A stretch of 63,875 bases of DNA, counting the filler, from Actinomycetota bacterium (GTDB lineage Bacteria > Actinomycetota > Acidimicrobiia > IMCC26256 > VFJJ01): assembly GCA_009886115.1 (NCBI GenBank). It is 5 parts of 5 records of this genome, joined end to end, with 100 filler letters (N's around TTAATTAATTAA, not from the genome) between each part and the next. Parts side by side here need not be neighbours in the genome. Positions count along the whole stretch, not along the records: positions 39,842 to 51,160 come from VFJJ01000159.1; 4 more parts are not named here. The stretch is one strand, 5' to 3'. Positions 1-63,875 of the stretch are shown here, piece by piece. A model generated the notes under the pieces. That model made no database searches, was not told where the DNA came from, and was given only the letters and a program-made list of their open reading frames with translations. The position numbers and the translations under genes were made by a program. Numbering within the stretch: the stretch's first letter is position 1; each line of letters opens with the position of its first letter.

Positions 1-585
1 CCGCTCCCCCCGGCGCCAGCCCCAGCCCCAGGCCCAGCGGCTCCGACATCGGTCCCGGCGCCCGCGGCTCCTGCTTCGACCGGCGACTGCCGAAGCGTGA
101 TCGCTGCCCATGCCGACCGTCCTGCGGCGACCCTGAGTGCCGGCCAGGCCGCATCGGCGATCGTGTGCCTCACCAACGAGGCCCGGGCGGCGAACGGTGT
201 GGGACCGCTCGTGCTCAACTCGTTGCTGTCGAACGCAGCCAACGCTCACGGACGAGACGCGGTGGCCCAGCAGTGGTGGCTTCCGGGCGCCGACTGGCAC
301 ACATCTCCCCAAGGCTCGACGCCCCGAGATCGGGTTCTGGCCACCGGGTACTGCCCCGGACAACGGGCTCGGGTCATCGGCGAGAACCTGTACTGGGCCT
401 GGGGCCAGCCGGTCCCGACGGCGAGAGCTGCGGTGAACGGCTGGCTCAGCAGCCCGCCGCACCGGGCCAACCTGCTCGACGCCCGCTTCCTCGAGCTCGG
501 CGTCGCTGTCCTCCCCGGCGCCCCCCAACCGGGCACGTTCGCCAACGCCGCCGTGTTCGTTCAGGACCTCGGCATGTGCGGCTGA
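1..585 (+). CDS. CAP (SCP/PR-1) domain protein, 5'-truncated, with Pro/Ala-rich linker
   Basis: Frame is open from base 1 (PLPPAPAPAPGPAAPTS...). CAP motifs LTNEARAANG, AANAHGRD, GENL, WLSSPPHRANLL are present. Confidence 0.85.
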   Translation, partial: PLPPAPAPAPGPAAPTSVPAPAAPASTGDCRSVIAAHADRPAATLSAGQAASAIVCLTNEARAANGVGPLVLNSLLSNAANAHGRDAVAQQWWLPGADWHTSPQGSTPRDRVLATGYCPGQRARVIGENLYWAWGQPVPTARAAVNGWLSSPPHRANLLDARFLELGVAVLPGAPQPGTFANAAVFVQDLGMCG

Positions 586-667
586 GTTGAGCCGTCCGCT
601 CGGCCGGGTCGAACGACACCGGTCTGAAGCGTGAACGAGCGAGGAGCCCGGCACCGTTCGACCACCC

Positions 668-1501
668 TCAGCGCAGCACGGAGGCGGCCGCTCGGTACAA
701 GACGCGGGCCCGCTCCCCCGACCCATGAGAGCGGGCCAGCAGATCCGACTGCACCTCGACGCTGAGCGGCGTTCCCTGGGGCACGACGGCGAGCAGCGCA
801 CGGAGGGGCAGGGCACCTTCTCCTGGAGGGAGCCGACGGTGGCGGGCCTCGCCGATCAGGTCGTCGAGTGCGACCGGGGAGACCCGGGAAACCTCCGAGG
901 CCCGGGAGCCGAGTGCGACCGGGGAGACCGGGGAGACCGGGGAGACCGGGGAGACCGCATCGCAGAGCTGCACCCACCCCAGTCGGCCGGAAGCCACCAC
1001 AGCATCGAGGTCGGCGACCCCCGCGCCCACACGGGTGTGGTGCAGCACATCGACGACGATCGACACCCCCGTCGCCGTCGCCATCTCGATCGCCCCCGCA
1101 GGTGTGCTCGGCGTCGTCCACGCCATGTACTCCATGCCCACCGTGACGCCCACGGCCCGGGCTGCGTCGCTCACCTGGCCCAGGCGGTCGATCGTCGCCC
1201 CGACGTCGGTATCGTCCGAGACCACGAGCAGCGAGCGGGCGCCGACGATCGCCGCGGCATCGATCAGCCAGGCTGGCAACGACCACTCGGCGGTGATCCG
1301 GTGGACCTCGATGTCGAGCACGACGATCCCGAGATCGTCGACCCTGCGGCGCAGTCGAACCAGCCCCGCCTCGTCGAGTCGATGCTCCCCAGACAGCCGC
1401 AGCCCGATCCCGTCGAATCCCGCGAGCGCTGCCGCCTCCGCAACCTCGAAGGGATCAGCGTCGAGCATGCAGCCAGCAGCCAGACAGACCAAACGTGCCA
1501 T
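668..1501 (-). CDS. Sugar-phosphate isomerase/epimerase family (AP endonuclease 2 TIM barrel)
   Basis: AAALAGFDGIGL, MEYM, VDVLHH, VQLCDA, RLPPGEG, SVEV motifs. ATG at 1501 chosen; the ORF track starts at 1552. Confidence 0.8.
   Translation of the reverse strand: MARLVCLAAGCMLDADPFEVAEAAALAGFDGIGLRLSGEHRLDEAGLVRLRRRVDDLGIVVLDIEVHRITAEWSLPAWLIDAAAIVGARSLLVVSDDTDVGATIDRLGQVSDAARAVGVTVGMEYMAWTTPSTPAGAIEMATATGVSIVVDVLHHTRVGAGVADLDAVVASGRLGWVQLCDAVSPVSPVSPVSPVALGSRASEVSRVSPVALDDLIGEARHRRLPPGEGALPLRALLAVVPQGTPLSVEVQSDLLARSHGSGERARVLYRAAASVLR
865..957. repeat. In-frame 9-bp tandem repeat (GACCGGGGA x4.5 at 917-957) plus a 20-bp duplication (865-884 / 910-929)
   Basis: Read directly; encodes SPV-SPV-SPV insert in the isomerase. 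Confidence 0.9.
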
Positions 1502-1625
1502 GAAGTTCCTCGGGTCGATGCCGACGAGCGGCGAGCATTGTGCACCACGCACCGCCCACGAGATCGGCCCATCATGTCGTCGCGCGCACCGCCGGACCGG
1601 ACACGGTCCCGGTTAGCCTCCAACG

Positions 1626-1958
1626 ATGGACGTCGTTCGATCGATTGTGCTCTTCGTCGTGGCCGCGTTCGCCGAGATCGGCGGGGCCTGGCTGGTGTGG
1701 CAAGGCGCACGCGAGCACCGGGGAGTCGCCTTCATCGGCGCTGGGGTCGTGGCGCTGGGCGCGTACGGCTTCGTCGCCACGCTGCAACCCGACGCCAACT
1801 TCGGCCGAATCCTCGCCGCCTACGGGGGAATCTTCGTCGTGGGCTCCCTCGCGTGGGGCCGTGTCGTCGACGGCTACCACCCGGACCGGTTCGACATCGC
1901 CGGCGCTACCGTGTGCTTGGTGGGCATGAGCATCATCATGTACGCGCCGCGTGGCTGA
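1626..1958 (+). CDS. YnfA (UPF0060) small membrane protein
   Basis: 110 aa, 4 [15 protein letters not shown] and [13 protein letters not shown] signature. Confidence 0.9.
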
Positions 1959-2051
1959 GTGGCTCAGCGGCTGAGAGGTCGTCACGCCAGACCATCGAGA
2001 TGCCAGGCGAACCGAACATCGGAGCCGAGCACCCGCTCAGGAGCGAACCGA

Positions 2052-2531
2052 ATGCATGCGCTGTCAACCACGGCACCGAGCTTCGTCGAGATGGCCCACC
2101 GCATCGTGTGGAGCATCGGCGCGACCACCGATCCACGCGGGCACCCCACGACTCGGGTCCTGCACCCGATATGGGAGTGGGATGGAGCTGAGCTCACAGG
2201 CTGGATCGCCACATCGCCCCTCTCGCCCAAGGCGGCCCACCTCGAACGCACGCCGTCGCTCTCGCTCACCTACTGGGCCCACAACCACGACACGTGCTCG
2301 GCAGACTGCACCGCCGAGTGGGAGTCCACACCCGAGACCGTCGAGGCGGGATGGCGTCGGTTCGAGCACGGGCCCGAACCCGTCGGCTACGACCCCGCCA
2401 TCGTCCCCGGGTGGGACTCGCCGAGCGCTCCAACGTTCGGAGTGCTGCGGCTGGTGCCCCACCGGCTGCGCGTGATGCCCGGTTCGGTCATGCTCGCAGG
2501 CCGGGGCGAGGTGCTCAGCTGGCGTCGTTGA
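2052..2531 (+). CDS. Pyridoxamine 5'-phosphate oxidase-like (split-barrel flavin/F420-binding) protein
   Basis: ATTDPRGHPTTRVLHPIW, SPKAAHL..PSLSLTYW pattern. Start inferred at ATG 2052. Confidence 0.7.
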   Translation: MHALSTTAPSFVEMAHRIVWSIGATTDPRGHPTTRVLHPIWEWDGAELTGWIATSPLSPKAAHLERTPSLSLTYWAHNHDTCSADCTAEWESTPETVEAGWRRFEHGPEPVGYDPAIVPGWDSPSAPTFGVLRLVPHRLRVMPGSVMLAGRGEVLSWRR

Positions 2532-2689
2532 CGCCAGCGGCGAGCCCACCCGTGCACCCGGTATCTAGACTCACGCCGCCCAAGCGGCCACCCCGACAGT
2601 GACGGTTCAACGAAGCTCGCCGTCGCCGACCGTCCAGCACAGCAGCCCACAATCCAGCCCATCCGTTCGCACCACATTGAGGAGCCCCG

Positions 2690-3199
2690 ATGGCCCGTCT
2701 CGAAATCCCTCCGGGCGACACCGACGATCTGTATCGCCTGTTCGGCCTGGCGCCGCACGTGAGTGAAGCTGCTGCGGCGCTCTCAGCCGCGGTGTACGGC
2801 AACAGCAAGCTGCCGGTGAGGGTCCGCGAGCTCATGCGCATGCGCATCGCCCAGATCAACGATTGCCACATCTGACTCGACACCCGAGCTGCGTCGTTGG
2901 CGCAGCACCAGCTTTCCGATGACGACTACGCGCACGTGTCCGACTGGGCCACCTGGACCGGCTACTCCGAAGCCGACCGGCTCGGGATCGCCTTCGCCGA
3001 GAAGTTCGCGCTGAGCCACCACGAACTCGACGACGCGTTCTTCAGCAGGATGAAGCAGCACTACACCGACGCCGAGATCTTCGAGATATCGGTGGCCGTC
3101 GGAACCTGGATGGCCATGGGGCGTATCACGATGATCATGGACGTGCACGTGTCGTGCCCGCTCGTCCTGAGCCTGGACGAGCCCGCTCCCGTCAGGTAG
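2690..3199 (+). CDS. AhpD/carboxymuconolactone-decarboxylase-like probable selenoprotein (CxxU, Sec at codon 62)
   Basis: ORFs 2690-2875 and 2897-3199 share one frame. TGA 2873-2875 falls in RELMRMRIAQINDCHI*LDTR, the CxxC position of the AhpD/CMD family. RBS GAGGAG lies upstream and a hairpin downstream. Confidence 0.8.
2888..2906 (+). promoter_or_regulatory. Putative bacterial SECIS hairpin
   Basis: GCTGCGTC-GTT-GGCGCAGC, 8-bp stem with one G-U pair, beginning 12 nt after the TGA. Loop G at +21. Confidence 0.6.
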
Positions 3200-3227
3200 G
3201 TCGATCAGGCAGGAGTCGAGGCCGGCC

Positions 3228-4259
3228 ATGGAACACCGGGTGCTGGGTTCGACGGGCATCAGCGTCTCGACGCTGGCGCTGGGCGCCATGATGTTCGGGC
3301 GCGCATTCGGTACCGACGACGACGACTGCGTTCGTATGGTGCACCGGGCCCTCGACGCCGGCGTGAACATGATCGACACGGCCGACGTGTACTCCGCGGG
3401 TCATTCCGAGGAGATCGTGGGACGAGCCATCGGCCGACGGCGCGACGATGTCGTCGTCGCCACGAAGTTCGGGGCCCGGTTCGGTGGCGACGTGATGCGT
3501 TCGGGTGGCTCGCGCCGACACATCGTGCGCTCGGTCGAGGCCAGCCTCAGACGGCTCGGCACCGATCGGATTGACCTGTACCAGATCCACCGGCCCGATC
3601 CTGCTGCCGACATCGACGAAACGCTGGCTGCGCTGAGCGATCTGGTGCACCACGGCAAGGTGCTCGTGGCCGGCGGATCGAACTTCACCGCCGAGGGGAT
3701 CGTCGAAGCCCGCTGGGCCGCCGAGCGCCGAGGACGAGTCCCGATGCGCACGGAGCAGATGGCGTACTCGATCTTCGCCCGCGCCGGTGAATACGACGTG
3801 CTCCCCACGTGTCAACGCCACGGCCTCGGGGTTCTGGTCTGGAGCCCGCTCAACGGTGGCTGGCTCACCGGCCGGTACCGCCGGTCGACGGTCGGCGCTC
3901 TCGAGCTCACGGCTCGAGGACGCGGCGCACCTCGGCACTTCGACATGGACCGCTCCCAGAACCAGCGCAAGCTCGATCTCGTCGAGGACCTGACGATCGT
4001 GGCCGCCGATGTCGGCCTGTCGTTGATCGAGCTGGCCAACGCCTTCGTGCTCGCCCATTCCGCCGTGTCGACCACGATCATCGGGCCCCGCACCATGGAA
4101 CAGCTCGACGGGCTGCTCGCGGGCGCCGACGTCCGCCTCGACGTCGCCACGCTCGACCGAATCGATTCGCTCGTGGCGCCGGGCGTCAACGTGTCACCCG
4201 ACTGGCAGACCTACGACCATTCCAAGCCCTCGCTGCGAGGACACGTCATCGAACGGTGA
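3228..4259 (+). CDS. Aldo/keto reductase
   Basis: LGAMMFG, IDTADVY, VATK, SLRRLGTDRIDLYQIH, WSPLNGGWL. Confidence 0.92.
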   Translation: MEHRVLGSTGISVSTLALGAMMFGRAFGTDDDDCVRMVHRALDAGVNMIDTADVYSAGHSEEIVGRAIGRRRDDVVVATKFGARFGGDVMRSGGSRRHIVRSVEASLRRLGTDRIDLYQIHRPDPAADIDETLAALSDLVHHGKVLVAGGSNFTAEGIVEARWAAERRGRVPMRTEQMAYSIFARAGEYDVLPTCQRHGLGVLVWSPLNGGWLTGRYRRSTVGALELTARGRGAPRHFDMDRSQNQRKLDLVEDLTIVAADVGLSLIELANAFVLAHSAVSTTIIGPRTMEQLDGLLAGADVRLDVATLDRIDSLVAPGVNVSPDWQTYDHSKPSLRGHVIER

Positions 4260-4274
4260 CAGCCGCCCGTCCTC

Positions 4275-4733
4275 GTGGCGGGGTCTCGGGTTGGGCTTGT
4301 CGGAGTACCGTCGACGGTCGTGCCGAACCTGCCGAACCTGCCGAGCATCGTGGGGTTGCTGGTGATCGGGCTCGTGGTGCTCGGCGCGTCGTGGGTTCTG
4401 ATGATCGTGCTGGCCCGACGGCTGCCACCCGGGACGGCTCGCGACCTCGTGAGCTTCCTGCCCGCGTTCGCGACGACCATGCGCAGGCTCCGAGGCCATC
4501 CCGAGGTTCCCCGACGGGCTCGCCTCGCCATCGGTATCGCCTTGGTCTGGGTGATCTCCCCGATCGATCTCATCCCCGAGTTCCTGCCGGTGATCGGGCC
4601 GCTCGACGATGTGGTCGTCGTCGCTCTCGCGCTCAGGTACGCCGCCCGTCGAGTGCCACGCCAGGTGCTGCTCGACGCCTGGCCCGGCGACCCGGCCCTC
4701 CTTGTCAGGTTGATCGGCTCGAATGGCCGATAA
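4275..4733 (+). CDS. YkvA / DUF1232 family membrane protein
   Basis: WVISPIDLIPEFLPVIGPLDD signature. Start uncertain (GTG 4320 possible). PNL-PNL 9-bp repeat at 4321-4347. Confidence 0.85.
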   Translation: MAGSRVGLVGVPSTVVPNLPNLPSIVGLLVIGLVVLGASWVLMIVLARRLPPGTARDLVSFLPAFATTMRRLRGHPEVPRRARLAIGIALVWVISPIDLIPEFLPVIGPLDDVVVVALALRYAARRVPRQVLLDAWPGDPALLVRLIGSNGR

Positions 4734-4742
4734 CTGTCCGCT

Positions 4743-5444
4743 TCAAGCACCCGGATCGGTGCTCGCGCCGCCGAACACCGGCCCGTCGTGGCGGTCGATC
4801 GTCGTGAACTCCTCGACCGGACGCCGGCGCAGTCGCGTCACGTGCTTCACGGGATGGCCGAGGACGATCATCGCGGCCAAGACGTGATCGTCGGGGAGGT
4901 GCAGCACCGGCCGCATGGCCGGCTCCTCGCGAACGACGAACGTGGTGAGCACGCCAGCCAGACCCTCGTCGCGGGCCGCCAGCATGATGTTCTGGCAGAA
5001 CGGGTAGATCGAGGCGCCGCCGACGATGTGCTCCCGATCGAGATCGACGTCCATGAGGGCCAGCGCCGTGAGCCGCACCGAGACCACGAGCAACACGGGA
5101 GCGCCAACGAGCTGATCGACCAAGGTTGACGGATGGTCGGAGGCCCGGGCCGCCGCCAGGTCGATCGCCGCGCCGTGCCAACGGAGATCGGCGCCCGGCG
5201 CGAACGGGCGGTAACCGGCAGCCCGCTGGGCGGCGTACTCGTTCCACACGGGCAGCACGTGCCGACCGATCGCGGCTCGAATCGCGCCGTCCTTCACCAC
5301 CGTGACGTGCCAGGCCTGCTCGTTGCCGCCGCTGGGCGCGAAGCGAGCCAGGTCGAGCACCCGATACACCACGTCGTCGCCCACGGGACGGCCGTCGAAT
5401 TCCCGAGCCGCGCCCGTCGAACGCATCGCCGCCGAGAGTTCCAT
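4743..5444 (-). CDS. Nitroreductase family protein
   Basis: MRSTGAAREF, ARFAPSGGNEQAW, GASIYPFCQNIMLAARDEGL. ATG at 5444. Confidence 0.88.
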   Translation of the reverse strand: MELSAAMRSTGAAREFDGRPVGDDVVYRVLDLARFAPSGGNEQAWHVTVVKDGAIRAAIGRHVLPVWNEYAAQRAAGYRPFAPGADLRWHGAAIDLAAARASDHPSTLVDQLVGAPVLLVVSVRLTALALMDVDLDREHIVGGASIYPFCQNIMLAARDEGLAGVLTTFVVREEPAMRPVLHLPDDHVLAAMIVLGHPVKHVTRLRRRPVEEFTTIDRHDGPVFGGASTDPGA

Positions 5445-5550
5445 GGCGCTGACCGTAGAGCGCCCGAGGCCGGTCCGACCACCGAGCGATCGTGCCCGGC
5501 GTGCCGTGCCGGTCCCGGGGTGCGAGCATGCGCGACCACTCCCCCGCTGG

Positions 5551-5600
5551 CACCTGGACACCTGGACACCTGGACACCTGGACACCTGGACACCTGGACA
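5551..5600. repeat. Intergenic 8-bp tandem repeat (CACCTGGA x6)
   Basis: Six perfect copies ending 3 nt before the RBS (GAAGGAG 5604-5610) of the next gene. Confidence 0.95.
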
Positions 5601-5615
5601 AGAGAAGGAGCGCTC

Positions 5616-6659
5616 ATGGCGGCGACCAATGTCGGCGTGGTGCTCGCCCGGTACCCCCACGGCACGGCAACGGTCGACGACTTCGCCGTCGTCGACGTCG
5701 AGACTCCCCCGCTCGACGCGGGCGACGTGCTCGTCCGCAACGTGTACCTCTCGTGCGATCCCTACCTACGCGGGCACATGGCCCCCGGCGGATCTCCGCT
5801 CGGGCAACCGATCACGGCTCGCACCGTGGGCGTTGTCGAGGAGTCCCGGCATCGCTCGTACCAGCCCGGCGAGATCGTGTGGGGATTCCTGCGCTGGGAG
5901 CGGTACACGCACGTACGAAGCGGTGACGGGCTCACACGCGTCGATCCTGCGCTCGGTCCGATCCGCTTCGCAGTCAGCGTGCTCGGGATGCCCGGGCTCA
6001 CCGCGTACGTCGGCGCCATCGAGATCGGACGCCCCGAGCCCGGTCAGACCGTGCTGGTCTCAGCAGCATCGGGTGCGGTGGGATCGGTCGCCGGTCAGCT
6101 CGCCCGACTCGCCGGCGCCCGGGTCGTCGGCAGCGTCGGCCGTCCCGAGAAGGTCGCACACGTCATGAGAACCCTCGGCTTCGACGCCGCATTCGACCAT
6201 CGCGTGGCGACGGCAGCCGGGACCGACGGGCGCGGTCTGAGCGAGGCCCTGGAGCAGCAGTGCCCGGAAGGGATCGACGTGTACTTCGAGAACGTCGGCG
6301 GGCCGCTCCTCGAGGCCGTGCTCGAGCGCCTCAACCCGCACGCCCGGATCGCGGTGTGCGGCATGATCGCCGAGTACGAGCAGCCGCCCGAGGTCGGTCC
6401 AGCCGGCATCCGGGGTCTCGCCAACATCCTGCGGACCCGTTCCACCATGACCGGGTTCTCGATCGGCGACCACGTCCACAAGCTCCCCGAGTTCGTCGTG
6501 CGGATGAGTGCTTGGATGCGCTCGGGTCAGGTCGTGTTTCCCGACGACATCGTCGACGGGATCGAGCAGACCCCGGCAGCCTTCGTGGGAATGATGCGCG
6601 GCGACCACATCGGCAAGCGCATGGTGCGCGTGAGCGACGACCCCCACCCCGACTCCTGA
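5616..6659 (+). CDS. NADP-dependent oxidoreductase (MDR, prostaglandin reductase/CurA-like)
   Basis: YLSCDPYLRG, LGMPGLTAY, VSAASGAVGS, YFENVGG, CGMIAEY. RBS GAAGGAG. Confidence 0.9.
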   Translation: MAATNVGVVLARYPHGTATVDDFAVVDVETPPLDAGDVLVRNVYLSCDPYLRGHMAPGGSPLGQPITARTVGVVEESRHRSYQPGEIVWGFLRWERYTHVRSGDGLTRVDPALGPIRFAVSVLGMPGLTAYVGAIEIGRPEPGQTVLVSAASGAVGSVAGQLARLAGARVVGSVGRPEKVAHVMRTLGFDAAFDHRVATAAGTDGRGLSEALEQQCPEGIDVYFENVGGPLLEAVLERLNPHARIAVCGMIAEYEQPPEVGPAGIRGLANILRTRSTMTGFSIGDHVHKLPEFVVRMSAWMRSGQVVFPDDIVDGIEQTPAAFVGMMRGDHIGKRMVRVSDDPHPDS

Positions 6660-6844
6660 CGGACGACGGGGCCTCGTCCTCGCTGGCGCCACCCGGGGCC
6701 GCGATCGACCCGGGCGACCTCACGAAGCCGCCCGTCGCTGTGCAACCATGGGTCATGCCCGTGCTCGACGATCCTGCCGACCGCCACCGGTCGGAGACGC
6801 TGGCCGTCGTGCACCCGCCGCGCCCTCGACGCTCTCCCTGACCC

Positions 6845-8254
6845 GTGCCCAGACACCGATCCCGATCGAGGGGCGACCTCCGAGCGAGCTCGCCCTCGCG
6901 CACCACCGGGGTCATGCCCTTGCGCACGGCAACGCGAACCTGGTTCAGCATCTCGTTGCGCACCTTCGGCGGCCCGGCCGGCCAGATCGCCGTGATGCAC
7001 AACGAGCTCGTTGACCAACGGCGCTGGATCGGCGAGCAGCGCTTCCTGCATGCCGTGTCGTATTGCACGCTGCTTCCCGGGCCAGAAGCCCAGCAGCTCG
7101 CCATCTACCTCGGCTGGCTGCTCAACGGCACCGTGGGCGGGCTCATCGCCGGCACCTTGTTCGTGCTCCCGGGCTACGTCGCGCTCATGGGCCTCTCGGC
7201 GATCTACGTGAAATGGGGCCCGACCGATGCCGTGACCGCGATGTTCGCGGGGTTGGGTCCGGCCGTGCTGGCGATCGTGTCGCAAGCGGTCTGGCGGGTG
7301 GGCGTCAGGACGCTGAAGCACCGGATGCTGGTTGTCATCGCCGTCGGCGCCTTCGCCGGCCTCTACCTGTTCGACCTGCCGTTCCCGATCGTCATCGGAG
7401 CAGCCGGCCTCACCGGCTACCTCCTCCACCGGGCCCGACCCGAACCGCCGTCGCTGCCGTCGTCGCCCCCGAGCACCGAAGCCGAGCTCGAACCGGCTCC
7501 GCTCATCGCCGACGATGCGCTTCACGGCGAACGTCCATCGCGCGGGCGCGCGGCGCGAATCCTCGGAATCGGCCTGGTGCTGTGGGCCACACCGGTGATC
7601 ATCGCCGCGATCACCCTGGGCCGCTCCCACGTGCTGGTCGACCAGGGGCTGTTCTTCTCGGGCACCGCGGTGGTCACCTTCGGGGGTGCCTACGCCGTGC
7701 TCTCGTTCGTCGCTCAGCGCGCCGTCGACGTCTACGGCTGGCTGACGCCGGGCGAGATGATCAACGGCCTGGCCCTGGCCGAGACCACGCCGGGACCGCT
7801 CATCATGGTGGTGCAGTTCGTGGGATTCCTCGGTGCGTACCGCAATCCCGGAGATCTCGACCCGTGGCTCGCCGCGATCCTCGGAGCAACGCTGGTCGTC
7901 TGGGTGACGTTCGTCCCGTGTTTCTTGTTCGTGTTCCTCGGCGCCCCGCACGTCGAGGGATTGCGTCACAACCGGGCGCTCTCGGCCGCGCTCACGGCCA
8001 TCACCGCAGCCGTCGTCGGCGTCATCGCCAACCTGTCGGTCGCCTTCTCCCTCCACACGTTGTTCCGTCGCACCACCACACACGACTGGGGTCCACTCCA
8101 GGTGGTCGGGCCGGTCTGGTCGACCGTCAGCTTCCGAGCGATTGCCGTGACCGCGCTGGCTTTCCTGCTCGTCTTTCGCTTCAAGCTCGGCGTGCTGCGC
8201 GTCCTCGCCGTGTGTGCCGTGGTTGGCGCAGCGTTGTACCTCGCCGCCCAGTGA
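6845..8254 (+). CDS. chrA: Chromate efflux transporter (long-chain CHR family)
   Basis: FGGPAGQIAVMH, LLPGPEAQQLA, VTFGGAYAVL, ETTPGPLIMVV. Start 6845 or ATG 6914. Confidence 0.93.
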   Translation: MPRHRSRSRGDLRASSPSRTTGVMPLRTATRTWFSISLRTFGGPAGQIAVMHNELVDQRRWIGEQRFLHAVSYCTLLPGPEAQQLAIYLGWLLNGTVGGLIAGTLFVLPGYVALMGLSAIYVKWGPTDAVTAMFAGLGPAVLAIVSQAVWRVGVRTLKHRMLVVIAVGAFAGLYLFDLPFPIVIGAAGLTGYLLHRARPEPPSLPSSPPSTEAELEPAPLIADDALHGERPSRGRAARILGIGLVLWATPVIIAAITLGRSHVLVDQGLFFSGTAVVTFGGAYAVLSFVAQRAVDVYGWLTPGEMINGLALAETTPGPLIMVVQFVGFLGAYRNPGDLDPWLAAILGATLVVWVTFVPCFLFVFLGAPHVEGLRHNRALSAALTAITAAVVGVIANLSVAFSLHTLFRRTTTHDWGPLQVVGPVWSTVSFRAIAVTALAFLLVFRFKLGVLRVLAVCAVVGAALYLAAQ

Positions 8255-8353
8255 GCTGTCGCTCCCGCCAATCGATCGTCTGCACAGGGAGCGATCGGTA
8301 GGAGCTCGCGCCCCACCCGGGCGGGCCGGCGCCTCGCGATACCTTCGAGCGCG

Positions 8354-8580
8354 TGGCCCGAGCAGAACACGCCCGACGGGTCGATGCTGCACTCGGTCAA
8401 CGTCGACCCGCGTGACCCTGCGCACATGTAGATCGCCCTGTCGTCGGGCGGCGTGTTCGAGACCACCGACCGCGGCGGAGACTGGCGACCCCTCAACGCT
8501 GGCTGCCTGTCGCCGATGCATCCCGATCCGACGTCCGAGCCCGAGTTCGGCCACGACCCGCACTGCGTGCGTGCGCATCC
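8354..8580 (+). pseudogene. Remnant of a BNR/Asp-box beta-propeller (glycosyl-hydrolase-like) gene
   Basis: WPEQNTPDGSMLHSVNVDPRDPAHM*IALSSGGVFETTDRGGDW...GHDPHC. In-frame TAG at 8429-8431; both N- and C-terminal parts are missing. Confidence 0.7.
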
Positions 8581-8825
8581 CGAGCCCGCTGCGCTCGTAC
8601 ACCGGCCAGGCCACCGTGGCCGAGGCCCGAGGGACGACCGTCGACGAGATCCTGAGCGACCTCGACCGGCAGTATCCCGGTATCCGATTCCGGATCGTCG
8701 ACGAGCAGGGACGACTCCGGCGCCACATGCGGGTGTTCGTCAACGACGAGATGACCCGCGACCTCGCGACGATCGTCATGTCCGACGACGAGGTCACGCT
8801 CCTTCAGGCGCTCTCTGGCGGGTAG
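8571..8825 (+). CDS. MoaD/ThiS family sulfur-carrier protein
   Basis: VRIPSPLRSYTG...VFVN...ALSGG* with C-terminal di-Gly. GTG start at 8571 inferred. Confidence 0.85.
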   Translation: MRIPSPLRSYTGQATVAEARGTTVDEILSDLDRQYPGIRFRIVDEQGRLRRHMRVFVNDEMTRDLATIVMSDDEVTLLQALSGG

Positions 8826-11096
8826 CTGCGATCTCCGACGCCACCGGCGCAGCGACGCCTGGTTGGAAACGGCGCAGGCGCAGGCTGTTGGAGACCACGA
8901 AGACCGATGAGAACGCCATGGCCGCGCCGGCGATCAGCGGGTTCAGGTACCCCGAGGCGGCGAGCGGGATGGCCGCCACGTTGTAGGCGAAAGCCCAGAA
9001 CAGGTTGCCCTTGATGATCGCCAGGGTGTGTCGGGACAGACGGATCGCGTCAGCCGCCGCGTGGAGATCGCCCGACATGAGGGTGAGGTCGCTCGCCTCG
9101 ATGGCGACGTCGGCACCGGTGCCCATGGCCAGGCCCAGGTCGGCCTGAGCCAACGCAGCGGCGTCGTTCACGCCGTCGCCGACCATGGCGACGACCTTCC
9201 CGCGGGCCTGCAGGCCCTTGACGACATCGACCTTGTCTGCGGGGAGCACCTCGGCGACGACGTCGTCGATCCCGACGGCGGCCGCAACCGTGCGGGCCGT
9301 CGTGGCGTTGTCGCCGGTGAGCAGTACGGGCGTGAGGCCCAGCTCTCGCAGACGCCGGACGGCCGCAGCGCTGGTGTCCCGGGGCGTGTCGGCCACGCTG
9401 AGCACGGCCCGAGCCTGTCCGTCCCACGCCGCCAGCACCACCGTGCGCCCCTGGGCTTCGGCGTCGGCGCTCGTGCGGGTCAGATCGTCGGGCACGGGGA
9501 TCGAGCGCTCGACGAGGAGGGCCATGCGTCCAGCGACGACCGCACGGCCCTCGACGACACCTTCGACGCCCAGCCCGGCCCGGTTGGCGAAGCCTTCGAC
9601 GGCGGGCAGCGGTCCCTGCTCGAGCGCGGCCCGGGCGATGGCTCGCGCCACCGGATGCTCGCTCGCGGCCTCGAGCGCCCCCACGATCCGCAGAGCCTCA
9701 GCCCGATCGACATCGAGGGGGGTCACGATGTCGATCAGCGTCATCACCCCGGTGGTGACGGTGCCGGTCTTGTCGAGCACGATCGTGTCGACGCGTCGGG
9801 TGCTCTCGAGCACCTCGAGCCCGCGGATGATGATGCCGAGTTGGGCGCCCCGACCCGTCCCCACCATCAGCGCCGTGGGCGTCGCCAGACCCAGCGCGCA
9901 GGGGCAGGCGATGATGAGCACGGCGACCGCGGCCGAGAAGGCCATCGAGGAGCTCTCGCCGCGGGCCAGCCAGAATCCCAAGGTGGCCAAGGCCAGCCCG
10001 ATCACGACGGGGACGAACACCGCCGAGACCCGGTCGGCCAGACGTTGGATGGCGGCCTTGCCCGACTGGGCCTCGCTCACCAAGCGGCCGATCTGCGCCA
10101 GGGCGGTGTCGGCGCCGACCCGGCTGGCCCGCACGACGAGCCGGCCGCCCGCGTTCACCGTGGCGCCGATCACGCTGTCGCCGGGCCCCACCTCGGTCGG
10201 CACCGATTCGCCGGTCACCAACGAGGCATCGATCGCCGACGTGCCCGACTCGACCACACCGTCGGACGCGACCTTCTCCCCCGGGCGCACGACGAAACGG
10301 TCACCCACGGCCAACTGCCCGACCGGGATTCGACGCTCCTCGCCCGACGGGCTGAGGACCGCGACGTCCTTGGCGCCGAGCTCGAGGAGCGAACGCAGCG
10401 CCGCTCCGGCACGTCGCTTCGCCCGGGCCTCGAAGAAGCGCCCGGCGAGCATGAAGGTGGTGACGGCCGACGCCACCTCGAGATACAGGTACTCGCCATC
10501 GGATGAGCGCGACAGCCCGAGCCCCGTCGACATCTCCATGTCGGCGCGGCCCGCGTCTCCGAAGAACAACGCCCACAACGAGTAGCCGTAGGCGGCGAGC
10601 GTTCCCACGGAGATCAGGGTGTCCATGGTGGCTGCGCGGTGGCGGAGGTTCTTGGCCGCGGCCCGATGGAACGGCAACGCGCCCCACACCACGACCGGGC
10701 TCGTGAGCGTGAGCACGAGCCACTGCCAGTTGCGGAACTGCAGGGGCGAGATCATCGACAGCGCCAGGGCCGGCACGGTGAGGACGGCCGACACGACCAG
10801 GCGCTCGAGGAGCTCTGCGGCATGTCGCTCGGCCGGGGAGTGGCCCGGCGCCGGGTCGGGCCCGTCGACCGTGGCGGGCCGCGCCGGGGACACGGCTCCG
10901 TACCCGAGCGACTCGACCGCAGCAACGAGGCCCCGCGTGTCGAGCGCCGACGGGTCGAAGCGGACGCGGGCCATCTCGGTGGCGTAGTTCACCGTGGCCT
11001 CGACACCGGGCTGCTGGTTGAGATGCTTCTCGATCCGAGCTGCGCACGAGGCACAGGTCATGCCCGTGACCACCAGCTCGACGGTCTCCGTGACGG
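8794..11096 (-). CDS. Heavy-metal translocating P1B-type ATPase (Cu+-type), 5' end lost in gap
   Basis: GMTCASC HMA domain, TGES, CPCALG, DKTGT, HP, GDGVNDA, YN and MAFSS motifs. Confidence 0.93.
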
Positions 11097-11196
11097 NNNN
11101 NNNNNNNNNNNNNNNNNNNNNNNNNNNNNNNNNNNNNNNNTTAATTAATTAANNNNNNNNNNNNNNNNNNNNNNNNNNNNNNNNNNNNNNNNNNNN
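11097..11196. other. Artificial contig-joining linker
   Basis: N-run + TTAATTAATTAA + N-run, 100 nt; same structure at four sites. Confidence 0.97.
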
Positions 11197-11199
11197 ATT

Positions 11200-11236
11200 T
11201 GTGCAGAAATCGTCGCCGAGCGACGATTTCTGCACA
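11200..11236. repeat. REP-like perfect palindrome (17-bp arms, 3-nt loop); possible terminator for the sulfatase
   Basis: TGTGCAGAAATCGTCGC-CGA-GCGACGATTTCTGCACA. Related to 51281-51331. Confidence 0.85.
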
Positions 11237-11243
11237 CAGAACG

Positions 11244-12779
11244 TCAGACCGGGGCTTCGACCCTCCTGCGGGGCCGGCGCATCGGGGGTTGATGGTCCCA
11301 GAGATCGGCGAGCAGGTCGCTCTTCAACGACGCCAGCGACGGGTCGTCCCACCGGTTGATGCGTTGGAGCGGATCGTCGACGAGGTCGTAGAGCTCGCCC
11401 TCCGTACCGTCGTGGCTGTACCCCGGCTGGTAGGTCGTGCACACCCATCCCTGCCGGGTGATCGTGCGCAGGTGCACCGCGATGCCGAAGAGCTCGCTGT
11501 CCCACTCGGTGAGCACGCGCTCGAAACCCCGGGCATCTGCGTCAGCGTCGCTCGACGGCAACGGTCGGCCCTCCATCCACGGCGGGACGGCGAGACCGGC
11601 GATGGCGCAGAAGGTCGGAGCCAGGTCGATCAGCCCGACCGGTCGCCGCACCGTGGCCGGAGCGGTCGCAGCCGTCGGCGCCGGGCTCCAGATCAGCGGC
11701 AGCCGCATCAACCCGTCGACGTGGTACGGCCCTTTGAACAGCAGACCGAAGTCACCCTGGAGCTCGCCGTGATCGGTGGTGTACACGACATCCAGATCGT
11801 CGGCCCACCCCCGGGAGGCGATCGCGCCGAGCACGCGGCCGAGGGCCTCGTCGATCAGCTCGCACTCGACGGCGTTGCGGGCGTTGACTTCCCGGACCTG
11901 ATCGATCGTGAGCGTTGCGGGCACCCACGCCGCCGGTGCCTCGTAGTTCGACACCACGGTGCCGTCGTACCAGGCCCGCCAGTGCCGGGGCTTGGCGTCG
12001 AGCACCCGCTCGCGCTCGGCGGCATCGGCGAGATACCCCGCCGGTGCGGGCACGTCACGCCACGGCACCCGAGCCAACTCCGAGGCCGGCGGGTCCCACG
12101 GATGATGGGGATCGGGGAAGCTCATCCAGCAGAACCAGTCGTCGTCGGCGGCGAGCGAATCGAGCCACGCGATCGTGCGGTCGGCCACCCAGTCGGTGTG
12201 GTAGCAGTCCCGCGGGACCGGATTGTCGTGCACCTGCGGCGCTCCGGTATCTCCACCGCCGATGGCGTTCACCTCCAACGACCCGTCGAGCACCGGGTAG
12301 AACATCGCCACCATCTCCGGGTGGGTGCCGGCCAGCCACCGCGCGTAGTGGAGCGGGCCGGCGGCGGTGTGGGTGGCCGCTTCGAAGTGCTCGAAGCCCC
12401 GATGGAGCCCGTGCATGCCGTCGCGGGCGAAACGGTTCTCGGCGAAGCGCCCGAAGGGGTCGAGGAAGGGCTCGAAGTGCGGCTTGCCGATGATCGCCGT
12501 CCGGTAGCCCGCGTCGTGCAGCACCGCCGCGACCGACGGCGCCTCCACCGGTAACGGAACGCCGTTCATCCAGACACCGTGGGTGCTCGGCGACTGCCCG
12601 GTGATCATCGTCGAGCGCGACGGCATGCACACCACCGACTGCGGATGCGCTCGTTCGTAGCGATAACCCCGGGCGGCCAGACGATCGACGACCGGCGTGC
12701 GGCTGAGCGTGCCGCCGTTGCAGCCCAAGGTGTCGTAGCGCTGTTGGTCGGTCGTGACGAACAAGATCTTGCGACCCAT
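11244..12779 (-). CDS. Sulfatase (formylglycine-dependent, Cys-type)
   Basis: TTDQQR, CMPSR (CxPxR) followed by ITG, GKPH, PDPHHP, TTDHGE. Confidence 0.92.
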   Translation of the reverse strand: MGRKILFVTTDQQRYDTLGCNGGTLSRTPVVDRLAARGYRYERAHPQSVVCMPSRSTMITGQSPSTHGVWMNGVPLPVEAPSVAAVLHDAGYRTAIIGKPHFEPFLDPFGRFAENRFARDGMHGLHRGFEHFEAATHTAAGPLHYARWLAGTHPEMVAMFYPVLDGSLEVNAIGGGDTGAPQVHDNPVPRDCYHTDWVADRTIAWLDSLAADDDWFCWMSFPDPHHPWDPPASELARVPWRDVPAPAGYLADAAERERVLDAKPRHWRAWYDGTVVSNYEAPAAWVPATLTIDQVREVNARNAVECELIDEALGRVLGAIASRGWADDLDVVYTTDHGELQGDFGLLFKGPYHVDGLMRLPLIWSPAPTAATAPATVRRPVGLIDLAPTFCAIAGLAVPPWMEGRPLPSSDADADARGFERVLTEWDSELFGIAVHLRTITRQGWVCTTYQPGYSHDGTEGELYDLVDDPLQRINRWDDPSLASLKSDLLADLWDHQPPMRRPRRRVEAPV

Positions 12780-13243
12780 CAGGTGTCCTCCGTGACTGTG
12801 CCCACGGTGTCCACGGTGCCCACGGTGCCCGCGGTGTCGTCGCCGATGTCACGCAGCGGGAACCGTCGGCCCAGCTCGTCGAGCGCTCCGGCAGTGCCGG
12901 CACCGATCATGAGCGCCATCGTGCGGGGATCGGCTTCGGTGGAATACACGACGAGGCACGACGAGTCGTCGAGCGCGATCACGTCGATCGTCCCACGATG
13001 GTGGCGAAACAGCGGTGCCGTCACCCGGTACTGGAACCGCCGCTGCAGGGAATCGTTGACGAGGATCTCCTCGGGGAGCACCAGCCCCGCACCGGTCGTG
13101 ATGACCCGGGTCGTGCCGGTCACCTCGCAGCCCACGATGCCGGGGAACCATTCGTGCAGCCGCGCCGGATCGCCAACGAGCGCCCACACCTCGGCGGCCG
13201 GACGGGGCAGTCGAGCCTCGTGGCGGATCGAACCCAGCGTCAT
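12779..13243 (-). CDS. SRPBCC (polyketide cyclase/dehydrase) family protein
   Basis: PAAEVWALVGDPARLHEWFPGI. C-terminal 9-bp repeats (12798-12838). Stop overlaps the sulfatase start. Confidence 0.82.
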   Translation of the reverse strand: MTLGSIRHEARLPRPAAEVWALVGDPARLHEWFPGIVGCEVTGTTRVITTGAGLVLPEEILVNDSLQRRFQYRVTAPLFRHHRGTIDVIALDDSSCLVVYSTEADPRTMALMIGAGTAGALDELGRRFPLRDIGDDTAGTVGTVDTVGTVTEDT

Positions 13244-13380
13244 GGCAGACCCATGTCTCAACAGTATCGGCGTCTCCCACCGAGACGTGGCGTGACGGGT
13301 GGGCGCGTAGTCTCGCGGCCTGCAGGGCCCGGCGACCTGACGGGCGACGGTACGGACCGAGCCCCCGAGCGGAGGATCCC

Positions 13381-14577
13381 ATGAGCGCCTTGAACCCCAA
13401 AGATGTCGTGATCGTCGATGCCGTGCGCTCGGCCGTCGGCAAGCGCAACGGAACGCTGGCTCGGACGCATCCGACCGAGTTGCTCGCCCGGGTGCTCACG
13501 GGACTGCTCGAGCGGACGGGTCTCGACCCGGGAGCGGTCGGCCAGGTCGTCGGCGGATGCGTGAACCAGGTGGGAATGCAGGCTTCGAACGTCATCCGCA
13601 CGGCGTGGCTCACCGCCGGCTTGCCCGTCGAGGTCGCGGCCACCACCACGAACGTGCAGTGCGGATCGGCTCAACAGTCGCACACCCTGGCCCACGGCCT
13701 CGTCGGCAGCGGGATCGTCGACATCGCCATCGCCTGCGGCGTCGAGAGCATGAGCGGTGTCCCGATGGGATCGACGATCCCGCGCGACCCCGATGTCGGC
13801 TCCCCGCGCAGCGACCGGTACGCCGAGCGCTACGAGGTCACGAGCCAGTTCCAGGGCGCCGATCGCATCGCCACCGATTGGGGGGTGTCGCGTGATGCGC
13901 TCGACGCATTCGGAGCCCGGTCACAGCACCTGGCTGCCCAGGCGTGGAACGAGAGCCGTTTCGACGGCCAGATCGTGCCCGTCGAGGTCGCCGTCGTCGA
14001 CGATCATGGAGCCGTCACCGGTGCCGTCACCTTCGAGCGGGACGAGTGTCTCCGGGCCACCTCCCTCGCGGCGTTGGCCGGCCTCCGTACGAACTTGTCC
14101 GACCCCGACGCGCGTCACACCGCCGGGACGTCGTCTCAGATCGCCGACGGCGCCGGGGCGGTGCTGCTCACCACGGCCCAGCGAGCGGCCGAGCTCGGGC
14201 TCACCCCGCGGGCGCGCGTCGTGGCCTCGTGCCTGGTGGGGAGCGATCCGGTGTACATGCTCACGGGGCCCATGCCGGCGACCCGTGAGCTCCTGAAGCG
14301 GTCGGGACTCGACCTCGACGACATCGACGTCTTCGAGGTCAACGAGGCGTTCGCCTCGGTCGTGCTGGCCTGGGCCAAGGAGCTCGGACCAGACATCGAG
14401 CGGGTGAACCCCAACGGTGGCGCCATCGCCCTGGGCCATCCGCTCGGAGCGACGGGCGCCGTGCTCATCACCAAGGCGCTCGGCGAGCTGGAGCGAACAG
14501 GCGGCCGGTACGGGCTGGTCTCGATGTGCTGCGGGGGCGGGCTGGGTACCGGCACCATCATCGAACGCCTGGGGTGA
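13381..14577 (+). CDS. Acetyl-CoA acyltransferase (thiolase, steroid 3-ketoacyl-CoA thiolase-like)
   Basis: QCGS active Cys, NEAF, GAIALGHPLGATG, MCCGGGLG. Confidence 0.92.
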   Translation: MSALNPKDVVIVDAVRSAVGKRNGTLARTHPTELLARVLTGLLERTGLDPGAVGQVVGGCVNQVGMQASNVIRTAWLTAGLPVEVAATTTNVQCGSAQQSHTLAHGLVGSGIVDIAIACGVESMSGVPMGSTIPRDPDVGSPRSDRYAERYEVTSQFQGADRIATDWGVSRDALDAFGARSQHLAAQAWNESRFDGQIVPVEVAVVDDHGAVTGAVTFERDECLRATSLAALAGLRTNLSDPDARHTAGTSSQIADGAGAVLLTTAQRAAELGLTPRARVVASCLVGSDPVYMLTGPMPATRELLKRSGLDLDDIDVFEVNEAFASVVLAWAKELGPDIERVNPNGGAIALGHPLGATGAVLITKALGELERTGGRYGLVSMCCGGGLGTGTIIERLG

Positions 14578-14655
14578 GGCTCGGCGCCTGTTGCACGCAG
14601 CGCCGAGCGCGGCCACGTGCGACGCCAGGCAGCGCCGGGGGGCCTCAGGCGCGCG

Positions 14656-15780
14656 TCAAGCGGGCGGATCGCTCACGTGGGGGAACAATTCCTTGAACGC
14701 CCCCTGGGTGATGCGCTGGCGCACCTCGGGAGCCACACCGTCGACGAGCTCGTGCAGGGTCTTTTGTGAATGCCCGTACGTGCCTTCGATGTGCGGATAG
14801 TCGCTGCCCCACATCACGTTCTGGTACCCCATCGCCCACATCGCAGCCGGTGCTGTTTCGTCGTGCTGGAACGAGGTGTACACCTGCTCGTACAGGTACT
14901 CCTTGGGCAGACGGGCCAAGGGAGGACGGACGAACATGGCGTGCTGGCGGTAGGCCTCGTTCATGCGGTCTCCGATGAACGGCACCCACGAGGCCCCTCC
15001 CTCCGAGACCAGGACCCTGAGCCTGGGGTGGCGCTCGAGCGCGCCGCTGGCCACGAGCTTCATGGCCGCGTACTGACCGCCGTAGGTGGTCTCCACGTAG
15101 TTGAGGATCGCGCCGCCAGGCCCCCGAAAACGCGACGCCTGATCGCCGCCGTCGGTGCCGATGTGGAAGCCGACGACCATCCCGGCCTCTTCGGCCGCGG
15201 CCCACAAAGGTTCCCAGGAAGCGTCGTTGTAGTCACGCGTGCCTGCCGGGTGGCCGGTGGGAAGGCTCACGAGGTGCAGCCCGACCTCGGCCGCGTGCTG
15301 TAACTCGGCCACTGCGTCGCCAACGTCGAGCATCGGCATGAGCGCGGCGGGAACGAGACGATCGGGAGCTTTGGCCTGGACCTCCGATGCCAGCCATTCG
15401 TTCTCGGCCCGGGCAGCGTCGCGGATGAGCTGCGGGTCTTCGATGAGCGAGCACCAGAGACCGATCGACTGGTACATGACCTCGGCCCAGATGCCCTCGC
15501 CGTCGAGATCCTCCAAACGCAACGAGATGTCGCGCGAACCCGGGGGACGGTGTGACATCTCGGCGATCGTCTCGCCGGTTGCGCCCCGGGCCGTGAAGAT
15601 CTTCGGGAGCGGGCGGCGAAAGCTCGTGCCGTCGACGGTGACGAGCTCCTCGTTGTCGCCGATGGATTCGGTGCGCGGCATGCGATCGGCTTGCTTCTTG
15701 GGCAGGATCTGATGCCACAGATCGGCCGGCTCGAGGAAGTGTGAGTCTCCGGAGTGGGCCCAGATCTTGTCGTTGTCCAT
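14656..15780 (-). CDS. Amidohydrolase family 2 protein
   Basis: SGDSHFLEP, FHIGT, SEGGASW, WGSDYPH. Confidence 0.88.
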   Translation of the reverse strand: MDNDKIWAHSGDSHFLEPADLWHQILPKKQADRMPRTESIGDNEELVTVDGTSFRRPLPKIFTARGATGETIAEMSHRPPGSRDISLRLEDLDGEGIWAEVMYQSIGLWCSLIEDPQLIRDAARAENEWLASEVQAKAPDRLVPAALMPMLDVGDAVAELQHAAEVGLHLVSLPTGHPAGTRDYNDASWEPLWAAAEEAGMVVGFHIGTDGGDQASRFRGPGGAILNYVETTYGGQYAAMKLVASGALERHPRLRVLVSEGGASWVPFIGDRMNEAYRQHAMFVRPPLARLPKEYLYEQVYTSFQHDETAPAAMWAMGYQNVMWGSDYPHIEGTYGHSQKTLHELVDGVAPEVRQRITQGAFKELFPHVSDPPA

Positions 15781-15901
15781 CGCATGACCCTTTGCCTAGC
15801 CACTCCCGATGCGTCGGGGTGAGCCAATCCCTCTCGATCGTACCTCGGAGAATTCCCGGGCCGGAGTTGTGGCTCAGGTGAGGGGCGTGGAACGTTGTGA
15901 C

Positions 15902-15970
15902 CCCGATCACCCGATCGCCCCTTCACCCGATCACCCGATCGCCCCTTCACCCGATCACCCGGTCACCCAG
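15902..15970. repeat. 24-bp tandem repeat (x2.5) built from CCCGATCA-type 8-mers, in a divergent intergenic region
   Basis: CCCGATCACCCGATCGCCCCTTCA at 15902 and 15926, partial at 15950. Confidence 0.9.
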
Positions 15971-15983
15971 CGACAGGAACGCC

Positions 15984-16481
15984 ATGGCCAGCGCGGCCGA
16001 CGCAACCAGCGACGAGGAGCTCGTGACCCGCTTCCCAGGGTTTCCCGTCGACTTCGACAGCGCTGCGCACTATCGGGGACGGTTGACGCGCCGGCTCCTG
16101 GTGAACCGGTGCGACGCCTGTGGCATCTGGCACCAGCCCCCGAAGCCCGTGTGCCCGGCGTGCTGGTCGAGCGCCGTGGAGGCCCGCCGAGTTTCCGGCG
16201 CCGGCACCGTCCATCTCGTGGTGTTCTTGCACCAGGGGCCACCGGCGACCGGCGTCGACTACGCGACGCCGTACCCCGTCGTGACGGTCGAGCTCGACGA
16301 GCAACCAGGGCTGCGACTCACGAGCACCATCGTGGGCAGCCGCAACGATGCCATCGTCATCGGTCGCCGCGTCACGCTCGACTGGATCGAGCGTGACGGC
16401 ACGCCCCTGCCCGTGTTCCGCCTCGTCGACCAGCAGCCGCGCTCGACGGACACCGCAGGCGATGCAGGCGCGGCCCGATGA
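15984..16481 (+). CDS. DUF35 Zn-ribbon/OB-fold protein
   Basis: CDACG..HQPPKPVCPAC plus VTVELDEQPGLRL. Confidence 0.88.
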   Translation: MASAADATSDEELVTRFPGFPVDFDSAAHYRGRLTRRLLVNRCDACGIWHQPPKPVCPACWSSAVEARRVSGAGTVHLVVFLHQGPPATGVDYATPYPVVTVELDEQPGLRLTSTIVGSRNDAIVIGRRVTLDWIERDGTPLPVFRLVDQQPRSTDTAGDAGAAR

Positions 16482-17650
16482 TCAGCGCCCGCAATCCCAT
16501 GAAGGACAAGGTCGCCATCGCCGGCGCGGCGACCACGGGCTTCACCCCTCACAACAGCGGCCGCAGCCAGGCGTCGTTCGTGGCCGAGGCGAGCATCCGG
16601 GTGCTGCACGAGTGCGGGCTCACCGCCGCCGATGTCGACGGCATCTGCGGCTCCACCCCTTCGGCGGCAAGCGTCCAGAAGATGCTCGGCATTCCCGATG
16701 TCACCTGGTTCGCAAACCCCTCGATCCCGTTCGTCAACCATCTGGCTGCGGCAGCCAGCGCTGTGCACAGCGGCCTCTGCGAGACGGTCCTCGTCTACCA
16801 CGGCGCGTATCGCCTGCCCTGGAACACAGCGTCGTCGCTGCGCGACCCGTTCCGGCGGCGCTCGACCATGGGGCTGGGCCTCGGCGGGCCCGGCCCTGAG
16901 ACCATCGCCGGGGCCGTCGGTTACACGGCATGGGCATCGCGCTACATGCACGAGCACGGCGTACCCAAGGAGCACTTCGGATTGGTGGCCATCAACGACC
17001 GCACCAACGCCGCGCAGAATCCCGCAGCGGCAATGCGTGAACCGATCACGATGGACGACTACCTGACCGCTCGCATGATCCGCTGGCCCCTGTGCCTGTT
17101 CGACATGGACGTTCCCGTCGACGGCGCCGACGCCTTCGTGGTCACCACGGCCGAGCGGGCTCGTGATCTCCCCCACCCGCCCGTGCTCGTGCACGCCGCA
17201 GCACTCGGGATGATCGACCTCAACGAAGAAGACCAGACTCCCGGCCTCGGCCGCCACGGCCAGCACGTCACCGTCGAGGCGCTGAAGGCCAAGAGCGACT
17301 TCTGGATCGATGACATCGACGTCTATTTCCCCTACGACGGCTTCACGATCATCACGCTCAACTGGTTCGAGAACGCCGGGTTCTGCGGGCCCGGTGAGGC
17401 CGGGGCGTTCATCGAGGAGCACTGGGACGCGGCATCGAACCGCATCCTCATCAACGGGCGAATCCCTGTGAACCCCCACGGGGGCTCGCTCTCCGAGGGA
17501 GCCACCCAAGGTTCGGGCCATGTTCGGGAGGCCGTGCACCAGTTGCAGGGGCTCGCGGGCAGCCGCCAGGTGCCACACGCCCGCCGGGCCCTGGTCACCG
17601 CGGGCGGGTTCTTCTTCAACGCCCAGGGCGTGACCCTCAGGCGCGACTGA
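16478..17650 (+). CDS. SCP2/Ltp2-like thiolase-fold protein (probable aldolase; catalytic Cys apparently absent)
   Basis: VAIAG, DGADAFVV, YDGF, NPHGGSLSEG, EAVHQL. ATGA overlap with DUF35. Confidence 0.85.
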   Translation: MISARNPMKDKVAIAGAATTGFTPHNSGRSQASFVAEASIRVLHECGLTAADVDGICGSTPSAASVQKMLGIPDVTWFANPSIPFVNHLAAAASAVHSGLCETVLVYHGAYRLPWNTASSLRDPFRRRSTMGLGLGGPGPETIAGAVGYTAWASRYMHEHGVPKEHFGLVAINDRTNAAQNPAAAMREPITMDDYLTARMIRWPLCLFDMDVPVDGADAFVVTTAERARDLPHPPVLVHAAALGMIDLNEEDQTPGLGRHGQHVTVEALKAKSDFWIDDIDVYFPYDGFTIITLNWFENAGFCGPGEAGAFIEEHWDAASNRILINGRIPVNPHGGSLSEGATQGSGHVREAVHQLQGLAGSRQVPHARRALVTAGGFFFNAQGVTLRRD

Positions 17651-17722
17651 CTCCCCGGCGAAGCCCTCGACCCACCGCTAGCGCTAGCCCTGCGTTCCGC
17701 ACACGACCCATGGAGGCCACGA

Positions 17723-18592
17723 GTGAAACCAGCGCCGTTCGAGTACCACGCACCGACCACCGTCGACGAGGTGACAGGGTTGCTCGCGAGCCACGGCGGC
17801 GAAGCCAAGGTGCTCGCCGGGGGCCAGAGCCTGGTCCCGATGCTCAACCTTCGCCTGGCCCGGTTCGAGGCGTTGGTCGACATCGGCCGGGTCGATGCGC
17901 TGCGGACGGTCGCACGTGTGAACGGCCATCTTCGGATCGGTTCCATGGTGCGCCAATGCGATGTCGAGGAGAGTGCCGAGATCGGCGCCGCTGTCCCGCT
18001 CCTCGCCCGGGCCACACCCCACATCGGGCACTTCCAGATCCGTAGTCGTGGCACGGTCGGCGGATCGATCGCGCATGCCGATCCCGCGGCCGAATACCCC
18101 GCGGTGGCGCTGGCACTCGACGCCGACCTCGAGATCGCCGGCCCGAGCGGCACACGTGCGGTGACCGCTTCCACGTTCTTCACCGGGACGTGGGCCACGG
18201 TCCTCGAAGCCGACGAGGTCCTCATTGCTGTCCGCTTCCCCGTGTGGGGCGAAGAGTCCGGGTTCGCCGTCGACGAGGTGGCCCGCCGCCACGGAGACTT
18301 CGCTCTGGCCGGTACTGCGGTGGGCATCCAGCTTCGAGCCGGTGTCGTCGTCAGGGCCGCCATCGCGCTGTTCGGGTTGGCTTCGACGCCCGTACGAGCG
18401 GCCGCGGCCGAGGCGGCGCTCGTCGGCTCTGCAGTCGCCGGGCTCGATCTCGTCGGCATCGGGCACGCCGCCGTCGCCGGGCTCGATCCGCCCGAGGACC
18501 TGCACGCGTCCAGCGCGTTGCGCCGGCGGATCGGCGCAGCCACCGTCACCCGCGCTCTCGGGCGCGCCCTCGAGGAGGCAGGAGTTGCCTGA
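17723..18592 (+). CDS. Xanthine dehydrogenase family FAD-binding subunit (CoxM/CutM-like)
   Basis: MKPAPFEYHAP, LAGGQSL, QIRSRGTVGGS, ADPAAE. Confidence 0.92.
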   Translation: MKPAPFEYHAPTTVDEVTGLLASHGGEAKVLAGGQSLVPMLNLRLARFEALVDIGRVDALRTVARVNGHLRIGSMVRQCDVEESAEIGAAVPLLARATPHIGHFQIRSRGTVGGSIAHADPAAEYPAVALALDADLEIAGPSGTRAVTASTFFTGTWATVLEADEVLIAVRFPVWGEESGFAVDEVARRHGDFALAGTAVGIQLRAGVVVRAAIALFGLASTPVRAAAAEAALVGSAVAGLDLVGIGHAAVAGLDPPEDLHASSALRRRIGAATVTRALGRALEEAGVA

Positions 18593-18593
18593 G

Positions 18594-19076
18594 ATGAGCA
18601 CACACCTCGTCTCGATGACTGTCAACGGCATCGAGCGCCACGCCAGGGTCGAGCCCCGCAAGACCCTGGCCGACTTCCTCCGCGACGACTGCCGACTCAC
18701 CGGAACGCACCTCGGGTGCGAGCACGGGGTCTGCGGGGCCTGCACGGTGATGATCGACGGCCGGGCGACCCGTTCGTGCCTGGTGTTCGCGGTGCAGACC
18801 GAGGGGGGCCGGGTCACCACCGTCGAGGGGCTCGCGCCCGACGGCGAGCTCAACCCGGTCCAGGCTGCGTTCGAGGCCGAGCACGGCCTCCAGTGCGGGT
18901 TCTGCACCCCGGGGTTCGTGGTGTCGGCCACCGCCCTGCTCGAACGCAACCCCAGCCCGACCGACGACGAGATCCGTGAAGGCCTCTCCGGGAACCTCTG
19001 TCGATGCACGGGCTACCAGGGCATCCTGCGGGCCGTGCACCGGGCGGCGCAGAGCATGGGGGCGAGGCAGTCATGA
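18594..19076 (+). CDS. (2Fe-2S)-binding subunit (CoxS/CutS-like)
   Basis: GCEHGVCGAC, QCGFCTPG, NLCRCTGY. TTG 18585 is an alternative start. Confidence 0.93.
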   Translation: MSTHLVSMTVNGIERHARVEPRKTLADFLRDDCRLTGTHLGCEHGVCGACTVMIDGRATRSCLVFAVQTEGGRVTTVEGLAPDGELNPVQAAFEAEHGLQCGFCTPGFVVSATALLERNPSPTDDEIREGLSGNLCRCTGYQGILRAVHRAAQSMGARQS

Positions 19077-21406
19077 GCGCCATCACGACCCGCAAGGCCG
19101 GCCGTTTCATCGGCCAGTCGGTGGCCCGCAAGGAGGATCGGCGCCTCCTGACCGGTCACGGCCTGTACGTCGACGACGTGTCGTTGCCGGGAATGCTCCA
19201 TGCCGCCTTCCTGCGCAGCGACGTCGCCCGCGGAACGATCACCCGTCTCGATGTCGACGCGGCCCGTGCCCTCGACGGCGTCGTCGCCGTGTACACCTGG
19301 AGCGACCTTCACGGCACGTTCGGCGAGGCCTGGCACACCATGCTCGGCGAGGAGCTCCAGGTTCCGCCGCCGTTGGCCATCGGCGACGTGCGCCACGTCG
19401 GCGAGCCGATCGCGCTCGTCGTGGCCGAGAGCCGGTATCTCGCCGAGGACGCCATCGAGCTCATCGAGGTCGACATCGACGCGGGCCGGGCGGTCGTCGA
19501 CTTCAACACCGCTGCGGCCGACACCACGAACATCGTCCATCAGGCCTGGGGACTGACCTCGAACGCCATGGTCGAGGTGCCGTTCACGCCGCTCTCCCCC
19601 GACCTCGACGAGGTCTTCGCCAATGCGGCCCACGTCGTGGAGTGCACCGTCGAGCAGAACCGATATCTCTGCGTCCCCATGGAAGCGCGCGGAATCCTGG
19701 CGAGCTGGACCCCCGGGCGCGACGAGATGGACATCGTCGCGTCGTGCCAAGGCGTGCACGAGACCCGGATCTTCTTCAGCCGATACCTGCAGATCCCCGA
19801 GTCGAGCATCCGGGTGAGCGCCCGCGATGTCGGCGGGGGTTTCGGCCAGAAGATGTTCGTGTTCCGCGAGGAGTGCGCTGTGGTGCTGGCCTCGCGGATG
19901 CTGGGACGGCCCGTGAAATGGGTCGAGGACCGCCGCGAGAACCTCCTCGCAGCATCGCACTCCCGCAACGAGACGGGACGGGTGCGCCTGGCCATCGACG
20001 CCGACCTCACCATCTCGGCCATCACCGTCGACCACGTCGCCGACGTGGGCGCCTACCCGCCCTGCCCGGCGATCATCGACCCCATGCTCCTACCCGGTCC
20101 GTACAAGATCCCCCGCCTCGGGTTCTCGATGGCCATGGTGTGGACCAACACCATGGGGAAGGGCGCCTATCGCGGTCCGTGGATGTTCGAGACGACGGCC
20201 CGCGAGATGGCGATCGACCATGCCGCCCGGACGTTGGGCATCGATGCCGTCGAGCTCCGCCGCCGCAACCTGCTGGCAGCGTCCGACCTCCCCTTCACCT
20301 CGCCGGGCGGCAATCTCTTCAAGGAGATCACGCCGCTCGAGACGCTCGAGCACGCACTCACGATGCTCGACTACGACGCGTTCCGCCGTGAGCAGGTGCA
20401 AGCCCGGGCCGAGGGGCGGCTGCTCGGCCTCGGTGTGTGCGCTTACGTCGAACCCACGTCGATGGGCGTGCAGAGCCTGGCGTCGGAAGGCGCGACGGTC
20501 AGGGTCGAGACGAGCGGCAAGGTCATGGCCTTCCTGGGGACCACCTCGCACGGCCAGAGCATCGAGACCACCATGGCTCAGGTCGTGGCCGACACGCTCG
20601 GGGTCGAGTACGACGACGTGACCGTGGTGCAGGCCGAGACGCAGTCGACGCCGTACGGGCCGGGCACCGGCGGCAGCCGCACTGCGGTGATCGCCGGCGG
20701 AGCGGCCCGCGAGGCCACGTTGGCCGTACGCGACAAGGTGTTGGCGGTCGCGGCGCACGCCATGGAGGCCGCCGTCGACGATCTCGACATCGACGGTGGT
20801 TCGGTCTTCGTGCGGGGCACCCCGGTCAAGTCGATGACGATGGCCGAGGTGGCCAAGGCCGCGTACCGCAACGCCCACCTGCTCCCGCCCGAGGTCGGCT
20901 CGGGGCTCGAAGCCACCGTCCGCTTCCGGCCCAACACCTTTCCCACATGGTCGAACGCCACGCACCTGTGTGTCGTCGAGATCGACCGGGCGTCGTGCAT
21001 CGCCCGGGTCGTGCGCTACATCGTGTCGGAGGACTGCGGTCCGATGATCAACCCCACCGTGGTCGACGGGCAGATCTCGGGGGGCGTGGTGCAGGGCATC
21101 GGGGGCGTGCTGCTCGAGGACTTCGTGTACGACGGGGACGGGAACCCGCTGACGACGACGTTCGTCGACTACCTGCTCCCGACGACAACCGAGATACCGG
21201 TCGTCGAGATCGGCCACGTCGTCACCGAGTCGAGCACGAACCCGGGTGGTTTCAAGGGGATGGGCGAAGGCGGAGCGATCGGCGCCCACGCCGCCGTCGC
21301 CAACGCCGTCGGCGACGCGTTGGCCCACCTCGGGATCAACGTGCTCAAGACCCCCTTGGGCCCCAACGACATCCATCGCCTCCTCGTGGAGGCCGGCGCC
21401 GATTGA
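19073..21406 (+). CDS. Xanthine dehydrogenase family molybdopterin-binding subunit (CoxL-like, not a bona fide CO dehydrogenase)
   Basis: RKEDRRLLTG, VGGGFG, GAYRGPW, HGQ, GSR, QISGG..QG, KGMGEGG. ATGA overlap with the Fe-S gene. Confidence 0.92.
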   Translation: MSAITTRKAGRFIGQSVARKEDRRLLTGHGLYVDDVSLPGMLHAAFLRSDVARGTITRLDVDAARALDGVVAVYTWSDLHGTFGEAWHTMLGEELQVPPPLAIGDVRHVGEPIALVVAESRYLAEDAIELIEVDIDAGRAVVDFNTAAADTTNIVHQAWGLTSNAMVEVPFTPLSPDLDEVFANAAHVVECTVEQNRYLCVPMEARGILASWTPGRDEMDIVASCQGVHETRIFFSRYLQIPESSIRVSARDVGGGFGQKMFVFREECAVVLASRMLGRPVKWVEDRRENLLAASHSRNETGRVRLAIDADLTISAITVDHVADVGAYPPCPAIIDPMLLPGPYKIPRLGFSMAMVWTNTMGKGAYRGPWMFETTAREMAIDHAARTLGIDAVELRRRNLLAASDLPFTSPGGNLFKEITPLETLEHALTMLDYDAFRREQVQARAEGRLLGLGVCAYVEPTSMGVQSLASEGATVRVETSGKVMAFLGTTSHGQSIETTMAQVVADTLGVEYDDVTVVQAETQSTPYGPGTGGSRTAVIAGGAAREATLAVRDKVLAVAAHAMEAAVDDLDIDGGSVFVRGTPVKSMTMAEVAKAAYRNAHLLPPEVGSGLEATVRFRPNTFPTWSNATHLCVVEIDRASCIARVVRYIVSEDCGPMINPTVVDGQISGGVVQGIGGVLLEDFVYDGDGNPLTTTFVDYLLPTTTEIPVVEIGHVVTESSTNPGGFKGMGEGGAIGAHAAVANAVGDALAHLGINVLKTPLGPNDIHRLLVEAGAD

Positions 21407-21448
21407 CCGAGCGCGCTCGAGCGCGGACGGCGAGACCGTGGGCGTCCG

Positions 21449-22156
21449 TCAGAGGGGATCGGAGGAGGTCTGCCCGTCGTCGGAGACGTGCTCGGACCAC
21501 CGGGCGCCATCCCAGTAGCGCTGCTGATGACGGCCCGTGGGATCGGGGTGCCATGCGCCCGGGGCCGAAGCGGGCGCCGCCTCGGGTACGGCCGGAGCCG
21601 CCTCGGGCGCAGCCGCAGCGACGTGGGGAGCAGCGGGAGCACCCTGGGGAGTGGGTACCGACGTGGGGATGGGCGGCAGCGTCGACAAGACCGTGGTGAC
21701 CGAGCCCGGGTAGGCCGGCCGCGCGGGCGGCTGCGCGGGCTGCTGCGGGGGCTGCTGCGGGGGCTGCTGAAGCACCGGAGCCGCGCTCGGGAACGCCCCT
21801 GGACCTGGAGACAGCGCAGGACCCGGCGCGGGACCCGGCGCCCCTGGCACCTGTTCCACGGTGATCTTGCCCTTGAGGAACACCAGCCAGGGCGCCCGGT
21901 ACTTGACCCGGACGGCGGTGCCGGCCCAGACATCGACGACCGTCTCGTTGGCCATCATGCTCGTGAAGAAGAAGTACCGCGCGCTGATCTTCACGTGGTG
22001 GCGGCCGGGGGCGACCGGGAAACGCTGCGTGCCCCAGGGCACCTTCCCCTGATCGGCTCCGTCGATCACCATCAGGGTCTTGAAGAAATGAAACAGGAAG
22101 GCCAGCGGGAAGTACGACGTGTGGGTCTCGATGTAGCCGACGTTGGCGTTGTCCAT
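21449..22156 (-). CDS. DUF2510 domain-containing protein with Pro/Gln-rich linker
   Basis: C-terminal PGAWHPDPTGRHQQRYWDGARWSEHV; QQPP repeats. Confidence 0.82.
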   Translation of the reverse strand: MDNANVGYIETHTSYFPLAFLFHFFKTLMVIDGADQGKVPWGTQRFPVAPGRHHVKISARYFFFTSMMANETVVDVWAGTAVRVKYRAPWLVFLKGKITVEQVPGAPGPAPGPALSPGPGAFPSAAPVLQQPPQQPPQQPAQPPARPAYPGSVTTVLSTLPPIPTSVPTPQGAPAAPHVAAAAPEAAPAVPEAAPASAPGAWHPDPTGRHQQRYWDGARWSEHVSDDGQTSSDPL

Positions 22157-22271
22157 CCCGAGATGGTAGAGCGCGCGCCACCGACCCGCTCGCGCCCCGG
22201 TCGACGATCGACGGTCGACCGTCAGCCGTGATGCAGGAACCGGCTCAGGGTGCAGGCGGCGTCGGAGGAGC

Positions 22272-22736
22272 TCAGCCGGGCCGGCGCCTCATCAGCGCGC
22301 TGCGGCGACAACGCGCCACGAGCTCGTCGCGCTGGTTGGCGCCCCGGTGCTGGAACACCACGATCCCCGCGTCGGGACGCGACGACGACGGTCGCGCCGA
22401 GATCACCTCGGTCTCGGCCCAGAGGGTGTCACCGGCGATCACCGGCTTGGGGAACGCGATCTCGTCGAAGCCCAGGTTGGCGATCGTGGTTCCGAGAGTC
22501 GTCTCGTACACGGTCATCCCGACCAACAGCCCCAGGGTGAAGAGGCTGTTGACGATCCGGGTGCCGAACTCGGTCTGCGATGCGAACTCCTCGTCGAGGT
22601 GCAGCGGCTGGGGGTTCATCGTGAGGCACGTGAACAGCGTGTTGTCGGCCTCGGTGACGGTCCGGGTGATGGCGTGCTCGATCACCAGCCCGGGCGTCAG
22701 CTCCTCGAACCACTTCCCCGAGACTGCTCGTCGCAT
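22272..22736 (-). CDS. MaoC family dehydratase
   Basis: [34 protein letters not shown]. Confidence 0.9.
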
Positions 22737-22780
22737 CGTCGTGCTCCTGTTCGGTGCTCGATCCCGGGGACCCGTCCGGT

Positions 22781-23662
22781 TCAGACCGTATCCTCGCGGC
22801 GGACCCGGTTCCCCAGCCAAGCCTCCTGCGCAGTCGAGGCCACGATGACGCCATCGCGTGCGCGGATCTCGCCCCTGGCGAAGACCCGGTGATCTCCCAT
22901 GGCCATGGGCTCGACCGACACGTGGAGCCAGTCGTCGAGTCGGCAGGGACGATGGAACCACACCGCGTGGTCGAGCGTGACGCTGCCGAACCGATCGCCG
23001 AGGCGAGTATCCGGCGGCAGCGCCGACCCGCTCATCCCGACATCGGTCACGTAGGCCAGCGCCGCCGCATGGAGGTGCGGGTCGTCGGGAAGCCCGCCGC
23101 GATGGCGGATCCAGAAGGGGTGGAAGGTCTGGGCTCGACCGGTCGTCGTGTCGTCGGTACCAGCGCGGACGTCGAAGTGCCGGGCGAACGCCGGGAAGCT
23201 GGCGACGGGCGTCCCGACCGGCGCAGCCTCGGGCTCGACGCCCAGACCGGGCGATGGGGCCCTCGACCACGCCCGGGCGCCCGGAGCGCTGCCCGGAGCA
23301 TCGTCGTGAGCGCCGTCGGGAGCGCCCGTCGGCACCGCCGCCCGGAACGACACGTCGGCAAGCAGGAGGATGCGGTCCTGTTGCACCACACGGACCAGGC
23401 GACTCGCGAACGAGCGCCCGTCCCTCACCGTCTCGACGACGATCTCGACCTCCTCGTCGATCACTCCCCCTTGGGGGAAACGGCCGTGGAGCGCATGGAC
23501 GACCGCCCCGTCATCGACCGTCGTCGATGCCGCCGTGACCGCCTCGGCGAGCAGGAACCCGCCAGGGAGCAGGGAGCCGGTGGGGGCCGGCACGCGGGCG
23601 ACGAAGCGGCCGGGCTCGCGCTCGACGTGGGGGAACTCGGCGAAGAAGCTCGCCGGGGTCAC
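22781..23662 (-). CDS. Acyl-CoA thioesterase II (TesB-like)
   Basis: [37 protein letters not shown] overlap with the upstream gene. Confidence 0.85.
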
Positions 23663-25821
23663 CGCTGGAGAGGGTCTCGGGGGAGACCGAGGATCCGTTC
23701 TCCGATGAGCGACCGCACGATCTCGGACGTCCCACCCGCGATGGTGAGGCACCGGGCGAACATGTAGTCGCGGGCCAGGTGACCCGCTGAGCCATCGACG
23801 GCGGCCACGCCCGCGATCTCCATCGCCAGCTCGGTGACCCTCTGGGAATGCTCGGCCGAGAGGAGCTTGGTGATGTTGCCTTCGGGTCCCGGGGGACCGC
23901 CGGAGATGGCCCGGGTGATCTGGCGGAGGTTGAGCAGCCGCATCGACTGCCGCTCGGCGATGAGCACGCCGATGCGACCGAACAGCGATCGGTCGTCGGG
24001 AGCGTGGTTCGCGGCCAGGTCGAGGAGGTCGACGGCCTCGGTGACGCCCAGGGTGTTGCGATTCCCGCCGATCGACACGCGCTCGTTGCCCAGCGTCGCG
24101 CGGGCGACGGTCCAGCCCGCGTTGACCTGGCCGACCACGTCGTCGTCTGACACGAACACGTCGTCGAAGAACACCTCGTTGAACAGCGTCTCGCCGGTGA
24201 TCTCCCTGAGCGGGCGTACCTCGACACCCTGCGCCTTCATGTCGATCGCCAGCATCGTGACCCCGGCGTGCTTGGCCGCGTCGGGGTCGGTGCGCACCGT
24301 GGCCAGGCCGCGGTTCGACGTGTGCGCGTCGCTCGTCCAGACCTTTTGGCCATTCACCAGCCAGCCCCCGTCGACGCGCGTCGCCCGGGTGGAGATGGCC
24401 GCTGCGTCGGAGCCCGCTCCGGGCTCGCTGAAGAGCTGGCACCACCGGAGCGTCCCGTCGAGGCTCGGGCGGATCCAGCGCTCGATCTGACCCGGCGTGC
24501 CGTGCTGCACCAGCGTCAGCACGACCCACGTGCCGATCCCCATGTCGAGCCCAGGCAGGTCGCCGAGCTCCTCGTCGATCACGAGCTGCTCGACCACGCT
24601 GGCTCCACGCCCCCACGGCTGCGGCCAATGGGGCACCGCATATCCCGACTCGACGAACGCCGTCCTGCGGTCGCCCACCGGAAGGGCGTCGTAGCGCTGC
24701 CGGAACGCCTGCGCCTCGGCCCGATGCTCCTCGGCCTCGGCAGGGAGGTCGACGGCGTCGGGTCGGCGAACGCCAGCAGCGACAAGGGTCGCGACATCGG
24801 CAGCGGCCGGCCCTCGTCCTCCGAACAGCGCGGCGACCGAAGCGGCCCGACGTAGGTACAGGTGCGCGTCGTGCTCCCAGGTGTAGCCGATGCCGCCATG
24901 GATCTGGATGTTGACCCGAGCACAGCGCTCAGATGCCGGCAGGGCTTGGGCCACGGCAGTGGCCGCGGCCAGCGCGAACACGTCGGCGTCGGCGCGAGGG
25001 TCCATCCGGGCGGCGTCCCATGCGGCCGCAGCAGCCAGCTCGGTGTCGACGAGCATCTCCGCGCAGTGGTGCTTCACGGCCTGGAACGAGCCGATCGGAC
25101 GGCCGAACTGCACGCGGGTCTTGGCGTACTCGACAGCCATCTCGGTACATGCCCGCGCCGCACCAGCGGCCTCGGCGGCCGCCAGGACGCCCCCGACGTG
25201 GCGGGCCATCGACGCCGCACCGCGCAACACCCGGGTTTCGTCGACAACGACGCCGGCGCAGCGCACCCGCCCGAGCCGCCGGGTCGGGTCGAGCGACTCG
25301 GTGGCCTCCACCGACACCCCGCTCGCTTGAGCCTCGATCACGATCATGTCGTCGCCGACGGCCAGCACCAGCACGTCGGCCATCGTCGAGCCCAGCACCT
25401 CGATGGTTCCGTGCAGGGTGGCGTCCGCGGCCCGTTCGAGCCCGCGGCCGGTTCCCGCGGCGCCGATCCGGGAGCCGTCGGCCAGGGTCGGCAGCACGAC
25501 CGCCCGGAGCTCGTCGGACCCGGCGAGGTCGACGACCGTCGAGGCCCACACCGTCGCCAGGAAGGGTCCCGGGGCCACGACCCTGCCCATCTCCTCGAGC
25601 ACGATCGCCAGCTCCAGCATGGTGTAGCCCTGTCCGCCGACGGCTTCGGGCAGGTGCAGTCCCGTCCAGCCCAGAGCGCACAGCTCGGCCCAGAAGGCGG
25701 GCAGGCCGGTCTCGCCGTTCAGGGCCGCTCGTGCCTCGGCCCTCGCTCCGCGGTCGTCGAGGAACGATCGGGCGACCTCACCGAGCGTGCGGTGCTCGTC
25801 GTTCAGAGCCAATGACGACAT
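23659..25821 (-). CDS. Fused two-domain acyl-CoA dehydrogenase (FadE34/ChsE3-like architecture)
   Basis: 720 aa. N-half RVQFGRPIGSFQAVKH and HGGIGYTWEH; C-half WCQLFSEPGAGSD, GQKVWTS, IAGGTSEI. Confidence 0.9.
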   Translation of the reverse strand: MSSLALNDEHRTLGEVARSFLDDRGARAEARAALNGETGLPAFWAELCALGWTGLHLPEAVGGQGYTMLELAIVLEEMGRVVAPGPFLATVWASTVVDLAGSDELRAVVLPTLADGSRIGAAGTGRGLERAADATLHGTIEVLGSTMADVLVLAVGDDMIVIEAQASGVSVEATESLDPTRRLGRVRCAGVVVDETRVLRGAASMARHVGGVLAAAEAAGAARACTEMAVEYAKTRVQFGRPIGSFQAVKHHCAEMLVDTELAAAAAWDAARMDPRADADVFALAAATAVAQALPASERCARVNIQIHGGIGYTWEHDAHLYLRRAASVAALFGGRGPAAADVATLVAAGVRRPDAVDLPAEAEEHRAEAQAFRQRYDALPVGDRRTAFVESGYAVPHWPQPWGRGASVVEQLVIDEELGDLPGLDMGIGTWVVLTLVQHGTPGQIERWIRPSLDGTLRWCQLFSEPGAGSDAAAISTRATRVDGGWLVNGQKVWTSDAHTSNRGLATVRTDPDAAKHAGVTMLAIDMKAQGVEVRPLREITGETLFNEVFFDDVFVSDDDVVGQVNAGWTVARATLGNERVSIGGNRNTLGVTEAVDLLDLAANHAPDDRSLFGRIGVLIAERQSMRLLNLRQITRAISGGPPGPEGNITKLLSAEHSQRVTELAMEIAGVAAVDGSAGHLARDYMFARCLTIAGGTSEIVRSLIGERILGLPRDPLQR

Positions 25822-25863
25822 GGATGTGTCTCCTCGTGTGAACGGGTGGACCCCGGTGAACCG

Positions 25864-26193
25864 TCACGTACCTTCGGTGCTATCGCCGCCCGTCATCTGA
25901 CGAGGCATGGCTCCTCGTTCGACCATGCGTTGGCGCAATGCCATGGCGTCACTGGTCTTCTCGGTGACCGACATGACGTCGGCCGAGAGCTGGAGGTGTT
26001 GGCGCATGCCCATCTGCTCCCAGGCTCGCACCAGCAAAGACTTGGTGGCCATGAGCGTCGACAGCGGCGCCTGGGCGACCTGGCGCACCATGGCTTCGGA
26101 TTGGGCGTTGGCCTTCTCGGGCCAGTTGAGCACGATCCGAGCGATCGGCGGCTCGCGCTGGTACAGAACGACACCAAGATCTCGCTGCTGCAC
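25864..26193 (-). pseudogene. Enoyl-CoA hydratase-like gene with large in-frame internal deletion
   Basis: N-terminal VLYQREPPIARIVLNWPEKANAQ is joined directly to C-terminal-like AQAPLSTLMATKSLLVRAWEQMG. About 109 aa; no AGAD or GGG core. Confidence 0.7.
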
Positions 26194-26327
26194 CCTGACC
26201 TCCCCTCGATCGACACCCCGGGACCCCGGCTGGCAGCCTGTCAGACGCATCGGTCGCCAGTGGAATGCGGTCGGCCACCCCAGACCGGGACGGCTGCCGG
26301 TCGAGACCCGAGCATCGGAGAACTGAC

Positions 26328-28031
26328 ATGGCGTTTGTGGAGCGACAGCGGGGTGGGCGGCACATGGCGCTCATGGGCGAGCGGTTCCTCGCATCGGGGT
26401 GGACGCCCGTCGCCCAGCTCGACGAGATCGCGCCCGGTCGGGGGATCGTGGTGATCGTGAACGGAGCCGAGATCGCGCTCATGCGAGACGGGGCCGACCC
26501 CATCCCCAGCACTGGCACTGGGACTGGCACTGGCCACGTTCACGATGCGGTCTACGCGCTCAGCAACCTGTGCCCCCACCGCGGCGGGCAGCTGGGCGAC
26601 GGGCGGGTGCACGACGGACGAGTGATCTGCCCGTTGCACGCCTGGGATTTCGACCTGCGGACGGGCATCTCGCCGTTCAACCCGCTCGACAGCGTCGCCA
26701 CGTACCCGTGTCGCGTCACGGCCGGCGGGGCGGTCGAGATCGACGCCGATGCCGTGTCCGAGCAGCCGCCCCGACCCTCCGGGTACCTCTCCACCTGGGC
26801 TCGGCGCGGCGCGACCGACCGGGGGATGTACCTCGTTCACCATCTCGCCAGCGGCGCTGGTCCGTTCGTGGAGGCAATGGGATCCGAACGCAACGAGCAG
26901 GTGTCGTCGCACGGTCGGAGCTTCCCCTCGTACGCCGATCTCGTGTTCCGCCCCGCCCAGCTGGCCCGGCTCCCGCTGCTCGGCGACGTGCCCGTCGACA
27001 CCTCGGTCGTGCTCGGCACCCGGGCAGCCCGTCCCCTGCGCCTGGCCATCCCGCTCTTCGTCAGCCACATGTCGTACGGCGCGCTGTCGCCCGAGGCCAA
27101 GGAGGCCTTGGCGAAGGGGGCCACGGCGGCCGGGACCGCCATCGCGTCGGGCGAGGGCGGTTCACACCCCCGGGAACGCGAGCATGCGACCCGTTACATC
27201 TTCGAGATGGCGTCGGGCTATTTCGGTTGGATCCCCGACGTGATCAACGCAGCGCACGCGATCGAGGTCAAGATCGGCCAGGGAGCCAAGCCGGGCTTGG
27301 GGGGAACGCTCCTCGGTCCCAAGGTGACGCCCGAGATCGCCGAGGTGCGCGGCGTGCCGGCGTTCCACGACGTCCACTCACCAGCGCACTTCCCCGACAT
27401 CAACTCGGTCGCCGATCTTGCCCGGCGGGTGGCCGAGATCAAGGAGGTCACCGGCGGCGTCCCGGTTGGGATCAAGCTGGCCTCGGGGCACGTCGAGCAC
27501 GATGTGGCCGCCGCGCTCGAGGCCGGGGCCGACTGGATCACGATCGACGGTCTGGGCGGCGGGACCGGCGCGGCCCCCGTCCACGTGAAGGACCACGTCG
27601 GCCTCCCGTCGATGTTCGGGCTCTGGCGAGCCAAGACCTTCCTCGAACGCCAAGGCGTGCACGACGTCCAACTCATCGCCGCCGGGGGCTTCCGGACGCC
27701 CGACGAGATGGCCAAGGCACTGGCCCTGGGCGCCGATGCGGTGGCGCTGGCGACCACCTCGCTGATGGCGATCGGGTGCCAGCAGTACCGGGCCTGTCAT
27801 TCCGGTGGATGTCCGGTCGGGATCGCCACGCAGGATCCGGTGCTTCGCGACCGGCTCGACATCACCGAGTCGGCGGCCCGCTTGGAGCAGTTCCTCACCC
27901 GGGCCACGGCGATGATGGTCGACTACGCGCGAATCTGCGGCCGCGACCGGCTGGCAGATCTCGAGCGCTCCGACCTGGCGTCGCTCGATCCCGAGATCAG
28001 CCGCCGCACCGACATCGAGTGGCTCGCCTGA
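26328..28031 (+). CDS. Rieske [2Fe-2S] domain fused to FMN-binding glutamate synthase-family domain
   Basis: CPHRGG...CPLHAW Rieske motifs; [55 protein letters not shown] before ATG 26328. Confidence 0.88.
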
Positions 28032-28063
28032 GCTCCGGTACGCGGTTCGCGGTCGGCCGACAC

Positions 28064-29134
28064 TCAACCCTGGAGCGGGATCTCCACCGTGGTCTCACTC
28101 TTCAGCGCGCCTCGACCCGACTGCGATGAGGCGCCTCCCCCAGGCGCGCCCGGCGCGCCGGGCTTGCGTCGCTTGTGTCGCTCCGACCTGAGCACCCAGG
28201 CGGCCGACAGGGCGAGGAGCGCGCCAATCCCCGCCACGGCCCACGCCATCGCGGCCAAGGGGAGCGGTTGCACGTCGGCGATGTCGGCGTAGTGCTCCTC
28301 GCGGAAGGCCACGTCGAGCTCGAGCCGATCGAGCGTCGGCTGTACCTCGGGGAGAGCGGCCGCCAGGTCAGGGAAGCGCTGCCCGAGATCGATGACGAAC
28401 TGCTCGGTCGAGAGCCCGCGGGCTCGAGCGAGGTCGGGCACGAACGATCCGATCAGCTCGCCTGCGAAGGCGGCCGTCACCTCGAACTGGTCACGAGTCT
28501 TGATCGCCGAGGCCTCGGTGGCAGTGAGCGCATCGAGCAGGTCTTGCGCCTGGGCCGACTTCTGCGGGACCTGCAACGCCAACTGCCCCACGACCAGCGC
28601 GACGCCGAGCACTCCAACCGCCACCACCGGCCAACGTGACGGCAGCCGAGTGCACGCAATCCCGGCCCCGATCACCACCAGTGACACAGCAACCAGCGCC
28701 CAGGGCAGCACGGTCATCGGGACACCCGGCGCCGGGAGGTTGTCGGCCGCTTCGAAGTCGTCCTGGTGGGCTTCAAGATTCTCGACCGTCTTCTGGAACG
28801 CTTCCGAGATCTCGTCGACCCGGTCGAGCATGACGCCGATCGCCGGATAGTCGCGCGTGACCACCAGCTCGAACTCGACCGGCGTGAGACCGACTTCCGC
28901 CCCAAGCGACGGGAAGACCTCCGTGACCGACTGGTCGAACACCAGGTCGAGCTGGTCGAGTTGACGCCGCAGCTCGACGATGCCTTCCCGGCCCACCGTC
29001 GGCCGGGCGTCGTCGACAAGCTCCTGGCCGGTCGCCGCCCGTCCGAACGCGTCGAACGCGACGAGCCCGCCCAGCTGGACCAGACCAAGGATTCCGAGCA
29101 CCCACCCGAGCTGGACTCGCTTCGATCGCCGCAT
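28064..29134 (-). CDS. Hypothetical membrane protein with two similar extracytoplasmic halves
   Basis: About 4 hydrophobic segments with good GC3 bias. Halves share a ..YPAI/..FPDL and ..LP..LPW/MAW pattern. Confidence 0.65.
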   Translation of the reverse strand: MRRSKRVQLGWVLGILGLVQLGGLVAFDAFGRAATGQELVDDARPTVGREGIVELRRQLDQLDLVFDQSVTEVFPSLGAEVGLTPVEFELVVTRDYPAIGVMLDRVDEISEAFQKTVENLEAHQDDFEAADNLPAPGVPMTVLPWALVAVSLVVIGAGIACTRLPSRWPVVAVGVLGVALVVGQLALQVPQKSAQAQDLLDALTATEASAIKTRDQFEVTAAFAGELIGSFVPDLARARGLSTEQFVIDLGQRFPDLAAALPEVQPTLDRLELDVAFREEHYADIADVQPLPLAAMAWAVAGIGALLALSAAWVLRSERHKRRKPGAPGAPGGGASSQSGRGALKSETTVEIPLQG

Positions 29135-29355
29135 GGCCCCACTTTGCCATTCCCACTCGAGTACCGCGTCGATCAACGACCGGTCGAGTGCCGAGGGTTA
29201 CGGGCGCCGGGTGCGCGGCGTTCACGAGGGCCTCGGCCCACCACCACGAACCCTCACCGCGGCGCCATCTCCACGGTCGGAGATCCACCCCGATCGTTCA
29301 CGGACGGCCCGTACGTTCGCTCCGTCAGCTTGAAAAGAGGAAAGGGAGGAAGTTC

Positions 29356-29660
29356 ACGAAGCACACCGGGATCACCGGGCTGCGGAGCCCCGACAACTAC
29401 GCCCAGGGTCCCGACGGACGGCTCTGGATCATCGAGGACAACAGCTACAGCGAGATCTGGGTGGCGAGCGAAGGCGAATCCGATGACGACTCCGACTCCG
29501 ACGGCACGGCCGACACGGTCGAGCTGTTCGCGTCGCGCAAGGACGTCGGCGCCGAGGGAACGGGCATCTACTTCGGCAAGGACGACCGCACCCTGTTCGT
29601 CAACATCCAGCACGCCGACAAGCCGCTGGCCGACGGCACCTGGATCATCACCAACCGTCG
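29356..29660 (+). pseudogene. C-terminal remnant of a PhoX-like alkaline phosphatase
   Basis: SPDN, LWIIED, AEGTG, LFVNIQH are PhoX C-terminal motifs. There is no intact N-terminal part; RBS GGGAGG is followed by an in-frame ACG. Confidence 0.7.
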
Positions 29661-29776
29661 ACCGCCAGCCCTTGAGGGTCAACGGTTGAGGAGCAGAGAT
29701 CGCACGACGAGCGGGGCCCTCCGGGGTCCCGTTTCGTGCGGCACACTCCTCACGAAACCGTTGGGGTCTGTGGCGT

Positions 29777-30586
29777 TCAGCGGTTGAGCGTTCCCAGGTC
29801 GACGGGGATCTGCGCACCGGTGGTCCGGCGGCCGTCGTCACTGGCCAGCCAGGCGACCACAGCCGAGATGTCCTCGGGCTCGACGGCCTCGTGCGGGAGG
29901 GTGGTCATGAACACCGGTCCGAGGGTCTCGGCCTCGGCCTCGATCATGGCGAACAACCCGGGCGCCTCCATCATGTCGGTGCGAACCCCGTGCGGATGCA
30001 CGCTGTTGACCCGGATGTCGTAGCGGCCGAGCTCGTTGGCCAGGCCCCGGGCGATGCCCACGACCCCGTGCTTGGCGGCCGTGTAATGCAGCGTGAACGG
30101 CTGGCCCTTGAGCCCGGCGGTCGAGCTCGTCAGGATGATCGAGCCCCCCTGGTTCTGGCGGATCATGTGGGGGACGGTCGCCTTCACAGTGTGGAACACG
30201 CCGGTCAGGTTCACGTCGATCACCGCCTGCCAGTCGTCGCTGGAGATCTCCCAGGCGTGGCCCCAGTTGAGGATGCCGGCGTTGGCCACGACGATGTCGA
30301 GGCGCCCGAGCTGGGCCATGGTCTCGGCGGCCAACGCCTCCAGCCCGGCGAGGTCGCGCACGTCGACAACGCGGGCTATCACCCGTCGGTCGAGCTCCTC
30401 GACGAGGCGAGCGGTCTCGTGCAGATCCTCGACCGACGACGGCACGATCTGGTTGCCTTCGACGGGGCCGCAGACGTCGCACACCACGATGTCGGCGCCC
30501 TCCGATGCCAGCCGGACGGCGTGAGAGCGACCCTGACCCCGCGCTCCACCCGTGATGAACGCAACCTTGCCCGTCAACCGTCCCAT
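29777..30586 (-). CDS. Mycofactocin-coupled-type SDR oxidoreductase
   Basis: TGGARGQGRSHAVRLASEGADI followed by the characteristic DVC...EDLHET insertion; YTAAK. Confidence 0.85.
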   Translation of the reverse strand: MGRLTGKVAFITGGARGQGRSHAVRLASEGADIVVCDVCGPVEGNQIVPSSVEDLHETARLVEELDRRVIARVVDVRDLAGLEALAAETMAQLGRLDIVVANAGILNWGHAWEISSDDWQAVIDVNLTGVFHTVKATVPHMIRQNQGGSIILTSSTAGLKGQPFTLHYTAAKHGVVGIARGLANELGRYDIRVNSVHPHGVRTDMMEAPGLFAMIEAEAETLGPVFMTTLPHEAVEPEDISAVVAWLASDDGRRTTGAQIPVDLGTLNR

Positions 30587-30757
30587 GGCTCGCTCCCTCT
30601 CGTCGGCGCAGTCGCACGTCACCCGTCAACGGTCGCACGTCGCTCCGTGTCGAACGCGATCGAATGCGATCGAATGCGGCGGCACGATACGCCCTCGGCT
30701 CAGTGCCCGGCTGGACGGGCGGCGCCCGTGCCCCCAGGATGCGTGGGTGCCCCACCC

Positions 30758-30886
30758 CAGCAACCCCAGCAATCCGAGCCCCGTCAGCAATCCGAGTCCC
30801 GTCAGCAATCCGAGCCCCGTGAGCACCCCGAGCACCCCGAGCACCCCGTGAGCACCCCGAGCACCCCGAGCACCCTGAGCGCCCTG
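30758..30886. repeat. Compound tandem repeats (18-bp x3, 9-bp GAGCACCCC arrays, 29-bp duplication)
   Basis: CAGCAATCCGAG(C/T)CCCGT x3 at 30767-30820; GT(GAGCACCCC)3 at 30819 and 30848. Confidence 0.9.
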
Positions 30887-32179
30887 GACGAGGCGGCTCA
30901 CGAGCCTGCACGGGCACGGTCCAACCGGGAGCTCATCGGCATCGTGACGGCGTGCATGGCCATGGCGGCCGTGTCGATCGACCTGCTGTTGCCGGCGTTC
31001 GACGAGATCCGGGCCGAGTTCGGGCTGGCCGCCGACTCGTCGAAGGTCAGCCTGCTCGTGACGGCGTTCTTCCTCGGCCTCGGGGTCGGCCAGCTCTTCT
31101 ACGGCCCGATGTCAGACCGGTTTGGCCGGAAGCCCTTGCTGTGGACGGGATTGGCGATCATGGCGCTGGGTGCGGCCGGGGCCGCGCTCGCTCCCAGCCT
31201 GGGCACGATCATCGTGTGCCGTTTTGCCTGGGGCTTGGGCGCGGCCGCTCCGCGCTCGTTGGCGTTGGCGATCGTGCGGGACCGGTACGAAGGCAGCGAG
31301 ATGGCCCGGCGGATGTCGCTGATCATGGCGGTCTTCATCGTCGTTCCCGTCTTCGCACCGGCTCTGGGCGCCGCGGCCATGGAGTTCGCGCCGTGGCGGA
31401 TCGTCTTCTGGGTCCCGTGCGGTGCGGCGATCGCCCTCGCGGCCTGGGTCACCCGGTTGCCCGAGACGCTGGCGCCCGAAGCCAGGCGCGCCGTCGGCCC
31501 GGCTGCGCTGGCCGAGGCGTTCCGGGTGGTCGTCCGCACCCGCCAGACCGTCGCCTACGGCTTGGCCGTCATGTTCTTGTTCGGATTCATGTCGTCGTAC
31601 CTCGCATCGTCGGAGATCATCATCGAGGACGTCTTCGGCCGGGGCGACGAGTTCCCGATCATCTTCGGGGCCCTGGCCGTCGTGCTGGGGCTGGCATCGC
31701 TCGTCAACGCCCGCATCGTCGTCCAGGTCGGCGTCGTCGCCGTGGTCAGAGCGGCCTCGGTGTGGATGGTCGCGGCCACCGCCGCCTTCGCCATCATCGC
31801 CCTCGTCACCGACGGCACGCCCCCGCTGTGGCTCTACTGCACCTTGGTGGTGATGGTGCTGCCCGGCGTCTCGCTGCTCGGCCCCAACTGCAACACCTTG
31901 GCGATGGCCCCGGTGCCGCATGTCGCCGGGATGGCCTCAGCCGTCCTCGGAACGGCAGGCACGACCGGCGGCGCACTGCTGGGATCGATCGTCGACGCCT
32001 CGTTCGACAACACGATCCGCCCGTTCGTCTTCGGGGCGGTGATCTTCACCACGCTGATGGCGTTGTGCATCCACGTGCTGGGACGGCGACCGCAGCCCGC
32101 GGTGGCGGTCGCGGTCCCGGTCGCCCGTGGGGAATCGTTGCCGATCGTCTCGCCGAACGACACGGCGACCCCGCCGTGA
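30848..32179 (+). CDS. Bcr/CflA family multidrug efflux MFS transporter
   Basis: IDLLLPAF, GQLFYGPMSDRFGRKP, AIVRDRY, WRIVF. Start uncertain because it lies within the repeats. Confidence 0.88.
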   Translation: MSTPSTPSTLSALDEAAHEPARARSNRELIGIVTACMAMAAVSIDLLLPAFDEIRAEFGLAADSSKVSLLVTAFFLGLGVGQLFYGPMSDRFGRKPLLWTGLAIMALGAAGAALAPSLGTIIVCRFAWGLGAAAPRSLALAIVRDRYEGSEMARRMSLIMAVFIVVPVFAPALGAAAMEFAPWRIVFWVPCGAAIALAAWVTRLPETLAPEARRAVGPAALAEAFRVVVRTRQTVAYGLAVMFLFGFMSSYLASSEIIIEDVFGRGDEFPIIFGALAVVLGLASLVNARIVVQVGVVAVVRAASVWMVAATAAFAIIALVTDGTPPLWLYCTLVVMVLPGVSLLGPNCNTLAMAPVPHVAGMASAVLGTAGTTGGALLGSIVDASFDNTIRPFVFGAVIFTTLMALCIHVLGRRPQPAVAVAVPVARGESLPIVSPNDTATPP

Positions 32180-32204
32180 TCGACCCCACCGTGAGGAGCA
32201 CGTC

Positions 32205-33002
32205 ATGAGCACCACCCCCAGCACCCCACCGCTGGAGCGGCTCGACGGCCGTGTGGTCGTCGTGACGGGCGCCTCGCGAGGGATCGGCAAGGGGCTGGCC
32301 CTGGGCCTGGCCGCCGCCGGGGCGTCGGTGGTCTGTGCCGCCAGGAGCACCAGCGACCGGCCATCGCCTGAGCTGCCGGGGACGGTCGACGAGACCGTGG
32401 CTGCGATCCGCGCCGCGGGCGGCGAGGCGATCGGCGTCGGCTGCGACATCGGGATCGCCGACGACATCACCCGCCTCGTCAGCGAGACGGTGACCGCCTA
32501 CGGACGACTTGACGTTCTCGTCAACAATGCCATGGCCTCGACCCGGGCGCTGTTCGACGACGTCACGACCGAGCTCTGGGAAACGTCGATGCGCATCAAC
32601 GTGCTCAGCCTGCTCCTCACCGCGCAAGCGGTCGTGCCGGTGATGGCCCGGGGCGGCGGAGGGAGCATCATCAACATCTCCTCCGGCGCGGCCGATCCAG
32701 GCATGACCGCTCACCTGCCCCCGGGTTATCTCACGTACTCGGTGGCCAAGGCCGCGCTCGAGCGCTTCTCCAGCGCGCGGTCGCTGGAGGTCGGCGACCG
32801 CAACAGCGCCGTCAACGCCTTGCGTCCCGGGGCCGTCAAGACCGAGCAGAGCGTCCACGAGCTCGGCGCCGATTGGGACTGGACGGGCTGGGGCACCCCC
32901 GACCGGGTCGTCCCCGGCGTGCACCACCTGGCATTGCAACGAGCGGACGGGCTCTCGGGCCGGATCGTCGACATCAACACCTACGGCTCCGAGTGGCCAT
33001 GA
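32205..33002 (+). CDS. SDR family oxidoreductase
   Basis: TGASRGIG, LVNNA, YSVAK. RBS GAGGAG. Confidence 0.9.
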   Translation: MSTTPSTPPLERLDGRVVVVTGASRGIGKGLALGLAAAGASVVCAARSTSDRPSPELPGTVDETVAAIRAAGGEAIGVGCDIGIADDITRLVSETVTAYGRLDVLVNNAMASTRALFDDVTTELWETSMRINVLSLLLTAQAVVPVMARGGGGSIINISSGAADPGMTAHLPPGYLTYSVAKAALERFSSARSLEVGDRNSAVNALRPGAVKTEQSVHELGADWDWTGWGTPDRVVPGVHHLALQRADGLSGRIVDINTYGSEWP

Positions 33003-33063
33003 CCGTGAGCGCGACGGCATGGCCCCGACGGGGACCCGGAGGCCAATCGCGCTGATCAAAAAT

Positions 33064-33075
33064 ATAGCGCGCTAT
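33064..33075. promoter_or_regulatory. Perfect 12-bp palindrome ATAGCGCGCTAT in an AT-rich promoter region
   Basis: Read directly; 90 nt upstream of the amidohydrolase ATG. Confidence 0.5.
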
Positions 33076-33110
33076 TTCACTACTGTGCGTTGCGTCACAC
33101 CTTCACCGGT

Positions 33111-33132
33111 CGGTAATCTGACGGAACTGTCA
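33111..33132 (+). promoter_or_regulatory. Putative operator, TGAC-N6-GTCA, copy 1
   Basis: CGGTAATCTGACGGAACTGTCA; 21/22 identical to 41190-41211. Confidence 0.65.
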
Positions 33133-33164
33133 CGGACACGATCGTGTGCGTTTTCTGGGGGGCC

Positions 33165-34451
33165 ATGAACGTCGATGACCTGATCCTCGTGAGCGTCGAC
33201 GACCACGTCGTCGAGCCGCCGACCATGTTCGACCAGCACATCCCCGAGCGCTATCGCGACCGGGCGCCCAAGGTGCTGATCGACGAGCAGGGCAACGAGT
33301 ACTGGCAGTTCGAGGACGAGCGGGCCATGTACATGGGCCTCAACGCCGTCGCCGGCTGCCCGCCCGAGGAGTACGGCCTCAACCCCACCCGCTACGACCA
33401 GATGCGGCCGGGCTGCTACGACATCCACGAGCGCGTCCGCGACATGAACGCCAACGGGGTGCTGGGCTCGCTCAACTTCCCGACGTTCCCGCACTTCTGT
33501 GGCCAGCTCTTCGCCCGGGCCAAGGACAAGGATCTCGCGATCGCCGTCGTCCGGGCCTACAACGACTGGCACATCGACGAGTGGTCGGGAACCTACCCCG
33601 GTCGCTTCATCCCGTGTGCGCTCACGCCCTTCTGGGACCCGCAGCTCATGGCCGACGAGGTGCGCCGCATCGCCGCCAAGGGCTGCCACGCCGTCACGTT
33701 CTCCGAGAACCCCGAGAAGCTGGGCCATCCGAGCCTGCACACCGCCCATTGGGACCCGTTCTGGGCGGCCTGCGCCGAGGTCGGCACCGTGGTGTGCCTC
33801 CACATCGGATCGTCGTCGTCGCTCATCCTCACCGCCACCGACGCCCCGGCCGACGTGATGATCGCCATCACCCCCATGAACTCGTTCCTGGCGCTCAACG
33901 ACCTCATGTGGACGGGCATCTTCAAGAAGTTCCCCGACATCCGGATCGCGCTCTCCGAGGGCGGGATCGGCTGGATCCCCTATGCGCTGGAGCGGATGGA
34001 CTACGTCCACGAGCACCACCACGCCTGGACCGGCGCCGACTTCGGCGGCTTGCGCCCGAGCGATGTGTACCGCAAGCACATCATCACGTGCTTCATCGAC
34101 GACGCCAGCGGTCTCGAGCAGCGCCATCGGGTCGGTGTCGACTCCATGACATGGGAGTGCGACTACCCGCACTCCGACAGCACCTGGCCCCATTCACCCG
34201 AGCTGCTCGGCAAGACCCTCCACGGCATCCCCGACGACGAGATCGCCAAGATCACGCACCTGAACGCCATGCGGGTGTTCCAGTTCGACCCGTTCTCCGT
34301 GCGGCCCAAGGAGCACTGCACCGTGGGCGCGCTGCGAGCGTCGGCGGCCGACGTCGACATCGCCATCCGGAGCCTCGGCCGCACGAACCAGGGCGGCCTC
34401 TCGGCCCAGGCCCTGGCCGCCATCGCCCGTCCGGCAGTCCTCGACTCCTAG
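33165..34451 (+). CDS. Amidohydrolase family 2 protein
   Basis: SVDDHVVEPP, AYNDWH, LHIGS, SEGGIGW, WECDYPHSD. Confidence 0.9.
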   Translation: MNVDDLILVSVDDHVVEPPTMFDQHIPERYRDRAPKVLIDEQGNEYWQFEDERAMYMGLNAVAGCPPEEYGLNPTRYDQMRPGCYDIHERVRDMNANGVLGSLNFPTFPHFCGQLFARAKDKDLAIAVVRAYNDWHIDEWSGTYPGRFIPCALTPFWDPQLMADEVRRIAAKGCHAVTFSENPEKLGHPSLHTAHWDPFWAACAEVGTVVCLHIGSSSSLILTATDAPADVMIAITPMNSFLALNDLMWTGIFKKFPDIRIALSEGGIGWIPYALERMDYVHEHHHAWTGADFGGLRPSDVYRKHIITCFIDDASGLEQRHRVGVDSMTWECDYPHSDSTWPHSPELLGKTLHGIPDDEIAKITHLNAMRVFQFDPFSVRPKEHCTVGALRASAADVDIAIRSLGRTNQGGLSAQALAAIARPAVLDS

Positions 34452-34598
34452 CCCGTCTCGCTACGCGAGTCGTCGCCGACGGCACCATGTTCTCGGCCCC
34501 ACCCGAGCCGAGCAGCAGCAGCACCAGTAGCACCTGAAACGCAGCAGCACCAGGGGGAATCGATTCCGATGCACCGACCTAACAAGGGGACCACAGCT

Positions 34599-36014
34599 AT
34601 GCCGAAGAAGTTCCTGACGAGAGCGATCGCGCTGGTCTGCGCGTTGTCGTTCGTCGCCGCCGCATGCGGCGATGACGACGACGACACCACGGCTCCGGCC
34701 GAGACCACGGCTCCGGCCGGCGACACCACCGCACCCGCCGACACCGCGACCACCGCACCAGCAGACACCGCGACCACTGCGGCTACCACCGCACCGGCGC
34801 CCACCACCACCATCCCGCCCAGCGCGGCCCTGGCCGCCGGTCTCTGGGACGACGGTCCGTGCGACGAGTCGCTCGACACCGTCAAGCTCGGCCTCATCAC
34901 CGTGTTCGAGTCGGGCGTTCTCACGCTCATCGACCAGGCCCAGGCATCCGAGGCATCAGCCGAGGCGTTCAACAGCCGGGGCGGGCTCAACGGCCGGTGC
35001 ATCGAGATGATCACCTGCGACGACAAGGCCGACCCCAACCAGGCCGTCCAGTGCGCCCGTGACCTCGTCGAAGAGGGCATCGTGGCCACCATCAACGACA
35101 CCACGAGCTTCGGCGCCGCCGACGTCATCGCGGTCTTCACCGAGGCGTCGATCCCGCGCTTCGCGATCAGCCCGGGCATCCCCGAGCTCCAGGACCCGCT
35201 CAGCTACGGCATCGACGCCGGCGGTATCGGCACCTCTATCATGATGGTCCCGCCGTTGCTCGACGCCGGGCACACCAAGATCGCCATCATCCGCGTCGAC
35301 GCCGCCGCAGCGACCGCCCTGAAGGGGCTCTACGAGGGCAGCTTCGCCGACGAGGGTGCCGAATTCGTCGCCGACCTGCCCGTCCCCGCCGGCACCACCG
35401 ACTACAGCCAGTTCATCCTCGCCGCCGAGGCGGCCGGAGCCACAGGCGTGGTCATGCCCATTGGAGGCCAGGAAGGGATCCAGGTTCTCGAGGCGGCCGC
35501 CGAGCTCGACTCCGAGCTCGAGTTCTCGAGCAGCCTCGGGACCTTCCCCTACTCCGACATCGCCGGGCTAGGCGACTACGCCAGCCATCTCACGCTCAAT
35601 GCCGCCATCCCGCCGGCGACGAACGACAACCCGGCAGTCCAGCTCATCATCGAGGACCTCGCCCCGTCCGGGATCGAGGCGCTTCAGGTCGAGAACCTGA
35701 AGGCGAGCCCGATGCGTTCGTGGGTCGGGATGTACGCCTTCCTCACGATCATGCGAGACGCGAACCCCGACGAGATCACCGCGGCAACGGTGACCGAGGC
35801 GGTGAACGCCGCTGAAGACATCGACATGTTGGGCCTGATCCCGCCGTGGACACCGTCGAAGACGAGCCCCGGGGTGTTCACCCGTATCTCGAACGGCGTG
35901 TATGGCTTCTGGAGCTGGGACCCCGAAGCCGAGTACGACGGCAATCCCGGCAACTTCGTCCAGGTCGGAGACGGCGACATCAACGTCGTCTTCGAGACCT
36001 CGAACTTCAAGTAG
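34599..36014 (+). CDS. ABC transporter substrate-binding lipoprotein (LivJ/LivK-like) with TTAPA-repeat tether
   Basis: Lipobox FVAAAC, Thr/Ala/Pro linker, NSRGGLNGRCIE..CDD pattern. Confidence 0.85.
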   Translation: MPKKFLTRAIALVCALSFVAAACGDDDDDTTAPAETTAPAGDTTAPADTATTAPADTATTAATTAPAPTTTIPPSAALAAGLWDDGPCDESLDTVKLGLITVFESGVLTLIDQAQASEASAEAFNSRGGLNGRCIEMITCDDKADPNQAVQCARDLVEEGIVATINDTTSFGAADVIAVFTEASIPRFAISPGIPELQDPLSYGIDAGGIGTSIMMVPPLLDAGHTKIAIIRVDAAAATALKGLYEGSFADEGAEFVADLPVPAGTTDYSQFILAAEAAGATGVVMPIGGQEGIQVLEAAAELDSELEFSSSLGTFPYSDIAGLGDYASHLTLNAAIPPATNDNPAVQLIIEDLAPSGIEALQVENLKASPMRSWVGMYAFLTIMRDANPDEITAATVTEAVNAAEDIDMLGLIPPWTPSKTSPGVFTRISNGVYGFWSWDPEAEYDGNPGNFVQVGDGDINVVFETSNFK

Positions 36015-36046
36015 CGAGCAGGATCTACTCCAAGCACCCGCTCGAC

Positions 36047-36078
36047 CACGGTGGGGCCACTCCGGTGGCCCCACCGTG
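36047..36078 (+). terminator. Strong stem-loop after the SBP gene (terminator or mRNA stabiliser)
   Basis: CACGGTGGGGCCAC-TCCG-GTGGCCCCACCGTG, perfect 14-bp stem. Confidence 0.75.
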
Positions 36079-36138
36079 CGTTACCGGGTCTTTACGAGTC
36101 ACGATGTTCCACCATTCCCAGGATCACCAGGAGCCCCG

Positions 36139-38915
36139 ATGAAGGACTTCCTCCAGTTCGCGATCCTCGGCCTCGGCGCCGGGGCGGCCTACGCCCTGTT
36201 CGCCCAGGGGGCGGTGCTCATCTACCGCGGGTCGGGGCTGGTGAACTTCGCCCACGGGGCGCTGGGAATGTTGGCGGCCTACGTATGCTTCGTGACGCTC
36301 CACGAGGACCGTGGGTGGCCGATCGGCATCGCCTTCGCCGCCGGTGTTCTCGCATCGGTCGCCGTCGCACTGGCCTACCAGTACCTGGTGCTTCGGCGGC
36401 TCCGCAACGCTGCCGCCATCGTCAGGCTCATCTCGACCCTGGCGCTACTCGCCGTGGTCCAAGCCGCGGTCGAACTCAAGTACAGCGCCGCCAACAAGGG
36501 GATCGACGACTTCCTCCCCAACGAGAGCTTCAACTGGGGCGGCATCCGTGTCGGTGAAGATCGTATCTACATCACGGCCATCGCCGTTGCGCTCACCATC
36601 GTGCTGTGGGCCTTCGCTCGCTACACCCGGGTCGGGCTGGCCATCAGCGCCAGCGCCCAGAACGAGCGGGCCGTGCAGACCCTCGGTTGGTCGCCCGACT
36701 CGCTCTCGGCCATCACCTGGGCCATGGGGGCAGCCCTGGCTGGCACCGCCGGCATCCTCGTGGCTCCTCTCACCGGCCTGTCGACGACGACCTTCACCCT
36801 CGTCGTCACCGTCGCCGCGCTGGCTGCGGCCCTGCTCGGCGGGTTCCAGTCGTTCCCCCTCACCCTGCTCGGCGGGATGATCGTGGGCGTCGGCGAGAGC
36901 CTGGCCACGAACTACAAGTCCGACTTCCAAGACTTCTTCCACACCGGCGACGTCACCGGGCTCAACCGGGCGGTCGCGTTCATCGCCATCCTGATCGTGC
37001 TCGTGGTTCGGGGCCGGGGCCTGCCGCTGCGCAGCCACATCAGCGACCGGCTGCCGCGCCTGGGCACCGGACGCATCAACGTCCGCGGCATCCTCATCGC
37101 CTCGGGCATTCTGCTCGTGCTGCTCTTCACCGCCTTCGACGAGAAGTGGGCATCGGGCACCTACATATCGCTCACCGCCGGGGTGATGGTCCTGTCGGTC
37201 GTGGTGCTCACCGGTTACGCCGGCCAGCTCTCGCTCGCCCAGTGGGCCCTCGGCGGGGTCGGGGCGCTCATCGCCGGCCGCTTGGTGCAGGCCCAGGGCT
37301 GGCCCATGGAGCTGGCCTTCCTCACCGCCATCGTCCTCACCATCCCGGCCGGTCTGCTCTTCGCGCTCCCGGCGCTGCGCACCCGGGGTGTGAACCTGGC
37401 CGTCGTCACCCTGGGTCTGGGCTTCACCGTGTACGAGGTCGTGCTGTCGAACGGCAAGTACCTGGGTCCCCCCCTCGACGAGGGCACGCGGGTTGGGCCG
37501 GCAAAGCTCTTCGGCATCGAGGTCGACTCCTCGTTCCATCCTCATCGCTGGGCGGTCGTCTGCCTGATCGCCCTGGTGCTGGTGGCCCTGCTCGTGGCCA
37601 ACCTCCGCCGGTCACGCACCGGTCGCCGCCTCATCGCGGTGCGCACCAATGAACGAGCGGCCGCGTCGCTCGGCATCAGCGTCTTCGGGGTGAAGCTCTA
37701 CGCCTTCGCTGTCGCCGCCGCCATCGCCGCGTTGGCCGGCATCCTGGCGGGCTTCCAAACAACACTCATCCAGTACGGCAAGTTCAACGTCTTCGAGTCG
37801 ATCAACTCGGTCGGCCACGCGGTGATCGGCGGGCTGGGCTACGTCGTCGGTGCAGCTTTCGGCGCACCCAACGCCATCGGCGGCCTGGGCACCCGGCTCA
37901 CCGAGGATGTCCTCAAGATCACCGAGTGGGACGTGCTCCTCGGCGGGGCCATCCTGGTGCTGATCATCATCGGCCACCAGGATGGTGTCGCCGACGGGAC
38001 CATCCACGGAACCCAGAAGCTGATCCGCAAGCTCCGCCTCACACCCCGGCCCCCCGAGCGCCAGCCGCTCCCCGACAGTCCCCCCACGCAGGCCGATCCG
38101 GTCACCCTGGCCATCACCAACCTCACCGTGCGCTTCGGCGGTGTCGTGGCCGTCGACGACGTGAGCTTCACGGTCACCCCGGGCGAGGTCGTGGGGCTCA
38201 TCGGCCCCAACGGAGCGGGCAAGACCACCATCATCGACGCCGTCACCGGTTTCGTCCGGCCGTCGAGCGGGCGCCTGCTCCTGAACGATGGCCCCATCGA
38301 GACCTGGTCGGCCACCAAGCGGGCCCGCCACGGCTTGCGGCGATCGTTCCAGTCGCTCGAGCTGTTCGAAGACATCAGCGTCGAGGAGAACATCCGCGCC
38401 GGGGCCGACGCCGGAGCGTCGAAGCTGTCGTGGTTCACCGACCTCTTCTGGCCCGGCACCCATCCCCTCCCGTCGACGGCCGTGGCCGCCATCCGGGAGT
38501 TCGACCTCGAGGAGAGCCTCGACCAGCTCCCCGGCGAGTTGCCGTACGGTCGCCGGCGACTCGTGGGCATCGCCCGGGCTGCTGCGTCGGGACCGTCGAT
38601 CCTGATGCTCGACGAACCGGCCGCCGGCCTCGACGAGGCCGAGAGCCGGGAGCTGGCCTCGCTCATCCGCCGGCTCGCCTCCGAGCGGGGCATCGGCGTG
38701 CTGCTCGTCGAGCACGACGTCGCGCTCGTCATGAGCACCTGCGACCGCATCGTGGTCATCGACTTCGGCAAGGTCATCGCCTCGGGAACCCCGGCTGAGG
38801 TCCGCACCGACCCGGCCGTGTTGGCCGCCTACCTGGGAACCTCCGAGGTCCACGACGACGTCGACTACGGCGCTGATCCGTCGCTGGTCAACGCCACCAC
38901 GGCGGGGGTGCAGTG

Positions 38916-38916
<1 letters not shown>
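36139..38916 (+). CDS. Fused branched-chain-type ABC permease-permease-ATPase (LivH-LivM-LivG)
   Basis: G.VNFAHG, GYAGQLSLAQ, GPNGAGKTT, LPYG, LDEPAAG, VEHD. RBS AGGAG before ATG 36139. Confidence 0.9.
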
Positions 38917-39662
<746 letters not shown>

Positions 39663-39741
39663 TTTGTCTCTGGCGGGCCCCTGGCCTCCGGCCATCCCGC
39701 CAGGTGCCCGGGGGGCCCCACCCCCGAGCCGCGGGCGAGTA

Positions 39742-39841
39742 NNNNNNNNNNNNNNNNNNNNNNNNNNNNNNNNNNNNNNNNNNNNTTAATTAATTAANNN
39801 NNNNNNNNNNNNNNNNNNNNNNNNNNNNNNNNNNNNNNNNN
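39742..39841. other. Artificial contig-joining linker
   Basis: N-run + TTAATTAATTAA + N-run. Confidence 0.97.
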
Positions 39842-39879
39842 GCGCCCAGAGCCGGCGCAGACGCAAAGAAACCGAAGGC

Positions 39880-41082
39880 CTACCGGCCCGAGAGCGCCTT
39901 GAGGTTGTCGCGCAGTGCCAGGCGCTGCTCGCCAGGGTCGAGGCGGGCGAAGTCGGGCAGCCAGGCTCGGGGCACCGAGAGGCCCTCGGGGTGGGGCCAG
40001 TCGGAACCGAGGAGAACACGGTCGGCGCCGATGGCGTCGCGCGTCACCCGGATGTCGTCCTCGTAGAACGGTGCCACCCAGACGTGCTCACGGAGCGACT
40101 CGACCGGATCGCGTCCGAAGAGCTGCGGCGTCTTGCCGTACGAGATCTTGAAGCGCCGCACGAGCTCGGGCACCCAGCCCGCGCCGAGCTCGAGGGTGGC
40201 CACTCGCATCGTGGGATGCCGGTCGAAGACGCCATGGCAGATGATCGCCGCAAGGGTGTCGAAGATCGGGCGATCGATGTGGACGCTGAGCACCTCCGTG
40301 AGGGGCGACGCCTTCAAGCCCGTGAAGCGGGCGTACTCGCCCCAGTCCTTGAGGTACTTGCCGTAGCCGGAATCGGCGGCGTGGAACGCGACCACCACAC
40401 CGGCCTCGGCAGCCATCGCCCACACGCGGTCGTGCATGGGATCGCCGAGCGAGCGGTGCCGGCCGGGGACCGCCACCGGAGCCGGCCGCAGGGTCACGAA
40501 CTTGGCGCCGAGCGCGATGACCCGGGCCAGCTCGACCTCGGCCGCGACCGGGTCGATGAGCGAGATCAACGGGCCGGTCTGGATTCGACCATCGCGGTCG
40601 TATCCCCAGTCGTCGTCGAGCCAACGGTTGTAAGCCCGGAAGATGGCGTTGAGCGCCTCGACGTCGTCGACGAGCATCTCCTCCAGGCCCAGTCCCAGGC
40701 TGGGCAACAGCCAGGCCATGTCGACTCCCTGAGCGTCGAGCGACGCCACCCGCGCCGCACGGTCGCGGTACTCGGGCTGGATCCGCTGGATCTCGATGAT
40801 GTCGCGCAGCTCCCTGCCCTCGGTGTTCTCGGCCCGGAAGTAGACCTCGAGCGAGCCGGGCGCCCCGACCGGGTCGTAGGTGGGGTTCGGGATCATCGCC
40901 AGCAGCCGCTCATTGACCATGAGCGTGCGGCGCCCGTCGACATCGATCCAGCGGACCACCCTCTGGAAGTCGCGTTCGATGTGACGATGGATCGCGTCCT
41001 CGGCCTCGTAGTAGTGCTGGTCGGCGTCGTACAGGCCGTAGTCGACCGCGACATCGGTCGTCTGGGTCTCGAGCATCGCCAT
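39880..41082 (-). CDS. Amidohydrolase family 2 protein
   Basis: DADQHYYE, AYNRWL, FHAADSGY, LGSDWPHPEG. Confidence 0.9.
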   Translation of the reverse strand: MAMLETQTTDVAVDYGLYDADQHYYEAEDAIHRHIERDFQRVVRWIDVDGRRTLMVNERLLAMIPNPTYDPVGAPGSLEVYFRAENTEGRELRDIIEIQRIQPEYRDRAARVASLDAQGVDMAWLLPSLGLGLEEMLVDDVEALNAIFRAYNRWLDDDWGYDRDGRIQTGPLISLIDPVAAEVELARVIALGAKFVTLRPAPVAVPGRHRSLGDPMHDRVWAMAAEAGVVVAFHAADSGYGKYLKDWGEYARFTGLKASPLTEVLSVHIDRPIFDTLAAIICHGVFDRHPTMRVATLELGAGWVPELVRRFKISYGKTPQLFGRDPVESLREHVWVAPFYEDDIRVTRDAIGADRVLLGSDWPHPEGLSVPRAWLPDFARLDPGEQRLALRDNLKALSGR

Positions 41083-41189
41083 CTGATCGCCTCTCGTCCG
41101 AGCCCGAACCGGCGGTCGTGCACGGCGATCCGGGCCTCGTTCACGCCGACCTCGACGGCCGGACCACCGACACACGATACCCCGTGTCC

Positions 41190-41211
41190 CGGCAATCTGA
41201 CGGAACTGTCA
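41190..41211 (+). promoter_or_regulatory. Putative operator, TGAC-N6-GTCA, copy 2
   Basis: CGGCAATCTGACGGAACTGTCA, in the divergent intergenic region between the amidohydrolase and the CoA transferase. Confidence 0.65.
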
Positions 41212-41309
41212 ACAATGGTCGGAGCCTTCGCGCCCTACCTGCGACAGCGGCGCCTCCGATGTCGCGCCATCTCCTCGATGGTGCACCGCCCGGCTAGCCT
41301 CCGCGGCTC

Positions 41310-42512
41310 ATGACCGACGCTCACGAGCCGCCGTGGCCGCCAGACACCACGACGATCACCTACGCCGACGGGGCCGACAGCGCCCGGGTGAGCCCGGACG
41401 AGGTCGCACGATTGGCCGGCATCGGAAGCGCCCGCCCGCCCGAGCTGCTCCTCGGCTGGACCCCCGAAGACCGTCCGTGGCTGGCCGATCCGCATCTCCG
41501 GGGCCGCACCGTGATGGCCGGCTACGCGTTGGCGCCCGCAGTGGCCGACGGACGCCTGCGCTACGTCCCCGTGCGGCTCTCAGCGATCCTCCGATTGGTC
41601 GGCCAGGTGCAGCCCGATGTCGTCGTGGTCGCCGGGATTCGTCGAGGAGCCACGTTGGCGTTCAAGGGAACGGTGGGTTGGGGACGCACGGCAGCCGCTC
41701 AGGCTCCGCGGGTCGTGGTGGAGATCGACGACGACGCGCCCGATCTCGGCGCGCCCGAGATCCCAGGCACCGTCGTGGCCACGGTTTCTCGCCTCGGCGG
41801 CCGCGACACGGCAGCGGCGCGGCCGGCCGACGACGTCGACCTCGCGATCGGCCGCCACGTGGTGTCATTGCTGCCGGCCCTCCCCACGCTCCAGTTCGGG
41901 CCCGGCGGTATCGGCGAAGGCATCGTCGCCAGCCTCACCAGCCCGGTCCGGATCTTCTCGGGTCTGGTCACCGACGCCATGGCACTCCTCGATGATCGGG
42001 GCTTGCTCGACGGCAAGGTGCGGGCGGGGTATGTGTTCGGGGGTCAGGCCATCGCCGATCTGGCGCGACGCGGTCGACTGGAGCTGTTGCCGATCGAGCA
42101 GACGCACGATCTCACCGTGGTCTCGGCCATCCCCCGCTTCGTGGCCTGCAACACTGCGTTGCAGGTCTCGCTCGACGGGTCGGTCAACGTCGAGCAGGTC
42201 GGGGGTCGGGTCGTGGCCGGAATAGGCGGACATCCCGACTACGCCGCCGCCGCCGCCCGCTCGCCCGGCGGACTCTCGGTCATCGCGCTGCGATCGATCA
42301 CCCGGTCGGGAGCATCGACGATCGTGACCCGGGTCGAGGTCGTGTCGACACCCCGCTGCGACGTCGATGCCGTCGTCACCGAGCACGGAGTCGCCGACCT
42401 CCGAGGGCTCGACCCGGCCGAGCGAGCGGGCCGCATCGCGCTGGTCGCGGCGCCCGAGCATCGGCCCGGGCTGATCGCCGCCGCGGCAGCGGCGGCAGGA
42501 GGCTCGGCGTGA
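41310..42512 (+). CDS. Acetyl-CoA hydrolase/transferase family (4-hydroxybutyrate CoA-transferase-like)
   Basis: TLQFGPGGIG, ACNTALQVSLDG.VN, GIGGHPDY, VVTEHGVADL, AAPEHR. Confidence 0.85.
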   Translation: MTDAHEPPWPPDTTTITYADGADSARVSPDEVARLAGIGSARPPELLLGWTPEDRPWLADPHLRGRTVMAGYALAPAVADGRLRYVPVRLSAILRLVGQVQPDVVVVAGIRRGATLAFKGTVGWGRTAAAQAPRVVVEIDDDAPDLGAPEIPGTVVATVSRLGGRDTAAARPADDVDLAIGRHVVSLLPALPTLQFGPGGIGEGIVASLTSPVRIFSGLVTDAMALLDDRGLLDGKVRAGYVFGGQAIADLARRGRLELLPIEQTHDLTVVSAIPRFVACNTALQVSLDGSVNVEQVGGRVVAGIGGHPDYAAAAARSPGGLSVIALRSITRSGASTIVTRVEVVSTPRCDVDAVVTEHGVADLRGLDPAERAGRIALVAAPEHRPGLIAAAAAAAGGSA

Positions 42513-43570
42513 GCGTGGCGGGCGCATCGGATGCATCGGACGCATCGGACGCAGCGGGGGCAGCGGGCCCCACGGCGCTCCCTGGTGTCGACGCCGTCTC
42601 CGTCGAGCGGTGGATGCTCGCCACGATCTCCGATCTCGTGGCGCCGATCGCGTTCTCGCTCATCAGCGGCGGTCACTCCAACCTCACCTACGTCGCCGAG
42701 GACGCGTCGGGCCGTCGGTGCGTTGTGCGCCGCCCACCGCTCGGGTCAGGCTCGACCCGAGCCCACGACATGGGCCGCGAGCACCGCGTGATGGCGGCAT
42801 TGGCACCCACGTCGGTGCCCGTCCCGCAGATGCTGGGCCTGTGCACCGACGAGACCGTGAACGAGCGTCCCTTCTACGTGATGGGCCACGTCGATGGGCA
42901 TGTGATCGCCAACCCCGGCGAGGCCGACCGGCTCCTGAACCCTGCGGTCCGTCAGCATGCGAGCGAGTCGATCGTCGACGTTCTCGCCGATCTGCACGGC
43001 ATCGACGTCGACGCGGTCGGGCTGGGAGACGCCGCGAAGCGTGAACACTTCCTCGAGCGCCAGTTGGCCCGCATGCACGCGGTCTGGAAGCAGAACCAGA
43101 CTCGTGAGCTCACGACCATCGACGACCTGCATGCGCGCCTGGTGGCGACGCAGCCCGAACAGCGCTACACGGGGATCGTCCACTCCGACTACCGGTTCGG
43201 CAACGTGATGGTCTCACCGACGGGCGAGATGCTCGCCGTGCTCGACTGGGAGCTCTGGACCCTCGGCGACGTGCTGGCCGACGTGGGATTCCTGCTCAAC
43301 AACTGGTACGAACCCAACGAGTCGACGCCGCTGGTGTGGATGGAGATACCGCCCACCATGGCCGGCGGTTTCTCGTCGCGCCACGACGTGATCGATCGAT
43401 ACACGGCCCGCACGGGATTCGACCTGAGCGACATCGACCCCCCGGTTCTTTGTGGCCCACGTTGCTCAGGGCGTGACCGCGGCCACAAAGAACGCGGTAG
43501 GGCGGGCGGGCTGGGCAGGCTGGGCCGGGCTGGGCTCAGGTACGCCACGGGCCCTGGGTCGGGTTCTTGA
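42509..43570 (+). CDS. APH-family phosphotransferase (ACAD10/11 N-domain-like); C-terminus apparently replaced after ~43438
   Basis: SGGHSNLTY, HDMGRE, HSDYRFGN, LDWE. The post-LSDID helix present in paralog 44751 is missing. Confidence 0.82.
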   Translation: MSVAGASDASDASDAAGAAGPTALPGVDAVSVERWMLATISDLVAPIAFSLISGGHSNLTYVAEDASGRRCVVRRPPLGSGSTRAHDMGREHRVMAALAPTSVPVPQMLGLCTDETVNERPFYVMGHVDGHVIANPGEADRLLNPAVRQHASESIVDVLADLHGIDVDAVGLGDAAKREHFLERQLARMHAVWKQNQTRELTTIDDLHARLVATQPEQRYTGIVHSDYRFGNVMVSPTGEMLAVLDWELWTLGDVLADVGFLLNNWYEPNESTPLVWMEIPPTMAGGFSSRHDVIDRYTARTGFDLSDIDPPVLCGPRCSGRDRGHKERGRAGGLGRLGRAGLRYATGPGSGS

Positions 43571-44720
43571 CGAGCTTCTTGGCCACGACCTCGCGGTGCA
43601 CCTCATCGGGGCCGTCGTAGATCCTGGCGTAGCGCGCTTCGCGGTACATCCACTCCAGCGGGGTGTCGGACGTGACGCCGAGCGCGCCGTGCACCTGGAT
43701 GGCCCGGTCGATCACGTCGTGCAGGAGCTGGGCCCCGCGGAACTTGATGAGCGATATCTCGATGCGGCCTTCCGAGCCGCGGTCGACGGCCTCGGCAGCA
43801 GCGAGCGTCATCGCCCGGTGCGAGAAGATGTCGGCGGCCGACTCGGCGATGTAGTGCTGTATCTGTCCCTTATGCGACAGCGGCGCGCCACCGACCACAC
43901 GCTCGTTGGCCCGGGCGCACATCAGCTCGAAGGCCCGCTGCATCTGGCCCAGCCAGCGCATGCAATGGAAGATCCGGCCCGGTCCCAGGCGGCGCTGTGC
44001 GATCACGAAACCCTCGCCCCTCTCCCCGAGCAGGTTCTCGCGCGGCACGCGCACGTCGGTGAGCCGGATCTCGCAGTGCGCCCCCAGCGTGCTGCCGAGC
44101 GTCGAGAGGACGCGGACAACCTCGTAGCCCGGCGAGTCGGTCGGGACGATGATCGCCGAGAAACGCTTGTGCCGATTGGTCTCCTCGGGCTCGGTGATCG
44201 CGAAGATCGTCGTGAACGAGGCGATGTTCGCTCCGGTCGTGAACCACTTGTGGGCGTTGACGACCCACTCGTCGCCGTCGAGCACCGCCGTGGCAGCCAT
44301 GGTCGTGGGGTCGGAACCCGGGTTCTCGGGCTCGGTCATCCCGATGGACGACCGGATCTCACCAGCCACGAGCGGGGCGAGCCAGCGCCGCTTGTGCTCG
44401 TCGCTGCCGTAGCGGTTGAGCATGATCGAGTCCTGCATCGACCAGGTCCCGACGGTGCTCTGACCGAAGAACGACCGTCCGATGATCTCGTTGAGATGGG
44501 TGATGGCCATGAACCCCAGGCCCCCGCCACCGATCTCCTCGGGATGACCCAACGCCCACAACCCCCGGGCCTTGGCCTCGGCCTTGAGCCGCTCCATGGC
44601 CACGAGAGAATCAAGGCTGGCTTCTCGCAGCACGGTCTCGGCCGGGATCACCTCGCCATCGATGAAGTCCCGCATCCGTTCCAGCACATCCCGGAGCTCG
44701 CCGTCGACAACGCTGGCCAT
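43536..44720 (-). CDS. Acyl-CoA dehydrogenase (ACAD10/11/FadE2-like)
   Basis: MTEP, KWFTTGA, AQRRLGPGRIFHCMR, QVHGALG, RIYDGPDEVH. Confidence 0.92.
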   Translation of the reverse strand: MASVVDGELRDVLERMRDFIDGEVIPAETVLREASLDSLVAMERLKAEAKARGLWALGHPEEIGGGGLGFMAITHLNEIIGRSFFGQSTVGTWSMQDSIMLNRYGSDEHKRRWLAPLVAGEIRSSIGMTEPENPGSDPTTMAATAVLDGDEWVVNAHKWFTTGANIASFTTIFAITEPEETNRHKRFSAIIVPTDSPGYEVVRVLSTLGSTLGAHCEIRLTDVRVPRENLLGERGEGFVIAQRRLGPGRIFHCMRWLGQMQRAFELMCARANERVVGGAPLSHKGQIQHYIAESAADIFSHRAMTLAAAEAVDRGSEGRIEISLIKFRGAQLLHDVIDRAIQVHGALGVTSDTPLEWMYREARYARIYDGPDEVHREVVAKKLVKNPTQGPWRT

Positions 44721-44750
44721 CAGCTGTTCCTCTCGAGGAGTTGGAAGGTC

Positions 44751-45848
44751 TCACACGTGCAACAGGTCGGCTGCTTCTTCGAGGTGACGGCCGACGCTCT
44801 CGCCCAGGTCGACGGACTCCCGCGCCCCGGCGTCATCGCCGTGCCCGGCATCGGATCCAGGTCGGTCGGCGGCCCGTCCGAGGAAGCGTTGACGGGTGAA
44901 GATGGCTTCCTTGATGATCGCCGCTCGCCAATGCTCGAAGGCCAGATAGAAGTCGAGAGCCGACACGTCGCGCCCTGTCGCTCGGGCATAGCCCTCGGCC
45001 AGCTCGCTCGACGACGCGAACCCCGGATGCTCGGCGATGAGCTGGCTCTCGTGCGTGAGCCGGCCCCGGGTGCGGTCCCAGTACACGATGAGATGGGCCA
45101 GGTCGGTGAGTGGATCGCCCAGGGTCGACATCTCCCAGTCGAGCACCGCTGCCACGCCGGGCTCGGGGTCGGCCTCGAGGTCGATCAGCATGTTTCCCAG
45201 GCGGTAGTCGCCGTGCACCAGGGTGGCATCGGCATGGAGTGGAACCAGCTCGAGGAGACGCCGGCCCAAGCGGTCGACGGCTGGATGGTCGCGATGCTCG
45301 GCCTGCTCCCACTGCGCCATCCACCGGCCGATGCGCCGGGCCACGAACCCGTCGGGACGACCGAGAGCGCCCAGTCCGACCTCAGCCGGGTCGATACGGT
45401 GCAGCCGATCGAGCACCTCGACCACCGCCTCCGACACCGCCCGGGCCTCGTGGGCTTGAAGAGTGGCCACGTCGGCCCGTCGATGGAACACCGAGCCGTG
45501 CACGCAGCTCATGGCGTAGAACGGGGCGCCCACGATGGTCTCGTCGTCGCAGAAGCCGTAGACCACGGGGATGGGCAGACCGCTCGACTGCAGCGCCGAC
45601 AGCACGGTGAACTCGCGCCGCATGTCGTGGGCCCCAGGCGCCACATGGCCGAGCGGTCGACGACGAACCACGTGCTCGTGCCGACCCGACCGGACGAGAT
45701 ACGTGAGGTTCGACAACCCTCCGCTCAGAACCGACACGTCGAGGACCGTTCCGGCGGGACCGCGATCGTCGAGCGCCACCCCCGCCTCGGCCAGGAAGCG
45801 GCGTAGTGCCACGACGTCGACGAGGTCGAGCTCTGCGGTGTCGCTCAT
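44751..45848 (-). CDS. APH-family phosphotransferase
   Basis: SGGLSNLTY, HDMRRE, HGDYRLGN, LDWEMSTLGDP. Confidence 0.9.
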   Translation of the reverse strand: MSDTAELDLVDVVALRRFLAEAGVALDDRGPAGTVLDVSVLSGGLSNLTYLVRSGRHEHVVRRRPLGHVAPGAHDMRREFTVLSALQSSGLPIPVVYGFCDDETIVGAPFYAMSCVHGSVFHRRADVATLQAHEARAVSEAVVEVLDRLHRIDPAEVGLGALGRPDGFVARRIGRWMAQWEQAEHRDHPAVDRLGRRLLELVPLHADATLVHGDYRLGNMLIDLEADPEPGVAAVLDWEMSTLGDPLTDLAHLIVYWDRTRGRLTHESQLIAEHPGFASSSELAEGYARATGRDVSALDFYLAFEHWRAAIIKEAIFTRQRFLGRAADRPGSDAGHGDDAGARESVDLGESVGRHLEEAADLLHV

Positions 45849-46825
45849 GCGTCGGTCACCACCGGTGCGCGCAGCTCGGGCGTGCGCGGTACCCGTCGGG
45901 CAGAGATGAGTTGTTGGCCGATCTCACGGGTGAGGTGATCGGCCGAGCCGAGCAAGGCGTCGAGCATCTGTCCCCGCCGGATGAACCGATGGAACCCATG
46001 GTCGACGGTGAACGCGATGCCCCCGTGCACCTGATGGCAGTGCGTTGCTGCGAGGCGATGGGCTCGGCCAGCAAGGCACTTCGCCGCCATGGCGGTGAGC
46101 GGGTCGGTGTCGGTCCATGCCGTGTCGAGCGCCGACTGCGCTGCGCTGACGGCCACCCGAACGTCGGCGAGCCGATGCTTCACTGCCTGGAACGCTCCGA
46201 TCGGACGGCCGAACTGATGCCGGGCGAGGACGTACTCGACGGTCGTCGCGAGCATGGCCTCGCTGACCCCGATCAGCTCACCGGCCAGGAAGCGCCTCCC
46301 GGCGGCCAGGGCTCCGACCCAGGCCGACGCCGGAGCGATCGTCGCGTCGGGCCCGGCGTCGAGGGAGCCAGCAGCGCGGCTGAGGGCCAGCGTTCCGTCA
46401 CCGCCGCGTATCGGAGTGAGCTCGACGGAGCCCGAGCCGAGCATCACCAGACCGTCGTCGCAGGCCACCACGAAACGCTCGGCCCGCTGGTGCCCGGTCA
46501 GCACCAGGCCGTCGACGAGGAGCGCTGACGCCGCGCCCGTCGCCCCGCGTTCGGCCAGCCGTCGCATGGGCGCCAGCACGACGGAGGTCGTGGTGTCGAC
46601 GCGCAGTCCGGCGCCGTGGAGCATCACGAGATCGAGCGCCGGAGTGGCCGCGAGGGCGCGACCATGCTCGTCGGCCAGCAGACCGATGGCCACCGCGGGT
46701 TCGACGTCGAGCAACTCGACCCAGCCCGCATCGACCAACGCGGCGGGCACGGCGGCCGGGGGGGCCGAAGCCAGCAGGTGACGGAGCGAGCCCCGGACGA
46801 GCGCGATCTCATCGAGATCCATCAT
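45845..46825 (-). CDS. Acyl-CoA dehydrogenase, truncated partner subunit of a heteromeric pair
   Basis: RHQFGRPIGAFQAVKH, QVHGGIAFT; degenerate N-terminal part. Confidence 0.85.
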   Translation of the reverse strand: MMDLDEIALVRGSLRHLLASAPPAAVPAALVDAGWVELLDVEPAVAIGLLADEHGRALAATPALDLVMLHGAGLRVDTTTSVVLAPMRRLAERGATGAASALLVDGLVLTGHQRAERFVVACDDGLVMLGSGSVELTPIRGGDGTLALSRAAGSLDAGPDATIAPASAWVGALAAGRRFLAGELIGVSEAMLATTVEYVLARHQFGRPIGAFQAVKHRLADVRVAVSAAQSALDTAWTDTDPLTAMAAKCLAGRAHRLAATHCHQVHGGIAFTVDHGFHRFIRRGQMLDALLGSADHLTREIGQQLISARRVPRTPELRAPVVTDA

Positions 46826-47988
46826 CGCCCCCTCGGGAGGCCGAGGAGGCGCTCGGCCACCAGGTCGCGCTGCACCTCGGCGGCACCGCCGTAGATCGTG
46901 GTGATCCGCGAGAACGTCCACCGTCGGCGCCAGGCTTCGGCCGCCTCGTCGTCATCGATCTCCAAAGCGGGCCACAACACGGTGCGGGCGGTGTCGGTGA
47001 GCGTCTGCTCGGCCGAGCTCAGGAGCAGCTTGTCGATGGAGATCTCGGGGCCGAGCTGACGGCCGCTGTCGAGTGCCGCCAATGTGGCGCTGCAGCGAGC
47101 CCGCAACGCCAACAAGCCCAGGTAGGTGCTCCCCACGAGATCGGCCGTGGTGCCAGAATCGCCATGCGACACATGGTCCAGGAGCTCCTCGAGCTGGGTG
47201 AGCAACTCGGCTTGACGCTGCCAGGCGTACGCGCCCCGCTCGAACTGCAGCAGGTACATGACGACCGCCCAGCCCTCACCAACGCCACCAACCACGTGCT
47301 CCGGGCCCACCTTCACGTCGTCGAGGAACACCTCCGAGACCTCCGACCGTCCGCTCTCGCAAGCCGTCGGGCGCACGGTGACCCCCGGGCTGTGGAGATC
47401 GACCCAGAACATGGTGAGACCGCGGTAGCCGCGTTCGTCGTCACCGGTACGAGCCAACACCGCGCTGTACCGGGCGATGTGGCCGTTGCTCGTCCACATC
47501 TTCTGGCCGTTGATCCGATGGCCCTCGCCGTCGGGGACGGCCCTGGTGCGCAACGAGCCCAGATCACTGCCGGCGTCGGGTTCCGAGAAGCCCTGACACC
47601 ACACCTCGTCGCCACGGAGGCCCGGCACCAGGTGCACCGCCGCCAACCACTGCGCGTACCCCACGAGCATGGGCGCGATGATCTCGACACTGCCCAAGCC
47701 GCCGGGCAGGGCCTGACCCGACGCAGCGAGCTCGTCGAGCACGAGGGCTCGTTGCAGGCTCGACCCGCCGAGGCCCCCCATGCTCTCGGGCCAGCCCAGC
47801 CGGGTCCAGCCCGCATCGCACAGCAAGCGCTGCAGACCGTGGAAGTGGGCGAAGGAGTCGGCCAGGTCACCCACGGGCTCAGTGCGATACGGCGCCAGGA
47901 CCGTCGAGTTGTCGGCCAGCCACCGTCGGAAGGACGCTCGAACCTCGTCGAGCGTCGCCGTGGGATCCGCCACGATCGGGCCCGTCAC
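46822..47988 (-). CDS. Acyl-CoA dehydrogenase (heteromeric pair, alpha-type)
   Basis: WCQGFSEPDAGSDL, GQKMWTS, TIYGGAAEVQ. Confidence 0.9.
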   Translation of the reverse strand: MTGPIVADPTATLDEVRASFRRWLADNSTVLAPYRTEPVGDLADSFAHFHGLQRLLCDAGWTRLGWPESMGGLGGSSLQRALVLDELAASGQALPGGLGSVEIIAPMLVGYAQWLAAVHLVPGLRGDEVWCQGFSEPDAGSDLGSLRTRAVPDGEGHRINGQKMWTSNGHIARYSAVLARTGDDERGYRGLTMFWVDLHSPGVTVRPTACESGRSEVSEVFLDDVKVGPEHVVGGVGEGWAVVMYLLQFERGAYAWQRQAELLTQLEELLDHVSHGDSGTTADLVGSTYLGLLALRARCSATLAALDSGRQLGPEISIDKLLLSSAEQTLTDTARTVLWPALEIDDDEAAEAWRRRWTFSRITTIYGGAAEVQRDLVAERLLGLPRGR

Positions 47989-49172
47989 CTGACCTCCAAC
48001 TTGGGGTAGTAGTTCTCGGGGCCGATGGCGCGCACGTCGGCCGACCAGTTGCCGTCGTAGAGCGACGGGTCACCGCCGGGGCCGGCTTCGAAGCGCCATG
48101 CTTGGCGCTTATATGTCCAGTTCTCCGGCTGCAGCCGATGGGCCTCGCGCCAGTGCCCGATCGCCCCCGGGTGATCGCCGTGACGGTGCAGGTGCTGACC
48201 CAACTCGAAATGGGCTGCCGCCCGAGACTGGTCGAGTGAGCGCACGTTCGACCGTGCCACGACCTCGTCAGGTGCGAGCGCGTAGCGACTCGCAGCGCCG
48301 AGCTCGGCCCAGTCGAGGATCATGTCGCGGTAGAGCTCGGCCTCGATCACGATCTGCTGGGTGAGCCGGAGCTGCTCGACCAACGCCGGCGGCATGGGCG
48401 AAGCGCCATCGCCTCGGACCTGGTTCATCAGCCCGAGCCCGGTGCTGGGACGGTCGGCGTTCCCCGAGCCGGCTGCATCGAAATCGCCATCGCCACCCCC
48501 GAGGTCGACGCCGCGAATCTCGTCGATGATCGGGGAACGGCCGGGGAACGCGGGCTCGGCGGGCCGGACGATCGTTCCCCGCTCATCGATCCACACGGCA
48601 TTGGGAACGTTCACGACACCGAAGAGCGCACCCATCAGGTGGGCCACGTCGACGAGCGCGATGTTCCCAGCGCCGGCCTGCTCGACGAACGGCCGGGCGA
48701 CGTCGGCGCCCCCGGTGTCGAGGGCCACCGTCACGATCGCGACGTCGGTCCCCCGGGCCTGCAACTCGTTCCTCAGCTCCTGCCACACGGGCAGATCCTG
48801 GGCACAGCCTCACCAAGATGCCCAGGAGACGATGATCACCTTCGAGCCCAGCAGCCCGCTCAGTCGGAAGGGCTCACCGTCGATCGTGGGCAACACGAGA
48901 TCGGGCGCCTCGGCCGTGGTGAGCGCTCGGCCCGTCACCGCCGACTCGGGCCCGAGGGCCCAGAGCTCACTCCCGGCATGGTTGGCTTCGCCGACGATGG
49001 CCATGCCCAGCCTGTCGGCGAGCGCCCGGACGTCGACCAACCCTGCGTCGTCCGCTGCTGATGCCGGCAGGGGCACGCAGTGCGCACCTTTGCACACACC
49101 TCGGGGTTCGACCTTCCAGCCGGTTGACGTCGCCAATTCGACCGGGTCGACCCGCAGTGACTTGAGGAGCAT
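47985..49172 (-). CDS. ResA/peroxiredoxin-like thioredoxin-fold probable selenoprotein (WASW-U-GC, Sec at codon 121) with C-terminal TPR-like helix pair
   Basis: ORFs ending at 48810 and 47985 share one frame. TGA (48812-48810) lies in APDLVLP...VSWASW*GCAQDLPVWQEL. The stop overlaps the next gene's GTG. Confidence 0.82.
48779..48795 (-). promoter_or_regulatory. Putative bacterial SECIS hairpin
   Basis: Minus strand TCTGCC-CGTGT-GGCAGG at +15 to +31 from the TGA; loop G at +22. Confidence 0.55.
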
Positions 49173-49204
49173 GTCGAACCGTACCTTCCCAGGCGGGCAA
49201 GCGA

Positions 49205-49717
49205 TCAACCCGTCGGACCGGCTTCGAACAGGTCGGCGAGGGAACCCGAGAACACCACGTCGCCGGCGTCGCGAGACCCTCGCCGGAAGCCGTCGGTGAA
49301 GTCCCAGCCGGCACGAACGGCGTCGGTCCGCGTCCAATCGAACACGCACACCCGATGCGAGATGCGCCACTCCCCTGCCCGTCGAGTGAAGTCGTCGACG
49401 TAGCGGAAGCCCACGACGTGATCGCGAGCGGGACGGTCGCCTCGCGGGGCCAAGCGGTGCAAGGCGATCGCGTAAGCCTCGCCCCGGGCCCGGTCGCCGT
49501 CGACCTCGACCAGCACGTTGCCGAGAAAGTGCATCGTGCGTTCGTAACGCGTCAGGCCGCTGGCCACGAAGGCCAGGAACTCTTCGACCCCACCGCGATA
49601 ATCGCCGTGCTCGTCGACGGCGTCCGGGTGATAGCACCCACGAACCAGGTCGAGCTCCATCCGGTCGATACCCCGGCAATAGCGGAGATAGACGTTCCTG
49701 ATCTCCTGCTCGTCCAC
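49205..49717 (-). CDS. Nuclear transport factor 2 (SnoaL-like) family protein
   Basis: YCRGIDR, YHPDA, TMHFLGN, RYVDDF..R.GEWRI. Confidence 0.88.
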   Translation of the reverse strand: MDEQEIRNVYLRYCRGIDRMELDLVRGCYHPDAVDEHGDYRGGVEEFLAFVASGLTRYERTMHFLGNVLVEVDGDRARGEAYAIALHRLAPRGDRPARDHVVGFRYVDDFTRRAGEWRISHRVCVFDWTRTDAVRAGWDFTDGFRRGSRDAGDVVFSGSLADLFEAGPTG

Positions 49718-49890
49718 GTAACGGCGGAGCTCAAGAATCAGTCGGGCGGGTCACGATCCCCCTCGGCCATCACGATGCATCGGGTCAGCAACGCAGCTCT
49801 GCGGCAGGAGCCCCCATCAACGGACGAGCCCCGACGATCGGGTGTCTCGGGTGTCAAGCAGGCCAGCCTCGAGCCTGTATCGTCTCCCCC

Positions 49891-50655
49891 ATGGTGACTG
49901 CCGACGAGAGCTCCACAGCCGCGAGCATCGCCTCTCCCGATGCTCAGGCCGAGCCCGCGACCACCGATCGTCCGAGACGGCGACGCGGCGAGTCGAGCCG
50001 GACGGGATCGAGTCGCTCGAGCTCCGATCTGGTCGTGGCGCCGCACCTGCGCCGGCCGGCGGCCGAGCTGGGTCCCCGGGCCCAGCGGACGATCGATCTG
50101 ATCCTGTCCACCACCAAGGACATCCTGCTTTCGCGAGGCTACGCGGGCACGACCATCGACGAGATCACCCGAGCGGCTGGGATCTCCCGGGCTTCGTTCT
50201 ACACGTACTTCCCTTCGAAACGTGACGTGTTGTTGGCGATGGGCCTGCACGCCCATCGCGACGCGCAAGCGGTGATCGGCCGACTGGCCAAGATCGGCGA
50301 CGACTGGAGGCTCCAAGACCTCAGATGCTGGGTCTCCGAGTACTTCGCGATGCAGGACGTCCACGGGAGCTTCTCGCTGTCGTTCATCCAGGCGGCGCAA
50401 GAGGACGACGAGTTGCTCCGTGCTGGCCGTCCGAACCTGCTGAACTTGTCGCGCCGCCTCGGCCTCATCATGGATGCCCTCCGGGGCCATCCCATGGGTG
50501 ATCCGACCCAGCAGGGGATGCTGTTGTTCAGCATGCTCGATCGGATGTGGTGGATGTGGCGTCTCGACCAAGCGCCTTTTGACGAGTCCGAGTTGCTCGA
50601 CAACACGGCCCTCGCCCTCGCTGCCCTCCTCGAAGCCCCCGAGCATCACGGCTGA
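49891..50655 (+). CDS. TetR/AcrR family transcriptional regulator
   Basis: GYAGTTIDEITRAAGISRASFYTYFPSKRDV HTH. Start uncertain. Confidence 0.9.
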   Translation: MVTADESSTAASIASPDAQAEPATTDRPRRRRGESSRTGSSRSSSDLVVAPHLRRPAAELGPRAQRTIDLILSTTKDILLSRGYAGTTIDEITRAAGISRASFYTYFPSKRDVLLAMGLHAHRDAQAVIGRLAKIGDDWRLQDLRCWVSEYFAMQDVHGSFSLSFIQAAQEDDELLRAGRPNLLNLSRRLGLIMDALRGHPMGDPTQQGMLLFSMLDRMWWMWRLDQAPFDESELLDNTALALAALLEAPEHHG

Positions 50656-50828
50656 TCGTCGGCATCCTCGTCGTCGGGGACGCGCGCTGGGACCGGCGAG
50701 ATCGGGACCTCGGTGGACGGATCGGCCGCCGCGCCAGCGTCCCCTTCGGCCACGGCCAGGAGCCGGGCCCGTTCGGCGGCTTCCTTCTTCTTCTGGGCCT
50801 CGTAGCGGAGCCCCGAGATCATGTCCAC
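50646..50828 (-). CDS. Small hypothetical protein (60 aa)
   Basis: AAGGAGG 7 nt before GTG 50828; high-GC3 codons; overlaps the end of the LLM gene. Confidence 0.45.
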   Translation of the reverse strand: MDMISGLRYEAQKKKEAAERARLLAVAEGDAGAAADPSTEVPISPVPARVPDDEDADDQP

Positions 50829-51160
50829 CGCTGGCCCTCCTTGAACATCGCCTGGTAGTCGACCCGATGCCCGCGCGCCTCGAGCTTGGGGATCACCTGC
50901 GTGCCGAGCAGCTCCAAGTTGCGGAGAACCTTCTCGTGGGGGAGATACCCGAACTGGCAGTAGCACAGGAGCTGGTCGACACCAGCCTCCTCATAGCGAA
51001 GGATCTTCTCGACGCACTCGTCGGGGGTGCCGACGATGATCATGTCCTGTTCGGTGTACCGGCCGATGTCGATGTTGCCCTCGAGCGAGGGTTTGAGCAG
51101 CGGAAAGATGAGCTCTTTCTCATCTTCTGGGAGGTGCGCAAGCTCCCATTGGAGCGTGAA
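50819..51160 (-). CDS. LLM-class flavin-dependent oxidoreductase, C-terminal part (5' lost in gap)
   Basis: IIVGTPDECVEKILRYEEAGVDQLL...LELLGTQVIP. Confidence 0.82.
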   Translation of the reverse strand, partial: FTLQWELAHLPEDEKELIFPLLKPSLEGNIDIGRYTEQDMIIVGTPDECVEKILRYEEAGVDQLLCYCQFGYLPHEKVLRNLELLGTQVIPKLEARGHRVDYQAMFKEGQRWT

Positions 51161-51260
51161 NNNNNNNNNNNNNNNNNNNNNNNNNNNNNNNNNNNNNNNN
51201 NNNNTTAATTAATTAANNNNNNNNNNNNNNNNNNNNNNNNNNNNNNNNNNNNNNNNNNNN
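51161..51260. other. Artificial contig-joining linker
   Basis: N-run + TTAATTAATTAA + N-run. Confidence 0.97.
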
Positions 51261-51280
51261 GGCCGCCGCACCACCCAGCT

Positions 51281-51331
51281 CCAAATTTGTGCAAAAAAGT
51301 GCGCCTGGCGACGATTTTTGCACAAATTTGG
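51281..51331. repeat. REP-like palindrome (17-bp perfect arms) downstream of relA
   Basis: CCAAATTTGTGCAAAAA...TTTTTGCACAAATTTGG; shares GCGACGATTT(C/T)TGCACA with 11220-11236. Confidence 0.85.
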
Positions 51332-51365
51332 GCGTGGGGCGCGGGAGTGGGGCCCCGGGGCGCGT

Positions 51366-53681
51366 TCAGGCGCCGGGCGTGCGGCCGGGGACGATGCGGT
51401 AGGCCTCGTAGACCGAGTCGATCCGCTTGATGGCGGCGACGATGGTGTTGAGATGGCCCGGGTCGGCCATCTCAAAGTCGAACTTGAGGACGGCGATCCG
51501 GTCGGACGAGGTGGTCGTGGAGCAGCCGAGGATGTTGACGTGGTAGTCGGCCATCACGTCGGCGATGTCGCGCAGCAGCCGGGAGCGGTCGAGCGCCTCG
51601 ACCTGCACCGACACGATGTAGGTGCCGCCCGAGCGCCCGTCCCACTCCACCTCGATGAGCCGGCCCTCGTGGGTGCGCAGCGACGCCGCGTTGGCACAGT
51701 CGGCCCGGTGCACCGACACGCCGCGGCCCCGGGTGACGAAGCCGATGATCTCGTCGCCCGGCACCGGCGTGCAGCAGCGCGACAGCCGCACCATCACGTC
51801 GTCGAGGCCTTCGACGTGCACGCCGACGCGCTGGTCCTTGCGGCCGGGCGACTTCCGGTTGGGATGACGGGCCGTGGTGGGGATCTGCTCCTCACCCCCA
51901 CGAAGCTCGCGCTGGAGCCGCTGAGCGATGGCCCGGGCCGACACGTGGTTCTCGGCGATGGCCACGCACAGCGCGTCGACATCGCCGTAGTTCATCTCCT
52001 TGGCGACCTGGGTCAGCATGGCCGAGCCGGCAATGCGCTGCACGGGCAGGCCCTCGCGACGCAGCTCCTTCATGAGCTCGTCGCGCCCGGTCTCCATGGC
52101 GTCTTCGCGACGTTCGCGCGAGAACCAGTGCCGGATCTTGCTCCGGGCCCGTGGAGTGACGGCGAACTTCAACCAGTCGCGACTCGGCCCCGCCCCTTCC
52201 ACCTTGGACGTGAAGATCTCGACGGCATCACCCGACTGCAGCGTGGAGTCGAGCGACACCAGCTTGCCGCTCACCCGGCTCCCGATGCACCGGTGGCCCA
52301 CCTCGGTGTGGATCGCGTAGGCGAAGTCGACCGGCGTGGCACCCGTGGGCAGGGCGATGAGATCGCCCTTGGGCGTGAAGATGAACACCTCGTCCTGTTC
52401 GAGGTCGAACTTCAGGTGCTCCATGAACTCGCCGGGGTCGGTGGTCTCCGACTGCCAGTCGACGAGGTTGCGCAGCCAACCGAGATCGGCGGTGCCCTGG
52501 TCGCGGTCCTTGTACCCGTAGTGCGCCGCGATGCCCACCTCGGCCCGCTGGTGCATCTCCCGGGTCCGGAGCTGGACCTCGACCGGCTTGCCCTGGGGCC
52601 CCACCACCGTCGTGTGCAACGACTGGTAGAGGTTGAACTTGGGCATGGCGATGTAGTCCTTGAAGCGCCCCTGGATCGGGTTCCACAGGGCGTGAATGGA
52701 CCCGAGCGCCCCGTAGCTGTCCTTCACCGAGTCGACGATGACCCGCACGCCCACGAGGTCGTGGATCTCGTCGAACTCCTTGCCCTTGACGACCATCTTC
52801 TCGTAGATCGACCAGTAGTGCTTGGGCCGGCCGGTGACCTCGGCGTCGATGTGCACCTCGGCGAGCACCTCGGAGATCTGGGCGACGACATCCTTCAGAT
52901 AGGCCCGGCCCTCGGGTGCACGGGTGGCGACCATCTGCTCGATCTCGGCGTAGCGCTTGGGGTGCATGACCGAGAAGGCCAGGTCCTCGAGCTGCCACTT
53001 GAGCTCACCCACGCCGAGGCGGTGCGCCAGCGGGGCGTACACGTCGAGGGTCTCGCGAGCGATGCGCTGCTGCTTGACCTCGGGCAGCGCGGCGATGGTG
53101 CGCAGGTTGTGGAGCCGATCGGCGAGCTTGATGAGCAGGACCCGCAGGTCCTTGGCCATGGCCACGAGCATCTTGCGCATCGTGGCGGCCTGTTGTGCCT
53201 CCTTCGAGTCGAACTGGAGGCGATCGAGCTTGGTGACCCCGTCGACGATCTCGGCGACATCCTTGCCCACCTGGGCCTCGAGGTCGCCGACGGTGAGCGG
53301 CGTGTCCTCGACGGCATCGTGAAGCAGCGCCGCCGCCAACGTGACATCGTCCATCCCCAGCCCGGCGAGGATGGTGGCCACGGCGATGGGGTGCGTCACG
53401 TACGGCTCGCCGCTCTTGCGGACCTGATCGCGATGACGATCGTCGGCGATCAGGAACGCCCGCTCGATCAGCTCGATGCTCGAGGAGGGATGGTGGCGGC
53501 GGAACACGTCGAGCAGGTGGGCGAACTCACGCTCGATCGGGGTGCGCTGCCAGGGCGCCGGGCCGATGGGCTCGGGGGCCAAGGCCTCGGCCGAGCGGCC
53601 ACCACCGTCGAGCACGACCTCGATCTCGCCTTCGGTCCCGATGCTCACCGAGGGACCCCGTCCGACCAGCACACCGTCCAC
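51366..53681 (-). CDS. relA: Bifunctional (p)ppGpp synthetase/hydrolase (long RSH)
   Basis: RKSGEPYVTHP, HD, KLADRLHN, YQSLHT, EVQLRT, TGS, CC and ACT domains. Start 53681 or 53648. Confidence 0.96.
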   Translation of the reverse strand: MDGVLVGRGPSVSIGTEGEIEVVLDGGGRSAEALAPEPIGPAPWQRTPIEREFAHLLDVFRRHHPSSSIELIERAFLIADDRHRDQVRKSGEPYVTHPIAVATILAGLGMDDVTLAAALLHDAVEDTPLTVGDLEAQVGKDVAEIVDGVTKLDRLQFDSKEAQQAATMRKMLVAMAKDLRVLLIKLADRLHNLRTIAALPEVKQQRIARETLDVYAPLAHRLGVGELKWQLEDLAFSVMHPKRYAEIEQMVATRAPEGRAYLKDVVAQISEVLAEVHIDAEVTGRPKHYWSIYEKMVVKGKEFDEIHDLVGVRVIVDSVKDSYGALGSIHALWNPIQGRFKDYIAMPKFNLYQSLHTTVVGPQGKPVEVQLRTREMHQRAEVGIAAHYGYKDRDQGTADLGWLRNLVDWQSETTDPGEFMEHLKFDLEQDEVFIFTPKGDLIALPTGATPVDFAYAIHTEVGHRCIGSRVSGKLVSLDSTLQSGDAVEIFTSKVEGAGPSRDWLKFAVTPRARSKIRHWFSRERREDAMETGRDELMKELRREGLPVQRIAGSAMLTQVAKEMNYGDVDALCVAIAENHVSARAIAQRLQRELRGGEEQIPTTARHPNRKSPGRKDQRVGVHVEGLDDVMVRLSRCCTPVPGDEIIGFVTRGRGVSVHRADCANAASLRTHEGRLIEVEWDGRSGGTYIVSVQVEALDRSRLLRDIADVMADYHVNILGCSTTTSSDRIAVLKFDFEMADPGHLNTIVAAIKRIDSVYEAYRIVPGRTPGA

Positions 53682-53760
53682 CAGGCAAGCCTAGCCCGGC
53701 CTCGGGACCCTTCCGAACGGGCCGTGTCAGGCCGCCGGAAGAGCCGTCACGAGGCCGTCA

Positions 53761-54288
53761 TCAGTAGGTGAGCAAGGCCATGGCCTCGACACCGGGGAGC
53801 CGGGCCCGGCCGCCCAGGAAGGCAAGTTCGATGAGGAACGCCAGCCCGGTCACCTCGGCGCCGAGGCGCTCGACGAGACGCACGGTCGCCGCTGCGGTGC
53901 CACCGGTGGCCAGGACGTCGTCGACCACCAGCACCCGCTCGCCGGGCCGGAGCGCATCGGCGTGGATCTCCAGGGCGTCGCTCCCGTACTCGAGGTCGTA
54001 GTCCTCTCGCACCGTGCGCCAGGGGAGCTTGCCCGGCTTGCGGACGAGCACCACACCGGCGCCGAGCCGATCGGCAACCGGGGCGGCGAGGAGGAATCCG
54101 CGCGACTCGATCCCGACGATCGTGTCGGGCCGGCGATCGCCGTCGAAGTGCTCGACGATGGCCCCGACGACCGCCCGCAGGCTGTCGGCGTGGGCGAGCA
54201 ACGGCGTGATGTCCTTGAACAGCACACCGGGCGTCGGGAAGTCGGGAATGTCGCGGATGCGGGCTCGGAGGTCGTCGGCGAGGGCCAT
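53761..54288 (-). CDS. apt: Adenine phosphoribosyltransferase
   Basis: [40 protein letters not shown]. Confidence 0.96.
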
Positions 54289-54295
54289 CAGTCGC

Positions 54296-55444
54296 TCACG
54301 AGCGCTTGCGCCCCCGGGGCCGGGGCGGACGAGCGGCGATGGTGCCATCGGGCCGACGGACGGTCTGGCGGGGCACCATCAGGCCGTCGCCCGGTGTACC
54401 CGGCGCGGTGCGGCGGGCCTCCTTGGCCAGATCGACGGGCACACCCACGACTGCTGCGTGTGACGCCGCGGAGCCGCCACCGACGCCGGCCCGGGCCGCC
54501 CGCTCGGCGGCGCGCCTGCTCGCCGGTTCGCGCTCCTTCCACCACGCCAACGCCGGGGCGGCAACGAAGATCGACGAGTAGGTGCCCGACAACAGACCCA
54601 CGAACAGGGCCAGGCCGAAGTCGCGGATGGTCAACGCGCCAAAGATGAACGAGCCGACCACGAGGAGCGAGAGCACCGGGATCAGCGCCGACAGCGAGGT
54701 GTTGATCGACCGGAGCAGCACCTCGTTGAGCGAGCGGTTCACCGTGTCGGAGTACGTCGACTTGGAGATTGCGATGTCGGCGGTGTTCTCGCGCACCTTG
54801 TCGAACACGACGACAGTGTCGTAGAGCGAGTACCCGAGGATGGTGAGCACGGCCACGACCGTGCCCGGGCTCACCTCGAACTGCAGGATCGCGTAGACGC
54901 CGACCGTGATGACGAGGTCGTGGACCAGAGCGAGCAGCGCCGCGGCGGCCATCTTCCACTCGAAGCGCAGCGTGAGGTAGATGCTCACCGCGGCGAAGAA
55001 GATGAGCAACGCCTGGATGGCCTTGCGGGAGATCTCGTCGCCCCAGGTGGGTCCGACCTCCGACACCGACACGATGCTTTCTTCGACCCCGGCGTACGCG
55101 GCCAAGGCCGCTGCCACCTCACGCGACAGGGCCGGATCGACCTCGCGGGACTCGACGAGCAGCTCGTCACCGCCGCCGAGGATCTTCACCGTCGGCTGGT
55201 CGATGCCGGCACTCTCGGCAACGTCTCGCACCTCGCCGGCCGAGGCATCGCCGGACGCCACCTTCACCTGCCAGGCCGTGCCACCCTCGAAGTCGATGTT
55301 GAGGTTCAGGTCGCGCACCAACAGGGCCAGCAGCGATACCGCCACGGCGACGATCGAGACGATGGCAAAGGTGCGTGACCGTTGGATGATCCTGAAGCTG
55401 GTGCGGTCGTGGTAGATGTCGGAGACGGCGCTCTTGAAGGTCAT
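54296..55444 (-). CDS. secF: Protein translocase subunit SecF
   Basis: [44 protein letters not shown]. Confidence 0.95.
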
Positions 55445-57522
55445 CGGGCTTCCTCCGCGACGTCGAGGGCTCGGCTCAGGCCGAATCTTCGCGCCCCCAC
55501 CAGCTTGGGGTTGCGTGAGAGCAGCGCCACAACCGGGTACATGAAGAAGTAGGCGACGAGCAGGTCGAGCAGCGTGGCCAGACCAAGGTAGAACGCGAAG
55601 CCTCGAACCGCTCCGAGGGCCTGCCAGTAGAGGATCGCCGCGCCGAGCAGCGACACGAAGTCGGCGGCGAGGATCGTGCGCCAGGCCTTGCGGAACCCGC
55701 GATCGACCGACGATCGCACAGACGCGCCGTGTTTCAGCTCGTCCTTCAACCGCTCGAAATAGATGATGAACGAGTCGACGGCGACGCCCATCGAGACGAT
55801 GAGCCCGGTGACACCGGCCAGGGTGAGGGTGAGGCTGCGGGTCTCGCCGAGGTAGGAGATCACCGACCACACGGCCAGGCCGGTGACGATGAGACCGGCG
55901 ATGACGATGAGTCCGAGCACCCGGTAGATCGCCATCATGTAGATGACCACGATCGCCAGGCCGATGGCGCCGGCGATGAGACCGGCGTTGAGCTGGTCCT
56001 TGCCCAGGGTGGCCGAGACTTCTTGCGCCGTGAGCTCCTCGAGGCGCACGGGCAAGGCGCCGTAGCGCAGCACCAGGGCCAGGTCCTCGGCCTCGCCCTG
56101 CGAGAAGCTGCCCGAGATCTGCGTCTCACCGCCCAGGATCGCCTGGTTGATGCGCGGCGCCGACTGCACGACCCCGTCGAGGACGATCGCCACCTGCTGG
56201 CCGACGTTGGCCGAGGTGAGGGCACCCCAGGTCTGCGAGCCCTGGTCGGTGAAGCTCACGACCACCTGCCACTCGCCGCCGTTGAGCTGGGAATCGGCGC
56301 TGTCGCCGTTGATCTCGCGGCCGCTGAGCTCCGATGGCCCGAGCAGGTACGCCGACACCCCGTCCTTGTCGATGGCCACGCACGGCTGGAGCGGATCGAG
56401 GCACTCCGAGCCCGTGAGCCCGAGGGGCAGGTTCGACTCGTTGGCGGTGGTGGTGGTCGTCTCACCAGGAACGGTCGTGGTGTTCGTCGGGACCGTGGTG
56501 GCCGTGGTTGCAGCCGTCGTGCTGGCCGTCGTGGCGGTGCTGGTTGCGGTGCTGGTGGAGGTGGATGCGGCTTGGGCCAGGACCGGCATGCCGAGGGCCT
56601 CGGCCGTCGTGGCGCTCGTCGTGGCGCTCGACGTGGCCGACGTGGTCACGGTGGCGCCCGTGGTGGCCTCCGTGGCCGGGTCGGCGGGGGCGGTCGCATC
56701 GATGGCGCCGAGCGGGAGCGTGACCTCGGGAACCACGGGGAAGGTCGTCGTCGACGCGGCCGCGTCCGCGGCCGCGTCGCACGATGCCGGAGGGGCCACG
56801 GTGGTGGTCGTGATCGGCGCCGGTGCCGTCGACACCGTGGTCGTGCTCTCGCCCGTGGCGGGCACCGCCGGCGTGGTGGTCGTCGAGCCCTCCGCCGCGG
56901 TGGTCGTCGACCCGGCAGCAGTGGTGGTCGTGGTGGCGTCAGCAGCTGTCGTTGTGGTCGACGCGGCCTGGGCCAACACCCGGGGCGCGCCGCCGTCGAC
57001 GGGGCCCAAGGCGGCCTCGGTGACCGTTGTGGCCGCCGGGGCCGTCGTGGCGGCCGGCGCCGTCGCGCCAGCGGTCGCGGCGGTGGTGTCGCCCGTGGCC
57101 GCCGGGGCGGCCGTCGCGGCGGTCGTGTCGCCCGTCAGGGTGGTGTCGGTGGGCTCGACCGCCGACGCGTCGGGAATCGGGAACTGCTGTTGCACGAGCC
57201 GGAACTGGAGCTCGGCGGTACGGCCGACGATGCCGCGGGCCTTCTCGCGGTCGTCGACCCCGGGGAGCTCGACGACGATGTTGCCGCCCTGGCGCAACAC
57301 GTTGGGCTCGGCCACGCCCAGGCCGTCGATCCGGTCGCGGATGATGTCGCGGGCCTGGTTCAGCGCCTCGTCGGATGCCGCCTCACACGGAGCGAGTACC
57401 ACGGCCAGCCCGCCCTTGAGGTCGAGACCCAGCTTGGGCCTCTGACCGGCCGCGAGCGTCCCGAAGAACGCGCCGAACACGACGACGAGCGAGATGACGA
57501 TCGAGAGCTTGTGACGACGCAC
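55441..57522 (-). CDS. secD: Protein translocase subunit SecD with long Thr/Ala-rich insertion
   Basis: LGLDLKGG, GVAEP, AIVLDG, LRYGALP, VSATLG, AVDSFIIYFER, VRGFA. Confidence 0.95.
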   Translation of the reverse strand: MRRHKLSIVISLVVVFGAFFGTLAAGQRPKLGLDLKGGLAVVLAPCEAASDEALNQARDIIRDRIDGLGVAEPNVLRQGGNIVVELPGVDDREKARGIVGRTAELQFRLVQQQFPIPDASAVEPTDTTLTGDTTAATAAPAATGDTTAATAGATAPAATTAPAATTVTEAALGPVDGGAPRVLAQAASTTTTAADATTTTTAAGSTTTAAEGSTTTTPAVPATGESTTTVSTAPAPITTTTVAPPASCDAAADAAASTTTFPVVPEVTLPLGAIDATAPADPATEATTGATVTTSATSSATTSATTAEALGMPVLAQAASTSTSTATSTATTASTTAATTATTVPTNTTTVPGETTTTTANESNLPLGLTGSECLDPLQPCVAIDKDGVSAYLLGPSELSGREINGDSADSQLNGGEWQVVVSFTDQGSQTWGALTSANVGQQVAIVLDGVVQSAPRINQAILGGETQISGSFSQGEAEDLALVLRYGALPVRLEELTAQEVSATLGKDQLNAGLIAGAIGLAIVVIYMMAIYRVLGLIVIAGLIVTGLAVWSVISYLGETRSLTLTLAGVTGLIVSMGVAVDSFIIYFERLKDELKHGASVRSSVDRGFRKAWRTILAADFVSLLGAAILYWQALGAVRGFAFYLGLATLLDLLVAYFFMYPVVALLSRNPKLVGARRFGLSRALDVAEEAR

Positions 57523-57542
57523 CGATGGATTCCTTCGTAGCT

Positions 57543-57812
57543 CTAGCTGGGCTCGTCGACACGACGTGCGACGGCACCGCGAGCGATCTTGATGGTGGTC
57601 TTGGGCGCGATCTCCACGTGCACCACGGTCTCGTCGATCGAGCTGACGACCCCGTAGATGCCGCTCGAAGTCATGATCTCGTCACCCACCTGCAGGCTGG
57701 CGATGAGGCTCTGCTGGGCCTGGGTCCGCCGCCGCTGGGGCCGCAGGATCATCAGTTGGAAGACCGCGATCGTGATCACCACCAGGATGACCACGCTGAC
57801 GACCTGGCTCAT
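57543..57812 (-). CDS. yajC: Preprotein translocase subunit YajC
   Basis: TM + RPQRRR, LQVGDEIMTSSGIYG; upstream of secD. Confidence 0.92.
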   Translation of the reverse strand: MSQVVSVVILVVITIAVFQLMILRPQRRRTQAQQSLIASLQVGDEIMTSSGIYGVVSSIDETVVHVEIAPKTTIKIARGAVARRVDEPS

Positions 57813-57929
57813 TGCCCCCCGTTTCGCACGACGTGTCCCGGGCGGCCGGCCCGGCGGTGGGGCCGGTTGTTCGTCGCTCGGCCCGGGGGATGTTACAACC
57901 CGGTGTCTCGCGTCCCTGTCATGGACCTG

Positions 57930-58985
57930 CTAGGCCTCGTCGGGTGCGAACATTCCGCCGACGGCGGGGCCCGGACGAGTGTCTGGCACGGGCAGGCCCA
58001 AGTGGACGTAGGCATGGACGGTCGCCACGCGACCTCGGGGCGTGCGCTGGATGAGGCCCTCCTGGAGCAGGTAGGGCTCGTACACGTCCTCGATGGTGTC
58101 GGGTTCCTCGCCGATCGAGGCCGCCAGCGTGCTCAGGCCGACGGGTGCTCCGGCGAAGGTGCGACACAGCGTGCGGAGGATGGCCCGATCGACCTTGTCG
58201 AGACCCCGCTCGTCGACCTCGTAGAGCACGAGAGCGTCGTTGGCGACGGCCTCGCTGATGGTGCCGTCTCCTTTGACCTCGGCATAGTCGCGCACCCGGC
58301 GCAGGAGTCGGTTGGCGATCCGGGGCGTGCCCCGGGAGCGGCGGGCGATCTCGTGGGCGCCGCTGTCGTCGAGGGTCGTGCCGAGGATGCGGGCCGCACG
58401 AGCCACGATGAGCAGCAGGTCGTCGACGCTGTAGTAGTCGAGGCGCTCGACGAAGCCGAACCGGTCGCGGAGCGGCCCGGTGATGAGCCCGGCCCGGGTG
58501 GTGGCCGCGACCAGGGTGAACGTGGGGACGTCGAGGCGGATCGAGTTCGCCGACGGTCCCTTGCCGATCACGATGTCGAGCTGGAAATCCTCCATCGCCG
58601 GGTACAGGACCTCCTCGACGGCCCGGGGCAGCCGGTGGATCTCGTCGATGAACAGCACGTCGCCGTCGCCCAGGTTCGTGAGGATGGCCGCCAGGTCGCC
58701 GGCCCGCTCGAGCGCCGGGCCCGAGGTGATCTTGAGGTTCGTCGACATCTCGGCCGAGATGATGCAGGCCAGCGTGGTCTTTCCCAGCCCCGGCGGACCG
58801 GCGAAGAGGAGGTGATCGGCGGCCTGACCCCGCTGACGGGCGGCCGTGAGCACGATGTCGAGCTTGGCCTTGAGCCGGTCCTGGCCCACGAACTCGGCCA
58901 GCCGGCGCGGACGCAGGGTCGGCTCGTCGAGATCGACGAGATCGTCGGGCACCGGGAGCGGGCTGAGCACCTCGTCGCGGCTCAT
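57930..58985 (-). CDS. ruvB: Holliday junction branch migration helicase RuvB
   Basis: [37 protein letters not shown]. Confidence 0.97.
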
Positions 58986-59641
58986 CGGCCCACCGCGGCC
59001 AGGCGCAGGGCGTCGCGCAGCATCGCGGGCGCGCTCTGGTCGGAACCCTCTGCCACCTGGGCCATGAGAGCGCGGATCTCTTCTGGGGCATAACCGAGGT
59101 TGGCCAGCGCCTGGCGCACCTCGGCCCTGACGGTGCCCCCGGCGGTTGGACCCGCCGTGCCTGCACCGCTCGCCGAGCCCGGCGCCGACCCTCCGGCCCG
59201 GGAACCCGAAGACGCGATCGCGGTGAGGTCGACGTCGGATCCGGCCAGGCGCGACTTGAGCTCCAGCAGCAAGCGCTGCGCAGTCTTCTTGCCGACCCCG
59301 GGCACCGTCGTGAGGGCGTCGGTGTCGTCGTCGTGCAGGGTGCGGCGCAGCTCGTCGGGACCGAAGCTCGACAGGATCGCCAGCGCCAGCTTGGGTCCGA
59401 CGCCCGTGGAGCCGATCAGCACCTCGAACACGTCGCGCTCGTCTCTCGACGGGAACCCGTAGAGCGTGGTCGTCTCTTCGCGCACGTAGTGGCTCACGTG
59501 GGTGAAGACGGCATGTCCGGGGCGGTACTCACCCAGCACACGGGTGGGCACGTGCACCCGGTAGCCGACGCCGGCCACCTCGACGAGAACCTCGCCGGTG
59601 ACCGTGCGCTCGAGCACCTCGCCGCGCAGCGACCCGATCAC
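58982..59641 (-). CDS. ruvA: Holliday junction branch migration protein RuvA
   Basis: [39 protein letters not shown]. Confidence 0.96.
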
Positions 59642-60195
59642 CGGGCGCTCCTTCCCGTGCCGCGACGGCCGCCAGAGGCCACGGTGTCACGGGCCTGGGC
59701 CGCGGCGATGGCTGCGGCCAGCTTGGGCGACGCTCGACCGGGGCCCCGACCCGTGGGTGTGGCCGTCGCCCCGCTCGCGGCACCCGGGGCGCTTGCGGCG
59801 CTCGCCACCCGATCACGCAACGGCGCCATGGTGCAATGGCACAGGGCCAACGCCAGTGCGTCGGCTGCGTCGGGGGGTCGGGGCGTCTCGGCCAGGCCCA
59901 GGAGAGCCGTCACCATGGCCTGGACCTGCTCCTTGGGGGCCGCACCCCAGCCGGTGACGGCCTGCTTGACCTCGTTGGGCGTGTACTGCTCGACCCGCAA
60001 GCCCCGGCGGGCCGCCGCCGCCAGGGCCAGGCCGCTCGCCTGCCCGACCGACATCGCGGTGCGGGCGTTGTTCTGGAAGAAGACCCGCTCGACGGCAACG
60101 GCGTCGGGCCGGTGGTCGTCGAGCAGCGCGTCGAGCTCGACGGCGAGGCGGGCCAGGCGCTCGGGCAGGGCCAGCTCGACCGGCGTGCGGATCAC
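59638..60195 (-). CDS. ruvC: Crossover junction endodeoxyribonuclease RuvC (5' lost in gap)
   Basis: AVERVFF, VGQASG, VKQAVTG.G.A.KEQV, DAADALA. Confidence 0.94.
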   Translation of the reverse strand: MIRTPVELALPERLARLAVELDALLDDHRPDAVAVERVFFQNNARTAMSVGQASGLALAAAARRGLRVEQYTPNEVKQAVTGWGAAPKEQVQAMVTALLGLAETPRPPDAADALALALCHCTMAPLRDRVASAASAPGAASGATATPTGRGPGRASPKLAAAIAAAQARDTVASGGRRGTGRSAR

Positions 60196-60295
60196 NNNNN
60201 NNNNNNNNNNNNNNNNNNNNNNNNNNNNNNNNNNNNNNNTTAATTAATTAANNNNNNNNNNNNNNNNNNNNNNNNNNNNNNNNNNNNNNNNNNNN
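60196..60295. other. Artificial contig-joining linker
   Basis: N-run + TTAATTAATTAA + N-run. Confidence 0.97.
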
Positions 60296-61687
60296 CTGGG
60301 CCCAGGCGTCAGCTCCGAGCCGTGCGGCGCGGGTTCCGTCGGCCCCGAAGGCGCGTCCGCCGACAATGACGGGCAGGCCCTGTGCGTGAGCGATGTCGAT
60401 GAGCGTGATGACACCAGGAAAGAAGGTCGGCAAGCTGCACGAGATCGCGAGTGAGTCTGCGCCGCGACGGGTCAGCGATTCGGCGACGGACGGGCCAGGC
60501 GTGGACGCGCCCAGGATGGTGACACCGACGCCGAGGCTGCGCAATGACTCCCCGACCATCTGTGCCGCAAGCGAATGCCAGTCGCCCTCGGCGCAGACAA
60601 CAACGGTGTGACCGTCGCCAGCGGGCGCTTCGACTTCAAACACGAGCGCGTCGAGCGCGGCAATGGACACACCGGTTGCGACGTGTTCGTCAGCGACGGT
60701 GAGTTCGTTGCGGTGCCAGCGCTCTCCGACTTCGCGTTGTCCGGCGGCGAGCAGCTCGACGATCACACGACTTTGGGGTACGCCGCAGTCGAACATGTTC
60801 AGGGTCGTGAGGATGGCGGAGCGCCGCTCGCCGTTGACGGCGTCGGTCACGTAACCGTCGACCGACGCGTACGGCTGGGCGTCTGACGATTCGTATGGAA
60901 GCTCGTCAGTTTGTGACCACACCCATCGGTTGCGGCCCGCTTCCTTTGCCTCGTACAGAGCCGCGTCAGCCATCCGCAACGTCATATCGGGTGTACCGGC
61001 GGACCGGGCGACCCCGGCGGAGAACGTGACTGGCAGGGGGCGTATTGCCTCCCATGTCGTGCGCAGCCGCTCGAGCAGCGAGTTGGCTCCCTCCGGAGAC
61101 GCGATGACGACGACGAACTCTTCTCCGCCGAAGCGTCCGGCAATTTCGCCGGCGCGTACGACGGACTGCAGGGCGGTGCCGAACGCTTGCAGCACTTGGT
61201 CGCCGGTGTGGTGTCCGAACTCGTCGTTGACCTTCTTGAAGTGGTCGAGGTCGAGCATGATCACGGTGCCGTCGGCTCCGAGGCGTCCAAGGACCCGATC
61301 CATGGTGCGCCGGTTTGGAGGATTCGTCAGCCGGTCCGTTGAAGCCTCTTCACCGAGACGTTCAAGTTGTGCGCTCAGCCCCAGTGCCCTGCGCGCGTCG
61401 AACAGGAAAGGAACCAGGTAGTGGTCGAGATATGTCCGGGCGTCGCTGCCTGCCGGTGCCGAAGCGAACACCGTTTCACCGTGACCGAACGAGATGTCGG
61501 CGGGGATCACGGCATCGTTCGGGGCGTCGGGGGGAACCACGGATCCGCCGAGCTGTCGAACGAGTGTCTCGACGGTGAGGCGTGCATCTGCGGTCGTCTT
61601 GACCCACAGCAGCGAACGCATCGCGTCGAGCACCACTCCAGCAACCCAACCGGACAGGACAGCCGTCGGGGAGGTCACTGCCGACAC
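60296..61687 (-). CDS. Diguanylate cyclase fused to CarH-type cobalamin-binding module (3' lost in gap)
   Basis: DLDHFKKVNDEFGH and RFGGEEF, followed by GERW-x9-EH, EGDWHSL, LGASTP, ISCS, VIVGG, GADAWA. Confidence 0.88.
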
Positions 61688-61818
61688 CGTTCACGCACCG
61701 GCGTCCGCCGTACCGGAGCAGTCGTCGGCGCCGCAGTGGTCGCAGGAACTGTCGTGTCCGGTGCGGTCACAGCGTCGTCGGCAGCGACGCTGGTATCGAC
61801 GCCATCGACGTCTCCAGA

Positions 61819-63767
61819 CCGGACTTCGGCGGGTTGTGGTGGGTTTTGGGTGTCGGCGAGGCTGTGACCTGGGGTGATGGTTTGGCGGGGTCTTTTCGAG
61901 GCTGATTTGTAGGGGCGACAAGATCCATGTCGTTGGGGGTGTTGTGGGTTAGGGTCTTGGTATGTACGTGAAGATGACGGTTCGTCGTCGTGGCGAAACT
62001 GAGTACCGGTACTTGTCGTTGGTTGAAGCGGTCCGTACCGGCTCGAAGGTTTCCCAGCGGACGTTGTTGCGGTTGGGTGAGGTCAGCGAGCTACGCGAGA
62101 GCGGACAGTTGGACCGGATCATCTCGTCGTTGCAGCAGCATGCTGCCGATACGTGGCTTCCGGCTGGGGAACTTGCCGCTGACGGCGCTCCGGGGTTCGG
62201 GGCGGTCGCTGCTGTGCACGCGGTGTTCCGCCAGCTCGGGCTCGATGGGTGCTTCACGGGGGCCCGGAAGAACTCTCTGGCGTTGGCGGACAGCGTGTTC
62301 GTCATGATCGCGAACCGGTTGATCTCGCCGTGGTCGAAACGACGCACGATCGGCGAGTGGATCGACGGTGACGTGCAACTCCCGGCCGGGATGCACGTCC
62401 CATCGCTCGATCAGCTCTATCGAGCGTTGGACGCTGTCGCCGATCTGAAACCGGTTATCGAGCAGCACCTCTACTCGGAGCTGATCACGCTACTCGGGCT
62501 GGATCTCCGGTTGTGTTGCTACGACTTGACCTCGACCTACTTCGAGTCGGGCACCGCCGGCGATGAACGGTTCCCGTCGCGTCGGTTCGGGTACTCGCGC
62601 GACAAACGTTCCGACCGGCCCCAGGTGATGATCGGGCTCCTCGTGACCGGTGACGGGATCCCGATCGCACATCACGTGTTCCCCGGTAACACCAACGATG
62701 CGTCGACACTCCCGAAGGTGTTAGCTGATCTTCAGGAACGGTTCGGGATCGGCCGGATCGCGGTGGTCGCTGACCGTGGCCTGATCAGCGAAACCAACCT
62801 CGCTTCGGTCAGCGCAGCCGGGTTCGATCACGTGCTCGCCACCCGTTTACACCGTGACGCTGACGTCACTGCCGTGCTCGAAAGTGCCGCCACCGACAAG
62901 ACCGTGTGGGTCTCGGCACCCGGTGGACGTCAAGCCTGCGACATCGTCCATGACGACCACCGTTACGTCGTGATCGATTCCCCCGCTCGACGCCGCCGCG
63001 ACGACATCCGCCGCGAGCAACTCCTGGCCCGCACCGAAGACCAACTGGTCGCCCTGAGCACACGCGTACGGGCCGGCAACCTCATCGACCCAGCCAAGAT
63101 CGGTGCCGCCGCAGACCGGATCCTCCGAGACAGCGGTATCGCCCGTTGCTTCAAGACCTCGATCGTGGCTGGCCAGTTCACCTGGAACCATGACCAACAC
63201 GCACTCGACTACGAAACCCGGCTCCTCGCTGGCCGCTACGTCGTCACGACCTCATTGAGCCACGATCAGGCCAGCACCGCACAAGTCGTGGGCCACTACC
63301 AGAGCCTCGCCAACGTCGAACGACGATTCCGGGTACTCAAAGACTTCCTCGGGCTCAGACCCGTGTTCCACTGGACCGAAGACCGCGTCAAGGGCCACAT
63401 CGCCATCTGCGTCCTCGCCGCCGTCATCGAAGCCGTCATCGCCAACCGTCTCGCCACCGCCGACATCCGCGACCCCGACCTCACCGACCAGACCATCAGC
63501 GCCCGACGAGCGCTCGCTGAACTCAACCGGATCCGCACCCACAACCTCACCGCCGGCGACCGCCAGATCCAAGTCATCACCCGCCGCAACCCGCTCCAAA
63601 CAGCGATCTGCACCGCACTCAAAATCGACACCACCACCTGGGACAACGCCCACATCACCTAACCCCACCAGCCCCTGAAGGCAGCGTCCCACCACCATGT
63701 AGGGGAAACACAACCCGACCACGCCCCCGCTCACCAGCACAAACACCAACAACCCGCCGAAGTCCAG
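61819..63767 (+). mobile_element. IS1634-family insertion sequence
   Basis: Terminal inverted repeats 61817-61837 / 63749-63769 (20/21 match, core GGACTTCGGCGGGTTGT) flank a single transposase. Exact ends are +/-2 nt and no target duplication is visible. Confidence 0.88.
61962..63662 (+). CDS. IS1634 family DDE transposase
   Basis: YDLTSTYFE, GYSRDKRSD, GNTND, VADRG, Y..L..VERRFRVLK, LRPVFHW. Confidence 0.93.
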   Translation: MYVKMTVRRRGETEYRYLSLVEAVRTGSKVSQRTLLRLGEVSELRESGQLDRIISSLQQHAADTWLPAGELAADGAPGFGAVAAVHAVFRQLGLDGCFTGARKNSLALADSVFVMIANRLISPWSKRRTIGEWIDGDVQLPAGMHVPSLDQLYRALDAVADLKPVIEQHLYSELITLLGLDLRLCCYDLTSTYFESGTAGDERFPSRRFGYSRDKRSDRPQVMIGLLVTGDGIPIAHHVFPGNTNDASTLPKVLADLQERFGIGRIAVVADRGLISETNLASVSAAGFDHVLATRLHRDADVTAVLESAATDKTVWVSAPGGRQACDIVHDDHRYVVIDSPARRRRDDIRREQLLARTEDQLVALSTRVRAGNLIDPAKIGAAADRILRDSGIARCFKTSIVAGQFTWNHDQHALDYETRLLAGRYVVTTSLSHDQASTAQVVGHYQSLANVERRFRVLKDFLGLRPVFHWTEDRVKGHIAICVLAAVIEAVIANRLATADIRDPDLTDQTISARRALAELNRIRTHNLTAGDRQIQVITRRNPLQTAICTALKIDTTTWDNAHIT

Positions 63768-63875
63768 TCAGCGAGGTAGGCGTCGAGTCGCTCGGACAGC
63801 CACAGCTCAGCGTTGTAGGCGAGTAGACGCAGGACCATCTGCAGGCTGCGCCCCCCGAGCATCGTCGGGTCGAGC
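63768..63875 (-). pseudogene. Fragment of a second putative transposase, interrupted by the IS1634
   Basis: Minus strand reads LDPTMLGGRSLQMVLRLLAYNAELWLSERLDAYLAD and stops at the IS end. Resemblance to large actinobacterial putative transposases is from recall only. Confidence 0.5.

Follow-up and report, generated by a model that had tools for sequence, protein, structure and literature searches.

A family of selenoproteins with a UGC motif in a ResA- or peroxiredoxin-like protein is already curated as NCBIfam NF041054 (WAxxUGC_long, 'ResA-like WAxxUGC motif-containing protein'). In print the family stands under other names, with 'Prx-like' as its literature label (PMC2398784, Table 2; PMC1088965, Table 3; table of PMC13188914); the name 'WAxxUGC' itself was not found in the literature searched. 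Here we have analysed a 63,875-nt stretch of the genome of an Actinomycetota bacterium (GCA_009886115.1; five parts joined with filler, hereafter the window), for which a preliminary description had proposed a hidden, UGA-recoded selenoprotein working within a catabolic operon. The selenoprotein gene is real, correctly read and already known, and the main yield of the analysis is an annotation correction: the read-through product is a real protein, and the two ORF pieces are not. Apart from this, the window contributes one more family member and a genus-specific gene neighbourhood, and nothing else new.

A selenoprotein gene read as two ORFs

With TGA translated as selenocysteine (Sec), the minus-strand frame yields 395 residues and a single internal TGA in the context VSWASW-U-GCAQDLP, just as had been described; the terminal stop of the gene is also a TGA. 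Genetic code table 11 reads the one gene as two ORFs (48810..49679 and 47985..48788, both on the minus strand), and plain ORF callers return a 120-codon and a 267-codon piece of it. The epithet 'hidden' is therefore apt for the plain ORF track, from which the gene is concealed, but not for NCBIfam, where NF041054 is an equivalog model made for this very family. At the 3' end, the stop (47987..47985) shares bases with a GTG (47988..47986), the putative start of the 388-residue ORF of acyl-CoA dehydrogenase 1 (ACAD1), and the GTGA overlap noted earlier is thus present in the sequence. A GGAGG lies 4 nt 5' of this GTG, and another GTG five codons inside the ORF offers an alternative start. Further downstream, the ORF of ACAD2 overlaps ACAD1 by 100 nt, so its true start is probably later. 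The features of the locus are collected in Table 1.

Table 1. Features of the selenoprotein locus, in window coordinates.
Feature	Position	Strand	Basis
Divergent TetR-family regulator	49891..50655	+	domain match
SnoaL_4 (NTF2-like) gene, ends 32 nt upstream of selenoprotein start	49205..49717	-	ORF scan, Pfam
Selenoprotein CDS, 395 aa + TGA stop, NCBIfam NF041054 member	47985..49172	-	translation with TGA=U, profile match
UGA within the frame (codon 121), decoded as selenocysteine; first residue of U-G-C redox motif	48810..48812	-	translation, alignment
SECIS-like hairpin, 6-bp stem, loop CGUGU	48779..48795	-	sequence and comparative analysis
GTGA junction: selenoprotein TGA stop overlaps first GTG of ACAD ORF	47985..47988	-	ORF scan
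Acyl-CoA dehydrogenase 1 (N, M, C domains)	46822..47988	-	domain match
Acyl-CoA dehydrogenase 2 (C-terminal domain alone recognised)	45845..46921	-	ORF scan, domain match
APH-family phosphotransferase (kinase)	44751..45848	-	domain match
Acyl-CoA dehydrogenase 3	43536..44720	-	domain match

The translated protein matches NF041054 at 471.6 bits (cut-off 300; E = 1.7e-141), with residues 1-393 lying on positions 1-353 of the 354-position profile and the match spanning the TGA; in a six-frame search of the genome the same locus scores 461.6 bits with one TGA, while the ortholog of a congener and the second paralog of this genome reach 472.7 and 443.1 bits, respectively. The motif W-A-x-x-U-G-C is found as W117-A-S-W-U121-G-C123. 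The protein falls into three parts. Residues 1-85 form an N-terminal domain in which C27 and C32 are invariant; a thioredoxin fold of the TlpA/ResA type spans about 87-207, with a helix at 278-294 completing it; and the C-terminus (about 262-395) is helical and TPR-like. C27, C32, U121, G122, C123 and P190 are invariant in an alignment of 27 sequences, and C27, C32, U121 and C123 are the sole four Cys/Sec residues of the protein. An insert of ~33 residues (about 224-258), of low complexity and modelled with low confidence, is missing from the other 26 aligned sequences; at 45-60% identity to the others, this is the most divergent over-cut-off member seen. Among broader models, Pfam PF00578 (AhpC-TSA) matches residues 87-202 at 38.5 bits (gathering threshold 26), and the cut-offs of the NCBIfam ResA (PRK03147) and TlpA models are not reached (41 bits against 170 and 38.9 bits against 230). 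Profile match, fold and TGA conservation together bear out the proposal that this is a thioredoxin-fold selenoprotein, recoded at UGA, whose C-terminus is TPR-like. The gene very probably encodes a genuine selenoprotein of this already curated family; that UGC-motif ResA/Prx-like selenoproteins exist had been stated correctly in the preliminary description.

UGA121 is a conserved sense codon followed by a conserved hairpin

The genome holds the full machinery for Sec insertion. Profile searches place selA (458.7 bits), selD (398.4 bits) and selB (293.7 bits, or 320.5 including its C-terminal piece) over their cut-offs, and tRNA-Sec is likewise over cut-off (66.2 bits, anticodon TCA), with ARAGORN also finding a tRNA-SeC with anticodon TCA. 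Three loci of this genome match NF041054, the window gene and two paralogs, each with one TGA. Across the class, 51 of 201 genomes have a match at E <= 1e-30, and every match over the cut-off (27/27, from 26 genomes) carries exactly one TGA; in the alignment of Sec forms the TGA occupies the same column in 30/30. A second set, made up of the best 80 of at least 468 loci confirmed by genome scan, includes 69 Sec forms and 8 Cys forms, and the titles of its loci name Acidimicrobiia, Frankia, Solirubrobacterales and Ktedonobacteraceae, among others. Homologs with Cys at the position of codon 121, which had been suggested as a check, do exist (WASWCGC or ATWCGC in L053, L083 and L085). The refuting conditions set out in the preliminary description were all answered in favour of the selenoprotein: Cys is the aligned residue in these homologs, relatives conserve the TGA, and the Sec machinery is present. 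UGA121 is a conserved sense codon.

Directly behind it, the hairpin UCUGCC-CGUGU-GGCAGG occupies exactly +15 to +31 after the A of the UGA, a distance usual for bacterial SECIS elements. Its stem has five Watson-Crick pairs and one U-G here and is encoded within the codons for D-L-P-V-W-Q. Folding energy alone is not unusual in this GC-rich sequence (z = 0.87, equalled by 168 of 200 shuffles), and we take the hairpin as real because comparison, in the form of pairing and covariation, supports it. RNAalifold on the 30 Sec forms returns the same six pairs, with 180/180 cells paired and double compensatory change in five cells at two pairs (pair 24-40: CG 25, GC 2, UA 1, UG 2; pair 25-39: CG 26, UA 2, UG 2), and the covariation score was matched by none of 500 shuffles. 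In the second set all six pairs form in 69/69 Sec forms versus 1/8 Cys forms; in the Cys forms L053, L083 and L085 the stem is broken in 3/3, though L-P-x-W-Q is still encoded. The hairpin, proposed from this one sequence, is thus conserved as a structure, covaries, and is lost in most Cys forms (10/11).

These observations leave little room for other readings of the TGA. Were it a genuine stop, an error of sequencing or a lesion in a pseudogene, the two ORFs would be separate or dead, as the table 11 translation would have it, and the assembly is indeed a draft of 224 contigs; yet the same-column TGA recurs in 30/30 aligned homologs and in 69 further loci, including a congener at 83% identity, the residues on both sides are strongly conserved in one frame, and the profile match crosses the codon. 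With the TGA shared by 99 other Sec loci, a sequencing error is untenable, and we regard this whole class of explanation as having next to no chance of being right. Read-through of UGA121 without Sec, for instance by near-cognate insertion of Trp or Cys, is very improbable: the genome carries the full Sec machinery, the hairpin stands at the spacing usual for SECIS elements, most Cys forms have lost it (7/8 in the second set and all three others named above), and the gene's own terminal TGA acts as a stop.

The acyl-CoA dehydrogenase/kinase cluster

Neighbourhoods were compared by all-ORF clustering and Pfam, with a GC3-based gene caller set aside, as it mis-calls the operon of the window. In the one congener searched (G201) the order TetR / SnoaL-Sec-ACAD1-ACAD2-APH-ACAD3 is kept, with the GTGA junction, 78-97% amino-acid identity across the cluster genes and, in the selenoprotein (83% identity), the same TGA. 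Elsewhere the picture is different. Of 26 other loci, 5 have an ACAD gene within 4 kb, versus 2.3 expected (P = 0.078); among the 63 loci of the second set that are flanked by 5 kb or more, ACAD genes are this near in 1/63 and APH genes in 0/63; no neighbour family recurs in more than 12 of the 80 loci, and most of the 12 neighbour-cluster representatives scanned had no Pfam match, several of them being probably shadow ORFs. Around the two other paralogs of this genome, neither ACAD nor APH genes occur within 7 kb, and the SnoaL_4 protein of the window, used as a query, had no match beyond its own locus. A scattering of loci do place related genes near the selenoprotein gene: in L056 it is preceded, in the same orientation, by genes for an AMP-ligase, an ACAD and an APH_6_hur kinase, L067 and L068 have TetR, AMP-ligase and ACAD genes nearby, and L071 has an APH-like kinase directly after it; gene order and strand vary among the loci with ACADs. 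The neighbourhood is therefore not kept outside the genus, and second place in a TetR-flanked SnoaL-Sec-ACAD-ACAD-kinase-ACAD cluster looks like a feature of the genus and not of the family.

This bears on the larger proposal made for the locus, namely that the selenoprotein serves the downstream ACAD/kinase catabolic pathway as a dedicated redox component and that, through the stop overlap, selenium gates translation of that pathway. The genes share a strand and lie close together, from the short gap after SnoaL to the GTGA overlap. A scan of 43400-51160 placed no promoter- or terminator-like site in the stretch from SnoaL through the selenoprotein gene to ACAD1; with one site of the promoter type and three of the terminator type in the whole region, near shuffle expectation, the scan is uninformative. 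The order conserved in G201, the modest excess of nearby ACADs and the genes around L056, L067, L068 and L071 would all fit such a role. However, at the identities seen, the G201 synteny reflects kinship more than selection; the second set scarcely shows the association and both paralogs lack it; with 86 ACAD C-domain matches in the genome, chance adjacency is common; the loci that do bear ACADs differ in order and strand; and ACAD1, having its own GGAGG, need not depend on an upstream ribosome. We consider this reading unlikely, and the claim that the selenoprotein is a working part of a catabolic operon, with genus-level synteny as all that stands behind it, is not upheld. Gating of downstream translation by selenium is conceivable wherever a selenoprotein gene heads an operon, and we see no sign of selection for it here.

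A narrower version, which we hold to be decidedly unlikely, is that the genus recruited the UGC selenoprotein into its ACAD/kinase cluster, where its role could be the repair or reduction of an enzyme or intermediate that has become oxidised, and where lack of selenium, through termination at UGA121, could leave expression of the downstream dehydrogenases uncoupled or polarised. In its pairing of ACAD with APH kinase the cluster resembles 4-hydroxyacyl-CoA catabolism and its kinase/ACAD chemistry (Lva in bacteria, ACAD10/11 in mammals). If recruitment did occur, the ACAD, kinase or AMP-ligase genes near L056, L067, L068, L071 and L079 may be traces of an older functional link.

Fold, proposed activity and relation to known systems

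An AlphaFold2 model of the selenoprotein has a pLDDT of 89.7 and a pTM of 0.88; the N-terminal domain modelled alone from a single sequence reaches a pLDDT of 62.7, too low for a useful structure search. The best solved structural matches of the full model are DsbE/ResA/TlpA-like (3gl3_A, Z 17.7, rmsd 2.3, 139 aligned residues; 2f9s_A, Z 16.9), in searches that are dominated by the thioredoxin domain and barely cover the N-terminal domain and the TPR-like region. Foldseek E-values span 2e-9 to 4e-9, with 2e-9 for 3kcm and ResA. Against 3kcm, 'swaswcg.caqdlp' aligns to 'FWATWCPpCREEIP' with the TGA opposite the first Cys of W-C-x-x-C and a one-residue gap; because of this gap the motif is U-x-C, and the active site U-G-C differs from the C-x-x-C of 3kcm (WCPPC) and 3gl3 (WCGPC). 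A Kyte-Doolittle scan in 19-residue windows found no N-terminal membrane anchor or signal-like segment (highest mean in the first 40 residues 0.72; one window in the fold core reaches 1.89). As a hydrophobic N-terminal segment is lacking, the protein is probably cytoplasmic, with this hydropathy scan as the whole basis for the placement.

Its activity is most likely that of a Sec-dependent thiol-disulfide (or peroxide/sulfenate) reductase. Judging by fold and conservation, Sec121 would take the place of the nucleophilic Cys of ResA/TlpA at the start of a helix (122-139) in the TlpA-like fold, with P190 as the putative cis-Pro, and Cys123, two residues on, would resolve Sec121 as a selenenylsulfide, giving a U-x-C centre. 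C27 and C32 are a candidate second redox or metal site that may pass electrons to or from the U-G-C centre, and the TPR-like C-terminus probably binds a partner, either a protein or a peptide. To propose disulfide-reductase activity is to extrapolate, since no characterised ResA/TlpA has the U-x-C spacing. As the family is widespread and retains Sec and the U-x-C centre along with another pair of invariant cysteines, biochemical study would be useful.

Set beside NF041054, the window copy shares the full-length match, W-A-S-W-U-G-C, the one Sec codon, the three-part architecture and the hairpin after the UGA; it differs in its ~33-residue insert and in lying within an ACAD/kinase cluster, as most members do not. 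With ResA, TlpA and CcmG/DsbE (2f9s, 1jfu, 3gl3, 1kng) it has in common the thioredoxin fold at its centre (Z 15-17.7), the placing of the nucleophile after a W, where helix alpha-1 begins, and the conserved cis-Pro position, whereas it carries U-G-C, with a one-residue deletion, for C-x-x-C, has no anchor or signal-like segment of the kind expected of these extracytoplasmic proteins, and adds an N-terminal C-x4-C domain and a TPR-like C-terminus. Peroxiredoxins bear a peroxidatic T/S-x-x-C motif; the selenoprotein shares their over-cut-off Pfam match (PF00578, AhpC/TSA) but not this motif, having A118 three residues before the Sec (A118-S119-W120-U121). Solved peroxiredoxins also rank under the TlpA/ResA group in structural comparison (Z 14-15 versus 15-17.7), a gap partly within the tie range of the tool, so that the modelled fold only leans towards TlpA/ResA over peroxiredoxin.

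A recoded UGA in a known protein family

The selenoprotein gene, 49172..47985 (minus strand), lies on a short contig (G000:C125, 11,319 bp; window 39842-51160) with N spacers at both ends, in a genome (G000) of 5.45 Mb, 224 contigs and 95.6% completeness. With TGA read as U, its product has 395 residues, and the single internal TGA is codon 121 (48812..48810), inside VSWASW-U-GCAQDLP; under table 11 the gene appears as two ORFs, and TGA also serves as its terminal stop. The spacers (window 39742-39841 and 51161-51260) contain the TTAATTAATTAA linker. Since separate contigs are strung together in the window, the RelA/SpoT gene (51366..53681, minus strand) belongs to a different contig and was ruled out as a neighbour.

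The decisive family match is to the NCBIfam equivalog model NF041054.1 'WAxxUGC_long', titled 'ResA-like WAxxUGC motif-containing protein', which covers the selenoprotein end to end (E = 1.7e-141; 471.6 bits, cut-off 300). Pfam places AhpC-TSA at residues 87-202 (38.5 bits, cut-off 26), with a Redoxin match too and a sub-threshold TPR_2 at 318-351, and the NCBIfam ResA and TlpA models score far under their cut-offs (41 vs 170 and 38.9 vs 230). The family is already known, both in NCBI annotation models and in print; the 'Prx-like protein ... UXC' listed as one sequence in a Sargasso Sea set (PMC1088965, Table 3) may or may not, from that table entry, belong to NF041054.

All four Sec components sought are present in the genome: selA (458.7 bits), selB beside it (293.7 bits; 320.5 including a C-terminal piece), selD (398.4 bits) and tRNA-Sec (66.2 bits; ARAGORN anticodon TCA). 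The selA-selB pair occupies G000:C73:6586-9821, with tRNA-Sec ~32 kb off at C73:41490-41579 and selD on a separate contig, C57. Three loci in this genome match NF041054, each with one TGA, the additional paralogs lying at C128:76925-77974 (L077) and C168:5428-6465 (L082). The scores are 443.1 bits for paralog 2 and, under the cut-off, 250.6 bits for paralog 3. Paralog 3 shares WASWUGC and the C-x4-C of the N-terminus, but its C-terminus is shorter and of another kind; possibly it belongs to a sister subfamily for which NCBIfam has no separate model. In the congener genome G201, four loci match (C93, C56, C270 and C324), C56 accounting for two of the five match rows.

Across the class, 51/201 genomes have family matches at E <= 1e-30. 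Exactly one TGA is found in each of the 27 that exceed the cut-off, which come from 26 genomes, and among the 36 sub-cut-off matches listed, 31 have one and five have none. A motif scan of 32 loci finds U in 30 and C in one, all at the same position, the remaining locus being ended by a contig edge before the site; the expected conservation of the TGA is thereby upheld. Going by genome labels, L099-L178, the best 80 of at least 468 loci, place close relatives in Acidimicrobiia, Frankia, Solirubrobacterales, Ktedonobacteraceae, Tepidiformaceae and Terriglobales, as well as in some MAGs of proteobacteria; binning errors seem to account for a few of the labels, among them Bifidobacterium breve on MAG contigs of 3-12 kb.

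The hairpin after the UGA

RNAalifold on 30 aligned Sec forms recovers one 6-bp helix (columns 24-29 with 35-40) at +15..+31 after the UGA, where the preliminary description had put it; that description is also confirmed in joining one frame across a single TGA at codon 121. Standard pairs fill 180/180 cells of the helix, including exchanges at pair 24-40 (CG 25, GC 2, UA 1, UG 2) and pair 25-39 (CG 26, UA 2, UG 2), and pairing falls to 24-74% when the 3' partner is shifted by 1-3 columns. The covariation score and the number of doubly changed cells were each equalled in 0/500 shuffles, a count that is not a probability because the aligned Sec forms are related. The folding energy of the window copy's hairpin is unremarkable (z = 0.87).

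The Cys forms provide the stronger control. Homologues with C aligned at the Sec position do exist, as anticipated, and in the three read (L053, L083, L085; L084, which lacks a motif match, was left out) L-P-x-W-Q is still encoded, with the stem broken by codon choice in 3/3. In the second set, the same best 80 loci, from species-representative genomes, all six pairs are kept at 69/69 Sec loci and at 1/8 Cys loci, pairs not being scored at the three loci without a motif match; this set partly overlaps the first, since both were taken from the same species collection. With Sec machinery present and both TGA and hairpin conserved, the selenoprotein reading is supported.

Gene neighbourhood within and beyond the genus

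Genes on the selenoprotein contig (window coordinates)
Feature	Coordinates	Strand
Amidohydro_2	39880-41175	-
CoA-transferase	41310-42512	+
APH kinase (b)	42509-43570	+
ACAD3	43536-44720	-
APH kinase (a)	44751-45848	-
ACAD2	45845-46921	-
ACAD1	46822-47988	-
Selenoprotein	47985-49172	-
SnoaL_4	49205-49717	-
TetR	49891-50655	+

Three acyl-CoA dehydrogenase (ACAD) genes and two APH-family kinases (43536-47988, 42509-43570) are grouped with the CoA-transferase and Amidohydro_2; ACAD1 and ACAD2 are adjacent, ACAD2 retaining only a C-terminal domain signature. The arrangement is reminiscent of ACADs that pair as heteromers and of 4-hydroxyacyl-CoA catabolism with its kinase-plus-ACAD chemistry. In G201, the one congener searched, the selenoprotein is 83% identical with one TGA, and the entire gene order and the GTGA junction are kept (tblastn identities: selenoprotein 82%, ACAD1 90%, ACAD2 78%, APH 85%, ACAD3 97%).

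The proposal that the selenoprotein is a working part of a catabolic operon predicts a conserved neighbourhood, which holds for order and junction in the congener and is not kept beyond the genus. The first set has 28 loci, paralog 3 in addition to the 27 above the cut-off, and six of them, window locus included, have an ACAD no more than 4 kb away; without that locus and paralog 3 the count is 5/26, against an expected 2.3 calculated from the number of ACADs in the respective genomes (19-86 in each; Poisson-binomial P = 0.078). Two of these five loci come from one family, and strand and gene order vary among the five. Suggestive contexts include L056, with an AMP-ligase, ACAD and kinase upstream, and L071, with an APH-like kinase directly downstream. 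At second-set loci flanked by 5 kb or more (from the best 80 of at least 468), the count with an ACAD within 4 kb is 1/63 and with an APH 0/63, by tblastn with the window's own proteins at >=70 bits, which divergent neighbours may escape; the commonest neighbour cluster there reaches 12/80 loci. The operon reading is not supported, and we conclude that the neighbourhood is lineage-specific. Selenium gating of downstream translation, also proposed, is a possibility shared by any operon-heading selenoprotein gene.

A SnoaL_2/NTF2-like gene stands directly upstream at L099:4513-5001, L107:415-849 and L122:4532-4993, ending at or within ~10 nt of the selenoprotein match start, while at three loci from Frankia (L125, L128, L129) the distance is ~2.5 kb; the window's NTF2-like SnoaL_4 lies 32 nt upstream. 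BLAST found no similarity between SnoaL_4 and the SnoaL_2/NTF2-like gene of the other loci, and the association may be either coincidence or a weak pairing that recurs.

Fold and active centre

In an alignment of 27 full-length members, whose identity to the window copy is 45-60%, the invariant residues are G18, W19, G25, C27, C32, W117, U121, G122, C123, L127, P128, W130, P190, R203 and P204, with a C-terminal set of Y281, D287, W288, H345, P349, N351, Y354 and R356; the only Cys/Sec residues of the selenoprotein are C27, C32, U121 and C123. The AlphaFold2 model that this alignment yields scores well (pLDDT 89.7, pTM 0.88), with low confidence only at residues 229-245, within an insert (~224-258) absent from the other 26 sequences. 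Over residues about 83-294 it matches solved DsbE/ResA/TlpA/CcmG-like domains (Z 15-17.7; Foldseek E about 1e-9).

Sec121 is probably an exposed nucleophile resolved by Cys123. Centres of the C-x-C type are more strained than C-x-x-C and also more oxidising, and the U-x-C couple may therefore be adapted to rapid turnover. For the invariant C27 and C32, possible roles are relaying electrons and completing a metal site of four ligands; clients may bind at the TPR-like end.

U121 aligns on the first Cys of W-C-x-x-C in the solved proteins with a one-residue gap, and the centre is therefore U-x-C, one residue shorter than theirs. Known ResA, TlpA and CcmG proteins are membrane-anchored and function outside the cytoplasm; the selenoprotein shares their thioredoxin fold but, unlike them, has no hydrophobic segment in its first 40 residues (maximum 0.72). 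It would therefore act in the manner of a thioredoxin-fold redox enzyme without being a ResA or a TlpA.
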